Origin: Oopsacas minuta
Taxonomy: Eukaryota; Animalia; Porifera
Direction: 5' to 3'
NCBI GenBank assembly: GCA_024704765.1
Contig: JAKMXF010000299.1
Location: forward strand, 816,556 to 880,555
Length of the DNA: 64,000 nt
The position numbers and the translations under genes were made by a program. Of this stretch, positions 1 through 64,000 are shown one piece after another (position 1 is the first letter of the stretch; the number at the start of each line of letters is the position of its first letter). Under the pieces are notes generated by a model. The model did not search any database. It was not told where the DNA came from and worked only from the letters and a program-made list of their open reading frames with translations.

Positions 1-53
1 ATTGGTTAAATTATAGTAGTTTTTCTATATGCCAGAACTTATTGGCCACCCTG
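1..53. mobile_element. Terminal fragment (TIR) of a Tc1/mariner-superfamily element running off the window start, inserted into the 3' end of RAG1-like copy 1
   Basis: The reverse complement of 32-55 reads TA-CAGGGTGGCCAATAAGTTCTGG, close to the TIR CAGGGTGTCTAATAAGTTCTG at 16111 and 62407. It supplies the last residues (QGGQ*) of ORF 39..335. Confidence 0.75.
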
Positions 54-55
54 TA

Positions 56-2166
56 TACTATTATATAATATTTCTTGGAGGCTACTTGCAACGTCTCTTT
101 TCTTCTTTGCGTGCTTCAAACGATTCTGTACTAAGATGGGGTCACTACAACATAACAACCTGACTAAAATATCTCTAACATTATCTGTGAAAGAATTTTT
201 TCTTGCAAGATTCTCCCGATACCACCTTACAAATTTATTGCAGGATTCTAAACATTCCTCAGAGAGATTCTGTAATCCCTTACAATTATTGTAAGCACCT
301 ATTAACTGAAACGAATGGGCAAGTAACTTGTGCAAGGATGGAGTGATGCTTGCTCATGGGTACTCAACTAGAATAAATTCGTACGTTTCTTTGCACAATT
401 CTTGCATTTTGTCACAGTTAATCGAGTCACCACTGTTGACGAGTCTTAACAAAACAGATAGATTTGTCTGGATCTTCTCTAATGGTATTTTATCTGAAGG
501 ATTGATGGAAGAAGTGGCCCACATCAAAAAGTCTCTCTTATTTAAAAAGCAGTCTCGCGCAATGTTGCCAGTGGTTGAAGTGCCGCCCGGGCTTGAAGGG
601 ATATCGACACTGAAGTTACATCTTTCCTGGAGTATAGCTCGAACCCGTTTCATGGAAGAATTTAGTTTCGAGTTTGATGGCGCCCATACTTTGAGTCCTG
701 CATCAAGAAGGTATATCAACAGCAAGAACCACCTGAATACACAAAGGTAAGCATGCAAAGGAGACGCAGCTATAATATCGATGTTAGAAGTTGGCTGATC
801 ATAATACCAACACGTTGATTTGATGGGAGTTTCAAGTACTCTTCTTCATCGACCTCTTCAAAAAGTTGCCGAGCGTCGCTAATTAATCTGTTAATAGGGA
901 AACCAGAACTGCCCTATTCTAAACTTTTAATTTGGCTATCCGTTGCAGTACACAGATGACAAGAAGCTACACCAGCTCCATCCAGCAATCCTGCCATCTT
1001 GGTATCAAAAAGGGAACGGACTATCACGACCTGGGCATGGCCTCCAATAAGAGATAACCCATCCTGTATGTATGGTCTGTTTGAGGATTGACTATTGTAT
1101 TCATGATAAGCTTTACATTAGAATATTCTTCTTTCAAAGCTATCAGTGCTACTGGCCTAAAGCAGAAAGGAGAGTTGGGTGAGCTGTTATAGAACACGTC
1201 ATTTCCAAATGTGTCTGTAATTGATATTACTTTGAATCCGAACAAAATGAAAGTCTTTGTGCTTAATACAGAATTGTTGCTTTGTTGGTTATAGGTTTGA
1301 TGACAACCGGAGCCATCCAACCCATCAGATATCTTAATTTTTAGTGGGTAGTGTGAATCAAGAACTGGGTCTAATGTTGAAAGCAAGCGTTGAATGGTCA
1401 GACTAAGAATGGAATGATAAGAGACGCAAGTCACAATTGACAATGCTTCGGGGTCTCTGACTATTTCATTTCATTTATTAGGCTTATTTCCCTACGATAT
1501 TGCGAGACAAGCTTATAGGAAGGAATCTTAACATCACCTTTGAGAATTCTTTTCAGATTTGTGTATTAACTAACCCCAATTCCTAAGCTGTCTAATATAT
1601 AAGCACATTTAGAGATTTTACTTAGTTCAATACACCGCTAAAAGATCCGTTATCAATTATTTCTCTGCATATCTCTGAAGTATCACGGTCATAGGATTTA
1701 TTTGAGACTAATTCTAAAGCTAGAGCGAGTAGTTGTTAAGGCTCAATCTTTTCTCTCTCTACTAAAAGTCCACATGCTCTAAAAGAACACCAAGTCTTGA
1801 TCTGGAAGTCTTGATGTGACATTCGAGAATATGCTTCCGGGATTCAGTTACAATCTGTTCTGAAAAGTTTCGATTTTCAGAATCAGTGACTAAAGAAGAA
1901 AATTCAGGATCGAGCGATATTCTCTTTCTCGGATTGGATATTGTTAGATGAGTAGAGTGGAAAATCATGTTATCCCATGTTTCAAGATCCTTCTTGCGGT
2001 AAGCCTCTCTGGATGTTAGAAGTGAATTAAATTTGAAATGGGGAGTAGCAGTTTCTTCATCGGATAAATGGTTGTTCTCAATAAGTTTTCTAATAGAGAC
2101 TGTAACACTTCTTCCATTCGAAATATACAAACTATATGCCTCATTGTTCGTGATTGATACAGACAT
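56..2166 (-). pseudogene. RAG1-like/Transib transposase pseudogene (copy 1; frameshifts and nonsense codons)
   Basis: ORF fragments 1762-2175, 1024-1443, about 760-1020 (read manually), 354-758 and 39-335 carry, in order: SRKHILECHIKTSRSRL, ISDGLDGSG, SPNSPFCFRP, SLFDTKM..CHLC, LHAYLCVFRWF, GGTSTTGNIAR, LHKLLAH and LSEECLESCNK. All are collinear with the intact copy at 55027-57271. A TGG>TGA change lies at 354-356. Confidence 0.92.
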
Positions 2167-2838
2167 GATCCGCAAAAGGGCTACTTTAACATAGAAACAT
2201 TATGATATATGGTTGTAGAGTATTGGAATAACTAATAACCAGCAAAATATAGAATTTTACTGAAAAATTTAAAACGTATGAAAAAAATATTTTTCGGATT
2301 TTTGTCAGGTGCGGACAATGAATGACGTGATAAATTTTCGTCAGCTTTTGGCAAGCCTGGAAAGTGATTAAATAGTTGACTAAATATAGTAACATTACGT
2401 ATATATTAATAACGTTTTGTCAAATTTTGTCAAACAAGGGAGGCTACACTTCTATCAATGAGAAAAAATTCCAAATTATAACTTTGGGGGGGCCAAACTA
2501 GACACCCGGAGAAAAGTACAAATGAATATCTAGACTAACCTATCAATGACTAAATTGTTGTTACAATATAGATTTATAATCAGAAGATGTTTTTCACTCT
2601 TATATTTAGTATTTACATCAAATATATTTACATACAATAGTGCATAGGAATTTGCGGTTTGAAAATATATATATCTAGTATTAGAAACACAAAACAAAGT
2701 TGTGCGTAGTTAGGATTCCTAACTGCTTCTAATGCTGGCAATGATATTTTCTTACTAATTGAACTATGGAGAATTCGAAAAAATGCATTGAGATATGTTT
2801 TTTAAAATATGCCTATTTCCCCATATTGCCACACTGTG
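56..2838 (-). mobile_element. RAG1-like transposon copy 1 (left end intact, right end disrupted or off-window)
   Basis: CACTGTG at 2832-2838 reads on the minus strand as CACAGTG-TGGCAATATGGGGA-AATAGG, 672 bp upstream of the ATG at 2166. Confidence 0.8.
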
Positions 2839-3754
2839 CCATTCCTAAATAAGTACATTAGATATATCGTAATATACTTGGCTAAATTATCAGTTTGCTT
2901 ACTAATGGAATTAGAAACTATAAAAGTACACTGTATTGAAGCCATATACTATCAAATCGCCCGATTGACAACATCTCCTATAACATGTATGTTTGTTTGT
3001 CCACTTTGTTTTATACTGATAGGGGGAAATGATCTGCATAACACCATGAGATAGCTCTATTCGTGAAATTTTTGGTCAGCTGTTAGGTATTGTGGCCCAC
3101 ACTTTATAAAAATTTTAACTCTCTATCATGTAAATTGGCTGAGCAGTGGCCAAATAAGTGATTTGTCGGAATTCCTAAAGGGTGACAACTACGTCATAAT
3201 TCCGTCATGGGTGTGAATATTCGTTCAATACTTTAATTTGACCAAGGCATTCCAAAAATCTCTCTGTTTCCGAAAATTGGGCACCGACTCTCCTACAATT
3301 GTGTATGAGGAGCATAATTTGTTAAAATACAACCATAGATATTTTCTTTACTTTGAATACGACAATAAAAATTTGGAAGATAAATAAAATAAATGTGGTA
3401 TGTTAATATGACAGCCATGCAATTTGGATCAATTATTCTAGTTCTGTTATTGATGGCATATAATCCCATATGAATATAATTCAGGTTTGTAAGATTAAAA
3501 ATTTCGTCAAGGTATTGTAACTTACTCATAGAGATGTCTTTAAAACTGATTATTGTAGTAAATAGCAAACCATTATATGTCGGAATTTTTTCAAATTCTC
3601 AATATTAGTCCCTTTAAATGGGCCAATGTGTGTTCCTTCTCTTACACCGGAGTTATTTTGTGGAGAATTGATTAAACTGAAGGCTTTGTGGAAATTTTCA
3701 CTTTGATATAAGCGGTGAATGTATTTTTGGTTATAAGGACATCGTCTGGAACTA

Positions 3755-3922
3755 CAGTAGACTACGTTTAATAGAGCCACCGTTTAATCGGGTCACTTGA
3801 CCAGAAACAGAACCATACAAATAGTGTTAAATTACTCCGGTTAATCGGGCCAACACCTATATTCCACTTAATCGGGTCAAATTGGCCTGGTACCAATGTA
3901 ATCCTATTAAGCGGAGTCTACG
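3755..3922. mobile_element. Small Tigger/pogo-like MITE
   Basis: Imperfect TIRs (TACAGTAGACTACGTTTAAT / ATTAAGCGGAGTCTACGTA) enclose several TTAATCGGG motifs. Boundaries are approximate. Confidence 0.5.
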
Positions 3923-4294
3923 TATATTACATAGGCGCCAGGTTTGCGTACCAGAGGAAGTTCTGACGTCTCTGACTTCCCAGGCTTTGAGGTAGAGACT
4001 TTATTCATGTGAAATTTACATATAAGTAGCATCAATTTCGTATGGTAACCTCCTATGTATGAATTTGTTTCATAAAAACTGGGCACCAACGTCTTTATAT
4101 GATGTTCACATAACTTGCATGTATTCATAACTGTTGCTCTTATATGAGGCCTGGCGGAACGGATTTTGAAGTGGTGCAGTTAGGTTGTGCAGCCCTAAGA
4201 AAGTGGTCCGGTAAAATCTCACTTAACATAGCAGTACTAAAACCAACAGGACCAAAAGTGATTTAAACCGGACCGTGCGGGCTATATAATTTAT

Positions 4295-6841
4295 CAGGCC
4301 TTCATCTGGATGTGCAATGCGTACCCAGGGGTGCACACTTTTTAGAAAATATTTGCTAGGGTGCATATAACCAAGTTTTCAACTGGGTGCGCATTACGTA
4401 CCCATTTTGCTTTTGAGTGTGTAATGCGCACCCATTGGTGCATCATGGTTTTGGAAATGATTACAGACACAAATCATATCAAAAATACATACGATGATAC
4501 ATTTACGAACTATGAAAACGTTACTAGTCTATTCTACGTGGAGACCTTGCCCAGAGTAAAATACTCGGTGAAGAAACTCTGAATAGCATTTCTATTGTCT
4601 TGGACTCCTGGCAGTACTATCCCTTGGATAGATATCCTTGTTAGCATCGCGATATGAGCTGGAGTCAAAGAACAACGATCATCGGAGACGATTTTAGTTG
4701 TAGAGGAGAAGGATCTTTCTACGCTTGCTGTTCCCAATGGCCGACACAGAAAAAAGGTTGCCACCATTGCGTGCTCGGAATATATAATCCTTAAGGTCGC
4801 GTTGGATAGAAACTTCTTATATAGATCCTCTTGAGTGTCACATCCTTTGAGGAGCTCTTTCGTCTCGATGTATTTGGAGAGTGTATATATTTCGGCGCCC
4901 AGAGCCGATTTGTCAAAACCAAGCCTCCGACTCACCCACGAAACCGCACTGCCAGTTTCCATCCATTCAACTGCATCAAACCTCGCAAGTTTTGACAAAT
5001 CACGGCTATCCTCTGAGAATCTTGCCTCCATTTTGTGTATCAGACCGGAAATGTAGTCACCGAGGACACTGTAAATGGGAGGCGCTTCTAAGCGGTTCGA
5101 CCGAAGAGGGCCCATTTCCGACATCTCAAAGCCTGCATTCGATATTCGTTTTTCGAGTAAATCGAACTGTTTATTAATGAATTTAGACACATCTAGAGCT
5201 TTCAGAAACACCACAAATGACTTTGTTTCAGATAGGGCATAGGAATATTCAACCTTTGGGTCCTGAAAGATGGAACTAAGGCGATCCGCATGTCCGAGTA
5301 CCATTTGAAGCATAAGGAGAACTTTCACATTTCGCGAGGATAACAAACTCGAAAACAACCCTTTGCATTTCAAGCGATCTCCCTGATCAAAAGAATTATC
5401 TTCAGAAATATCCTGAAGGGACTCGATCACTTGTACAATCAAATCGATTAACCTCTCGACACTTCGCCCGGTAGTAAGCCAGCGTGTTGCTGCAGCCTTG
5501 CTAAGTAATTTGAAATTTGTCTCATCCTCTAAACATTCTACTTTTAGAAGGTCCACTTTCCGATTAGATTTTCTGAATACTATATAAATGGCGGTGATAA
5601 GTTCGATTACTTCCTTCACTAATTGAACTTCATTAGCTACTGTTTTGCAAACTAATACAAGACGATGTGCGCGACAATGTTCGAAAATAATATATTGATT
5701 CCAAAAACGTTTTAGGTATCCTAGGACTCCTTCCTGTTCGCTAGACATATTTCTGGCTCCGTCAAAGGAAACGCTCCTGCATAGTTTTCTATCTAGGCCA
5801 AATTTTTCGAACTCTCATCGACTAGTTTAAAGAGATTCTCAGCTGTAGTCCGGCCTTCAATGGATTTACAATCTAGCATGCACTCCTCCACGTTGCTTGT
5901 TTTGGTAGAGATATACTTCTCATAAATACTCAAAATTCCATGATTCTGCACCGAAGTTTCATCGGCTAAGAGAGTCCATGAACGATAAATGTTCAGTGAA
6001 GCTGAAAGATCATCATTAGTGTCTTCACAAATCTGTCTTTCGAACAACTCCAAGAACTCCGTAACAGAGGTCTTTGACCTATAAGTGGCATTATGATCTC
6101 GGTTCTTCGTCCAAATATCTACATCCTCGCTCATTCGACAAGTGAGGGAGATCAATTTTTCAAACTTGGTTGTATGTGGTATTTCTCCTTGAATAAAAAA
6201 TAAGCTTGGTCGAGATATTTTGATATATACTTTTCCTTGTCTGCACTCTTCTGCTTTGCTAGTTTTTCAGTTGTCTCTTTAATGTAAGCACCAATGCTCT
6301 GGTTGTTCGAAGCTAGTTGTATATGTCGACTATCCTTTTCGTGAACAACGGCCTTCCTTCCTGGCTGCAGTTTTCTACCACATACTTTGTCTACAAAATA
6401 CTTGGTTCCGGTCTCCAGATTCAGTTTTTTGGTCTGACTCGCATCGTGACAAAGACCACACAAATACCCTTCTTTGACTTCCACGACCCAAGGATGGTTC
6501 AATCGAAAGGAAGCAGCCTTAGCAGTGGGGAGATGGGACTCGCCGTAGACATCATTTTCAGTTTCAGACTCGCTGGCAGATTCTATAGGATCTGCAGTGT
6601 TTTTTTTATGGGGGTTTCCAATAGATTCAAAATACCGTTTCATTGAATGAAAATAACCAAGTCTAATTGAGTATGTTTAAAAATGTAAAATATAAGTTGA
6701 AAAATATATCCTAACAAAAAGCAGCAAGCAGGAAGCGAACAATTTAGTTACAAATAACTTTCTTACTAAAGTTTAGGATGCGTGACAGAATAATCTGCAC
6801 ACCTTGGGTGCGCAAATTTGAAAGTGCTAGATGAGGCCCTA
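4295..6841 (-). mobile_element. hAT transposon (ZMYM1/DUF4371-like), near full length, transposase broken by frameshifts
   Basis: Imperfect TIRs CAGGCCTTCATCTGG / TAGGGCCTCATCTAG (11/15). ORFs 6152-6643, 5793-6155 and 4534-5748 contain LLADETS, SFDGARNMS, HCRAHRLVL, TRW and TASVERSFS. An exact TSD was not confirmed. Confidence 0.88.
4534..5748 (-). pseudogene. hAT transposase C-terminal two-thirds, including the hATC dimerization domain
   Basis: 404-aa ORF with CxxH (HCRAH), TRW and TASVERSFS motifs. The upstream parts are in other frames. Confidence 0.85.
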
Positions 6842-8775
6842 TATATAATGCATTTACTGTGCTCAAGTTTGAATTAACAGGAGTTGGTTGTGTTCTATTT
6901 TACGTATATTTGAAATTCTTGGAGGGCGTAGTGTGTAGATACACTTGCGTCTCGCTTCTAGGGTAACAACAAACGGCCCACCTGTTTAATCTCTATTAAA
7001 ACCTGGTTTATTTGAGGCCATAGACAACTTAAATATATTAATTGTGATTCAGGCTTACTCCAGCTGTCTACTTCTTGTTTATTTATTTATATATCTGACT
7101 GGTTATATATAGCTGAGCTAAAATACAGTTTTTGCAAAAATACAAAAACTTCATGCCCTCATTCGAAATGGTGACTTTCATTAATCCGAAAAAATGGTTT
7201 ATCCTTGATGATAGAAAAGCTAATACAAAAACTGGACTGAGTATGGCTGAGCATTATAATTTATTTGTGTATTATCTCTTCGGTTACTTGACATATCTCT
7301 CTAATTTTTTGTCTTTATAGTAACTATGATGTCTTCCCTAGAATTATTTAAAACTACATGAGCCTGCGTATTTTTGTCTGGGTCATTGCTGACCAACATA
7401 GAAATCCGAATTATTTCTCTCATTTTTGCTGGGCAGAAAGTCCTCTCCAATTATTATCATTTAACAATGCAACATTTCTTTATAGCATTATAGAATCCCT
7501 GATACCTAATAATTTTCATCTCTTAGTTTAGACTTTCTCACTAATAAATACTCCTTATCTTATTCTACCTATTGTTTACGAATATTTCTGAGATTTCAGG
7601 TCTAATCAGTACAACTCTATATCTATATTTTAAGTGTGTGCTTTTTATATATTTATTCTAGTACTTAATCCACTGTGAAGACAGTCTAAATTTGTGTTAA
7701 TAAATGTATTAGTGGCTTTCGGGCACTTAGTCTCCCATTAGAAATATTGCATACATGCACGGTGTCTCTAAACGTCGATCATGCTTGGACCATAAATGGT
7801 CCATGGAAATCGGCCATCAAAACAAGTATTATCGTAGTGCAATTGAATGTGAAGATTCTAAAAATATATCTTGCAGAAAATCGAAAGAATTTTATTTTTT
7901 ACATGATAGTAATGCAAGTACTGTTTTCATACACCATGGATAATAAACGAAATGAATACATTTATAATATTTTTCCATTATTCTATCATTCATTATGAAA
8001 TTCATGAAATCTGTCATCAAACACAATATGCTAGGATAATTGGCTAAAATTTGTTTTTGAACTTGAAGCTGAAGCACGAAATCTTATTCAGATAATATCA
8101 GATTATATTTTCTCCAGATGATAATATTTGTCTTCATCATGTACAAGAGTATATTCATAAATATTCTAATTGGCAAATAAAATGTCTGTTCCATGGCAAT
8201 TACACAAAAGCAATAGATTGCAAATATCTCAAGACATTAGGTGAATTGAAGTTGATGGGGTTAATACACTACTCAAATTATCCATTAAGTATTCTAACAG
8301 ACCTTGTCAAAATTATGTTTCGATTGTTTCAATGCCTGAAATTCTTCTGAATCTTCCGAACCCACCGAATAAAAGATAGAATATGGGGCACATATTCAAT
8401 ATAGTATGCAATAAGTTCTGGATGAGGGTCTATGGGGCTGTAAACACTCAGTATGGTCCAGGAGCGAAACTCATCGCAAGAAATATCCATCGATTTGCAA
8501 TTAGCCCAGAAAGTTGACATTTTCTGGTCCCTTTGAATTATATGGGAAGTCGAAATTTTGGGGGGTATGGGCCATCCCAGGGACTATAGCACGACGCCAC
8601 TCTGCGAAGGCTGCCTACGCAACTGTCTATTTACAATTAAATTTTTCTTAAATCGAAATGAACCCTGAATTCGTTTCCCGTTCTGCCCTTTGAATTTAAA
8701 TAACCATTGATGTCTCATATATTTGACTTAATTAGTGTGGAGTTGTTCCACGTACTATAATTACCTTACATTAGT

Positions 8776-9328
8776 TTTCCCAACCGGGGAGTTGCACAAT
8801 TCAGCATTTCGAAGTTGGCACTAGTCAGAAAATTGAGAACTTGCAATAGTCAGAATCCAAAAGTTATAAGTTATAGCTTTGAGGGTAGTTTAATTTGGAA
8901 TGTATTAGGAAAGTATCCCGTCTAGAATCAAATTACAAAGTTAATCCACCCTTCCATAAATATTCAACGCGAACGAGCGTAACTGCAATGAGCGTGACTG
9001 ACGCGGTAAGCGTTGTCCCAAGTCCTCAATCGATTCTAACTTGTGACAGTAGTAAAATAATCGATTCTGACTTGTGCAAGTAGTTTAATTAATCGATCTG
9101 ACTATTGCAAGTAATCAAATACACCGATTCTAATTTGTGCAGGTAGTCTAATGATCGGTTCTGACTGGGGCCTGCGTTTGTCGGTATTTTGAAGTTGTCA
9201 TTTGTTAGAATCTCGAATTCTGAGTTTTTGGAACTGTATGTATCGAATTCTGACTTTGTCAGAATAGTTTTTATCGAGTTTTGACTTTGTCAAATGGGCT
9301 ATCAAGTTATTGTGCGGATTTGGGAGAA
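8776..9328. repeat. TIR-bounded non-autonomous element with about 31-bp subterminal repeat arrays
   Basis: CGATTCTGACTTGTG-like units at 9031, 9062, 9094, 9125 and 9156, and CGAATTCTGA-like units at 9214, 9244 and 9275. Inverted copies (AGTCAGAA) lie at 8823 and 8848. The termini share CCCAA..GCACAAT. Confidence 0.55.
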
Positions 9329-9398
9329 TTGGTTTTTACATTTAGTTTGAACACTATATAGTTGTGTATTATTTAGAAAAAAGATTGTTTTTCTATAG

Positions 9399-10463
9399 CA
9401 GTGGTTCTCAAACTGGGTCTGCGACCCACCAGGGGGGCGGGAGAAGGTTTTAAGGGGGCTGCGGAACGGTTATCAAAAGTGATTTACGAAAACTTTTTTA
9501 CGTAGAGCGTTAAATGCAACAATCATACTATGTTGAGATTAGGTAGAACTTCAATTCATATTTTTTAAATAGATTGTACCTTTGCTAATGAGAGAGCTGC
9601 ATTTGTCCGAATTTTGTAGTATGCATTTGTCCGAATTTTATAGAATGCATCTGTCCGACTGAAATATGCATTGTCCGAATTTTGAAGTATGCATTGCTTA
9701 ACAGAAGTAAGCATTGTTATTCATATGATATTTTGTCGCTAATAATTGATAGGTGACATATACTCATGGTGTCTCTAGTATACCAGAAATATGTCGGTTC
9801 AGTATTTCAACTCACATTGCTCTCAGGATGGACTATTTCTCGTATAAGTGATTATTCCTGTTGTAAATTGGGAAATGGGATTTTTTCGCATTTTTCCTGG
9901 GGGAATTGACTTCCCGTCCCAATGTTGTAAATATCGCCCTGATTAAGGAGATTTTCATCACTACAAATCACAGGATAGGATTTACTGTTATTAGATTCTA
10001 GTATTCTTGTCGTACAAGTTTTGGCTTTCATTCTCACTTAATACTGAGCCAAAGGCTTTTACCTGCTACTAGTTTGTTCCTGTTTCCTTCATTCAGGCCT
10101 TACATTAGTCGGACAAATAATACTTCAGTCGACCTGATGTATACTATAAAATTCGGACAATTGCTTGTATCCCTTTCTAATATCGATTATTATTTTAGTT
10201 ATTAATTTGGTATCGTTGAAAAAGAAATTTATGGCCAAACGAAAGCGAGGACAATTGGATACTTACCTAACTAAGAGTAATAGACTCTATACAGATTGTC
10301 AAGACAATTCGGGTTCGAATGAAGATGAGTTTATTGATAACACTCATATAATACAATAATAATAACAAATTATATTTACTAAAATTCGACCAAAATGCAG
10401 AGGTCCGTGGAATTATGATGAAGAAATTTGGGTCCGCGAAATAGAAAAGTTTGAGAAGTACTG
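9399..10463. mobile_element. Non-autonomous Buster/Charlie-type hAT element
   Basis: TIRs CAGTGGTTCTCAAAC / GTTTGAGAAGTACTG and a perfect 8-bp TSD TTCTATAG (9391-9398, 10464-10471) with TA at positions 4-5. Internal GCATTTGTCCGAATTTT repeats at 9599-9691 have inverted copies near 10109-10164. Confidence 0.9.
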
Positions 10464-12849
10464 TTCTATAGAACAAAGAAACGCTGTTAGAACCGAGGAA
10501 AATTCAAAAAATCCCTGGCCCCAATTTCTCCATAGATAAAACACCTAGACAAAATTATAGTCGGTTCCACAAACAAAAGGAGAGTTAAAAACCCTGTCTT
10601 CTTCTGCTTCATTTAAAACATCATATCACTCACTCCAGACCACGATATAACTAATAGAAGAAAAATATTCGATCACCATTTAGTGCGTATTCAAATCCCC
10701 AATCAACTACTTATATAACAAATTGACAGCTACTCCAAGAAATATCCCTTCATGATCCCGTCCTAGCTTTAAATCCCCCCCTTTCTACCACCATTTGCAA
10801 GTTTTCTACCTTATCTATTGATCATATGATGGATTGTTTTTCTATAAAAGCTTGTCCTAAATGCCGACCTACGATAGAAGATCTGTTCCAAATATTCACT
10901 AACTAACATACTCAACAGGGAACACATCATATCCAAATATGTTTATTCTCCTAGTTATTTATTTTGAGTCATATAGTAATGATTGACATTTACGTAATAA
11001 GTAAACCAAAATGCAAAAATTGATTCTCCCAATTGGAGCACAGTAAAAACAATTCTGACAAAGTCAAAACTCGATAAAAACTATTCTAACAAAGACAAAT
11101 TCAAAATTCAGACAAATGCAGCGTCACCATTCTGGCCAGTGCCACTTATGGATTGGCCAAATAATTGCCTTTTGTGAGCTGAGTACAAATCTAATCATTT
11201 CAGAAACGTCTGTATCTCTTCTTTCGAATGGCCCAAAAATATTTACATTCTGACCATGGGAAGTTAGTCAAATTAATGGTTGAAGTACTGCTGGTCGAAT
11301 ATTCAGTCAACTTCACTCTTGTACTCAAAACCTAACTAGCAGAATTCGTGTGTATATATAATTCGTATGTCTGAAAACCTTAGGAAAACTCAATATATTG
11401 GTGAAAATGGCACTATTCAGTTAACCGACATAGGCGCCGTACGAGTATAATTCCAAGGAGACGCCCCTTAGTCTTCGGCACCCATGCTGAATATAGTTTC
11501 TCCTAGCGGTTAATTGGCTAACCGAATCAAGCTTGCAATATAAAATTTACTTCTTGATATCATTGAAGTCAACAGAATGCAAAATATTGCAAAGGTTTCT
11601 ACATTTAAGATCTTTGTGCATAGATGAAATGTGTATTCCTGATGTAGCATGTAGGGAACTCTTAATTAGAGGATGTTGGTGTGGAGAATATATAATGTCA
11701 CATTCTATGGTTGTAACCTTTTGTATAATTCTATCCCTGAAATATTGATAAGATCGGTTGCATTTAGCTAGTTTTGGAAATCAAATGGATGCTAGTAGTG
11801 AGCAGGGGAAAACTAAAGTGAGATTTTGTTCAAATACGTGAGTCTCACATTGGATCCGTGAGAAATCAAAACTATGCCATTCCCAACTCATATCTCGGCT
11901 GAAAATGCCCTGTAACCGGAGCTTTCGGGTTTATTCAATGACATGTACATTTTATTAAAATTTCAATGAGAACTGGAAAGATTTGATTTGATCATAGCTT
12001 TTAATCCGTGAATTATACAAATTTAGTACATAAACGATAATTCGATTATATTTTTCGTAGATTTCCCCACTTTTAGATGTTCGTTTGTATAAAGTGAACG
12101 AAGTTGGGACCAAAATTCAGCTAGAGGAGAGGGCGAGGAAGGCGAGACATTTACTTGGGCCATGGCTCTGTTTGCCCTGAGGCCTTAAAGACTCAAAAAT
12201 TTAGAATGCAATCCTTGAACACTTTTCCATAATCTTACTATTCTACTATGCCATCCCCATTCATTTTGCAGAATATATATCTATTCACAACACTCTAATA
12301 CAGGGAAACAACACCTCGAAACAGTGAACACAACTTGGGACCCTAAGGTGTTTAGTACTGTTCATTATAGACAGAATTGACAGGATCACAAAAATTCTCT
12401 CACCATGATTTCATAGATTTACTGGATAGGAATTATTAATTCCCGCCTTCTTGTAGTATTGTTATCATGCGCGATAATAATCAGTTTGTTTTTGCCTACT
12501 ACCTCTATAAAAGCATGTTGATGCATAATTTTGCATGCTGATTTTTATTAGTAAATTGCATTTTATGTTCAATTGTTTGTTGTTATTTGTCACTAAAAGT
12601 TATTGATTGACAAATCCAATTGCATAAATTATGGTATACATTTGGAATATATACCCTTCAACTCCGAGATGTCGCAAAAACTATATATGAATTTATGCTG
12701 TTCACAAAGAATACGTTGATAAGAATAGAGTAAACTGACTAATTGTATCGAAATGTTAAATCCGATGATTTTCACACTTTTGAAAACCACAAGTATATGC
12801 ATTCGTTGTGTTAACTAAAAATATCCAGTAAACAAATTTGATATATCCA

Positions 12850-13560
12850 AAGCCTACTATATACAGTCCATTTCACTGAAGATTTTTTCATGGTACCATG
12901 AATAAAATGAAGTGATTGATAGTAAATAGGAAATTCTAATATTGATGATAATTAGGAACTGGTACATTTTACCAATAATAAATGTATCATCGATGTATAA
13001 GGGTCCACCTAACCTACATCTATGCCAAATTTCAGATCAAAAGAGGTTTTGTACAAAATATATTATTTGTAAGAATTAAGTTAACTCGTTATTAAGTTGC
13101 AGTAGAGATCATGGATCCATAATAGTGAAAATTATGGCCTAAAGTGGTATAGACAATTTGTAGTATATCCCCGGATTCCCATACTCTGATAATACATTTT
13201 GATATGATAGCTCTTACCAATATGAGGTAATAGAATATCCCTTATTTGGTCCTTTTAACGTTAAGCAAAAGCTTCACAGATATATCAAAATGCATTACAA
13301 GGGCTTGTGAGGTCGGGTATAAACTATAATTTGGATATACTGATTAGGGAATAATATTCACTCTTATAGAGTTATAATTGGATATTCATACAAATGTGCA
13401 ATTCATGGTCTCTACTGTAACTCAAGAACGATCCGACTTGCTTCCAAACTTTTATACTTTGTACAAAAATATCCTCAGATATTTTGACCTTGAGTCACAT
13501 ATTCACTATTTAATGTTCAACACCCTATCGACGAAGGCCTATTTTTTAGAAAGAATTACC
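12850..13560. repeat. Foldback (long imperfect palindrome) repeat family member
   Basis: Inverted pairs TAATACATTTTGATAT / ATATCAAAATGCATTA and AGTTGCAGTAGAGA / TCTCTACTGTAACT. The core is shared with 26640-27710. Boundaries are approximate. Confidence 0.55.
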
Positions 13561-13824
13561 AATTAACCAATCAGATGACGTCATTTTTATTTGAAATTTG
13601 CATAGATGTGGGCTAGGGGGAGTGTTACACATCGATAATACATCTATTATTGGCAAAGTGTAACAGTTTCAAATAATAGAATTTCCTACTTAATTTCATC
13701 CACTTCATCTTATTCATCGTACCATTGAATTATCTTCCGTGAAATGCTCTGTATATAGTAGGTTGATATGCTGAATCTCAATACATACGCAGAGATTTGC
13801 TCTCAAATGGGGACAACTGCTATA

Positions 13825-15089
13825 CCAGATGGGAATAAGTTCTGTCCCATTGGCAAAAAACTGTAACTCTACGAAAAAAGTTCCTATTTTGGCTAGATAT
13901 TGTACCATAATTGAGTACACACTATCTGGATTCAGCTAAACTCAACTCATTAAAAATATCCCCCTTTCTATCTTATTTCTTCCCTTAGCCGTTTGGAACG
14001 GCTTCAAAAGCGGTACGCATGATTTCCTGGGGAATATTGTCCCAATCTCTGCATATTGTCTTCCTTAACCTTCCAGATTCCTGTGTGAGTTCGAACAAGC
14101 CCTCGACTCTAATTTAGACCAAAGAGAGAAATCCAGAGGATTTAGATCTGGCTTGGAGATAGAACTCGGAATTTGAGTTCGAAGCTCTTGAGTGCTTTTT
14201 GTAGTGTGGGAGGGGGCACCATCTTGTTGAAACATGAATGGCATGTTATTAACATTGTTCTCTCGAGATCTTTCACTATGGGCTTTAGAATAAGGTCTTG
14301 GTAGGTCAAGGCGTTAATTTTCACCGGGAGGGGACAAATTCTAGCTATAGCAGAGATACCGGGCCAGACCATGCCAGAAAGTGGTTTTTGAACTCTTTTT
14401 ACGTATCTAAACTTGTCAGGGATAGTAGAAAGTGACAGACAAACTTCTGTCGTTTTGGGAATTAGGAACTTCTTCCACACTAATAAGTTTCTCTTCGGAG
14501 AACAGAACCTGGTCTAGGTCAAAGAGACGAACCACTTTAGAAATTATTTATTTCTTGACAACCTCCTCTTGATAACTAACCTGGAAAGTAAATGAACCTT
14601 CCTCCTTTTATTAGAAGACAGACCTCTTCCCTATCTCACGATGGTTCTAAGCGATTTAGGAGACGTTTAGTTGAGCTGCCATTTTCTTGTGGAACGTCTA
14701 GGTATTCGCAATATGCGAGACCGTACTACCTTTTCATTTTGTCGTAGTGACAGAAACAGGACGACCATTTCTTGTCTTGTCTTTCACGCTGTTATTATCC
14801 TGGAACCGTTTAATGGTACTGTAGACAAAATTCCTGTGTTTTGGGCATATTTAAAATTTCAAAATAACCACTGGTTTCTTCCCTTGCTTGAATAATTCAA
14901 CAATTGTTAGTCATTCTCCTTCCATGGTAAAACGTTTAGAAAAAATATCTAGACAGTAGTCGTATAGGATAAGAAATGAAATGTTACTATGTATTCGGGT
15001 ATTATGCAACTACTAAAGCTATGGTATCGAATAAATTCGAGATACAAGATTCATTTGAAAGAATAGGACAGAACTTACCCCCCACCCTG
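13825..15089 (-). mobile_element. Decayed maT-like (Tc1/mariner superfamily) transposon
   Basis: Degenerate TIRs ending TAAGTTCTGTCC with TA flanks. Minus-strand remnants read LFSEEKLISVEEVPNSQNDR, FQQDGAPSHT and SPDLNPLDFSLW across frameshifts. Confidence 0.8.
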
Positions 15090-16110
15090 TAAATGCGGAA
15101 TCAAATACACAGGATCCGAATTTCGATTTTAAGTTTCCCTTATGTAAATTTGTTCGTTTTTGTTTTATTGAAATGAAAAATGGTTGAAATCTTAAAATAA
15201 TCGCAAAGAATTTGTCTCAACATCTATGTAGGGGTAGTAGGATTAATCTGAATTTCTCATTTACAAGACACTCATATACTAAAACCGATTTATACTGAGC
15301 TCCCTCGGGACCGAAATTTTTGTTCGCTATAACGAGGTGTTCACTAACTAGAGGTTCAAATTTATGATTGGGATCAATTTGGGACCATAGAATTGTGTCA
15401 CTGTATACATGTGTTCACTAATAGAAGTTGTTCACTTACTGAATTTTCACTACATATTTTCTGGTTATCACTCTTATTCAACCCACAGATGCCACTGGGT
15501 TCCAGTATTTATAGTCTCGACCCATTACTTATATGGTTTCCTAGCATTATGCTACAAGATCACCCAATATGTAATGTATTGTGGAGCATTCGCTGGTTTT
15601 ACGGTGCATATAGCGATTTTCACCTAGAAAATATATGGTGGTGTGAGATTCTAGAATTGTACCACGAAGATCCTATGAAATTTGATCAGCCAATCATTGA
15701 AGTTATCCCAATTTTTGGCCTTTTTAAGCCTTACCTGATGAATTTACTAATTTTTCCAAGGAACCCCCGTCAGGGTAGATAAAATCATGATTTTTTAAAT
15801 TTTTATTGGTTTATTGTGTTATGTATCAGATCTTTTCACGAATAAATCAAATTTACTGTGAATCACTAAACTCAGTATGAGTATGAAAATATAATAATGT
15901 TAAAATACTATTCGAGTTTATTTAGATACTTGTAAATTGAGCATTCTGTAAATAAACACTAGTTTTGCTGCCTTCTCGATTCTAAGTCTATTCCTTATAT
16001 GAAATATATATATCCAAATGTTGAAATTATCCATATAGGGTCTTGTTTCCTTCCTGCCATGAATCGAAAATAATAAAAATTAACAATTCTTTAGCTATTG
16101 ATGTTATATA

Positions 16111-17298
16111 CAGGGTGTCTAATAAGTTCTGTTATATATCAATTCCCAAAGATTTCAAATGTATCCATTGTAAAGCCATGAAACCTTCTATTTTCTTAGG
16201 ACTTATGTTCCTAATTACACATTACAAATATCATTCAATATAGCCTCTCTTTTTATGAATTACGGAAGTTAGTCTGCCCCGAAACTGATGGACAGCTTTT
16301 CGCAGCTCCTCCTGTGGGATTTTCTGCCATTCATCCTTACTTATGAAATCGATATTTTGCTCTCGGAACCAACCCTGGGATACTTTTGAAGCATGTGCAG
16401 GCGCAGAGTCTTGTTGGTAAGTCTAAGGATGGTTTTGAAAGAGCTTCTCACCAGCAGACGCAATATCAGGCTCCAAGACCAGCTCTCTGTACGTCTGGGA
16501 GTTTATTTTCACTCCTTGGGGGACAAAAATCAGGTTTGTCCGTGAGTCTGCCGACACACCCGCCCATACCATCAGAGAAAGAGGCTTCTAGACTCTATCA
16601 ATGTACTTGATGCTATCTGGGATATCCTGACTTCGAGAAGCAAGTATACGGTCGTTTTGACGATTGCTTGCCTCCTCAACCGTGAACAGCTTCTCATCTG
16701 AGAAGAAAATCTGATCTTCAGTCCCAGGAGCGAATCGGGCTTTTAGTTGTATGCATCTTTCGAGTCGCTTACGACGTATGGAGTCATTAAGATGGTGTAC
16801 GTTTTTCCGCTTATAGGACTTCATTCCTAGGTCCTCTACAACCAATTTCCGCATCATTTTGTGATTGACACAGAATTCACGAGACATTTTTCGCATTGAA
16901 CGCCGGGGATTTCTCAGGATTCGACATCTAACACTATTCTTCAGGGCTGGTGTGCGAGCGGATCTTGGACGACCAACTCGTTTCCTGTCAGACACACTCC
17001 CAGTCTCTATATAGCGTTTTATTGTGCGATAGATCAGCATGGGATTGACTTTATCATTTTTTAGCCTTTTTAGAATTTCACTATTGCTAAATCCAGATTC
17101 GTGAAAAGTGACAATTTTTGAACGAATTTCTTCTAACATGATTTTCTGGTAAATCATCAACTTGAATGATATATACTTGGTATAATTTGAAAGAGCGCCA
17201 AAAATGGTACAAGAAAATCTAGAAGATTACTTTATAAGTATATTAAGAGCTACTGTCTAAGGCGCGAAAATGTATAACAGAACTTATTAGACACCCTG
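16111..17298 (-). mobile_element. maT/DD37D transposon copy A (1188 bp; internal 123-bp deletion and nonsense codon)
   Basis: TIR CAGGGTGTCTAATAAGTTCTGTTATA at both ends with TA flanks. ORF 16588-17160 has an HTH region and IFFSDEKLFTVE. Nearly identical to 62407-63717. Confidence 0.93.
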
Positions 17299-17618
17299 TA
17301 CGTATATGATGTGTCTTTCTTCATATTTGCATTGAATTAGTCAAGTTTGGAATTCAATTCTAAGATTTCTGGTTAATGTGTCAAGAGTTGACATCAATTG
17401 AATAATTAAAATTTGTATATTGAACGCCATTGATGAAGATTGTTGACTGTAAATACGATAATAATATATGTATATTATTTATTTCATGATTTAAATTACT
17501 TGATTTAAATCAAACAACCCTGCAAGGAGGTGACAAAAATGACAAGACCCACCTTTGAAAGCTGAGAATATACGTTTCCAACCATAAATACAATAATTAC
17601 ATTTAGATATTTTTCCAG

Positions 17619-18228
17619 GAGTCGAATCATTTTTCAGCACAATTTCTACCCTACTATTTGTATTATGGACAATATTTTCAGTAGCATGTTAGTCTGTAAT
17701 TCGTCACAACCAACTCCTCACCGTGAAGATAACACTTTGGTTGATAAGATTAGTGGGTGGCCCTCTGCCGGCGCTACTTCTAATATGCCTCAAATCACTC
17801 TCTCTACCACAAAAATTCCTCTCTTTTATCAGCGCCCTATTTCTGGCAAAGTTCCGGTTAAAATGCATACTTCACCGGCAAATAATCCTTTGTCCCCTTA
17901 TTATTCTACTCTTTCTCCAAAACCCTTTGAGCATTCTCCTGAAACTTTTGAATTTTTGGCTTTGAAACGAAAATATTCAGCCTCGACTCAAACAGCATGG
18001 GAAGAAGTCAACTGGAACAAAAAGCTTAACTCAACACATATACCGATTTTACAACATCAAAAAATGTCCGTTCCTGATCCAGTTGCTAATTTCAATAGGA
18101 TACCTCGCTATTTCACTTCAACATGCAATTGGCAAGATCTAGGCAATTCCTGGGATTATGTTCAGTCCAGAAATTCCCCTAAAAAGAAGTTTCCAGGATT
18201 TATAAGTCAATTTAGAAATAATAATAAG
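17619..18228 (+). CDS. Candidate host-gene exon, Ser/Pro/Thr-rich, function unknown
   Basis: Open frame of about 200 codons (ORF 17665-18288), preceded by acceptor-like TTTTTCCAG (ends 17618) and with donor-like AAG|GTATTA at 18229. No transposase motifs were recognised and no partner exons were confirmed. Confidence 0.4.
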
Positions 18229-20799
18229 GTATTAACTTTATCTGTTCGCTTTCTCTTTACAATTTTCATCGTCGATTTTACTGTCTAGTGGAACTCATTA
18301 TATGTCAAGTTAATTTCGATATATCACCATTTCGCTTAACCAAGTACGTCCGAAGTGTTAAGATAGTCATAAAAAAGAACACATATTTTACAACTTCGTT
18401 TTAACCAATTCCCGCACACAAATCGGGATTTCAGCAATCATTTGGTTGCATAAAATGATACATTTTCCCTGCCGTATTCGGTTAATAGAGATAGCAGAGA
18501 TGAAGTCTTTGCTATCTTTTCCCTAAAAAAGGGCTAATTGGGACTTTTTGTTGAATTAAGCTGGAAATTGCCAAAATTTTCTTTTGTTGTGTTAGAATTT
18601 TATTAGGAACTAGTTCACTCTGCTTGCTAGGTGGCTGCGGGACAGTTGAGTGCCTCAGGTTACTTAAGTATTAAATAGCTAATTTCTTCATGGTTTGGGT
18701 CGCTACGCGACCAGGTGGAGTTGATATCTTTGTTTTGGTCGTGACGATATTCTTAGGAACTTCTCTGAATATATCACTCAAATTGCGTGACACTTTATTG
18801 GCAGACCTGAGATAGTGAGATTCTGACTTTTTCGATTTTTCTATTTCTTTGGATAATAGACAGATGGATTTCATTGTCCATACTAATTGCCTGCAACACT
18901 GATAATCTGTATGCAGGTTACCCTCTATATTTATTGCCTTTGTACTATTATTTTGTGACCTTTTGGGAACTTGTATTATTTTCCCTATGTATGTAGATGA
19001 ACAACAAACAAATACGAACTATGTGTGAATGTGTGGATATTTTCATTATATTTTTATAACTGTATCTAGTAACGTCATTCCCCACTCCCGTAGCAAATAT
19101 CAATTCTGTATCTCTTACCAGTTCCTCAATCAATTCAGCCAAACAAAATATCTTGAGTTTTAATATATAAGAATTTCCTCAGCAGAAAAGATTCAGTTTA
19201 CAGTCATCGTTCTTAAATGTGGGATCCAAACAAACGTAGTGGGGGATTTGCTAAAGACCAGCGTGATTGAGCGTGATGCATTAGAGCTCTTCCAATTACT
19301 TCGATTTCTATGATAACGTAACGAATATAATTGAAGTTTGAGGCTTCATTGGCCCCATAAATACCCCAACCAGTATTTCTGGATAATCAAAATTTGAGTT
19401 CTTTGTTAGGTATATACTGTATACACAGAGGGTTTATGGTGGAAATATGCTTGATTTTTGTAATCTTAGATCATTAATTCAATTATCTCGTATCTTAACC
19501 TAGAAATGCAGAATTTCATTCTTAATGAACAAGTGTATTTGTTGTTGTGGTGATGAATATTCGCATGATTCTTGTGTCTGAATTTTTGTCCTGCAGTTTA
19601 TCAAATTTGATAAAGTTTCATTGTTGTATTCTTGTAACTTCGAAGGATTGATTTCTATTAAGGCCTACTGAAACACGTATTTTGATTTCTGATATATCAA
19701 AATTTACATTTTAAATTAATTCACATAAGTTTTGTTTTATTCTACGACCATGTGATAGTGATGACGGTTCTAAAGACAAATATTTTCATCGTTTTCTAGA
19801 TATACTATTCTGAAATTTGTTGTGCCACGAAGTCTCAATCATTTTAAGTTAAATTTTGATAATACAATAATTACATACCCGCTCAAGTGCTGCCAAATCG
19901 CCCAAGTGGGCCCAAGGTGCTTTTATTCACATTTATATGCCCGCGACTCACTAAATATCCTAAAATTCCATAGTACATTTTATATCAAGTCTAATTATTG
20001 ATAATGTAGGGATAATTGTCCTATAATGGATATATATTTATTCCTGATCATTTCCTTTTCTTTCTTTATAGTCTAGACTCATAGTAGAAGATTAAGACTA
20101 AATATTGTATTTTGAAAGTGTAATAAATGGTCAAATTCTACCCAACAATATGAAATATCTCAATCTTTAATAGCCTATTTTGATAAGTATTGATGTGAAT
20201 TGACAGTGTTTGAATAACATAGCTTTTCACAAGTTATCTTGACTTACTCCTCTTTGTTGATACCTATTGATAATCTCTTGGGGTTTCTAATATATATATA
20301 CATATATTGTAACCATTGATATCATATTTACAAATTTATTTCAAATCACCACAAATTGTGTTGAATACTCCTCGTACATAATTTTGATTTTTCCAATCAA
20401 TTTTCTACCATCGATTTACTACATTTAAAAGTTTCGCACAAGTAGCTAATTTCTATGTGTTTATTCCCACTTACTTGCCATTTTAGGTTACTGTGAGTTC
20501 GAATTATGTTCATTCACGGAATCTGGTCTACGATTTTCTGTGTTCGATTTCTGATACTCTGCCAGTGGTGTCAAACCAATTTATTTTATGGGCCATTTCA
20601 TATTTTTCAATACTTACATTGGGGACAGCGGAAATTTTATTTAATACAAAAGCAATTAATCTGTATATTTATGCATGTTTGTATTTCGAGCTTGGCTAGA
20701 ACAAATTCGTTTCCTGAACCAAAACAGATGAAGAAATTATGAACTCATTGTTACCTTTTTGGATTTTCGAAAATCAGATTATTAGCTATTGCTCAGCCA

Positions 20800-21200
20800 A
20801 TATAAATAATAGATGGTTGAAATTTGAATCACAGGTACCGTATAATATGTCAAATGTCCTGACTTTATCGCTTTGAAGAATTACAAACTCCTCATGAAAT
20901 TATTACGTTATCATCACAGTGCAAAAACACGAAATTCTTAATGCACGAGCTGCGAATTGCCGAGATTACTATCCAAAGGCCACGTAGGATCCAGTGTTAC
21001 CAACCAAGGCCATTAAATGTAATTTGGATGGGCCATGGATATAACATCTTTAATTCCCTCTTTTTTATACCGGAGGCACGTAGTGCCGATTATATTCCGT
21101 CGCGTGCTACAATACTCACTAAGAAATATAGCTGTTTAATACTTAAGCTAAATCTGATGCACCAGCTGTCGACCTAGCAAGTAATACGCGTTATTGTTAC
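20800..21200. repeat. Dispersed repeat paralogous to about 22950-23330 plus 24628-24750
   Basis: Shared blocks CACAGG..CAAATGTCCT, CATGAAATTATT, CCATTAAAT.TA.TTGGATGG and GAGGCAC..T.GCCGA.TATA(T/C)TCCGTCG..CACTAAGAAAT. The second copy is split by the mariner at 23333. Confidence 0.7.
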
Positions 21201-23332
21201 GCAATCGTAAAATTATATGATTATTGTATTCACATTTTAAACTAACTTGACTCATGAACCCTTATGTTCTTGGCTGGTCAGCAACCGACTCCGTGCGAGC
21301 TATAAAGTTTGAGGGGCCCTGCAGCCAATTCCCATTTTTTGAGAAGTCGAAACTGCTATACAGCATTGAGAAAATTCCGAATTTTACCTCATCCACATCT
21401 AATAAAATCTTTCAGGACACTTCTCGCCCTGAATCAGTAAAAGAATGGCAGATGTGCACATACAATAAAAATCGTGTTTATCTAAATTCATAGACCCTAA
21501 AAGTATTCTAAGAATCTATTGAAAGTTTGTATCAAATATTGTATACGATAAAATGTTAATTATATCCCTGGCTTTGCTGCTGACACAGATGAACTAGCAA
21601 GAACAGTCTCGACGCTAGTAACACGGCCCATGTTCGGACCTCCAGCATCTGTGGCCAGACTAATCCTCGTTAATTAATTTCGGAGTTACCTGTAGTATGT
21701 CAGTGTAATGAATATAGCATTCAATATCCAGCTTCTGTTCTCAGTTTCCACTTCACTTTTTTTATACAATTCATCTTATAGAAAGAATAAGATACTCCTG
21801 AAAAAGTGAATAAACTACCGTTTTGTGATCCACTTATTCATTAAACAGCGAATGAAGAGGTTTGACATATTTTTGCTATCTATCAAGGAAAAAATATTTT
21901 ATTATTTAGCAAGCCTATTTATCGTATTCCAAGGCATTTCCATCAACTTTTTGATCATCAGGAAGTAGATTTGATGCTTAATATTTCAGAGTGGCTGGAT
22001 TGTATTCAGATGGTTGCGAATATCATGTAACTTTTGTGCATCTCACCAGGTGACTTCACATGCTAAATGTTAAAAATTGTATTCAGCGAATCTTTGAACT
22101 ATTCCAATTGCGTGACCCTGGATCATTTCGTTCTAAAATTGACTCTATGTTCACCTACATTAATTGTATCGCACTATCTTTAATACATTTAGATTAATAT
22201 TAGTGTCAATTATGGTTTGTGATCAGTACTTTTGAATGGCCCAAGTATTATGATACAATTTTCTATCGAAATTTTTGGGAATTTTGTTAGGGTAGAGTAT
22301 ATAAGACCTAACTAGTGAAATTTGGAATAGGGATCTTGTTTTCTGCGGAAGGTATTTTTGAAGGACTTTGTAATACAGAAACGGTGCATTTTTGCCCGAA
22401 TACAGTATTGCGCATTTGTAGAACAATAAATTATACAACGTCCCAAATTGCTTATCAACTAAGCGTTAATTTGCAAAATATTTCATTGTTTGATTTCTAG
22501 CACCTTTTGACGTCAAAAATTGACACATTTTCCCGACAGTTTTTTATAAGAACGGGCTTAAATTTTGCCAACATTTATTTTCATTGTCGGAATTTGTTAG
22601 AATTTTCTGTTGATATTTGTCACTGAAAGCTGGCTAATTCATAAAATGTGGAAAAATATCTAAGGAACCCAGGCATTTTTCCCACCTTTTGACACTAGAA
22701 TACTGTTTATATTCAATTTGAATTTAATTCATCATTATGTGCACACAATTAAGATTTTGCGTCAAAATCATAAAATTGTTATTAATCTTTCATACTTAAT
22801 TGAGTTTTGGGTGAAGTTCAAATCTAATTTTTTCAATTTTGATCCCCATTTTGTGATTCATATTTCTCAAGTCTAATACACATTGGAAGCGGTATTTTGC
22901 CATTATTAAAACTCACATTCCCAAATATTTAATAAGGAAATATGACCAATCTATGATTCACAGGCACGCCTAAATGTGCCAAATGTCCTAACTGCATGAT
23001 TCTCACCAAATGCAAAGTCATCATGAAATTATTTCGTCATAATGACAGTTCAAAATGTACAGTTTCCAAATTTTATAGAATTCTAGGACCTGACTTCATT
23101 TTAATTTTCTTTGAAAACACATATCAGAGATTTCTCTGTATTTTCTATTAACTGAATGCGGCGAGAGAATGTGTGGTTTATGACGTCACAAAGGTACTAA
23201 ACTCATGAACCGCCGCTTCGTTAATGTCCTGTTCACTACCAAAACCCATTAAATTGTATTTGGATGGACTTGGGATAATCTAATCAAAATTTCCGCTATG
23301 TTTTCTATTCGAGGCACTATTGGCCGAATATA

Positions 23333-24625
23333 CAAGGGTTGTTCAATAAATAATGAGACATTTTTTCATAATTCATATAGTAAACCCATACTTATCATAA
23401 TTGATTATCAAATGTTTCAATAAATTCCCCCTTTAACTTTATACATCGTTTCCATCGTTATGGTAACTTTCCACCCTAGTGGTATAGAATTCTTAAGGGG
23501 TCCCTTTATCCCACTGTTTTATTTCATACTCCAGCCGTTTGAAATCCTCCACTCTCTTCATCTCTCCGAACAGCCAGCAATCGCTGGGAGCCAGGTCTGG
23601 TCTATAAGAGGGATGAGGGAGGCATTCGAATCCTAAGTCGTCAATTGCAGCCTTGTCTTGTAGCTTACATGGGGCCTTGCGTTGTCATGTTGCAGCAATA
23701 CGCCACGTGTTTACTTGCCTCGCCTCTCACGTTTAATTGCTTGACGCAATTCTTTCAATTCGTCAACGTAATAATCACTGTTTATGGTTGTCTTCTCAAG
23801 CAACCAGTCGAGGTGTATATTCCTTCCTATTCAAAAAATACTGTTGCCATTCTCTTTCCTGCTGATTTTGCAGCCTTTACCTTGATGGGTAGAGGTTCAT
23901 CACGTCTCTTCCACTGCTTCGATTGAGTTTTGCTCTGTTTCATAATAATGAAACCAAGTTTCATCCCCCGTTACTATACGATCCAAAAGGTCTTCCTCTG
24001 TCTAGTATCTTGAAAGTAATTCTTTGCTAACTCTGACCCTTTCGCGTTTTTGTTCTTTTGAAAGAAGTTTTGGGACACAACGCCCAGTTACCTTCGACAT
24101 TTCCAGATCTTCAGTGATAATCGAGTGTGTGGCTTTTGATATACCTACTCTCTCTTCTAACTCTCGCAAGGTTATTCGTCTGTTCTCGTCCAAAATTGTT
24201 TGGACCCTCTCGATATTACTACGCGTTTTTGAGGAAGTCGGGCGACCTGGACGAGGGTCATCGTGGAGTTCCTCATCGCCATTATCAAAACGTTCGATCC
24301 ATCTATATATGGTGGCTTTCGAAGGACATTCATCACCGTAAATATCCTGCATTTCACAAAGAATGTATGAGCCAGTCTTCCCCTTTTTTCACAGGTACCA
24401 AATTATTTGTCGTTTTCCTTCTTTACTAAAATCCATTAGTTGAAAAAAGTAACCTATACAAATGAAACTTTATACTGAAGAATATGCTAGGAGAGTAAAG
24501 AGTATATTGTATCGAAGTTAGACAATCAAGTTAGGCTTGTAATCTGATATTAGGCTTAGAGCTGTGTTAACTAGAATATGAATATGATACATTAGTCTCA
24601 TTACTTATTGAACAAACAACCCTTG
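23333..24625 (-). mobile_element. mariner (DD34D-type) transposon, decayed
   Basis: TIRs CAAGGGTTGTTCAATAAATAATGAGAC with TA flanks. ORF 24002-24352 has the HTH region, RPGRP and CVPKLL (WVPHEL-like). HDNARPH and a PYRPDL (YSPDL-like) remnant lie downstream. Confidence 0.9.
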
Positions 24626-26639
24626 TACTCCGTCGTGTTGCTAAGCACTAAGAAATTTTTCTGTTTCTTACTTAAACACAACCCGAGACACTAAGTTGTC
24701 ACGCAACAACCTAGTAAGTGAAGCTCCCAGTAACATATAATCGATAAAATTATTTCTTTATCAGCATAGCCAATCTGTACAACAGTCCGACTTTCCATGC
24801 TCTAATAATAGATTTTAATGTTATATCTCTGAATCTTATTTTGTAATCTTAACAATTATCATGCATATATACATACTCAGGATCACGTCACTTCGTCAAG
24901 AGGACACATTTTGTGTATTTTAAGGTATATGAATTTAGACATGTATTTTTCATTGGCTATGTGTCAAATTGTCTCGCCTGATGTTGCTTCACTAGGAATG
25001 GGATGCCAAACCGTTGATGCGTAAAGAATTTGGTAAGTCGTTGATGACTTTACCGTGAACAAATTGTTATAAACGTATTTGATACTGTTGGGCCCATTCT
25101 TTGCTCTAAGTATACCGTATACAAAATCCGCTTTGAGAAACCTTTTGTGAGGAATTTTGTATGGTGACCAGATAGAACTAGAGAAGGTGTAAAATTATCT
25201 AGTTTCAATTATTTAATTTTGATCGTATTTTTACTTGTTTTCGCAATCAGCGTGAAATTTTCCGTTGTTAGTTGGTTCCTTTTGGCCTGCGGCCTTTATT
25301 TTTCTTGTTATTTTTCACGCATTGCTTTCGACATGATATTTTTGTTGGTCTTTGAGAGAAGATTGACTCTAAATGATAAATTATTCTTAAGACGTAGATC
25401 GATTGATTTTACCCGGTTATTTATGCTGATTTGATTTGTCTTAACTATACATTCTGAATTATTGGAGAAATATAGCTCGTATAAATGGGGATGATCGAAT
25501 TATATCAACTGGAAAATCTGTTTATTCTGTCAGTGTCAGTCAGACTACTCCTCAGCCTATCTGAGACAATAAACAGAGTTTCCAGTTTTGAATTCGAAAA
25601 ACAATCCATATTATCATACTTTTGTATAAATATGCGAAAATAGTAGATATTTAAGGCTGCGGTGGCCGGTACATTAAATCGGGTATTTATGTTATCTAGA
25701 GGCCCAGTTTTCAGCATGCATCCAAATCATTTTGATCGGAAAATGTCTAATATTCTTGGTTTAGTGCTGATTCAAATTATTGAGTTTATTGATTTAGTAA
25801 TCCAAAATGAGTGAATTTATTTATTATTGATACATCGCCCTTCGGATGTCCTAAAATACCTAACCACTTACTAGGAAAATCTTTCCCCTGTATATTGGTT
25901 TTTTACTGTTATTAGGGTCAATGTATATGGCCTATACCCATAGCTTTGACTATTCAGAGTAATTAAAATCACTAATCGCCCATTATTATTCAAGGAAATT
26001 CGGTAACTGAAAGGATCATTCTCAACTTAAAATATCAAATTTCAATTCCAAATAGTAATTTCAAATCAAACGTCAATGAGCTATTGAAGATTATCCTTGT
26101 AAAATATCCTTTTCATTAATATTGATCATTGAGTATATTAATCTTTTGAGTATACGTATTGTTCTTTTCACTTCAAATCATTACAAAAATGTTATTTTAT
26201 TTATTGAATTTTCTTAGTGAAAGTATTTAGCCTATTTGAATTTGTGTTCATATTGGAAATGAATTATTTATCAGATTTATATTTCAATCATTTCACAAAT
26301 TGAATTTGATTAGGGGTCTCGAACTAGGAGTCATTCGATAAGGTTTAGATTTGTTTTGAGATTGGAATCTTAATAAATTCCTGCGACATTTTTGTGTTGC
26401 TATGGAAGACATATCTCCACATGTTGTCATATGACCACCTATCTTACGGGGAAATTTCGCTGATTGCGAGAATAAGTTTTAAAATATCGGACTTCAATTA
26501 TTAAGTTAGTTCATTTTTAACACCTTAGTGTTATCTAGTGCTATCTGATGACTATAAAAAATAACCCAGTAACGATTTCCACAAAGAGGATTTGAGGATG
26601 TTGGATAAGCTATGGAGCATAAAATTCTACACCAACACT

Positions 26640-27710
26640 ATCAACTATGTTTATACATAGCCTACTCTGTATTAGGGCTGACAGTAACTGCACTTGAGAT
26701 ACCTTACACAATTGAACAGATTTCATATGATTTCTATGTTGCAGAAACGGTACATTTTGGCCCGAATAAATCTATTGCACAATTGTATACAAACAAATGA
26801 TTGTCAACCAGTAAATTCTAAGAAATATCAGGAATGTGTCCAAGTATGTATCTAGTAAGCATTTATCTGTTAAATTATCTCATTATTTGATTCCTTATAG
26901 AATGTTAAATATTGTATCTTTATTTTCAAAGTGAATACGTGAAATTGTCAATAGATATTTTATAAAATACCAAAAAGTGTATTGCAAAAGTTTGGCTCAT
27001 TCTTGAATTAATGAAGAGACCAGGGATGACACCATTTCTGAAAATCCAATTCTAACTCTATAATCGTTAAAATTATTCTCAAACGAGGATAGCCAATTGT
27101 ATTAAATACCCGACTTCCCATACCTCAATAATACATTTTGATACGATCCATGAAGATTATTGTGTATAGTTAAAGATGGGCATTTTGGTCATATTCCCAA
27201 TTACATCATATTGGTAAGGTATTCATCAAAATGTATTATCAAGATATGGGAAGTCGTAATTTACTATACATTGGCTATACTCATTTGACAATAATCCTAA
27301 AAATTATCGAGGTATAATTTGATATTCAGAATTTAGTGTTATCCCTGGCCTTTACTGTGACTCAAGAACTAGTAAGCTTTTGGATTACAAAATTTAGATA
27401 TTTGTATAAAACTATCTATAGATCATCTCAAATGTCCACTTTGAATTGATAGATGCACTACTTAACTAGTTCTATAAGGCATCAAAGAATTGCATATTTG
27501 TAACAAATACATGCTTATTTGACACATTCCTGAAGTCTCTTGGCATTTGTTTGTCTACAACTATGCATTGCATTTTCAGGCCAAAATGTACCGTTTCTGG
27601 AATATGGAAATAACATGGAATCTGTTCAATCACGTTATGTATCCCTAGTCTGAAATTTTCAGGTTAGTGTCAGGTCTGATATACAATAGGCTATGGTTTA
27701 TATAACAATT
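26640..27710. repeat. About 1.1-kb foldback element (imperfect palindrome centred near 27185)
   Basis: Nested inverted pairs: TTGAACAGATT, GAAACGGTACATTTTGGCC, CAGGAATGTGTC, TATAGCCAAT and GACTTCCCATA..ATAATACATTTTGAT. Confidence 0.75.
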
Positions 27711-28799
27711 CATTCTCGGTTAGGTCTATTTTTTGTCTCCCACAACTAGACTTAATCTTCGTGAGAGTAAACCAATGTGTATCTATAAATACTTATTCTC
27801 CACTGAGTACGCAACGCGTGCTATTCAAGCTACTGGGCCATATTCTTATTGACTGGTCATATGTGTATTGATCATAGGGCTTACAATCCCGCGATCCAAT
27901 CCATTTCACACCCGGGATTCCACTATCAGTAGCAAATCACACAACTGAGTTAATTCATGGAACAATGTTTTACATTTATATAAGTTCAACAAGGTCTATT
28001 TACAGTTATTACCAAGTCAGATATATGAAATTCCCGTTATATTGAAATGATTCTTTACCTTCTATATAGTTGAGAGTGTACTTTATTATTTATAAGAAAT
28101 AAAACCATAAATTGAAGTTAGATTCGATGTAGTAAAAAATTTAGACTAAATTGTTTTTGATGAGCTATATTTTTAGGTCATCAATTTTGATTACCTTAGA
28201 AATTCATCAATTTCGATTACTATTCTCAATATCCAAAATCGTTCAAAGAGTGCAAAAAGTCTGTAGCGAATGTAAAATCCTCTTGGTTTGTTGATTATTT
28301 TATTTAAATGAATCGTAATTATTATCCCATCCTAATATTCACTAACTCAGCATGATTATTTCAACGAAACTAAATATTCTATTATATATGCTAGCTATAC
28401 GGCGAATATTTGAAGGTACACACGATAAAATTACTGAAGGAACTATATGACTGTGTTAGTTAGAATTATCCTTATTAAATAACTGAAAACCTTTCTAATT
28501 TGATATTTTCTAGCCACAAATTGGTAATTAAGTAGATACTGAGCTAATTTAATAGCAAGACACTCCACAATCGGGCCACTTGCTGACAAAACAAAAGTTG
28601 CCCGCTTTGGGAGTGTGTCCCGTTGTTGATATTGGACAACTATATATGATTTCACCAATTCTATCCACTATTTCTATCAGCATTCTTGCTAGAACATTTA
28701 ATGTAATTTATTATTCCTTTATAATAAGTTCCTCAAATCACATTTCTCTAATCAAGGCCATACAATTAGGTTTGCTTTTTATGAAGTCTAGCGTTAAGC

Positions 28800-30171
28800 C
28801 ACTGCTAGTTGTAAAGTGTTTCAGCTCCACCGCCTCCATCTGATATGATTAACGCACAAATATTGTCATTATCGTTATTTTGATAATTATTTCACCATTG
28901 TTCAATGTAATTCAGCTACAGATTGTATAAGCTTGCTAATAGTACAATAGAGGCTACCTTTCTTCTTTTAGCATATTCCATAGTTGTAATCTTTTGTATT
29001 AATGTTTCCGTGAGAATTTTCCATGATCAAGTTTGATGTAGCTAGTTTTTGAAATGAAAAGGATGGTAAATTTGAAATCTACCCATATTAATGACGCAAA
29101 AAGTGTATATTTTGTTATGAATCACTTTGATAACTTTTTCCAAGTGAGAATGTACATAAGTTTCATATTGGATCCACAGTGATATATTTGGAAAATACTT
29201 GAACATCAGGAATAGATTCTATAGAAAGAACCCCCAAACTAGAATAATCTCAATAAGTTTTTAGAAGGATGCCTCTCCTTTAATGCAATAGAATGGAATA
29301 CCAATTTTCCCAGGTATCTAGATCATTCCTTTTTCGAGAGTTTTCCCTAGATTTATTGACTGCATTGACTATGTGACGAAGTATTTGGCTGTCTTATTCC
29401 AAAAGATGGCAATTTTCGATTAGAACAGTGATAGATAGAGTGATACCTATTGTTGGCCACAAAAGTATCATTGGTTTCCTTGTTTATAATATATTCACTC
29501 ATTTGTGAAATTGTAGACTTTAATATAAATTCTAATCATTTTTATGGAACCAATATCAATACACATTATTATAAACAATTATTAATTCCAAAATAGAAAG
29601 CTATTTGGCCAATGGCTTTTTTGTACAAAAGGGGCCAAAACATGTTTTGTCTGATTTCTTTGACTCCGAATATTATTTGCCATGAAAATATATCTGGACG
29701 CCTTTGGGCGGGTCTAGAAATTATTGAAAAGAATCTTATATTCATGAACAATACAAAAATGGCGAATATTAAACTTGCAATTGTTTGCAATATAAGATCG
29801 GCGACTATAAACTTTGGGTACTTTTGAGGAATTTATCTATAAGTAGACCAACAAAGATATTCATAAAATTATATTTGGAGTTTGATCGTGGTTAAAAATA
29901 GTTCAAATTAATTATGCATTGTATGCCAATACAGATATATGATTATATAGTTCACATTAATGTGACTCGTATTCAGAAGTAGCAGCATCTTTGAGCAAAA
30001 GATATTTATGGTTTTTCAGGTATGGGATTTACTATATTATGCATACTTTTTATGCATTTTATTGGCATGTAATAATTCTAGCTTAGTAATTGTGTAGAAT
30101 CGAATACAAGCATTAAATTTGATAAATATCAATGTCATATTTTCACCTATTCCGCATGGTTCCACACTGTG
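28800..30171 (-). mobile_element. RAG1-like transposon copy 3: left end plus decayed 5' part of the transposase
   Basis: CACTGTG at 30165-30171 reads on the minus strand as CACAGTG-N13-AATAGGTGAAAATATGAC. The leader is homologous to 48610-49110. An ATG at 29502 is followed (with frameshifts) by VNIINKETNDTFVANNR and RKRNDLDTWEN, matching copy 1 VSITNNEAYSLYISNGR and RKKDLETWDN. The lower boundary is uncertain. Confidence 0.72.
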
Positions 30172-31899
30172 CATGGCCCCCGCTCACCAAAGGGTTACTG
30201 CAACCTAAATGTACTCATTCTTTCTAATAGCTTTTATCCATTGAATATCTTCTAATTGTGTATGTGCATATGTTCAGAAGGAAATATTGATTTGTTAAAA
30301 CTATTTTGGGATATGGCAATAAAACATTTACGTCACCACAACATTACCTGACAGAATCCGCAGTATTCTTATATTAGCTGACAATATTTGGATATACGAG
30401 TTGGAAACTATAAATTTACAGGATACGAATCAAACATCTTTTATGACCACTTAGAACGGTAAATCTTGATGTATATCACCATTATAGACTAGAATACTCC
30501 AAAATCCTTCGGAAATCCTACCAAATTTTTTAATTACGTCATTGATTTGCGATAAATTATGAATATTCTTGTATGTGACTACGTGACTTTCAAATTTGTG
30601 ACTTCAAGTCAAATTTATGCATGATTCACATCCAGTAGACTTGGAAGTATTATGACTCGTAGATCCAAAAATTTCCAGCGAATATATAGTGTGCTACTGC
30701 ACACGGATCTTCAACCATTAGTGGCTCCAACAAAATAATTGTTTGCGCTTTTCAACTTCATTTAGAAAAATTTCACTTGATATGCATATACAGTACATGC
30801 TTTTTGCGTATAATTAACTTGAATTCCAATGTTATTTTTAATTATGTAGTAACTAGTAGATATACGACATAACGCTGTCTCGCTAATCTGATCAGCACTG
30901 TTCCAATTTCAAAATTTTTCCTTCGGATTGTTGACATTGTTCTGATTAGAGATATCCATGGAAACAATACTATAAGATCCACGGGGGGTATTTTTTTTGA
31001 AGTTGTACAAACGATGAAAAGGCTTTCAACATGTGTAATATTGTAATGTGTGTTTGCTCTCAGTAGAATGGATACAAATCGTTACTTTTGAAATTTTTGA
31101 ATCTTTTCCTTTCTGTACCTTTTCTGACCTATTCGGGTTAGCGTGCATTTTGATGAACGAGTTTTCGGATATGCGAGGATTTAATGTAGTATTTCTAAGT
31201 TAATTTGAACCAAATTATAAAATTTTAATCATACGTTGTAGTGCCACATATATACTACATACGTACTTAAATTTGTACTTTAGCTATCAACTCTATGAAC
31301 TCGTATTTCGATTTTTCTTACCTTTCATCAGTTACAACTTACACCTTGAAACTAACTTTTCGACCACTATGTTATATTTATTATTTTCTGTGACATAATA
31401 AGTATTGGACTCCGCATTCTATTTGTATAGTCCAGTGGTCGGCAACCTGCGGATCTTTGGCTCTCTACACTGGCTCATTGTGTCTTAGACAAACTTTATA
31501 TATGGAATTGAAAAACTTAATAACTAACATTTACAGATTACGGTGTAATTTATCAGGGCCCCAACCTCAGAACTTGCCAAATCGTGGGTAGTGTTGTGCA
31601 CGCGTGCTTCGTACTCGTTATGTTATCGAATTAATGAAAACGATAACGGGAATGGAAAAATGAACGTTAAAGAGAAGTAACAGCCGTTACTATTTATAGT
31701 AACGGGATAACAGATATATTTAATACTACCCTCGGTTGTAAAAGCCACTATGATAATGAGGAAGAATTGCTTGTATTTAAGATGCCATAGAAGCCAGCTG
31801 AACTCAGACACTCTTTTCTTTGGTCTGTCCAGGGACGATCTTGTTGATCTCAAGGCTGTTTACTTGTATTCAAATCATGTCAGGGATGGAAACGTTGAG

Positions 31900-33000
31900 T
31901 ATGGAAATGGCACCTTTTGAGTGGTCCACCCAAATTTCGAAAGCTTAAGGTGCGGTACCGCCTATTATAACTGGATGCTCACTTTAATATTCCACACAGC
32001 CTATCACGAATCGGTGTGGTCTTTCCTCTTAAATGAATGACCAACCCCTCTCTCAAATTATTGAATCTCATTCTGATATCAAATAATGGAGAGAATAGGT
32101 AGTTTCATATGCAGGGATGTGCAAGCTAAGTTACTCTTTCCTTCTAAGTATTTCTAAAACATGTTCAATTTGCTATCATAATCTATATACTCTGACATTT
32201 ATGCGCAACAGCAGGGATTTATCCAGGATTTTGCACTCTTTCTTGCAGGCACTCTGCTGGGATGGCGCATTTTTGTACCGTAATATATTCATCCTATTTA
32301 GTAATTGGATTCTCACGGTGCACTATTTGTCCTTTATGGCTCCTGGACTGGCACTTTAGGTGCCTGTCAAGCACATAAACCAACTCTATAGCCATAGATG
32401 GCAACAGTATTACAGTTGATGTATCTTTGTTAGTAGAAATCATTATGTCCGTATAGCATACCATAGTTGTGAAAATTATTTCGAAATTCCCTATGTAAAA
32501 CTCGGAACTTATTCCTAGATGATCCGAAGTACGAGATCACATCCAACAGTTTCCATATGATATCTATGATAAGTCAGATAGCGAATTGCACGTTGCCCAA
32601 AAGTTCCTGGACTGCAATGTACTAATTGTCAGAGTCCAAATAGATTGGTTTCTGCTGCGCTATACGTAAGTTACCTGACCCAATTTTGTTACTTAATTAA
32701 CCCGACGATAACTTTGGGCTTTACTATAAATAGAAAATATATTTGGGCGCATTATGAATATTTTACATCAGCTGTCAAAATGAATACAATTTAGGGGCTC
32801 ACAAAGAATTGTGATGGGGCTCTAGCCCCAACTCTAGCGCCTCAACTGGAAGTACCCATTGATAACAGCATCAACATACCCTGCGTAGACAAAAGTATTC
32901 ATCCATTGCTAAAATTTCCATACAAATAGTACGAATCTTGTCCATCCTTAACGGCCCAATGCATTAATTCTGTAAGATTTATAGCATATCTATTACAGTA
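31900..33000 (-). pseudogene. Possible highly decayed LINE endonuclease-region remnant
   Basis: A minus-strand fragment QEP*RTNSA resembles the PTR motif of APE endonucleases, followed by KSWIN. There are many stops and the evidence is weak. Confidence 0.3.
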
Positions 33001-34616
33001 TTGACATCAAGAATTGACCCACTATTGAATTATATGTAAGGAAATTTTAGGTATGGATCAATACTTTTGTCTTGGTAGGGTATGTCCGGGTATACCTAAG
33101 TTGCATCCCAAAGGTACCCCATAGAGGAAAAGTTAGTAACCCCTCTGTAAAGGTCATTATTATTTAGTTGCCTTTTTTCTCCGGGTTGTTATCAAACGAG
33201 AACATTCTCTAACTCACAAGGTATACTCTTCGCATTTATATTTATTTCTACAATGTAACGTTGTTAACCAATCACGGCTGATGTTATACGTCCGTAATTA
33301 AAATTAACTCTAAAATTTACCAATCCGTATCACCAATTCACACACCAAAAACGATATTTACACCATTTTCTGTCATAAAATTATACGACCGTATTCGATT
33401 AATACGAACACCAACTGGCGTGAAGAGGCTAGGCCTTGGTCACTAATAGAACAACGGTGGAGTAACTCTGATGGCGGTGACTCGCTAATATTTCAGCCAT
33501 GTCCACTAGAGTCAGACAAGCCAGCAGAGGTGGTAGGTGTATAAGGAACTAGCGACACATGCGCACCCTCTGGCACCTGGCCTTCAAGTTCACCGTTTGT
33601 TATGGCATTTAGTTGAGAAGTATAGTGGATAACATGATGTGACCTTTACCCAAGATTCCTGGATCGGTACTTTCTTTAGCAGAGATTCCTCCTATCAGGC
33701 ATTTTCCTGAAAGAAAAAGAGCCATTGAATACATCTATGTGCTCGAACTCAGAGTCGGTACTTTGGGTCAGGATCAGTGCTAAATTCCACTTAAAATCCT
33801 CTCCATATCTAGATAAATCATTGCTTCACCCTCTCGTGGATTGATTTGTGAAAATACTCTTTGTATCTCAATTTATGTATCGTTTGTTGATCATGATGTA
33901 AAATTAACCCTATGTTTAGTACTATTATAAGCTATTTCAATGGGGATAGTGTAGAAGAGAATGCTTCTAGAGCACGAATATATAGCCTAGGTTACCTTAT
34001 TTTACCTATTGATTAATGATTTTAACTAACACGCGACGTATTTGTTAAATTTCAGTCCTGTCCACACGTGCATCCCTGGTCCTAAGCAATGACCAGTTGT
34101 AAGCCATTTTGAATGTGTAGGCTATGATATATGTATACAAGTATATATATATTACCGTGGCGCAAAATATCACATGTTTCTGATCATTCTCTGTTTTGGA
34201 TACGTATATTGTTAGTTGTGTTGATGTTAGTCTCCACATCAAAATTTTAAGTCATTTAGTCGAGACTCTCTGGTGTCCCAAGAATTCCAATAATTTCTAT
34301 GGGAATGAATGCATGCATGGAATGTTGGTATATAATTCGTGAAAAATATTTGAAATAGTTTTCAAAGTGTGATATTCAGATTCAGCTAAAGCGCACACAG
34401 GGATCCTATTTTGAGTTTTTCGAAAACAATGTCCACATAGTTTTAGAAGGTCTATTTTTACAAAGATTTTGTTCCACCCTACCATTTGGCGTGGAGGGCC
34501 CCATTTCTTGATAATCGATCAGAGGGAGCATAATGTATCCCCTTCGTCTATGCTATATGTATCATGTGCCATCCTTGAAGTTTTTGGAGAAATATCTAAT
34601 GAAATGCGCAAGAGAC

Positions 34617-35031
34617 CACACTTGGACCGGGTAACGTATAAACCGGGTCACTATTTTCAATTAATTTCGGGTCTGAACCGGGTCACTGATTTTGACTTGA
34701 CCCGGTTTATATCCTTATAGATAATTCAATTATATTGGTTTGTAAAATCATAAAGAATAGTCAATATTAGTTAGATGTTTCATTTTCATGAATTTTGAAA
34801 CACTGTACTTTGTTCAGACTTACCAACCCCTTCTACAAATCTCCCTGAATTTTCATTGCCAAATCGCTGGATATTCAAAAGTAGTAACATCTAATCATTA
34901 TCAAATCGCATGAATATGGAAAATTAATGTTTTGAAAACCGGATTGAATAACGAAACCGGATCCCGGGCCTGAGGTTTCAACCTGGTCTACCGGGTCACC
35001 GGGTCAGGAAATCATGAGCCGGTCCAAGCCT
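34617..35031. mobile_element. hAT-like MITE with AACCGG/ACCGGGT subterminal motifs
   Basis: Ends CTTGGACCGG / CCGGTCCAAG, with clustered ACCGGGTCA motifs near both ends. No TSD was confirmed. Confidence 0.5.
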
Positions 35032-36029
35032 GCAAGAGACTATTCCAACAGACATTGGCCTAAACGGAAAATGATGTGAAAATTTTTGACATTCCATGGT
35101 TTAAGTGGTATTGGCTTGCGAAAACTAAAATGAACTCTTTGTGTAAGATTTACGGTGAACACGATTATCAACTTAAACGACTATTTCATTAATGTCAGAC
35201 GAGATATGTACAAACATTCCATATGTACATATACTTGAATTTGTGCCTAAGGCTTATATCAACACCACTAACAAGATATCGAAACAGAACGATCAGTAAC
35301 ATTTCGTGGTTTTAGCTAACCTAATAAATAAATGTTTGTATGTGTAGATTGGTTGAAGAGGCTGTGAGTCCTCAGGTCTGATTTTACTATACGGGGAGTT
35401 TAGGCCTAGTACAAGTTTGAGTCTTGGACAAAAATTCAAACCCATAATGATATTATGACGTAATTGTCATTTTTCTGAATTTTGAAAATCATAGTTACCC
35501 TCAATGTGCCAAATAACCAAGAGTTATGATTCTCTCATAATGGAATTATACGACGCAACAGTGTTGTGGATTGATGCATTTTAAATGGAAAATTAATTGA
35601 TTTCATGTCTCAGTCAAATCCTTTTTGCAATTTAATTTAGCTATAAGTACCCATATGGATATATTTCATCCGTTGCTAGGATCTGTCTATAAAAATAAAG
35701 TACACTGTCGCATAATTTTTGAAAGTATAATCTATAATTTTCGCCGTCACAGGGTTGCCATGGGAACAGAGAAATTTATTAGTATACCACAGCCTGTAAT
35801 CATTATTATCACACATGAGTACTTGCAGTGAACCTTCGTATTTCGTACATCAGGACAGGGCTCGATTATACTTGTACGTCTTATAGTATCGGGATTCATA
35901 TTACCGAGTCATTTACATGCATTTGCTAATATTGCTAATAATCATTGAGGTTGTGTATATATTTCTTTATGCTTTATGTTGGTTTAGTATTTTTAGCTCT
36001 GTCAATACCATCATTACACCTGTGGAAAA

Positions 36030-37980
36030 ATTGATCTTTCATGACAAGTGGTGTTCCTAATTTTATACATGGTGGCTAACGGCAAAGTTGCCATCAATTG
36101 TATACACTGCAATAAAGGGTCCAAATTTGCTGATAAACGCCCCAAGTTTGAACTTTATACACTATCTACGAGAATGTCATTCAGTGACTTCGAGAGTTTT
36201 CTAAAACACAACGGACTCTTTCAGATTAAACGTCGTCGCACATTTAGCAATGAAGGCGAGAAGATTCCCCCATTCTTTCCATATACATCACCGTTATCTT
36301 CAACTCGTGTGAATATGATTGATTGGGTGCTTACTAATATGATCATTACTGATAACGAAACATTGAGATTAGTTGAACGATTAGGATTTCGCCAGTATAC
36401 TGCTGCTATTAATCCTAGTTATAAAATCTCGGGAATTATACGATCTCACAACACTTCTCTGAAATCGAATTGGAAGTGAAGGCCACAATAAAGAAGTCGT
36501 TGGGCAATGTAGATTCACTAACATTATGTGCGACATGTTATTTTCTAGGCCGCTCAAATCGTATCTCGGTGTCACCCTATTCTGAGCATATCGTGGATGA
36601 ATCTTTAATGCAACTTTATCTTGCAATTACATTTCGGAAGAACAAACTAGCATCAGAATTGCCCAATCATTGATTGCTGAAATAAACTCCTGGGGTATCA
36701 ATGCAAACAAGATTACAGCTTTTGTGTCTGATAATGGTTCTGATATGGTGAAATGCTTTGAGATTGTCATTCCGAATATTTATAGAGAAGAACTAGATGA
36801 TACAGAAGGAGAAAGTGACATTGAAGACTTATATATTGATAGCGATCTTGATAGTGATATGTTAGTGACTAGTGAACTGAATTGGGCCAAAGCAATTTTA
36901 ACAATACAACCAAAAATGCCAATAAACACGATGTACCATATTAGATGCTGTTAACATACACTCAATTTAGCGGTGAAAGATTTTCTAAAAATTTCATACT
37001 AATTTAGGTAATGTAGTCGCAAAAGTTACCAAATTAGTCGTGGCTCCTCGGACTACCACTCATGATTCTGAGGTAATATCAAACACTGCCTTGTGTGAGT
37101 TAATACTGCCAGTAGAACTAGATGGGATTCTCAATTCTTAATGTTCGAAAGTATCATTAAGCTCTCCAATCATATTGATTTTTCGCTATTGGTAGCCAAT
37201 AGTAGATACCCTTTACCGTAGGGTGAGTTGGCAATAATTAAGAGCTATGTGCATTATTGAAGCCATTGAGAAACTTGAATGTATATCTGCAATCGGATGA
37301 ATTTGGAAGAGTTGGTAAGGATTTCACTTCTATTAGGAAGACAGCGGAAGCAATAGTTGAGAAATCGCAGGGTAGTGATATCAACCAGCTTTCATCGATA
37401 TTAATGAGCAGCTTTAGTAATATGTTCATAGAATGTACAGATGAATTTAGGCTAGATGCTATATCAGCTTATCTGGATCCCAGATATTCATCATATATAC
37501 CGGAAAATGAACGAAACTGTGTAGAATCGATCTTCATTAATACCTACGGTTTATTTTACAATGACGCTTATGGGAAATAACCAATTGTTAGTATTATCGA
37601 GGAAGAATTTCTAGAAGATAAGCACGAACAGGTTGATGGCATGGACGAACTATATTTACAAGGAGCCAGGGTATTGACATTGCCAAAATCTGCAACAAAG
37701 TAGTTGGAGCTGAGTTAAAATATTATAATGATTTGCTAAATGGAACTAGAGCTGTACTTGATAGAAAAGTATCTGGTGAAGAATTATTGAAATGGTGGAA
37801 TGAAAAGAAGGATGATAGGAAGATTTTGCAAAGTCTGTCTGTTAATCTATTACAAAATCCCGCCACTTCGTCTTCAGCTGAAAGAATATTTATTGAGACT
37901 GGTTTATCAATTCTCCAAGAAGAATGAGAATGAAAGTTGAGACATTATCTCAGCTCATGATCCTCAATAGGAACTTTATT
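36030..37980 (+). pseudogene. Decayed ZBED/Ac-like hAT transposase
   Basis: Fragments LVERLGFRQY..NPSYKI, VSDNGSDMVK, HIRCC*HTLNLAV, TRWDSQFLM, YLDPRY and WW...PATSSSAERIF occur in the expected order across ORFs 36048-37927. Confidence 0.85.
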
Positions 37981-38689
37981 AATTGATTTTACATAGACTA
38001 GAATTTTAGTGTTTACTTAGGTAGATTATACGTCCTCAACAATTTATATGATATGTATTTGATAATATTACACTAGTCGTAGACTCTCGTAAATCCGAAT
38101 TTTGGGTAATTCGAACAGAATTTGTTGGTTGGCGTCCGTATTAACCTGAATAATTATCTCTATATAATTAGGATATGATTTGATTTGGATGGATTTGATT
38201 TGGATTTGAATGAAATATCAATCAAATTGACAATTCTGCGACGTAATCTTGACTGTGCACAAGACAAAAATTTACCATATTTCAAGAATTTTGAGAATGT
38301 CTTCATACTCGAGGCCCCACCACCCAAGTGCGAAAATCAATAACCCAAAGCCACGTAGCAACTCCAATGTCCAAATAGAAAGTCATTAAATATAATTCGG
38401 ATCGACACCATAGATAATCTAATCTTTTTTTAACCAAATATTCAAACTTGAGGCACATAATGCTGAGTATATTTAGTTACGTAGCGAACAAAAGCTTTGA
38501 AAAGTTAGGCATATATTCTTAAGCTCAATCAAAGGGACGACGTGCAATTTTCGCTGCCTGTCTCGCCCAAAGACCTTGTTATTTTTGAAATAATTTATGC
38601 TACTTTAAGTTTTCTTTGGTGTATACTGTGTACACTTACATTTATTGTTACTGACTTCATCATTAACTATCTCCTAAACCATAGTTTGG

Positions 38690-39052
38690 GGCTAAGTTGC
38701 CTAATTCATGAATAATGAATAATTCCTGAATTATTGAATAATTCATTATTTACTAGGTTAAAAATTAATAATTCATTTTGGATAATTCATGAATAATTCA
38801 TTTTGAATTATTCATTATTCTTGAGGATATTTCTATGAATTAGTCAACTTAGATGCCTAGTATTATTCAATCACTCAACAAATTATATTCTTAGCATATC
38901 TTAAATTATTATGAATTCTTCATGAAGTACAATGATTTATGAAGTATTTAAAATTAATTATTCATGAATTATTCGAAAAGAATTATTCATGAATTATTCA
39001 AAAAGAATTATTCATTATTCTTGAGGATATTTCTATGAATTAGTCAACTTAG
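38690..39052. repeat. MITE-like element rich in TGAATTATTCA motifs, with a duplicated right end
   Basis: Left CTAAGTTGCCTAATTCAT (38693) versus right ATGAATTAGTCAACTTAG, which occurs twice within a 42-bp direct repeat (38811-38852, 39011-39052). Confidence 0.55.
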
Positions 39053-39502
39053 GTTTTGAGAACTTGATAACTCTATCAAGAGAATTACCATCAGGGGCAC
39101 CACATTCATTCGAATAATGCTACGGCGAAAAATTTAGACTTGAATGTGGTACGGTGGCTCCTCAAAAGTTAATATATTACGACAGGAATCACACCTACAA
39201 ACTGTCTACAATATGGAAAGTTATACACGTAGATACTAAAATATCAATTATTAACGAATTGTGTATTTTGGGGTGTTTAGGCTTGAATAACACAGCTAGC
39301 ATTCCAAAAGTGGTCCGACGACGCCGGACCACCCTAAAAGTGTTACGTCGCTCTCCGCACCAGCCTACAGCATATGCCATCCCTGACCATTCTCTGTTAC
39401 CTATATTCAGATTACGACTTTTATTCATAAATTGTCTTTTTGAATAATAAAACTGGCATCTATTTATTCATTGGTTGGCTGCTTTATAATCTGTTTGATA
39501 TA

Positions 39503-40851
39503 CAATGCCGGTCAAAAAGAATTGCTCAAAATGAATGTAAACAGTATAGTAAATGTTAAATTGTATACACTGACCAGATAGTTGAATTCTTGCGAAACCA
39601 TACTCAGCCATATGTATTTTGACAAGTAACACACCAACACAGCTAATCCATTCATTATATTTGCACAACTTACAGTTTTTATTTTGTATTCTTTTTTTTT
39701 TCCAATTTATCAGTTTTTATCGAATTTTCAATGCCTTCTAAACCCAGAATTTCCATTGAAAATCGAGCCAACCTGATACTACTTTTAGAAAGCGGCCATT
39801 CTCAGAGGAGGTATCTAAATAGTTGGGTGTAGCCAAAAAAGTGTAGTCGAGATCCTTAAGAAACACAGGCTGACTGGCACGGTAAGAGACCTCGCTATTC
39901 CGAGTAGGCCTCGTGTCGCAATCAAAAGGCAAGACAATTTATTGGTCAGAAAATGCAAAAAGGATCGATTTAAGACTGCTTCTCAAATCAAAGCTGAATG
40001 TTATCAGAATATTCGATAAAACTTTCCACTTCAACAGTTCAGAGAAGGTTACGAGGGGCTGGACTGTTCGGACGAAAACCACGAAGGAAGCCCGCCTTAC
40101 TACCAGCACAAAAGAGACCAACTTTCCTTCGCAAGATGGCACAAGAATTGGAATACTGAAGAATGGGCAAGAGTTGTGTTCAGTGACGAATCTAGGTTCC
40201 TACTGTATACTAATGACGAGAGAGCCTACGTCAGGAGGATGAAAGGGGAGGAGTTCTCAGAGAGGTGTCTTCAAAAAATTTGCAAGTTTGGTGGAGGTGG
40301 CATCATGGTTTGGGGATGCTTTTGCTGGAGTGGCGTAGGACTCTTGTGGAAAGTATCTGGGAACTCAATACAAATTCCTACATTGATATATTGGAAAATG
40401 CACTAATCCCAAGCGTTGATTTGAATTCTCTACATTCTGGATGGACTTTTCAGCAAGACAACGCCCATGCCATAGGTCAAAGGGTACTAAGCAATGGTTT
40501 GGTGAGCAAAAATAGAAGTTATTAATTGGCCTGCTCAGTCACCTGATCTAAATCCGATTGAGAATCTTTGGGATCACATTTCCCTCAGAATTCAAGAGAA
40601 AAGCCCATCCAACCACTCAGAGTTGTGGAATGCCATATTAAGCACTTGAGATAGCATCGACATTAACAGGCTTCATACTCTAATTGAGAGTATGCCACAA
40701 AAATGTAAAGCCGTAATTCAAGCAAGAGGAGGTTCTACTAAATACTAACAACAATTTACTTAATTATAATATAGCATTATTGTTAAAATCAGTCATAGAT
40801 ATAAGAAATTGGGGTAAATTTATTCTGAGCAATTCCTTTTGACCGGCACTG
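39503..40851 (+). mobile_element. Tc1-like transposon, decayed
   Basis: TIRs CA(A/G)TGCCGGTCAAAA(A/G)GAATTGCTCA with TA flanks. Remnants include VFSDESRF, GGGGIMVWGCF, FQQDNA and WPAQSPDLNPIENLW. Confidence 0.9.
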
Positions 40852-41669
40852 TATCTGTCAATGCTCGACACTATTTTCATCTCTGGTTGAAGTTGAATTC
40901 TGCAAATTGCACTGTATATTATATTTTTTTCACACTTAGATCCCTGGATACACTGGGCATACAACAACAGAATGTAACGATATTTCTGAACACCCGTGTT
41001 TTAACTCTAACAATAATAACTACACTTGTACTTCTAAAGGTCCTAACATTCAAGGGTATTCTGGCTGCCAACATTGGACTCAAACTCAGCCAACGCATCA
41101 TATTATGGATCATCGAGGCGTATATTCTGCCACCAGTCTTAGAGAATTTAAATTCTTTCCTTCACAGAAAACTAATGATTCTCCATTTACCCGTAGTGGA
41201 GTGCTGTCCAAGATGATATCTCTAACTAGTCCTTATAATCCATTTATAAATCAATTGTAAGAAGTATTTACTTAAGTGTGATATCGACACTCTTTATATG
41301 ATTATATATATTGTAATATTCTTGTAATCATATTTCTTCCTATATTTATAAGCAGTGTACGAGCTTTCTATCTATCTACTTGTAATTTCCTTCTTCAATA
41401 CACCAATGCTGTTCAGCCGTGACTTTGCGGTTCAATCGGAATATCAATGATTTTAGAGCTAGTGAAATAACTTGATCTGTCATAATCGCGACAGATCAAG
41501 TGTTTTCACGGGGTGTAATTTCCATTTTGTTCCTTTCTTCTCACTTATATTAGAGAAACCTTTGTTTAATTACCCTGATCACATAAAGTATAGATATTCC
41601 TGTCAATCTAGGGTTTAACCCAGAAATATATATATAATATAACTACCAATTTTACAGATCACTCCTTGC

Positions 41670-42185
41670 TAGAGTTTGGAATCCGGATAGTATTATCCAC
41701 ATAATATCCGGTATCCGGATAATATTTGGTCGAATATCCGGATAATTTGTCATCCATATATCGTTCAGAAATGGTAGTCTTAACACCTCAATCTACTCCT
41801 AAATGCCTTAGATTCAATACTTCCAACAAGCGTAGAATCTGAAAGAGCATTTTCTGCTGCAGGTCTATTTATCACCAAGATACGATCCCGGCTAAGTGAC
41901 GATATAATAGATACATTATGTTTCCTGAAAAGCTACTTCAAGAAGTTAGATTACATTAAATATAATACATTAGTTTGGTAAATGAATATTAATCATTCTT
42001 ATATTTCAGTTATTCTTCAAAATCATTTCGTATATTAGCATAGCATAGTATTCATGCAATACGGCATAAAGTGAGTCTAATAACAAACTTGGAAAAGTAT
42101 CACTATAAAAGGGATATCCAGATATCTGAATGAAAAACTATCCGGTATCAGGATATCTTTCATTGTCGGATAGTTCCAAACCCTA
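41670..42185 (+). mobile_element. hAT internal-deletion derivative retaining the dimerization-domain coding segment
   Basis: TIRs TAGAGTTTGGAA / TAGGGTTTGGAA, perfect 8-bp TSD CTCCTTGC (41662-41669, 42186-42193) and ATCCGGATA subterminal repeats. Internal translation reads ILPTSVESERAFSAAGLFITKIRSRLSDD. Confidence 0.92.
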
Positions 42186-44711
42186 CTCCTTGCTATGTCT
42201 AATAATAGCAAAACTATCTAAATTCATATAACTACTTCAGTTTAATCCGAGACGAAATTTAAGGCGATAGTTGTGATGTGCGAAAATTATCGCGTCCTAA
42301 CCCCAGTCTTTGTTGGACCCAGCTATTCTAGTTTTACACATATCGACCCTATAAATGACCTGTTAACACATTTTGGCTAAGATTGTTCACTCTCGCCTTC
42401 CAAATTTTCTGTGATTTTTATATTTTTGATAAAAGATGCATGTTGAAGAAAAAAATCGCGGTATTTGTCAAGTTGGTAAATTCGAAACACTGGATTTGCA
42501 ACTTTCAAGTTTCACATTGCACTATGGATAACGAAGAAATGGCTGTATTTTCGAATATCTAGTCGAAACATGTAAACTATTTAAGATGCCCCCTTAAATG
42601 TATAACCTACTTATATAAATACGCTGACCACGTAGTAGCTTTACTTCTCAAAAATTTGCTATGTCATCATCTAAATACGCAAATATCTATTTTTGGATGA
42701 TTTTGAGCAGACTTGAGGCTGTTTTTACCCTGTACAAAGTAATTTACATCTTCAAAACCTATACTATCATGATATCCTGTTAGTGATTCGAAAACGTGGA
42801 AATTTGATTGAATTTTGACACATTCCTCTGTTGCTATCAAATGTATATGGCCACATTCTAGCCATATTTGGAAAATATTGATGATAGACATCCCTTTTGA
42901 CACTAGTGTATCCACAATATGGACTTCCAATTAATGAGTAATACAGGTGTGCATCTAACTCGAACGGTTAAGTTATTACATTATATGTGTTAAGTGACTA
43001 AATAACTTATTAAACTTTCGAGTTAGGTGCAAAAATTGTATTATTCATGAATAAGAAGTCCCCTATTGTGGAGATAGTAACGTGAAAAGTAATTGTGTAT
43101 CATCAATATTTTTCAAGATATATGGCTAGAATTTCTTCATACACATTCGCATAGGAAAATCAAAGTTTCCACTTCTATTCGAAACACCCACATGTTATCA
43201 TGATACCATGTAAGCATCCGAAATCTACTCCAGATATCCAAAATAGATTATTGCGTTGTTAGATAATGACACAGCAATTTCTTGAAAAGTCAAGCGTGTA
43301 GCAATTACTGTATTTATATATGTTAGTACCTAATGCTTTTAAGGGGTATTTCTTAAGTGATATATGTGTTTGGACGATATATGCGAAAATGTAGCCATCT
43401 ACTCGTTATCAGGGTAAATAAGGGTCGTAAGTGCTCCGCGCCAGCCTACAAGGTATGTGGCGGTAAACAATGGTCACTCGATGGAGTTGGGATATATTTG
43501 AGAATGGAATGTGGCCACATTTATGCGTCGCTAGGAAACATATCCCCAATAATATTCGAGGAGTTTCTTTCGAGTTATGACATTGCAAATACTTTTGCAC
43601 TCTGAGATTAAATTGCCCGAAGTCATAAAGTCGCCATCTGACTTTACATGTCTATAAACTACAAAGATTGCCCCTGATTACGCTAAAGATTCCACAATAA
43701 TGTGTATTAGTTAATGAGAAAATATAACATCGACCCAGAGGAACTAATTATGACAGATGTAATTCAAATTGCTCTACATTTTCTCATTATGACGTCATCG
43801 CCAGAATTCACGCTTTAATATCTCATGAATCCTATATATAGACTCGGGATATACTCATTAAATCTATTATCAGTGTGTAGTATATTGATCATAATTGCTC
43901 CTTGAGATCATAGAGACGAATTTTCATCTCAGATTGCAAAAATCATATTTGTGATGTCATAACTCGAAAGATATTATATCGATTCATAAAACCTTTCACT
44001 GGTATTTTTAATTGCTGACATCTTGCTACATACCAATATTTATACATATATGTTGAGGTTGGTGGAGTGAGTGGATGATTTGACATAAAATTCTCCGTCG
44101 GGCTTTACTTGTAGTTTCAATATTGAAGGAACAGTGAATTTTAGCCCAATTAAAGTATTGCATATTTGTAGGACAAATTTTCAATTAGTATATGCTAAAA
44201 TTTTCAGTAATCTGTCAAATTATTTGTTTAGTATGTATTTATCTCTTAAATATTTATTCTTTGTTGCCTTGTAGTACGATAAATATTCGATCTTTCATTT
44301 CAAATTGAATCTCTACAATATACATAATTTGATTTGGCACGTTTCTGAGTTGCTGTTGAAACCATAGATTCAACAAGTTTTTGGCAGTATCCACCTATAT
44401 GTTATACCTCGACAATCGTTACAATTATTGTCTCGCAAGCATACCCGATACATGGTACATAGCTGACTTCCCGTTACCTAATTATACATTTTGATATGAT
44501 ATCACTTACGATTGTGATCCAATTATGAATATGCCCATATATCGTCATTTCAATATTAAGCAGTATTCTTCAGAGATATATCTACATGTATTCTAAGGGT
44601 ATGAGAAGATGTGTCTCTACTTTAAATTGGCTATCCTGATTTGACCATAATTTCAAAGATTATCGAGTAATAAATGGATAATTCGAAAACATGTGAATCC
44701 ATGGTCTGTGC

Positions 44712-45589
44712 CAGTGCTTCTCAACTAGGGGGATGGCAATACCGAAGAGGGGGATACAAATTTGGAGTGATCTATACCTGGGGTGTGCGTAAATAATTTA
44801 GTCAGAGAAGGCTCCTCGCTATCGCTACTTATTTTATATCTTTGTATTCAGTTCCTCGCTCTTTTAAAACCCATTTGCATTATACGTCGATAATGTTAGT
44901 ACTCAGATATAATTACTGTTAATACTTTGTAAGCGCTACGATGTAAGGGTTCGAAAAGATGGCATGCATCTGACAAATATAAATTGCTTTTATAGGACAA
45001 TAAATACTATGATTTCAATTGTGAATGCGTAATCGATATGTGAATTCCAATAATGTGAATATTATGGCATCCAATCCCTCCTCCGACGTTCCATCAATCT
45101 CTAAATACCTGCTAACCCCGATGGATATGTCACTGGAAGATATGATGGACTTAGACACATACTAGTAGAGGAGTTATTATATTTACAGGCAAATGAGGAG
45201 GCAAAAGCTAAATATTCTTGTGCTAACAAAACTAAATTCTGGTTTTTAGTGAAGGGGTAACACCAAATCTTTTCAAAACAGCTGAAAGATTGCTTTTGCT
45301 TCCATTTCCAACAACATATTTTTGTGAGAAAACGTTTTCTTCAGGGATTTCTTAGGTCAAAACACCGCAGGCAAATTGACTTCAGAGAAAATTTAAGGAT
45401 ATCAGCATCAAGTTATAGTCCAGATATTGAAATATTAGCATCTAATAAGCAATTACAAGGTTTACATTAATTACAGTGAATTTGAATTAAAACAACAAGA
45501 TTTCATATTATTTGGAGAGAGGGTGGGGTGTGCCAAAAGGGAGACTAACATCATAGGGGGGGAAGACAAGAAAAGGTTGAGAACCACTG
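44712..45589 (+). mobile_element. Buster/Charlie-type hAT deletion derivative
   Basis: TIRs CAGTGCTTCTCAAC / CAGTGGTTCTCAAC and perfect 8-bp TSD GTCTGTGC (44704-44711, 45590-45597). A C-terminal transposase remnant (PTTYFCEKTFS..KQLQGLH*) lies near 45300-45470. Confidence 0.9.
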
Positions 45590-48500
45590 GTCTGTGCGAT
45601 AACACAGAAACCAGTGCACTTATTAAAACAGATTTTTCTATTTTGTACAGAAACGGTTTTAGAGCATTTGGTATTTGTCCATTTTGAAAATATATCAATA
45701 ACCTACTTTCTACATGGTTTCAATGATGAAGCACAATTTTATACATATTTGCCAATTCAGCTAACAAATGACATCCTTTCAATCTGAAATTTCACAAATG
45801 TGGTATTATGACTTGTTACATATCAATAACATTTATTCAGTGAATATGTACCAGATTCTTATTAAAATTATCGGCGATTATAGAATTGTCCATCATAATA
45901 TATCCACTTCCTTTTATCCTTTATCAAAAGTAGTTAGGCCTAATCTTTAGTAGGCTATGATATAATTCAAATTATATCACCTGGAGACTAAATCGATAAT
46001 GCCGAATTATTGCCTGTATTCCCTGTCACAATGTATAGAATTGATCCTAGACGCGCAGCTATCTCAAAAATGATCTCTGACACCTGTTTCAAGCATTTTT
46101 AATGTGGAACTTCACGACACATTTTGATAATCTTTAACCTTATATTGACCCGCCTGTAAGGATATAAGTTTGAAATATTTTTTCTGCTCTTGAGAAGACT
46201 TAACATTGGTTCATTTACTCCAAATCTAAGTTTAAGTTTAAGTTTTATATCAATAAATTGATACGATTAGGTTAGATAGTTGGTTAAGTTACAGCTTAGA
46301 ACATGGAATACACTTGTTTATCAATGTTCCCTTATCACTCGAAAATCTTAGGGTCATTTTAATATAGCCATTTATAATACATACCTAACTCCCCAACCGT
46401 GATTATACATTTAGATATGATAAAATAATTGAGCTATCTGAAATGACAATATATGGGCATATTTAGGATTACGTGACAAGGCTACGCGATATCATATCAT
46501 AATGTATCATCTGGGATTCAGGTAAGGGAACTTGGGCATGTTTTTAGATTATATTTTGGCTTTCTTGAGTTGACCATTATTGTAAAGATAATCGAGGAAT
46601 AATTGAAAACCTTCACAAACAAGTGCAATCCATGCTCTCAGCTGTAGCACAAGGACTTGTCAACGTTATTACTACAATTTTCTATAGTTTGTTTAAACAA
46701 GTTTTTCAAATATTTTATTTGAACTCTACAATCAATAATTAATAATTGCGTTTTATGGTGTTTTTCAATGTATTTGGCGATCATATGACGTCTTTTCGAC
46801 GTGATACTTATATCCTAGATGTGGAACGTGTGATTAATTGCATCATATTTGCAAAACTTGATAGCTTCTGCAAATTTAGAATATCATGAATTATTTGTAC
46901 TTTAAATCATCATCAATGCATTTCTTATTCATCCCTAGTCCAGAAAATACTTTTAGTTTCCAGTCCTTGTGTTTAGTAGTTCATGGTAATGATTATTCTA
47001 CAAGATTTTAGAAAATGATGAAATTCATGATAATATTTTTTCGACTACATTAAAAATTTAAACAATTTTTTATTTTCTAAGAGATGTACGTTATTATTTG
47101 TTTGATATGAGAATGCAGATTTGGATATGACATGTCAAAATTCTCCTGATTTATAAATATTTAAGAATTCCCATTATTACAAACCAAACAGGACACTTTG
47201 TGTTTACGCCACCTATGTTACTTTGGTTATAAGTTGCATATACACAATATTTATGTATCGTCAAAAAACATTCACTTCAAATTTTAGGTTTATGGATAAA
47301 TATAATGGGTAGAACAATAGGCGATATCAATGGCGGAAATCTCTGGGGTTCAGTTGCCCCCCGATAATATTATCTCCATCATGAATATTATTTTTAATTA
47401 AATTGAGTGTTAATCCAACTATTTTATAAGTGTGAAAATTTCGCCGAAAACTTATAAGAGGGTTCTAGGTATGCTAACAACTTCAACCTTGGCTAGAAAT
47501 ATATAACTCAATATAAGTTATATACCATTATAAAGAGTGCTACCTAGAATTCTCTGCATTTTGTGACACTTTCCCTTTGTCAACTGTACATATTTTCAGT
47601 AACTATGGTAACTAGCAATTGTTAAATTAAAAAATAATATCCATAGTCTAAATTCAGATTTAGGATATACACTACGCATAATGGCCTTGATTGGGGATTA
47701 TCTTCGAATAGGCATTCTTAGGTCTCTTAGCTATATGGAATATATTATTGGGGTATATGTTATCACCCCTCAAAGGTAGATGGCCTGGTCAGAATTACTG
47801 TATGGCTTTTATATTTGTAAATAAGACGTTATCAAAAATACTTGCTGTTAAATGCCAATTATTAAATTCTCTTAAGCTCTTAACCCTTCAATTTTGTGTA
47901 CAACATACTATTTGTACATTTTACAATATTTGAGGATTCGTGGATCAAATTTCGTGTTGTTAGGCCATATTCACAAGTAGTTGACCCATTTCATACTCAC
48001 CTATAATATTTTCGGATACTATATTTTATTTTTCAAAAGTTCTGGTCAAACTAGAAAATGCACACAATTCTAGGTGCTACAGAAACATCTTATGCAGTTC
48101 CTGCTGTATATGAATCACATTGATATAAAGTAATATATTTTTGTCAACTATGCTGAGATTTCTCATTAACAATTTGAGAACTACTGTTTCCATTCAATAT
48201 CTCTCTTGCATTAATCAGCCTAATTTGAGCAACGTCACCGAAAATTGGAAATTGGAAATATTACTTATTATACGTAATACGTCTTCATTGACAGACGTAG
48301 TAAACTACTTAGTGGTAAACAGGGATGTAGAATACTCTTAAAGTGGCTGAAAACGAAACCAAGAGTAAGTTATCCCTCTGGACCGACTCATCATCTGGAC
48401 CGGCCTAGACTAATCCAAGATTTTAAGCGGTTTGGATGGATTCAGACCGTCCAGGTGAAGTTAATGACGATCTGGGCCGGGTAATGAAATAATCAACCTC

Positions 48501-48609
48501 TGTAACTCTGATTTGAACAATATTAAGTAATTCTGGCTAGAAACATTCCCTTGATCTCCTTCTCTTGGCTAGTGGAGGTAGTAATCCAGCAGAAAGGTGG
48601 TCAATATAA

Positions 48610-49542
48610 CACAGTGTGGAAAAGTGCAATAATAGGTGAAAATTTGACTTCACTATTTACAAAAATTTATGTATGCATTCGATTTACACTATTTCAAACC
48701 TAGAAATATACTATTATTAGTCACTTAATGAACTTATAACATGTCTTACCAAAGTTTCAAAGTTAGGCAGAAATTTGAGATTTGAAAACCTGAAAACCAC
48801 AAATATTTATTCTTCAAATACTCTTGCGATATTTCAGCATTCCAGGATATTTAGTAGTTCAATGGCGTTTATCAGTATTCGTATGCATTTTATGATTAAT
48901 TTTAACTCGTTTGCAAAACAAATTAAATATTTATTTTTTCATTCTTAAACATTTTTAGTCGTCTATCTCTATCCATATTTCAGCTCATTGACCTACCTTT
49001 AGGTCCCCGATCTTACAATGCAAACAATTGCGATTTTGAATAGTTAACAATTTCGTATAGTATATCTTTCTAAATCTCATTTTCAATAATTTCTAGACCC
49101 GCCCAAATCCGCCCACTTATACTTTTCTTGACATTAAGTGCATGGGGACGCCCATTCGGATGAAATGTATTTTTAGGAAAATTTTAATTTTAATTGTAAC
49201 ATTTTATAATTACTGTATTTCTAATTACTTAGTATCATTTTATGGAGTATCCAATGTATAAATGAATTCAGTATACGCATTGTTATTCATGTTTATCAAT
49301 AAATAGGGCTGGTTGGTATAAAACACTCATAAATTTAGAACTCATTTACTCTTGAACCATAATTAATAATTATAGCAAAATACTACAGATTACGTCATAG
49401 TCCCATTTCCAGAAGTGAAAATAATATTCTGGTGCCACTTTTGAAATCTACAGTGTCGATTTACCAAATATGACAACATTTTAACATATATCTTCAGTGT
49501 AAATACCAATTACCCCCAAATCGCCATTTTTGCCACACTGTG
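48610..49542 (+). mobile_element. Non-autonomous RAG1-like/Transib-family element (933 bp)
   Basis: Starts CACAGTGTGG and ends CCACACTGTG, with 5-bp TSD TATAA (48605-48609, 49543-49547). The first about 500 bp are homologous to the left end of copy 3, including an identical TTTCAATAATTTCTAGACCCGCCCAAA. No long ORF. Confidence 0.9.
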
Positions 49543-50559
49543 TATAATATTCGCGAATAGATTGATGAAAAGCTGTTGACGAGGTATTAGTAGATATTCT
49601 TATTTTTCTCTACATATTGAGAAAATGCCAAATATGCAACAAACAACAAATTTGAATTTCTTTAAGAAAATCTGTGTTCGTTAAGTGCAAGAAATTCCTC
49701 TAAATTACATAGTACATATTGAAAAGAATATTTGGGCCTAAATGAGAAATGCTGGTATTTGCTCCAAATGCTTCCACCGCCACTGGCAGTTGTGGACAAT
49801 GTAAGAGTAGGTAATTTAGTCGTTTATTGGAAGTTAAGCTCAGGTGCCTAAAGATAACCAAAATAGTCAGATATAGTATAAAATACACTTTGTGAAGACT
49901 AATTGTAACGAATTATTCCAAATTGCTTCTAATAGTGGTATTCCTTCAGGATAGTCAAATCCTCAAAGAGTAATGAGAAAATTGTCGTAAGTGTAAATAT
50001 GAAAATCATGGAACTCAAAAACTGAAATGGGGGTGCAACGTTTGAGGATGTTGGGCCATGGTGTAAGTCAGTGATAAGATTAGGAGTAACGTAGTTCCTT
50101 GTTCCGAATATCCTAATTCTTTACTTCTAACACAATATCCCCCAAAAATGATATGCAGAAGCAAGAGTACAACTCTATCTAATCCAGTCTCTGTGGGTGA
50201 GCTTCAATTAGATCGAGATAATAACAAAACATTCTCTAATAGGAATTTCCTATTTTTTACGACTCTGATGATGTCACTAACCGGATTGTAATAAGTAAAC
50301 AAGTACTATGAAATTAAAATTGTATAATATTGAATAAATTAATAAGATTCCAATCGTAATAAATATTTCAGATTTCCATACCCAACATTTTGAAATCTTG
50401 AATAGTGGTACGACTTTGGCCGGATTAAGCATAATTCGGGCCCTAACTTCATGCAACTTCAACTATCCCATACTAAAACCATCCCAATATTATAATTAAG
50501 TTACTCTCTAACTTTGGTCAATATTTACTCAAGTTTACTAATAACTGATATTTTCGGAT

Positions 50560-50800
50560 TTTCTTTCTACAAAACTCGAGATAATTTCTCCGTCATCAAT
50601 TTAGTCCATTAGCTCACGTTCAATGGCTACCTTTGCTAGATCAGCGAATCGCTCTGCCGAATTTATTTTGTGTATTAAATTCTTCACGTTTCATGTAGTT
50701 GAAACACCTCTCATTAGTTGCTACTGTGCACAACATGAGTGTCAAACAGATTCCGGCAGGGATATGGTGACATTAAGAATCACTGAGTCAATGTCTGGTT
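50560..50800 (-). pseudogene. hAT transposase C-terminal remnant (ZMYM-like)
   Basis: Minus strand reads ATNERCFNYMKR..ERFADLAKVAIERE..IISSF across frameshifts. Confidence 0.6.
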
Positions 50801-51478
50801 GCATAGATAAACATACAAAGAATATATCGCCGAAATTTACACGATCATTTATGTTCCCAATTTTGTGATTGTAGAATGACATAGATTGAATTGAAAAGTA
50901 CAAATATACTCTACTACATCGTCTTATTGATTTAGGTATGTACAATGTAGGGATGTTAGATATACTACTGTAATTGTAAATTTAGTCTCACTGTTATGAA
51001 TAAACAATTCTTATGTAGCTCCACAATTTTGCTTAATCCATTCATTAACCAGTGCGAAGACGAAGTAGAACCAGAGGCCTTGCGCTGCACCTAATTCAGG
51101 TAAGTATGCCACTGTTTAATAACCTGTGCCCCACCAGTAGCAACTGACTTGCCTTCCACTGGTAACAACCACATTAATTAAGAATGAATCTCGTAGTAGT
51201 GCAATAAAGGACAAAGATTTATTGCAGTCGATGCCCTGAGTCACGGCCGAACCAAATATAGACTGGTTGGACCCACCGGACCCTGTGCGATCGCACAATC
51301 AGCACCTGAGGTAATCTGACTCTGGGTACACCGTACCGCCTAGTACCGTACCTAAACACGAATAGTTATAAGTATAGATGTCAAATCCCCGAAAACTTGA
51401 GGTTAATTCTTATCAATTCCCATATAATACTCCACTTATAGCCCGTAGAGTAAGAATTAAGAATTGTATAATCTATAC

Positions 51479-52220
51479 CAGTGTTTCTCAACCTTTTCCA
51501 CTTACTGCCCACTTAAGTCGTTTACATTTCTCCCACGCCCCCTTCTCGTAATACTGACTAAACATACTATAACAAATTTATATCACACATTTATTTACTT
51601 TGTTTATATATTATCAATGATAATAGTATATAGAAGATCAAAGTTCATTAACAGTTATTTATTATTAAGTCTGATGTTCCTGATTAATGGGATCCCTGAC
51701 ATTGGTGCTCACCTGCAAGTTTTGCCACATCTGGTTCAAATTTCGTTAATATCAAACGTGGATCGGCTGATTGGTGATTTCCAATCTATTTCGCTGTTTG
51801 GTATGTAGCCTTATTACTGCTCTAAGGCCCTTCTCAACTAAGTAGGAAGTAGAAAACGCAAGAATTAGAAGCTTCGTACTCTGCTTTAATAACGGCATAC
51901 GCAAAGTATTCTTCGTTTGCACCCAGAAGCTCGAATAACCACGTTGATTAAATACTATTTGAGCTTCGATATCTGCTTGCAGCTCAGCTAGTTGTTCTTG
52001 AATTTCTTACTCTACCATCTGTAGGTCTGTATATAATGAGTTCATTACCCAATCTGGTACGATCAGCTGGGTAGCTGGGGTAAGTCCATAAATCGGATTT
52101 GCATATCTTCACTCATTGATTCGAGATGCAAAGTATATTACATAGTTAAACATCAGTTATATCAGGAATTGCTTGCAGCGAAGGGAACTGGTAAAACTCT
52201 CTGTGACAATATTCTGCTTA
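51479..52220 (-). mobile_element. 3' part of a Buster-type hAT element, cut off by the mariner at 52223
   Basis: TIR CAGTGTTTCTCAACC at 51479 with flank ATCTATAC. Minus-strand remnants read HREFYQFPSL, EIQEQLAELQAD, FSTSYLVEKG, KQRNRLEI and HQCQGSH*. Confidence 0.85.
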
Positions 52221-52222
52221 TA

Positions 52223-53405
52223 CGAGGGGCACTCAATAAGTTTTGAGCCTGACTATGTTGCGAGCTCATATATAAGTAAACCATTACTTCTTTCGATAAA
52301 TATGGGATAAATATACCTCGCTGAAAATCTTGTAACTTTATCTTGTATACTTTTCAGATAGCAGTAGTTTGTTATCTATGGACCCCTTAGTTACCAAATC
52401 CTCAATACAGTTATCAAGGCGTGATTCGTACTAATACTTTTCAGTTCCAACTTTTGAAAACAATAAAAGAATGTCACGAAAATTTCTGCAGAGCCTTTCC
52501 AATCACAAGGCATCTGCGACAACAGCGACAAGATGGTACAGAGAATTTAAGTCTGGGAATTTTCATCGTTGAAGACCAACCCCGCCCTGGACCACCCCAT
52601 ACGCTGTTACAGAGGGAATTGTTGATTCAATTGAGGACTTTGTGATAGCAGACCAAAATGTTATATATGAGAGGATTCAGCACGAAATTGGCATTTCATC
52701 TGGGGCAGTGCACACCTTTTTACACCAATCCCTTCAGCTATGTAAACTTTGTGCTCGATGGATCCCATATCAGCTTCATCCTGAGCAGAAGCAGAATCGA
52801 GTGAAATGGTGCCATGAAAGGCTTAAAAAATTGAAAAATGGCAACAGTAGAGATGTTTCCAAGATAATAACTGATGATGAAACATGGATCTATCACTATG
52901 ATCCAGAAACAAAGCAGCAGAGCTGTCCATGGTGTGAAATTGGAGAAGGTCCCCCAACACAAGTTCGCAAAACTCAGTACACCAAGAAACAAATGCATGC
53001 AATGTTTTGTAATACAATGGGTGTAAAACTGTTGTACCTCTTGAACCTGGTAAGACAATTAATTCAACCTGGTATACAGAGAGTTGTTTGCCTCTAGTCA
53101 TAAAGACAATAAATTTACAGCGTCCTGGCACAGGATTAAGGGGAACTTTTTTGCACCACAATAATGCCAGATCTCATACATCAAAAATGGTAAGACAATT
53201 CATTGAAGAATCAAGACCACATATATTGCCACACCCCCTTATTCTCCAGATCCAGCACCCTGCGACATCTGGCTCTTTCCTAGAATAAAAATACCTTAAA
53301 GGCAGAAATTTTTCATCGAATTCTGAACTTGAGTGGCCCTTAGAGAAGTGATCGGAGACATCAACGAAAATGAATTTAAAGAAACTATTCAAGCTTGGTT
53401 TAAAC
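52223..53405 (+). mobile_element. mariner transposon, decayed, 3' end interrupted by a hAT insertion
   Basis: TA-CGAGGGGCACTCAATAAG 5' end. ORFs 52642-53097 and 53088-53288 carry WIPYQL, ITDDETWIYHYDPETKQQS and HHNNARSHTS, with a PYSPD remnant. Homology stops at QAWFK (53405). Confidence 0.88.
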
Positions 53406-54355
53406 CAGTGGTTCCCAACGGGGTGAGCCGTTGGATGAAGATGAGCCATTGGATGAAGATTTATTCTAACATTTGTAAATTTGCAAAATACTATTGTATC
53501 ATTAATATGTTGTGCACTTCACCCATAATGACAATTCTAACACGTTCCCCACAAGAAGAGCTAAGTATTCACCATTTACAACCAATCAATGCTTTCAATT
53601 GTATTGTTTCTTTGTTTTGAATTAACAGTTCAGACGGCTTCTTAACAAAGAAGTTACAAAAAGTGATCATACCATGTTATTTCATTAATTACCTCAATAG
53701 TAGACACGATTTTTCTTGCATATCCAACCATGGCTGAAAACCCCAAGAAGAAATCCCGTCAATACTCCATAAATTATCTGAAATTTGGTTTCATCGCTTC
53801 ACCTACTAATCAACGATTACCCTTTTGTTTACTCTGCAATCAAGTGTTCTCTAATGAGGGCATGAAACCTTCACGTATGTGCGGCCATTTGACGAAGAAA
53901 CACCCTGATAAGAAAGACAAGGATCTCAAATATTTCCAGACTTTAATCAAGCAGTTTGCAAATCGTAGTTCCATAGATGGAATGATTAACAAAATTACTA
54001 CTAAAAATGACGATGGTTTTGTTGTTTCTTACAATATATTTCTTTTAATCGCCAAATGTGGAAAGCCTCATACAACAGGTGAAAAGCTCATCCTTCCAGC
54101 TATAAGAGAGGTTATATCTACTGTCATGCATCAAGATGCGTCTAGTGTTGTTAGATCAATTCCCTTAAGTAACAACTCAGTTTTGAGGAGGATCGAAGAA
54201 TTGGCTATAGATGTTGAACAACAGTTGTGTAAAGTTTTACAAACGACGGAACTCGCTTTGCAGCTTGATGAGTCAACCTTACGTGACAATGAAACCTTAC
54301 TTATGGCATATGTACGATACATTCACAATGGTGTATCAAAAGAAGAAATGCTCTT
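53406..54355 (+). mobile_element. Buster/Charlie-type (SCAND3/ZBED5-like) hAT, 5' part
   Basis: TIR CAGTGGTTCCCAAC preceded by GTTTAAAC (NNNTANNN). ORF 53730 reads MAENPKKKSRQYSINYLKFGF..CLLC..MKPSRM..HL..LQLDEST..EEMLF up to the insertion point. Confidence 0.92.
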
Positions 54356-54381
54356 CACAGTGGTTTAGAAGCAAAGAATAG
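54356..54381 (+). promoter_or_regulatory. Left RSS-like end: heptamer CACAGTG, 10-nt spacer, AAAGAATAG
   Basis: Read directly: CACAGTG GTTTAGAAGC AAAGAATAG. Confidence 0.85.
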
Positions 54382-55026
54382 ACAAAAAATTGATTCCGTA
54401 TTTGATGGTTTCTTTTCATTTTATATTGTTTAAATGATTCTCATTTAAAATATCTAAGCGATTGAGACTCTAGAAGCTGTAAAATTTCTTCATCAAAGAT
54501 GCGAAATATTTATAGGAAAATTGCGGCTTCATGATTTCCAAATTTAGCCACAATTTCAAATGAACCTGTAAGAGTAATTACATAATCGAATGTTACTAAT
54601 CTGGTATACTTTATATATTTCGACTATGCTAATTCTAAATATCTTGTTTCCATGCCGTATCTTGTATATATTTCGTGAACATAAGATTTCTAAAATCTAG
54701 TAAAATCCATACAGAATTTTTACAAAGAGGAATACTTAAAGTGTCAGGAAAAATAAACAACACAAAACAACAGCGCAAAATGAATCGGATACACGCATTA
54801 CGATTCCTAAAAACGTAATCTAAAACCACAAAACCCGAAACAGTGCGCAACCTATAATTTTCAATGATATTCCATTACAACTTTTCGTTGCTAGGAATTC
54901 CCATTGTAGCATACTCCAACAATGGAATGAAATAGTATTGTATTTCGTTCTTGAAATTTATCATAGCGACTTATATATATAATCTACTGAATAATACAAC
55001 ATGTTTTTCGGAATTTCTTGAAAACA

Positions 55027-56456
55027 ATGACAGAAGAGTTAACTTTCCCAAAGGCCCGCCTCGAATTGGCAAGAATCCTGAAAGACAATAATAATTGTAT
55101 CTTGAAAACGACAAAATATTTCAAAGAACACTTTGAAATAGACTCTGATAATACAAAACTCTTGGAAACGTTGCTGTTAAGAATTCGGAACAGAGTCAAG
55201 AAGGCGAAGAGATCTTTAGATTGCTTAGAAGGAAAATGGTGGCATTCTAGCATTTCCATGAAACCTGAGTTAAAGAAAAATCATGTTTCTGATTTACTAG
55301 AGTCGTCTTCTGATGATGGTGAAGTTCCCATTCATTCAGTGAGTCATAGGAAGCATCTTGATGATCTCTCTCTGCAACAACAGCGTACTCGATTGTCAAG
55401 TCTGCTAGAATGCATTAAGTCACTCTCAGTTATTGAGAATACTACAGAAATAAGCATTACAGCACTCTCATTACAACTATTGGCAAATGAGGAGAATAAT
55501 CGTCAGGTTGCTACGGTAGCCAGAGAGATTATTGTCAGTGGAGGATTCTGTAACCTCAGTAACAAGCATGTTCCAGTTGATAAAGCCTTATTCCTGCTGG
55601 ATTTACTTGAAGTGGGCAGACGAAAATACACTCAACTACGTCAAACACTTCTACCAGACGATATACATTTCCCATCTTACAGCAAGCTAGCTAATCTGAG
55701 AGATGTCATGATTTCGCGATCCAGTATAACTTCATATCCTAATCCAGCTAAACCAATAGGTATACACGCACCATATTGTCTTCAAGTTCAGAAAACCCTG
55801 GAAAGAATATTATCAATGGTAGATCGCCCCACAAGTGAAGAATTCCCACTCACATTTAAAATCGCAGATGGCTTAGATGGTTCTGGTTGTCACACTATCT
55901 ACAACCAGCAGACAACTAATACTTTCACCAAAAACTTCATTCTGTTTTGTTTCAAGCCCATCTCCATCCACACTGTAACAAACAGGATTGTTTGGCAGAA
56001 TAAATCCCCTAATTCACCCTTCTCTCAAAGACCTATTTTTCTCTGCGCTGCGACAGAATGCGAAGAAAATATTCGTTCCTTCATGGAGACTATGATTAAT
56101 CCCGATACAGCGATGTTGCAAAATGGGATTCCTTTAGAAAATGGTGTTGTCAATGTCGATATTATCCGCTCAATGTTTGATGGGAAGATGGCAGCCATTC
56201 TCTCTGGAGCTGGAGGAGCCAGTTGTCAGATGTGCACTGCCACACATAAAGATTTGAAGGACCGGAATTTAGTTCTTGAAGGGTTCCCCATCAACAGAAA
56301 TATCACAGATGCAATCGAGTTATTTTCGCACATTGATGACATTGAGTCGTTCTTTGCTCTTTCGACTAATGAACGCTTCAATTTAACTCATCAACCAATT
56401 TCAGAGATTAACATACATCCGGCATCTCCACTTCATTCATACACAGGCGTATTTAG
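55027..56456 (+). CDS. RAG1-like transposase, exon 1 (NBD-like segment; RNase H fold with the first two catalytic Asp; CxxC)
   Basis: The ATG at 55027 lies in an AAAACAATG context. Motifs: RKHLDDLSLQQQRTRL (from 55348), ADGLDGSG (D at 55876, RAG1 D600-like), PNSPFSQRP, SMFDGKM (D at 56179, D708-like), CQMC and PLHS. No internal stops. Confidence 0.92.
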
Positions 56457-56520
56457 GCAAGTAATCTAGTACTCCATTAACCATTCAGAATTTGTCTTCA
56501 CATAATTAAACCAATTTTAG
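56457..56520 (+). other. 64-nt GC-AG spliceosomal intron (predicted)
   Basis: AG|GCAAGT donor and TTTTAG|G acceptor. Splicing gives GVFRWFNLL, matching the uninterrupted CVFRWFLLL of copy 1, and joins both ORFs in frame (726 aa). Confidence 0.85.
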
Positions 56521-57271
56521 GTGGTTCAATTTGCTGGTATATCATCTTCGCCTCGAAAAGTTTACCTGGTCCCCAACTTCACCAGTCATCAAGGAGTCAA
56601 TGAAATTCCTTCAAACATTTATTCAGGAGAAGACAGGATTAAAGGTTGACCAGCCTAATTCTAGCGGTGGAACCACCTCAACAGGGAATGTTGCTAGAAG
56701 AGCCTTTTCTGATGAAACTGAATACCTTGAATGCATTCTATCAACTGTAGCAATACAATATCGCCCAATCTTATCAAAGATACATACTCAGCTTTCAGCC
56801 ATTCTTCGGGTTTTCAATTCAAGTCACAAGGTTAACACTTTGGAATTGGGGAAGTGGTGCAAGGATACCTACCTTGTCATCTTAGATTCTTTCCCCTGGG
56901 CTAGCATGACTCCAACCCTGCACAAGCTCTTGGCCCATTCCGAGGAGTTAATACATGAGTCGAATTCTAGCTATGGCTTAAAGGCATTTTCAGAAGAAGG
57001 CACAGAATCATGCAACAGATTAGTTAGAAAATATCGGGAGAATTTAGCTCGTAAAGTTAGTTTTGAGACCAATATTATGGATATCTTCATCAGATTAACT
57101 TCTCAAAGTGATCCAACCTTAGTAAACTATCGAAGAATTTTGACTTGTGAACGATGTGGTCAATCTGGACACACAACGAGATCTAAATGCTGCAATGCTA
57201 TGAACAGTCAGAAAACTAGTGTACAGACTTTATTCACGACTTTAACCTCCAATACAGATTACCTATCATGA
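56521..57271 (+). CDS. RAG1-like transposase, exon 2 (HxxxxH zinc ligands, catalytic Glu, C-terminal Cys/His motif)
   Basis: Motifs: GLKVDQP..GGTTSTGNVARRAF, TPTLHKLLAH, FSEEGTESCNR (E at 57005, E962-like), SDP and CERCGQSGHTTRSKCC. Confidence 0.92.
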
Positions 57272-57610
57272 ACTTAAGAATGAATATAATGTATATTTTG
57301 TAAATCAATAAGATAAATTCCATCATAAGTGTGACGTCATAACTCTATAAATACAAGCGCTACAACAAAATTTTAAGTTCAAGGTGATTGCCAAATACGG
57401 ATAACCCATATGTAATCAATAGATTTCATGGCGATAAAGTCGAGTAAAATGTATTTATTGAAGAAAATTTAAAATTTCACATATATCAATGACGTCATAA
57501 CTTGGAAATTTTAGGCCATATACTTGTTATGACAAGCTGTATTGGTTCCTTATATATAATAATCTATATGTAAATAATACATTTCATATGGCTATCTCAC
57601 ACCAAAATAG

Positions 57611-57645
57611 CTATTCTTTACTAACTGCCCTATTAAATCACTGTG
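57611..57645 (-). promoter_or_regulatory. Right RSS-like end: heptamer CACAGTG, 19-nt spacer, AAAGAATAG
   Basis: The reverse complement reads CACAGTG ATTTAATAGGGCAGTTAGT AAAGAATAG. Confidence 0.85.
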
Positions 57646-58325
57646 CTCTTCTCCAAGCCACTAGAAACAGATACTAAAGCTGAGACAATTTTATGGTGGT
57701 AAAGCAATTTTGTGAAGAGAAGAACATACCAATGGGAAATATTATTGCGTGTGCTACTGATGGAGCACCTTCAATGATTGGACGTCATCGTGGTTCATAG
57801 CTCATCTGGAACGAGCTGTGCCGAAGTTTTCCTATTCATTGTGTCATACATCGTCAAGATTTGATCGCCAAGCACCTAACACCTAATCTTCACCAGTCTT
57901 TGCAAATCATGATTACTGCTACTAACAAAATCAAAATAACTCACTGAATGATCGCATCTTTCAGCAACTTTATGAAAACAATGATGAAGATTACAAACGC
58001 CTCCTTCTCCATACTGAAGTTAGGTGGCTTTCTAAAGGTAATTATTTGAAACGATTCCATCAACTGTTTGATTCTATAGTCGAGTTCCTAGAAGAATACG
58101 ATTCAACTCTTGGCAGAAAAGATTAAAATGATAAGGACTGATGTGGCTTACTTAGCTGACATATTCGAGAAACTGAATATAGTGAATAAGCAGCTACAAG
58201 GGAATAATACTACTCTTATTCAAGCGAAGGGCGTTGTTCTATCATTCTTAAGTAAACTAACCTTGTTCCGACAGAATATTGCGCGTCGTGAATTTGGGCA
58301 GTTACCTTGTTTAAGTGAACACACA
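57646..58325 (+). pseudogene. Continuation of the interrupted Buster-type hAT transposase (frameshifted, 3'-truncated)
   Basis: Reads SKPLETDTK, ACATDGAPSMIGRH, IHCVIHRQ, LLHTEVRWLSKG and LFRQNIARREF. No right TIR or second GTTTAAAC was found. Confidence 0.88.
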
Positions 58326-58576
58326 TAGGAAGTTGACAATTAGTGGTGAAAGGGCAAAGCCATAGCGCAAATAATCGACGGAATATTGTCGACATTCTTT
58401 TTGTCAGAAGTAGCCATTTAGTTATTTTGCAATATGATATAGTTGGTGATTTATTAAATTTGAGATATACAGAAATTTCTAATATTCCTCCAATCCTATA
58501 TATACTAATTCGAATAGTATCAACATCGTGTGGAGTTTTATTTGATTTTTATGACACTAATGATGCATTTATCATA

Positions 58577-59475
58577 CAGTTAAGGGACAAAAGTATTCGA
58601 CCACACAAATATATTGTCATAAATTGTATACTCTTTCCCGCTCCTATACACTGTATAGTCTATATTCGTAGCTGCAATCTAGTAATTTGCATAGAATAAC
58701 ATGTCTTCAAGAATTTCAAAAAAATATTTTCGATTTACACTTTTTGAAGGTGTTAATTATTAATAATTATTAGATAATTATTGATAATCAAAATATGTGG
58801 TAATTCAAAGCCTATTAAGAATCTATAATTTCTGACTTGATATTTGAATTCTACTTAGGCGATTTACCCCAGATTAAAATTTCCAATGGGATTGAACAAT
58901 TTTTACCAAAGTTATAGAAGAATTTCAATTTGTGCCACTTGTTGCAAAAAGTGACACTGGTGGCTGGAAAAAGCGCCACTACAGGAAATCAACTAGGGTT
59001 AGGAGGAATAAGTCATAGTAATATTTTCGGATTATATGACTATGCTAACCCTTCAATTACAAAATAACCTCTCGCTAACGGCCACTTGTGCCCCTTGGGC
59101 AAAAGGTGGCACAAATGACACAAATTGAAATTCATCTATAACTCTGGCAAAAATTGTTCAATCCCATTGAAAATTAATCTGGGGTAACTCGCCTAAGTAG
59201 AATTCAAATATCAAGTCAGAAATTATAGATTCTTAATAGGCTTTGAATTACCACATATTTTGATTGTCAATAATTATCTAATAATTATTAATAATTAACA
59301 CCTTCAAAAAGTGTAAATCGAAAATATTTTTTTGAAATTCTTGAAAAACATGTTATTCTATGCAAATTACTAGATTGCAGCTACGAATATAGACTATACA
59401 GTGTATAGGAGCGGGAAAGAGTATACAATTTATGGCAATATATTTGTGTGGTCGAATACTTTTGTCCCTTAACTG
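58577..59475. mobile_element. 899-bp Tc1-type MITE with about 360-bp near-perfect TIRs
   Basis: CAGTTAAGGGACAAAAGTATTCGACCAC... at 58577 is mirrored at 59475, with TA flanks. The arms match with few differences to about 58935/59117 around a spacer of about 180 bp. Confidence 0.93.
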
Positions 59476-59749
59476 TATGAATCCTGTTGAATTTCATCGT
59501 GCTAGGTACTTATTATTGTTATTTATTTATAAGAGATCACGGAATTTTGAATTCAAACAAGTGCCTTAGTAATTGACTGATTAGACTATCGAAAAACTGG
59601 ATAGTTGATTCATGATACTACTATAATATGTAACCCTTTCTTGATCAAATTAATTTTTCGTCCAAAATTATACAATATTTATGATTTCAAATACTCTCGT
59701 TTCGCCCCTGTGTGAGAACCCCTGATCTATACTATTAAAACGAAAATAA

Positions 59750-59805
59750 TCTCTTTCTCTCTCTCTCTCTATATATATACATATGTGTATGTGTGCATAT
59801 ATATG
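59750..59805. repeat. Compound (CT)n/(AT)n/(GT)n microsatellite
   Basis: CTCTTTCTCTCTCTCTCTCTATATATATACATATGTGTATGTGTG. Confidence 0.8.
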
Positions 59806-60742
59806 TTTGTATATCTGGAATTGATTGAAGAAACTGGAATACCCACCACAGCTGATTTTGGCAAACAGGGGTTTTTGGGCCAGACTCGGGCAATTATGAG
59901 TCTTGGACGAATATCCACAGCTATGACCAAATTATGACACCATTGTCACCTTATAGATTTTCGAAAATTCACATTATTTATAACTGCTCACCCAATATAC
60001 TTAATAGTAGTTTGAAATTTGAATCACGGATGCCCCTCAAATACGCCACACCTATTGATCTCATCAGGATAAATTTGGGAGCGGCGAAACAAGTACAAAC
60101 GTCTGTTATTTGTCGTGGTGTGATCCTATCTACAAACATAAATGACCAGATTTAGTACGAATAGCGATCATCTCAGTCTCTATCCTAATGTCGCCTGCCT
60201 GGCAGGAACGTGAAATGCCAGCACTATTGAGTATAAATAACAAGTTGCGGAACAGACAGAAATAACAACAATTAACGTTCTTCTAACCGTTTCGCTTAAT
60301 GGTCCTTCAGTATTGACTAACCAACATGCAATTTGTATTGCTGACAAAAGGTTGGTTGGAAGAGATAACGGGATTTGACCAATTTACATTTGATGTAGTC
60401 TGCAATCAAGAAACCCCTATATTTAAACGACGAAGAAGAAAATGAGGATATTTCTTTAAAGAATTTAATATTAAAGTCTTAGAAATTGACCGAATTAGGT
60501 TATATTTTCCTCTAATTCTAATTTTGATGTATTCTGTAAGGCGAATATTTGATTATGCATACGATCATATACATGACAGAATTTGATAATGTTATCCTAC
60601 ATTGTCCTGACTAAATCTTTTAAAATATTTCCAATTAGATAATTAGCTAATTTAATACTCAAATGCTAATTGCACAAATTCATTCAGAGGGAATCATTCT
60701 TATGATATATCTGAAATCCACAGGTCTGTATTTACCAAGCTA

Positions 60743-62087
60743 CAGTATGTCCATTAATTATTAGAACACATCATTATTTCTATTTAAACCACTGCTATAG
60801 TTCTATTTGATAAGTAGCAGTGACTGTAATAATTATAGAAAGTTAATTAGTATCTATTTGAAGATAAATCTGAGTAAACACAATGGGAATATATTTTTTG
60901 CTAATGAGAATGACGTCACAATTTAGTACCTCTCATCATAAATTAGAAAATTCTCTTACCTTTTAGCTGAATAATTTAGCATTTAGCGTTGATATGGCTC
61001 AAGAGGTGATGAGAGAAAGATCAAAACTCTATTGATTGGTGATAAACATACACCTACTGAAATCTCACGCATTTTCGATGTTGATCGAGGGACATTTTTA
61101 CAGGGTAAAAAAGGGCTCCAAACAATAATGACCCTTAAACACAAAAGAGGCGGTGGTAGACCAAATTTATTCGGCAATTCAATAAAATATACAGCTACTC
61201 AGTTCGTCAAATCGGATCCAGAGACTAGTGTACGTGAACTTACAACTAGGATAGCTAAAACAAAGAAACAGACTGTCAGTAAAAGTACAGTCCATCTTAC
61301 TCTTCAGAAACTGAAATACTCTAAGCCATTTCCTGTCCAGATTCCATTGCTATCTGAAAAAGATCGTCTCTTCAGAATTGAATGGGCACCGAAAAACTAA
61401 TTTAAATTGTGGTGCAGAGGTGTGTTTGCAGATGAAGCCTTTTTCTAGCTTAATCGTGGGAAGGTTCGAATGTGGACAAAATCTGGAAAAAACGATCACA
61501 AAAAATTACCAAACACTCACCGAAATTACACATATCGGCTGCATTTTCGTCTTTCGGTACCTACCCATTGTACATATTTCGTCAGAATTTGGATGCACAA
61601 TTATTTGTAAGATCCTTGAATGGCATCTTCTTTCACAGGCTGAGGCTTTACATGGAAATAGATGGTTTCTCGTCCAGGATAATGATCCAAAGCATCGTTC
61701 AAAATTAGCACAACAATGGATCTCAGAAAAAATGCTAAATAATGGCTTTCAATGCCCCAGTCAATCACCAGACCCTAATCCGATAGAAAATCTATTCGGC
61801 TAGTTGAAAAATCAAGTTGCAAATAACATGCCAAATCACTAGCTGAGCTTGAAAAGTGTATCCAAGCAATTTGGGATTCTCTCACACCGGATTTTTTGGA
61901 ACCCTATTGGAAGTCTATGACGCGTAGATGTCAGATGGTCGTAGAAAACAATGGAAATAAGATCAAATATTAATCTTTAGCGTATTCTCAACAAGTAGAC
62001 AAAAAACTAGATCATATACTTTCATATTTATTGTTTCTGGGTTACACTAAGAATTCCCTAGTGTTGCAATAATTATTCGACATACTG
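60743..62087 (+). mobile_element. Tc1-like transposon, frameshifted
   Basis: Imperfect TIRs CAGTATGTC.A.TAATTATT..AACAC with TA flanks. Remnants include GGGRP, VFADEAFF, QDNDPKH and SPDPNPIENL. Confidence 0.88.
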
Positions 62088-62406
62088 TATGTATATTTAG
62101 TATTGTTTAAAGCAAATCTTATTGATTTACATTTTAATAGTTGTACCACAAGTGTCAGATGCGGCACATCTCTGGATAATTGGCACCAGAATAAGAAAGA
62201 GTATGAAAATCCATTGAAATTATCTAAACTGACTTAAAAATATTTGCATAGTTGGAAGTACAGTCCATTTTTGGATCATTCATCACATGCGAAGTGGAGC
62301 AGACAATATATAGGTTCCACTACTGCCACTTGTGGCACAAATAGTAAAGTGATAGTTAGCAAAATTAGTTGCTTATCACTATATTAAATATTCATACAGG
62401 GTAATA

Positions 62407-63717
62407 CAGGGTGTCTAATAAGTTCTGTTATACATTTTCGCGCCTTAGACAGTAGCTATTAATATACTTATGAAGTAATCTTCTAGAATTTCTTGTAGCA
62501 TTTTTGGCGCTCTTTCAAATTATACCAGTATATATCATTCAAGTTGATGATTTCCCAGAAAATCATGTTAGAAGAAATTCGTTCAAAAATTGTCACTTTT
62601 CACGAATCTGGATTTAGCAATAGTGAAATTCTAAAAAGGCTAAAAAATGATAAAGTGAATCCCATGTTGATCTATCGCACAATAAAACGATATATAGAGA
62701 CTGGGAGCGTGTCTAACAGGAAACGAATTGGTCGTCCAAGATCCGCCCGCACACCAGCCCTGAAGAATAGTGTTAGATGTCGAATCCTGAGAAATCCCCG
62801 GCGTTCAATGCGAAAAATGTCTCGTGAATTCTGTGTCAATCACGAAACGATGCGGAAATTGGTTGTAGAGGACCTGGGAATGAAGTCCTATAAGCGGAAA
62901 AACGTACACCATCTTAACGACTCCATACGTCGTAAGCGACTCGAAAGATGCATACAACTAAAAGCCTGATTCGCTCCTGGGACTGAAGATCAGATTTTCT
63001 TCTCAGATGAGAAGCTGTTCACGGTTGAGGAGGCAAGCAATCGTCAAAACGACCGTATACTTGCTTCTCGAAGTCAGGATATCCCAGATAGCATCAAGTA
63101 CATTGATAGAGTCTAGAAGCCTCTTTCTCTGATGGTATGGGCGGGTGTGTCGGCAGACTCACGGACAAACCTGATTTTTGTCCCCCAAGGAGTGAAAATA
63201 AACTCCCAGACGTACAGAGAGCTGGTCTTGGAGCCTGATATTGCGTCTGCTGGTGAGAAGCTCTTCCAAAACCATCCTTAGACTTACCAACAAGACTCTG
63301 CGCCTGCACATGCTTCAAAAGTATCCCAGAGTTGGTTCCGAGAGCAAAATATCGATTTCATAAGTAAGGATGAATGGCCACCATCAAGCCCAGATTTAAA
63401 CCTACTCGACTATTCTGTTTGAGCAAACTTGGAGAGCAGGGCCTGTGCGAAATCTCACAAGAGTTTGGAGTCCCTCAAAGTTAGTTTGTTGAGTGAATGG
63501 CAGAAAATCCCACAGGAGGAGCTGCGAAAAGCTGTCCATCAGTTTTGGGGCAGACTAACTTCCGTAATTCATAAAAAGAGAGGCTATATTGAATGATATT
63601 TGTAATTTGTAATTAGGAACATAAGTCCTAAGAAAATAGAAAGTTTCATGGCTTTACAATGGATAAATTTGAAATTATTGGGGAATTGATATATAACAGA
63701 ACTTATTAGACACCCTG
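62407..63717 (+). mobile_element. maT/DD37D transposon copy B (1311 bp; three nonsense codons)
   Basis: TIRs CAGGGTGTCTAATAAGTTCTGTTATA with TA flanks. FSDEK, QQDSAPAH and SPDLNLLD give 37 residues between the 2nd and 3rd Asp. Confidence 0.93.
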
Positions 63718-64000
63718 TACAGACCCTTAGAATTCATATATGCTATCAGAATGGTTCGTTCTTATTGAATTTATGCAATTAGCACTTGAATAATTAATTA
63801 GTTCATTATCTAATTAAGGAGCAAAGTGTGTCAAGAAATATGTAAGGCAAAGATTTCCAGGATATTGTCAGTGAATGTTTAATATCACAACCAAATAACT
63901 CTTTCACCTATATGATCATCTGCATATTCAAATATCAGCAGTAGAGCCAGGATACACAATTATGTAAACAATGGTGTTCCAGTACTTTTGTTCGGTTAGT

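Follow-up and report, generated by a model that had tools for sequence, protein, structure and literature searches.

The Transib superfamily was defined by a length of 3-4 kb, a RAG1-core-like transposase of ~700 amino acids, CACA(A/G)TG ends and TSDs (target site duplications) of 5 bp (Kapitonov & Jurka 2005, PMC1131882). In Subgroup I Transibs, whose hosts are ctenophores, Hydra and others and whose members include Mnemiopsis and Pleurobrachia elements and Hydra Transib-9, asymmetric ends, a CTT*-type knuckle and a ZnC2 segment have been described (Tao et al. 2022, PMC9435367). Among RAG2-less lineages, Subgroup I resembles RAG1L most. Transib is accepted as the relative or ancestor of the RAG1 recombinase, and HzTransib, the sole Transib characterised both biochemically and structurally, belongs to Subgroup II, which has lost the ZnC2 segment of RAG1 type as well as the CTT* knuckle. 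No description of Transib in sponges was found in the literature searched; in the O. minuta genome paper such elements are tallied only within a pooled RepeatMasker class.

The stretch analysed here (the window) comprises 64,000 nucleotides of the glass sponge Oopsacas minuta. Direct reading of the sequence placed an element of 3290 bp at positions 54356-57645, starting with CACAGTG, ending with CACTGTG and flanked by CTCTT at 54351-54355 and 57646-57650, as in the initial annotation. The element is very probably an autonomous, structurally intact Transib-superfamily transposon of O. minuta or of a very close relative, inserted in an older hAT. No new kind of element is represented here, the Transib type being already known: a single gene, 3290 bp, CACA(A/G)TG terminal inverted repeats (TIRs), a 5-bp TSD and no RAG2L are all found in it. 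These features match the superfamily definition, and the element lies at least inside the described superfamily; the initial annotation had itself counted a position well inside a described Transib clade with the same ends as not novel. The novelty it implied is not supported, the feature set having been known since 2005 (PMC1131882).

The insertion cuts a transposase ORF of the FAM200/ZBED5/GTF2IRD2 type. The left part of this host hAT is located at 53730..54355 (+). In the right part (57651..58330, +) the frame runs for 14 codons (SKPLETDTKAETIL) and then reads WW-stop; homology resumes in other frames (CATDGAPSM, LLLHTEVRWLS), with stops. With the element removed in silico, the hAT frame reads ...EEMLFSKPLETDTKAETILWW and is then closed by a stop, and the host hAT is decayed, with frameshifts and stops further downstream. 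Exact restoration of the hAT frame by excision was therefore confirmed locally but not throughout. Paralogous hAT copies without the insertion are present in contigs of public runs.

A second O. minuta copy (L001) was 97.0% identical to the element from its first base to its end, with no identity beyond, and carried its own TSD (AAGAC); it is broken by a 1-bp deletion and by a 2-bp loss at its end. Among the public-run contigs an insertion-free form skips 3295 bp, corresponding to the element and one CTCTT, so that a single copy of the TSD is kept, and many distinct flanks meet 54356 and 57645 exactly. Because the identity with L001 stops at the ends, the insertion-free form is present and the flanks vary, the element as read is more than chance; its boundaries are fixed by the 97%-identical copy together with the insertion-free host hAT copies and relatives bearing their own 5-bp duplications. 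A 5-bp TSD was found in each of four related elements from O. minuta and other assemblies, and the TSDs of six related elements read AAGAC, TAAAG, AACTA, CTTCG, TAGAG and TATAA. The short metagenomic contigs L007-L009 showed no recognisable TIRs. CACAGTG ends at window positions 29175 and 30171 were considered as another element and rejected, no TSD being formed.

A domesticated RAG1-type host gene would also present an intact ORF, an intron and conserved residues. That the locus is such a gene and not a mobile element is hardly conceivable, since it has TIRs and a TSD, is nested in another transposon and recurs in many copies with differing flanks and insertion-free paralogous sites.

The two ends of the transposon are asymmetric and two-part, each consisting of a 13-bp box, a spacer of 4 bp (5') or 13 bp (3') and a second box. 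At the 5' end the terminal box CACAGTGGTTTAG (54356..54368, +; heptamer 54356-54362) is conserved in L001, L002, L003 and L005, and is followed after 4 bp by the second box AAAGAATAG (54373..54381, +; positions 18-26 from the end). At the 3' end the terminal box CACAGTGATTTAA (57633..57645, -; heptamer 57639-57645) is followed after 13 bp by the same 9-mer (57611..57619, -; positions 27-35 from the end). The ends match at 11 of their first 12 bases and beyond that only with a 9-bp offset, by which the common 9-mer is shifted. An offset of +9 bp for the second box was best in five of six elements, with a summed score of 47 against 18-36 at other offsets, a score matched by none of 2000 shuffles. 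The spacing of the two parts is kept across five sponge families with only ~40% protein identity among them.

The coding sequence starts at ATG 55027, runs through exon 1 to 56456, continues with exon 2 from 56521 and ends with the stop at 57269-57271. Translation of the joined exons gave 726 aa with no internal stop, in agreement with the stop-free spliced ORF initially described, and 99 of the 101 positions invariant in the family are retained. Exon 1 (55027..56456, +; residues 1-476 plus 2 nt) encodes the N-terminal helical, NBD-like, DDBD/pre-RNase H and RNase H regions, ZnC2 and the RAG1L-type segment after it. Exon 2 (56521..57271, +) encodes ZnH2, the catalytic E639, the C-terminal domain and the CCHC knuckle.

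The intervening 64 bp (56457..56520, +; AG/GCAAGT ... TTTTAG/G, slashes marking the splice sites) probably form a GC-AG intron. The donor of the window copy reads GC and not GT, a correction to the initial annotation; the sister copy has GT, as does every public-run contig aligned. GC-AG introns with an AG/GCAAGT donor are normally spliced. Across the predicted junction the spliced protein aligned gap-free to 17 intronless relatives; no spliced joint was present among contigs of the public runs found, which appear to be DNA.

The equivalents of catalytic and zinc-binding residues proposed from the sequence were upheld by alignment to HzTransib, BbRAG1L and RAG1: D284 in DGLDG (55876-55878, +), D385 in FDGK (56179-56181, +), E639 in GTES (57005-57007, +), the ZnC2 ligands C400/C403 in CQMC (exon 1, +) and the ZnH2 ligands H611/H616 in HKLLAH (exon 2, +). 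The CCHC knuckle CERCGQSGHTTRSKC lies at 57146-57190 (+) and has the pattern Cx2Cx3GHx5C. The predicted order of domains is helical, NBD homologue, DDBD, pre-RNase H, RNase H (D284, D385), ZnC2 (C400/C403), ZnH2 (H611/H616), C-terminal (E639) and CCHC knuckle.

The non-coding stretches inside the ends (671 bp upstream and 374 bp downstream) contain no RAG2-like ORF, which agrees with the earlier view that no RAG2L fits, and no further ORF of at least 100 aa was found between the element ends. Neither a RAG2-like ORF nor a kelch plus PHD RAG2-like gene was found within the TIRs of the window element or of five related elements. A 525-aa PHD gene beside L001 was considered as RAG2L and rejected; the cysteine-protease-like protein it encodes carries a PHD finger and lacks kelch repeats, and the gene is situated outside the element ends. 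The earlier description of the element as a cut-and-paste transposon that is intact, RAG1-like, limited to one gene and free of RAG2L is supported.

Pfam gave only sub-threshold RAG1 and zinc-knuckle matches for the window protein. By profile the best match among relatives of solved structure was HzTransib (E 2e-46, 161 bits), followed by amphioxus BbRAG1L (E 4e-18, 68 bits) and RAG1 (E 3e-17, 65 bits), the RAG1 NBD included. An AlphaFold model of P0003, a full-length relative 60% identical to the window protein, had a pLDDT of 89.9 and TM scores of 0.81 to HzTransib and about 0.67-0.75 to RAG1/BbRAG1L. In this model the NBD-like region is preceded by a domain of three helices and by a linker that is disordered; no Pfam match was obtained to the N-terminal non-core region of RAG1 type (RING/ZDD, zinc fingers). 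Thirty representative matches among the nearest non-sponge relatives lie on ENA, Logan and TARA metagenome contigs. No prokaryote relatives were found in GTDB species genomes in a low-sensitivity search with two peptide patterns.

In favour of an origin from a RAGL transposon, in which a RAG1L gene recently lost its RAG2L partner, the sponge protein has in common with RAG1L a homologue of the NBD, a stretch of ~65 residues following CxxC and a Cx2Cx3GH knuckle, all of which are absent from HzTransib. Such a derivation is very unlikely: the similarity is far higher to HzTransib than to BbRAG1L or RAG1, a RAG2-like ORF is missing from all six elements, and the same feature set was published for the RAG2-less Subgroup I Transibs (Tao et al. 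2022, PMC9435367).

Within the Transib reading, the sister copies are ~3% diverged, so the family was mobile fairly recently, as the initial annotation had proposed. The window copy differs from the high-depth family consensus of the public-run contigs at ~60 positions, which means that younger copies than this one exist and that it may be inactive. A rather improbable alternative is that the family has stopped moving and that the window copy is a structurally intact but immobile relic that only looks functional. The closest copy being 3% diverged and broken would fit a relic, as would the GC donor and ~60 private differences of the window copy, and no RNA evidence was found, the public runs appearing to be DNA. 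Against this, the 726-codon ORF is open with all catalytic and zinc ligands kept, both ends and the TSD are perfect, the GC-AG donor is of a normally spliced kind, and about half of the aligned public-run contig pieces match the window element at 99% identity or more.

If the transposase acts as HzTransib and RAG do, a dimer would pair one 5' end (4-bp spacer) with one 3' end (13-bp spacer) and nick beside the CAC of each heptamer, hairpins would form on the flanking DNA, and the excised element would integrate with a 5-bp stagger. By the same analogy, a RAG2-like partner would not be required for transposition.

It is conceivable, at somewhat below an even chance, that the sponge clade truly belongs to Subgroup I or is its sister, and that natural activity is retained by the window copy or by a sister nearly identical to it. 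In that case a one-short-one-long pairing rule, the forerunner of 12/23, and an NBD reading the second box would both have been present in a RAG2-less transposase of one of the earliest animal branches; one protein would suffice to examine the two. An intact, young, RAG2-less element with a ZnC2 segment, knuckle, NBD homologue and asymmetric ends would offer a practical means of asking how the 12/23-type pairing rule and the dependence on RAG2 arose, and the sponge lineage could be a natural model for how the rules of RAG arose. With this element, Porifera are added to the documented hosts of its kind.

HzTransib (Helicoverpa zea, PDB 6pqn/6pqx) is closest to the sponge protein in sequence and structure, yet the identity is only 21-24%. 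Compared with HzTransib, the sponge protein has ~180 extra N-terminal residues, the NBD homologue among them; its interval from the CxxC ligands to the LH motif is ~40 residues longer, and a CCHC knuckle replaces the tail of HzTransib type. With the RAGL transposons (ProtoRAG of amphioxus, AanRAGL of Aureococcus) and vertebrate RAG1 it shares the fold, the catalytic and zinc residues, the NBD, the 5-bp TSD and the heptamer, but the protein identity is only 16-17%, the RAG2L gene is missing from the sponge element and the RING/ZDD/zinc-finger N-terminal region of RAG1 is absent from its protein. The end geometry reported for AanRAGL of this pelagophyte, a 13-bp box with 4/13-bp spacers and a ~10-bp box, is that of the sponge element.

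Subgroup I Transibs share with the sponge element the asymmetric two-part ends, an alpha11-alpha12-type ZnC2 segment, a CTT1/CTT* Cx2Cx3GH knuckle and a single gene. In the ZnC2 segment the profile aligned through residues 406-455 to BbRAG1L, where HzTransib has a gap of ~35 residues, and the P0003 model has four short helices at 416-453, matched to RAG1 alpha11-alpha12 at the level of the segment. The CxxC-to-LH segment comprises 66 residues in P0003 and ~26 in HzTransib; read by eye, it comprises 69 in a published ctenophore Subgroup I protein, which has the same C-terminal pattern as the sponge protein. The canonical Subgroup I knuckle is Cx2Cx3GHx4C, and that of the window protein is one residue longer; the exact canonical motif is present in P0011, P0016 and many non-sponge relatives. 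Porifera are absent from the text and the searched supplements of Tao et al. 2022 (PMC9435367). By its features, rather than by a tree with named references, the sponge clade appears to group with the Subgroup I Transibs or to lie beside them.

The focal element occupies positions 54356-57645 (3290 bp), starts with CACAGTG, ends with CACTGTG and is flanked by the target-site duplication (TSD) CTCTT at 54351-54355 and 57646-57650. The heptamer ends and 5-bp TSD of the initial annotation were thus read directly in the window. Only two long ORFs were present, both on the same strand (55018-56469 and 56531-57271). Removal of a predicted 64-bp intron (56457-56520, AG/GCAAGT ... TTTTAG/G) fused the two pieces into a 726-aa ORF with its ATG at 55027, and the protein aligned without gaps through the exon junction to 17 intronless full-length relatives, in agreement with the intact spliced ORF originally proposed. 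Neither the 671 bp before the ORF nor the 374 bp after it, in which no RAG2-like gene had been thought to fit, held RAG2-like coding capacity. Two copies of the CRE-like TGACGTCATAAC lie in the 3′ non-coding stretch (57333-57345 and 57492-57504).

The boundaries are real by three independent lines: a copy at locus L001 of the same assembly (GCA_024704765.1), contigs from public runs, and related elements with TSDs of their own. The L001 copy is 97.0% identical to the focal element from first base to end and not past it, with different flanks and its own TSD, AAGAC; it is defective, since its 3′ end lacks the final 2 bp and a 1-bp deletion disrupts the ORF. Contigs from four public runs of one sample were mapped on the window. 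Many distinct loose flanks, one being the L001 flank, began precisely at 54355/54356 and 57645/57646, and a joint from 54348 to 57644 skipped 3295 bp, i.e. the element and one CTCTT. The contig with this skip differed by ∼5% from the hAT flank in the window and was therefore assigned to an insertion-free paralogous hAT copy. The search for near-identical copies and empty sites suggested earlier yielded the L001 copy and this paralogous form. Around full-length relatives, four elements were found (L006 in O. minuta; L002, L003 and L005 in three other assemblies), each ended by CACAGTG and with a perfect 5-bp TSD (TAAAG, AACTA, CTTCG and TAGAG). Beside the L001 copy, a minus-strand gene (L001 1600-3546) adjoins a KDZ-type region and is probably another mobile element. 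It encodes a PHD finger together with a cysteine-protease-like motif (ISDCGVF), and was rejected as a RAG2L candidate, since it is protease-like, contains no kelch repeats and is located outside the ends.

The interrupted ORF (53730-54355) is similar to FAM200/ZBED5/GTF2IRD2-type hAT transposases. With the flanks joined, the hAT frame was continuous over the junction (..EEMLFSKPLETDTKAETIL..). The host hAT is decayed, with a stop 16 codons past the junction and homology going on in other frames, so the exact frame restoration claimed for it holds locally only. ORF fragments at 52642-53288, just upstream, carry mariner-type transposase motifs; DNA transposons lie nested here. A second, partial Transib of another family (type of the O. 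minuta protein P0079 and of L006) lies on the minus strand at 1-2838 and extends past the window start; its transposase is ∼47% identical to the focal one and its 5′ end, CACAGTGTGGCAATATGGGGAAATAGG, is at 2838. A non-autonomous Transib of 933 bp (48610-49542, TSD TATAA) has ends like those of L006 and a second box with the same short/long spacing; near 49393 it contains ACGTCATA, which resembles the CRE-like TGACGTCATAAC. Two more CACAGTG ends with GAATAG-type second boxes, at 29175 and 30171, lie 997 bp apart; no matching TSD was found for the pair, and the two may represent solo ends or products of rearrangement.

In single-sequence searches both exon products matched Helicoverpa zea Transib (HzTransib) best (E 2e-7 and 2e-13), followed by amphioxus RAG1L (BbRAG1L) and RAG1. 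A profile built from the 17 full-length relatives matched HzTransib (2e-46), BbRAG1L (4e-18), RAG1 (∼3e-17) and the isolated RAG1 nonamer-binding domain (NBD) 3gna (E 0.006). The profile alignments bore out the catalytic and zinc residues claimed previously: D284, D385 and E639 align with the RAG1 triad D600/D708/E962, and C400/C403 and H611/H616 with known zinc ligands. Of the 101 positions invariant in the 17 relatives, 99 are conserved in the window protein. The AlphaFold model of P0003, a 724-aa relative 60% identical to it, had a pLDDT of 89.9 and a pTM of 0.77, and gave TM scores of 0.81 (by target) with HzTransib and ∼0.67-0.75 with RAG1 and BbRAG1L; ∼650 columns were matched to RAG1 chains including the NBD. 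Residues 1-75 of the model form a confident three-helix domain, followed by a disordered linker and an NBD-like region; the domain (∼1-75 of the window protein; 55027-55251) is conserved in all 17 relatives and is assigned to no family.

The family is a large one, with 4895 representatives at 50% identity that reached E ≤ 0.001 in the profile search. A quick ML tree grouped the window protein and the relatives found with it in one fully supported clade of 18, the window protein being in a sub-clade of five; this clade of O. minuta and ENA-assembly proteins is here termed the sponge clade. The P0252 cluster (31 members, 1174 aa; ENA/Logan contigs), related to the family, has a ∼367-residue N-terminal extension and the exact C-terminal CTT* knuckle (Cx2Cx3GHx4C). 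A scan of GTDB genomes with two peptide patterns, of low sensitivity, found no relatives of the sponge family. CthTransib_0091 and CthTransib_0066, the 'bacterial' root of the RAG/Transib tree (PMC9435367), are on contigs 3-4.5 kb long, at a coverage of 0.19-5.4x. These AT-rich contigs come from the SUP05 metagenome bins SPONL and CRYPa and have AUGUSTUS-modelled introns (PMC9435367 supplement); they may be eukaryotic host DNA binned with the symbiont.

Activity is favored by the intact ORF, ends and TSD, by sister copies at 97% identity, and by run-contig pieces, about half of which are ≥99% identical to the focal element. Against it, the splice donor is GC in the focal copy but GT in L001 and every mapped run contig, and the focal copy departs from the high-depth contigs at ∼60 positions. 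Neither an RNA run nor a spliced joint for the 64-bp intron was found among public runs, those found appearing to be DNA. Splicing and catalysis, like the rule for pairing the ends, are predicted from homology.

By definition, Transibs are single-gene elements of 3-4 kb that encode a transposase of ∼700 aa, terminate in CACA(A/G)TG heptamers and are flanked by 5-bp TSDs (Kapitonov and Jurka, 2005, PMC1131882). The focal element has all of these features, so the RAG1-like single-gene transposon first described stands in structure but not as a new kind. No paper joining Transib or RAG1 with sponges was found in a literature search, and sponges are unmentioned in the text and searched supplements of Tao et al. 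(2022) (PMC9435367). In the O. minuta genome paper, Transibs are counted only within the RepeatMasker class 'Other (Mirage, P-element, Transib)', which pools 1552 elements (1.22% of the genome), and UniRef labels several O. minuta copies as having a RAG1 domain. What the focal element adds is a candidate active Subgroup-I-type Transib in an early-branching animal host. It is not a RAGL transposon, because no RAG2-like gene was found within or beside any element checked and the focal protein has no RAG1-type N-terminal region.

The differences from HzTransib correspond to Subgroup I Transibs (Tao et al., 2022, PMC9435367), to which the sponge clade is provisionally assigned by its features. The CxxC-to-LH (ZnC2) segment has 66 residues in P0003 and ∼26 in HzTransib; the profile aligns unbroken with BbRAG1L here (GFPINRT versus GsYKITRT), with a ∼35-residue gap in HzTransib. 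Ctenophore MleTransib_3931 (PMC9435367 supplement), read by eye, has 69 residues and a corresponding M-S-R-T. The C-terminal knuckle of the window protein is CERCGQSGHTTRSKC, of the form Cx2Cx3GHx5C and thus longer by one residue than the CTT* motif Cx2Cx3GHx4C, which P0011, P0016 and many relatives outside sponges carry exactly. The knuckle is lost in some sponge sub-lineages, including that of O. minuta P0079. In five of six compared elements each terminal box of 13 bp has a second box (consensus RGGAATAGG) behind it, separated at the 5′ end by 4 bp and at the 3′ end by 13 bp; in the focal element both second boxes read AAAGAATAG and cover positions 18-26 of the 5′ end and 27-35 of the 3′ end. 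The +9 offset of the second box gave a summed score of 47, versus 18-36 at all other offsets, and 0 of 2000 shuffles reached 47. The short-spacer end is the 5′ end, as in Transib families with RSS12/RSS23-like ends (PMC1131882), and the 13 + 4/13 + ∼10 layout is identical to the one described for the RAGL transposon of a pelagophyte (PMC9435367).
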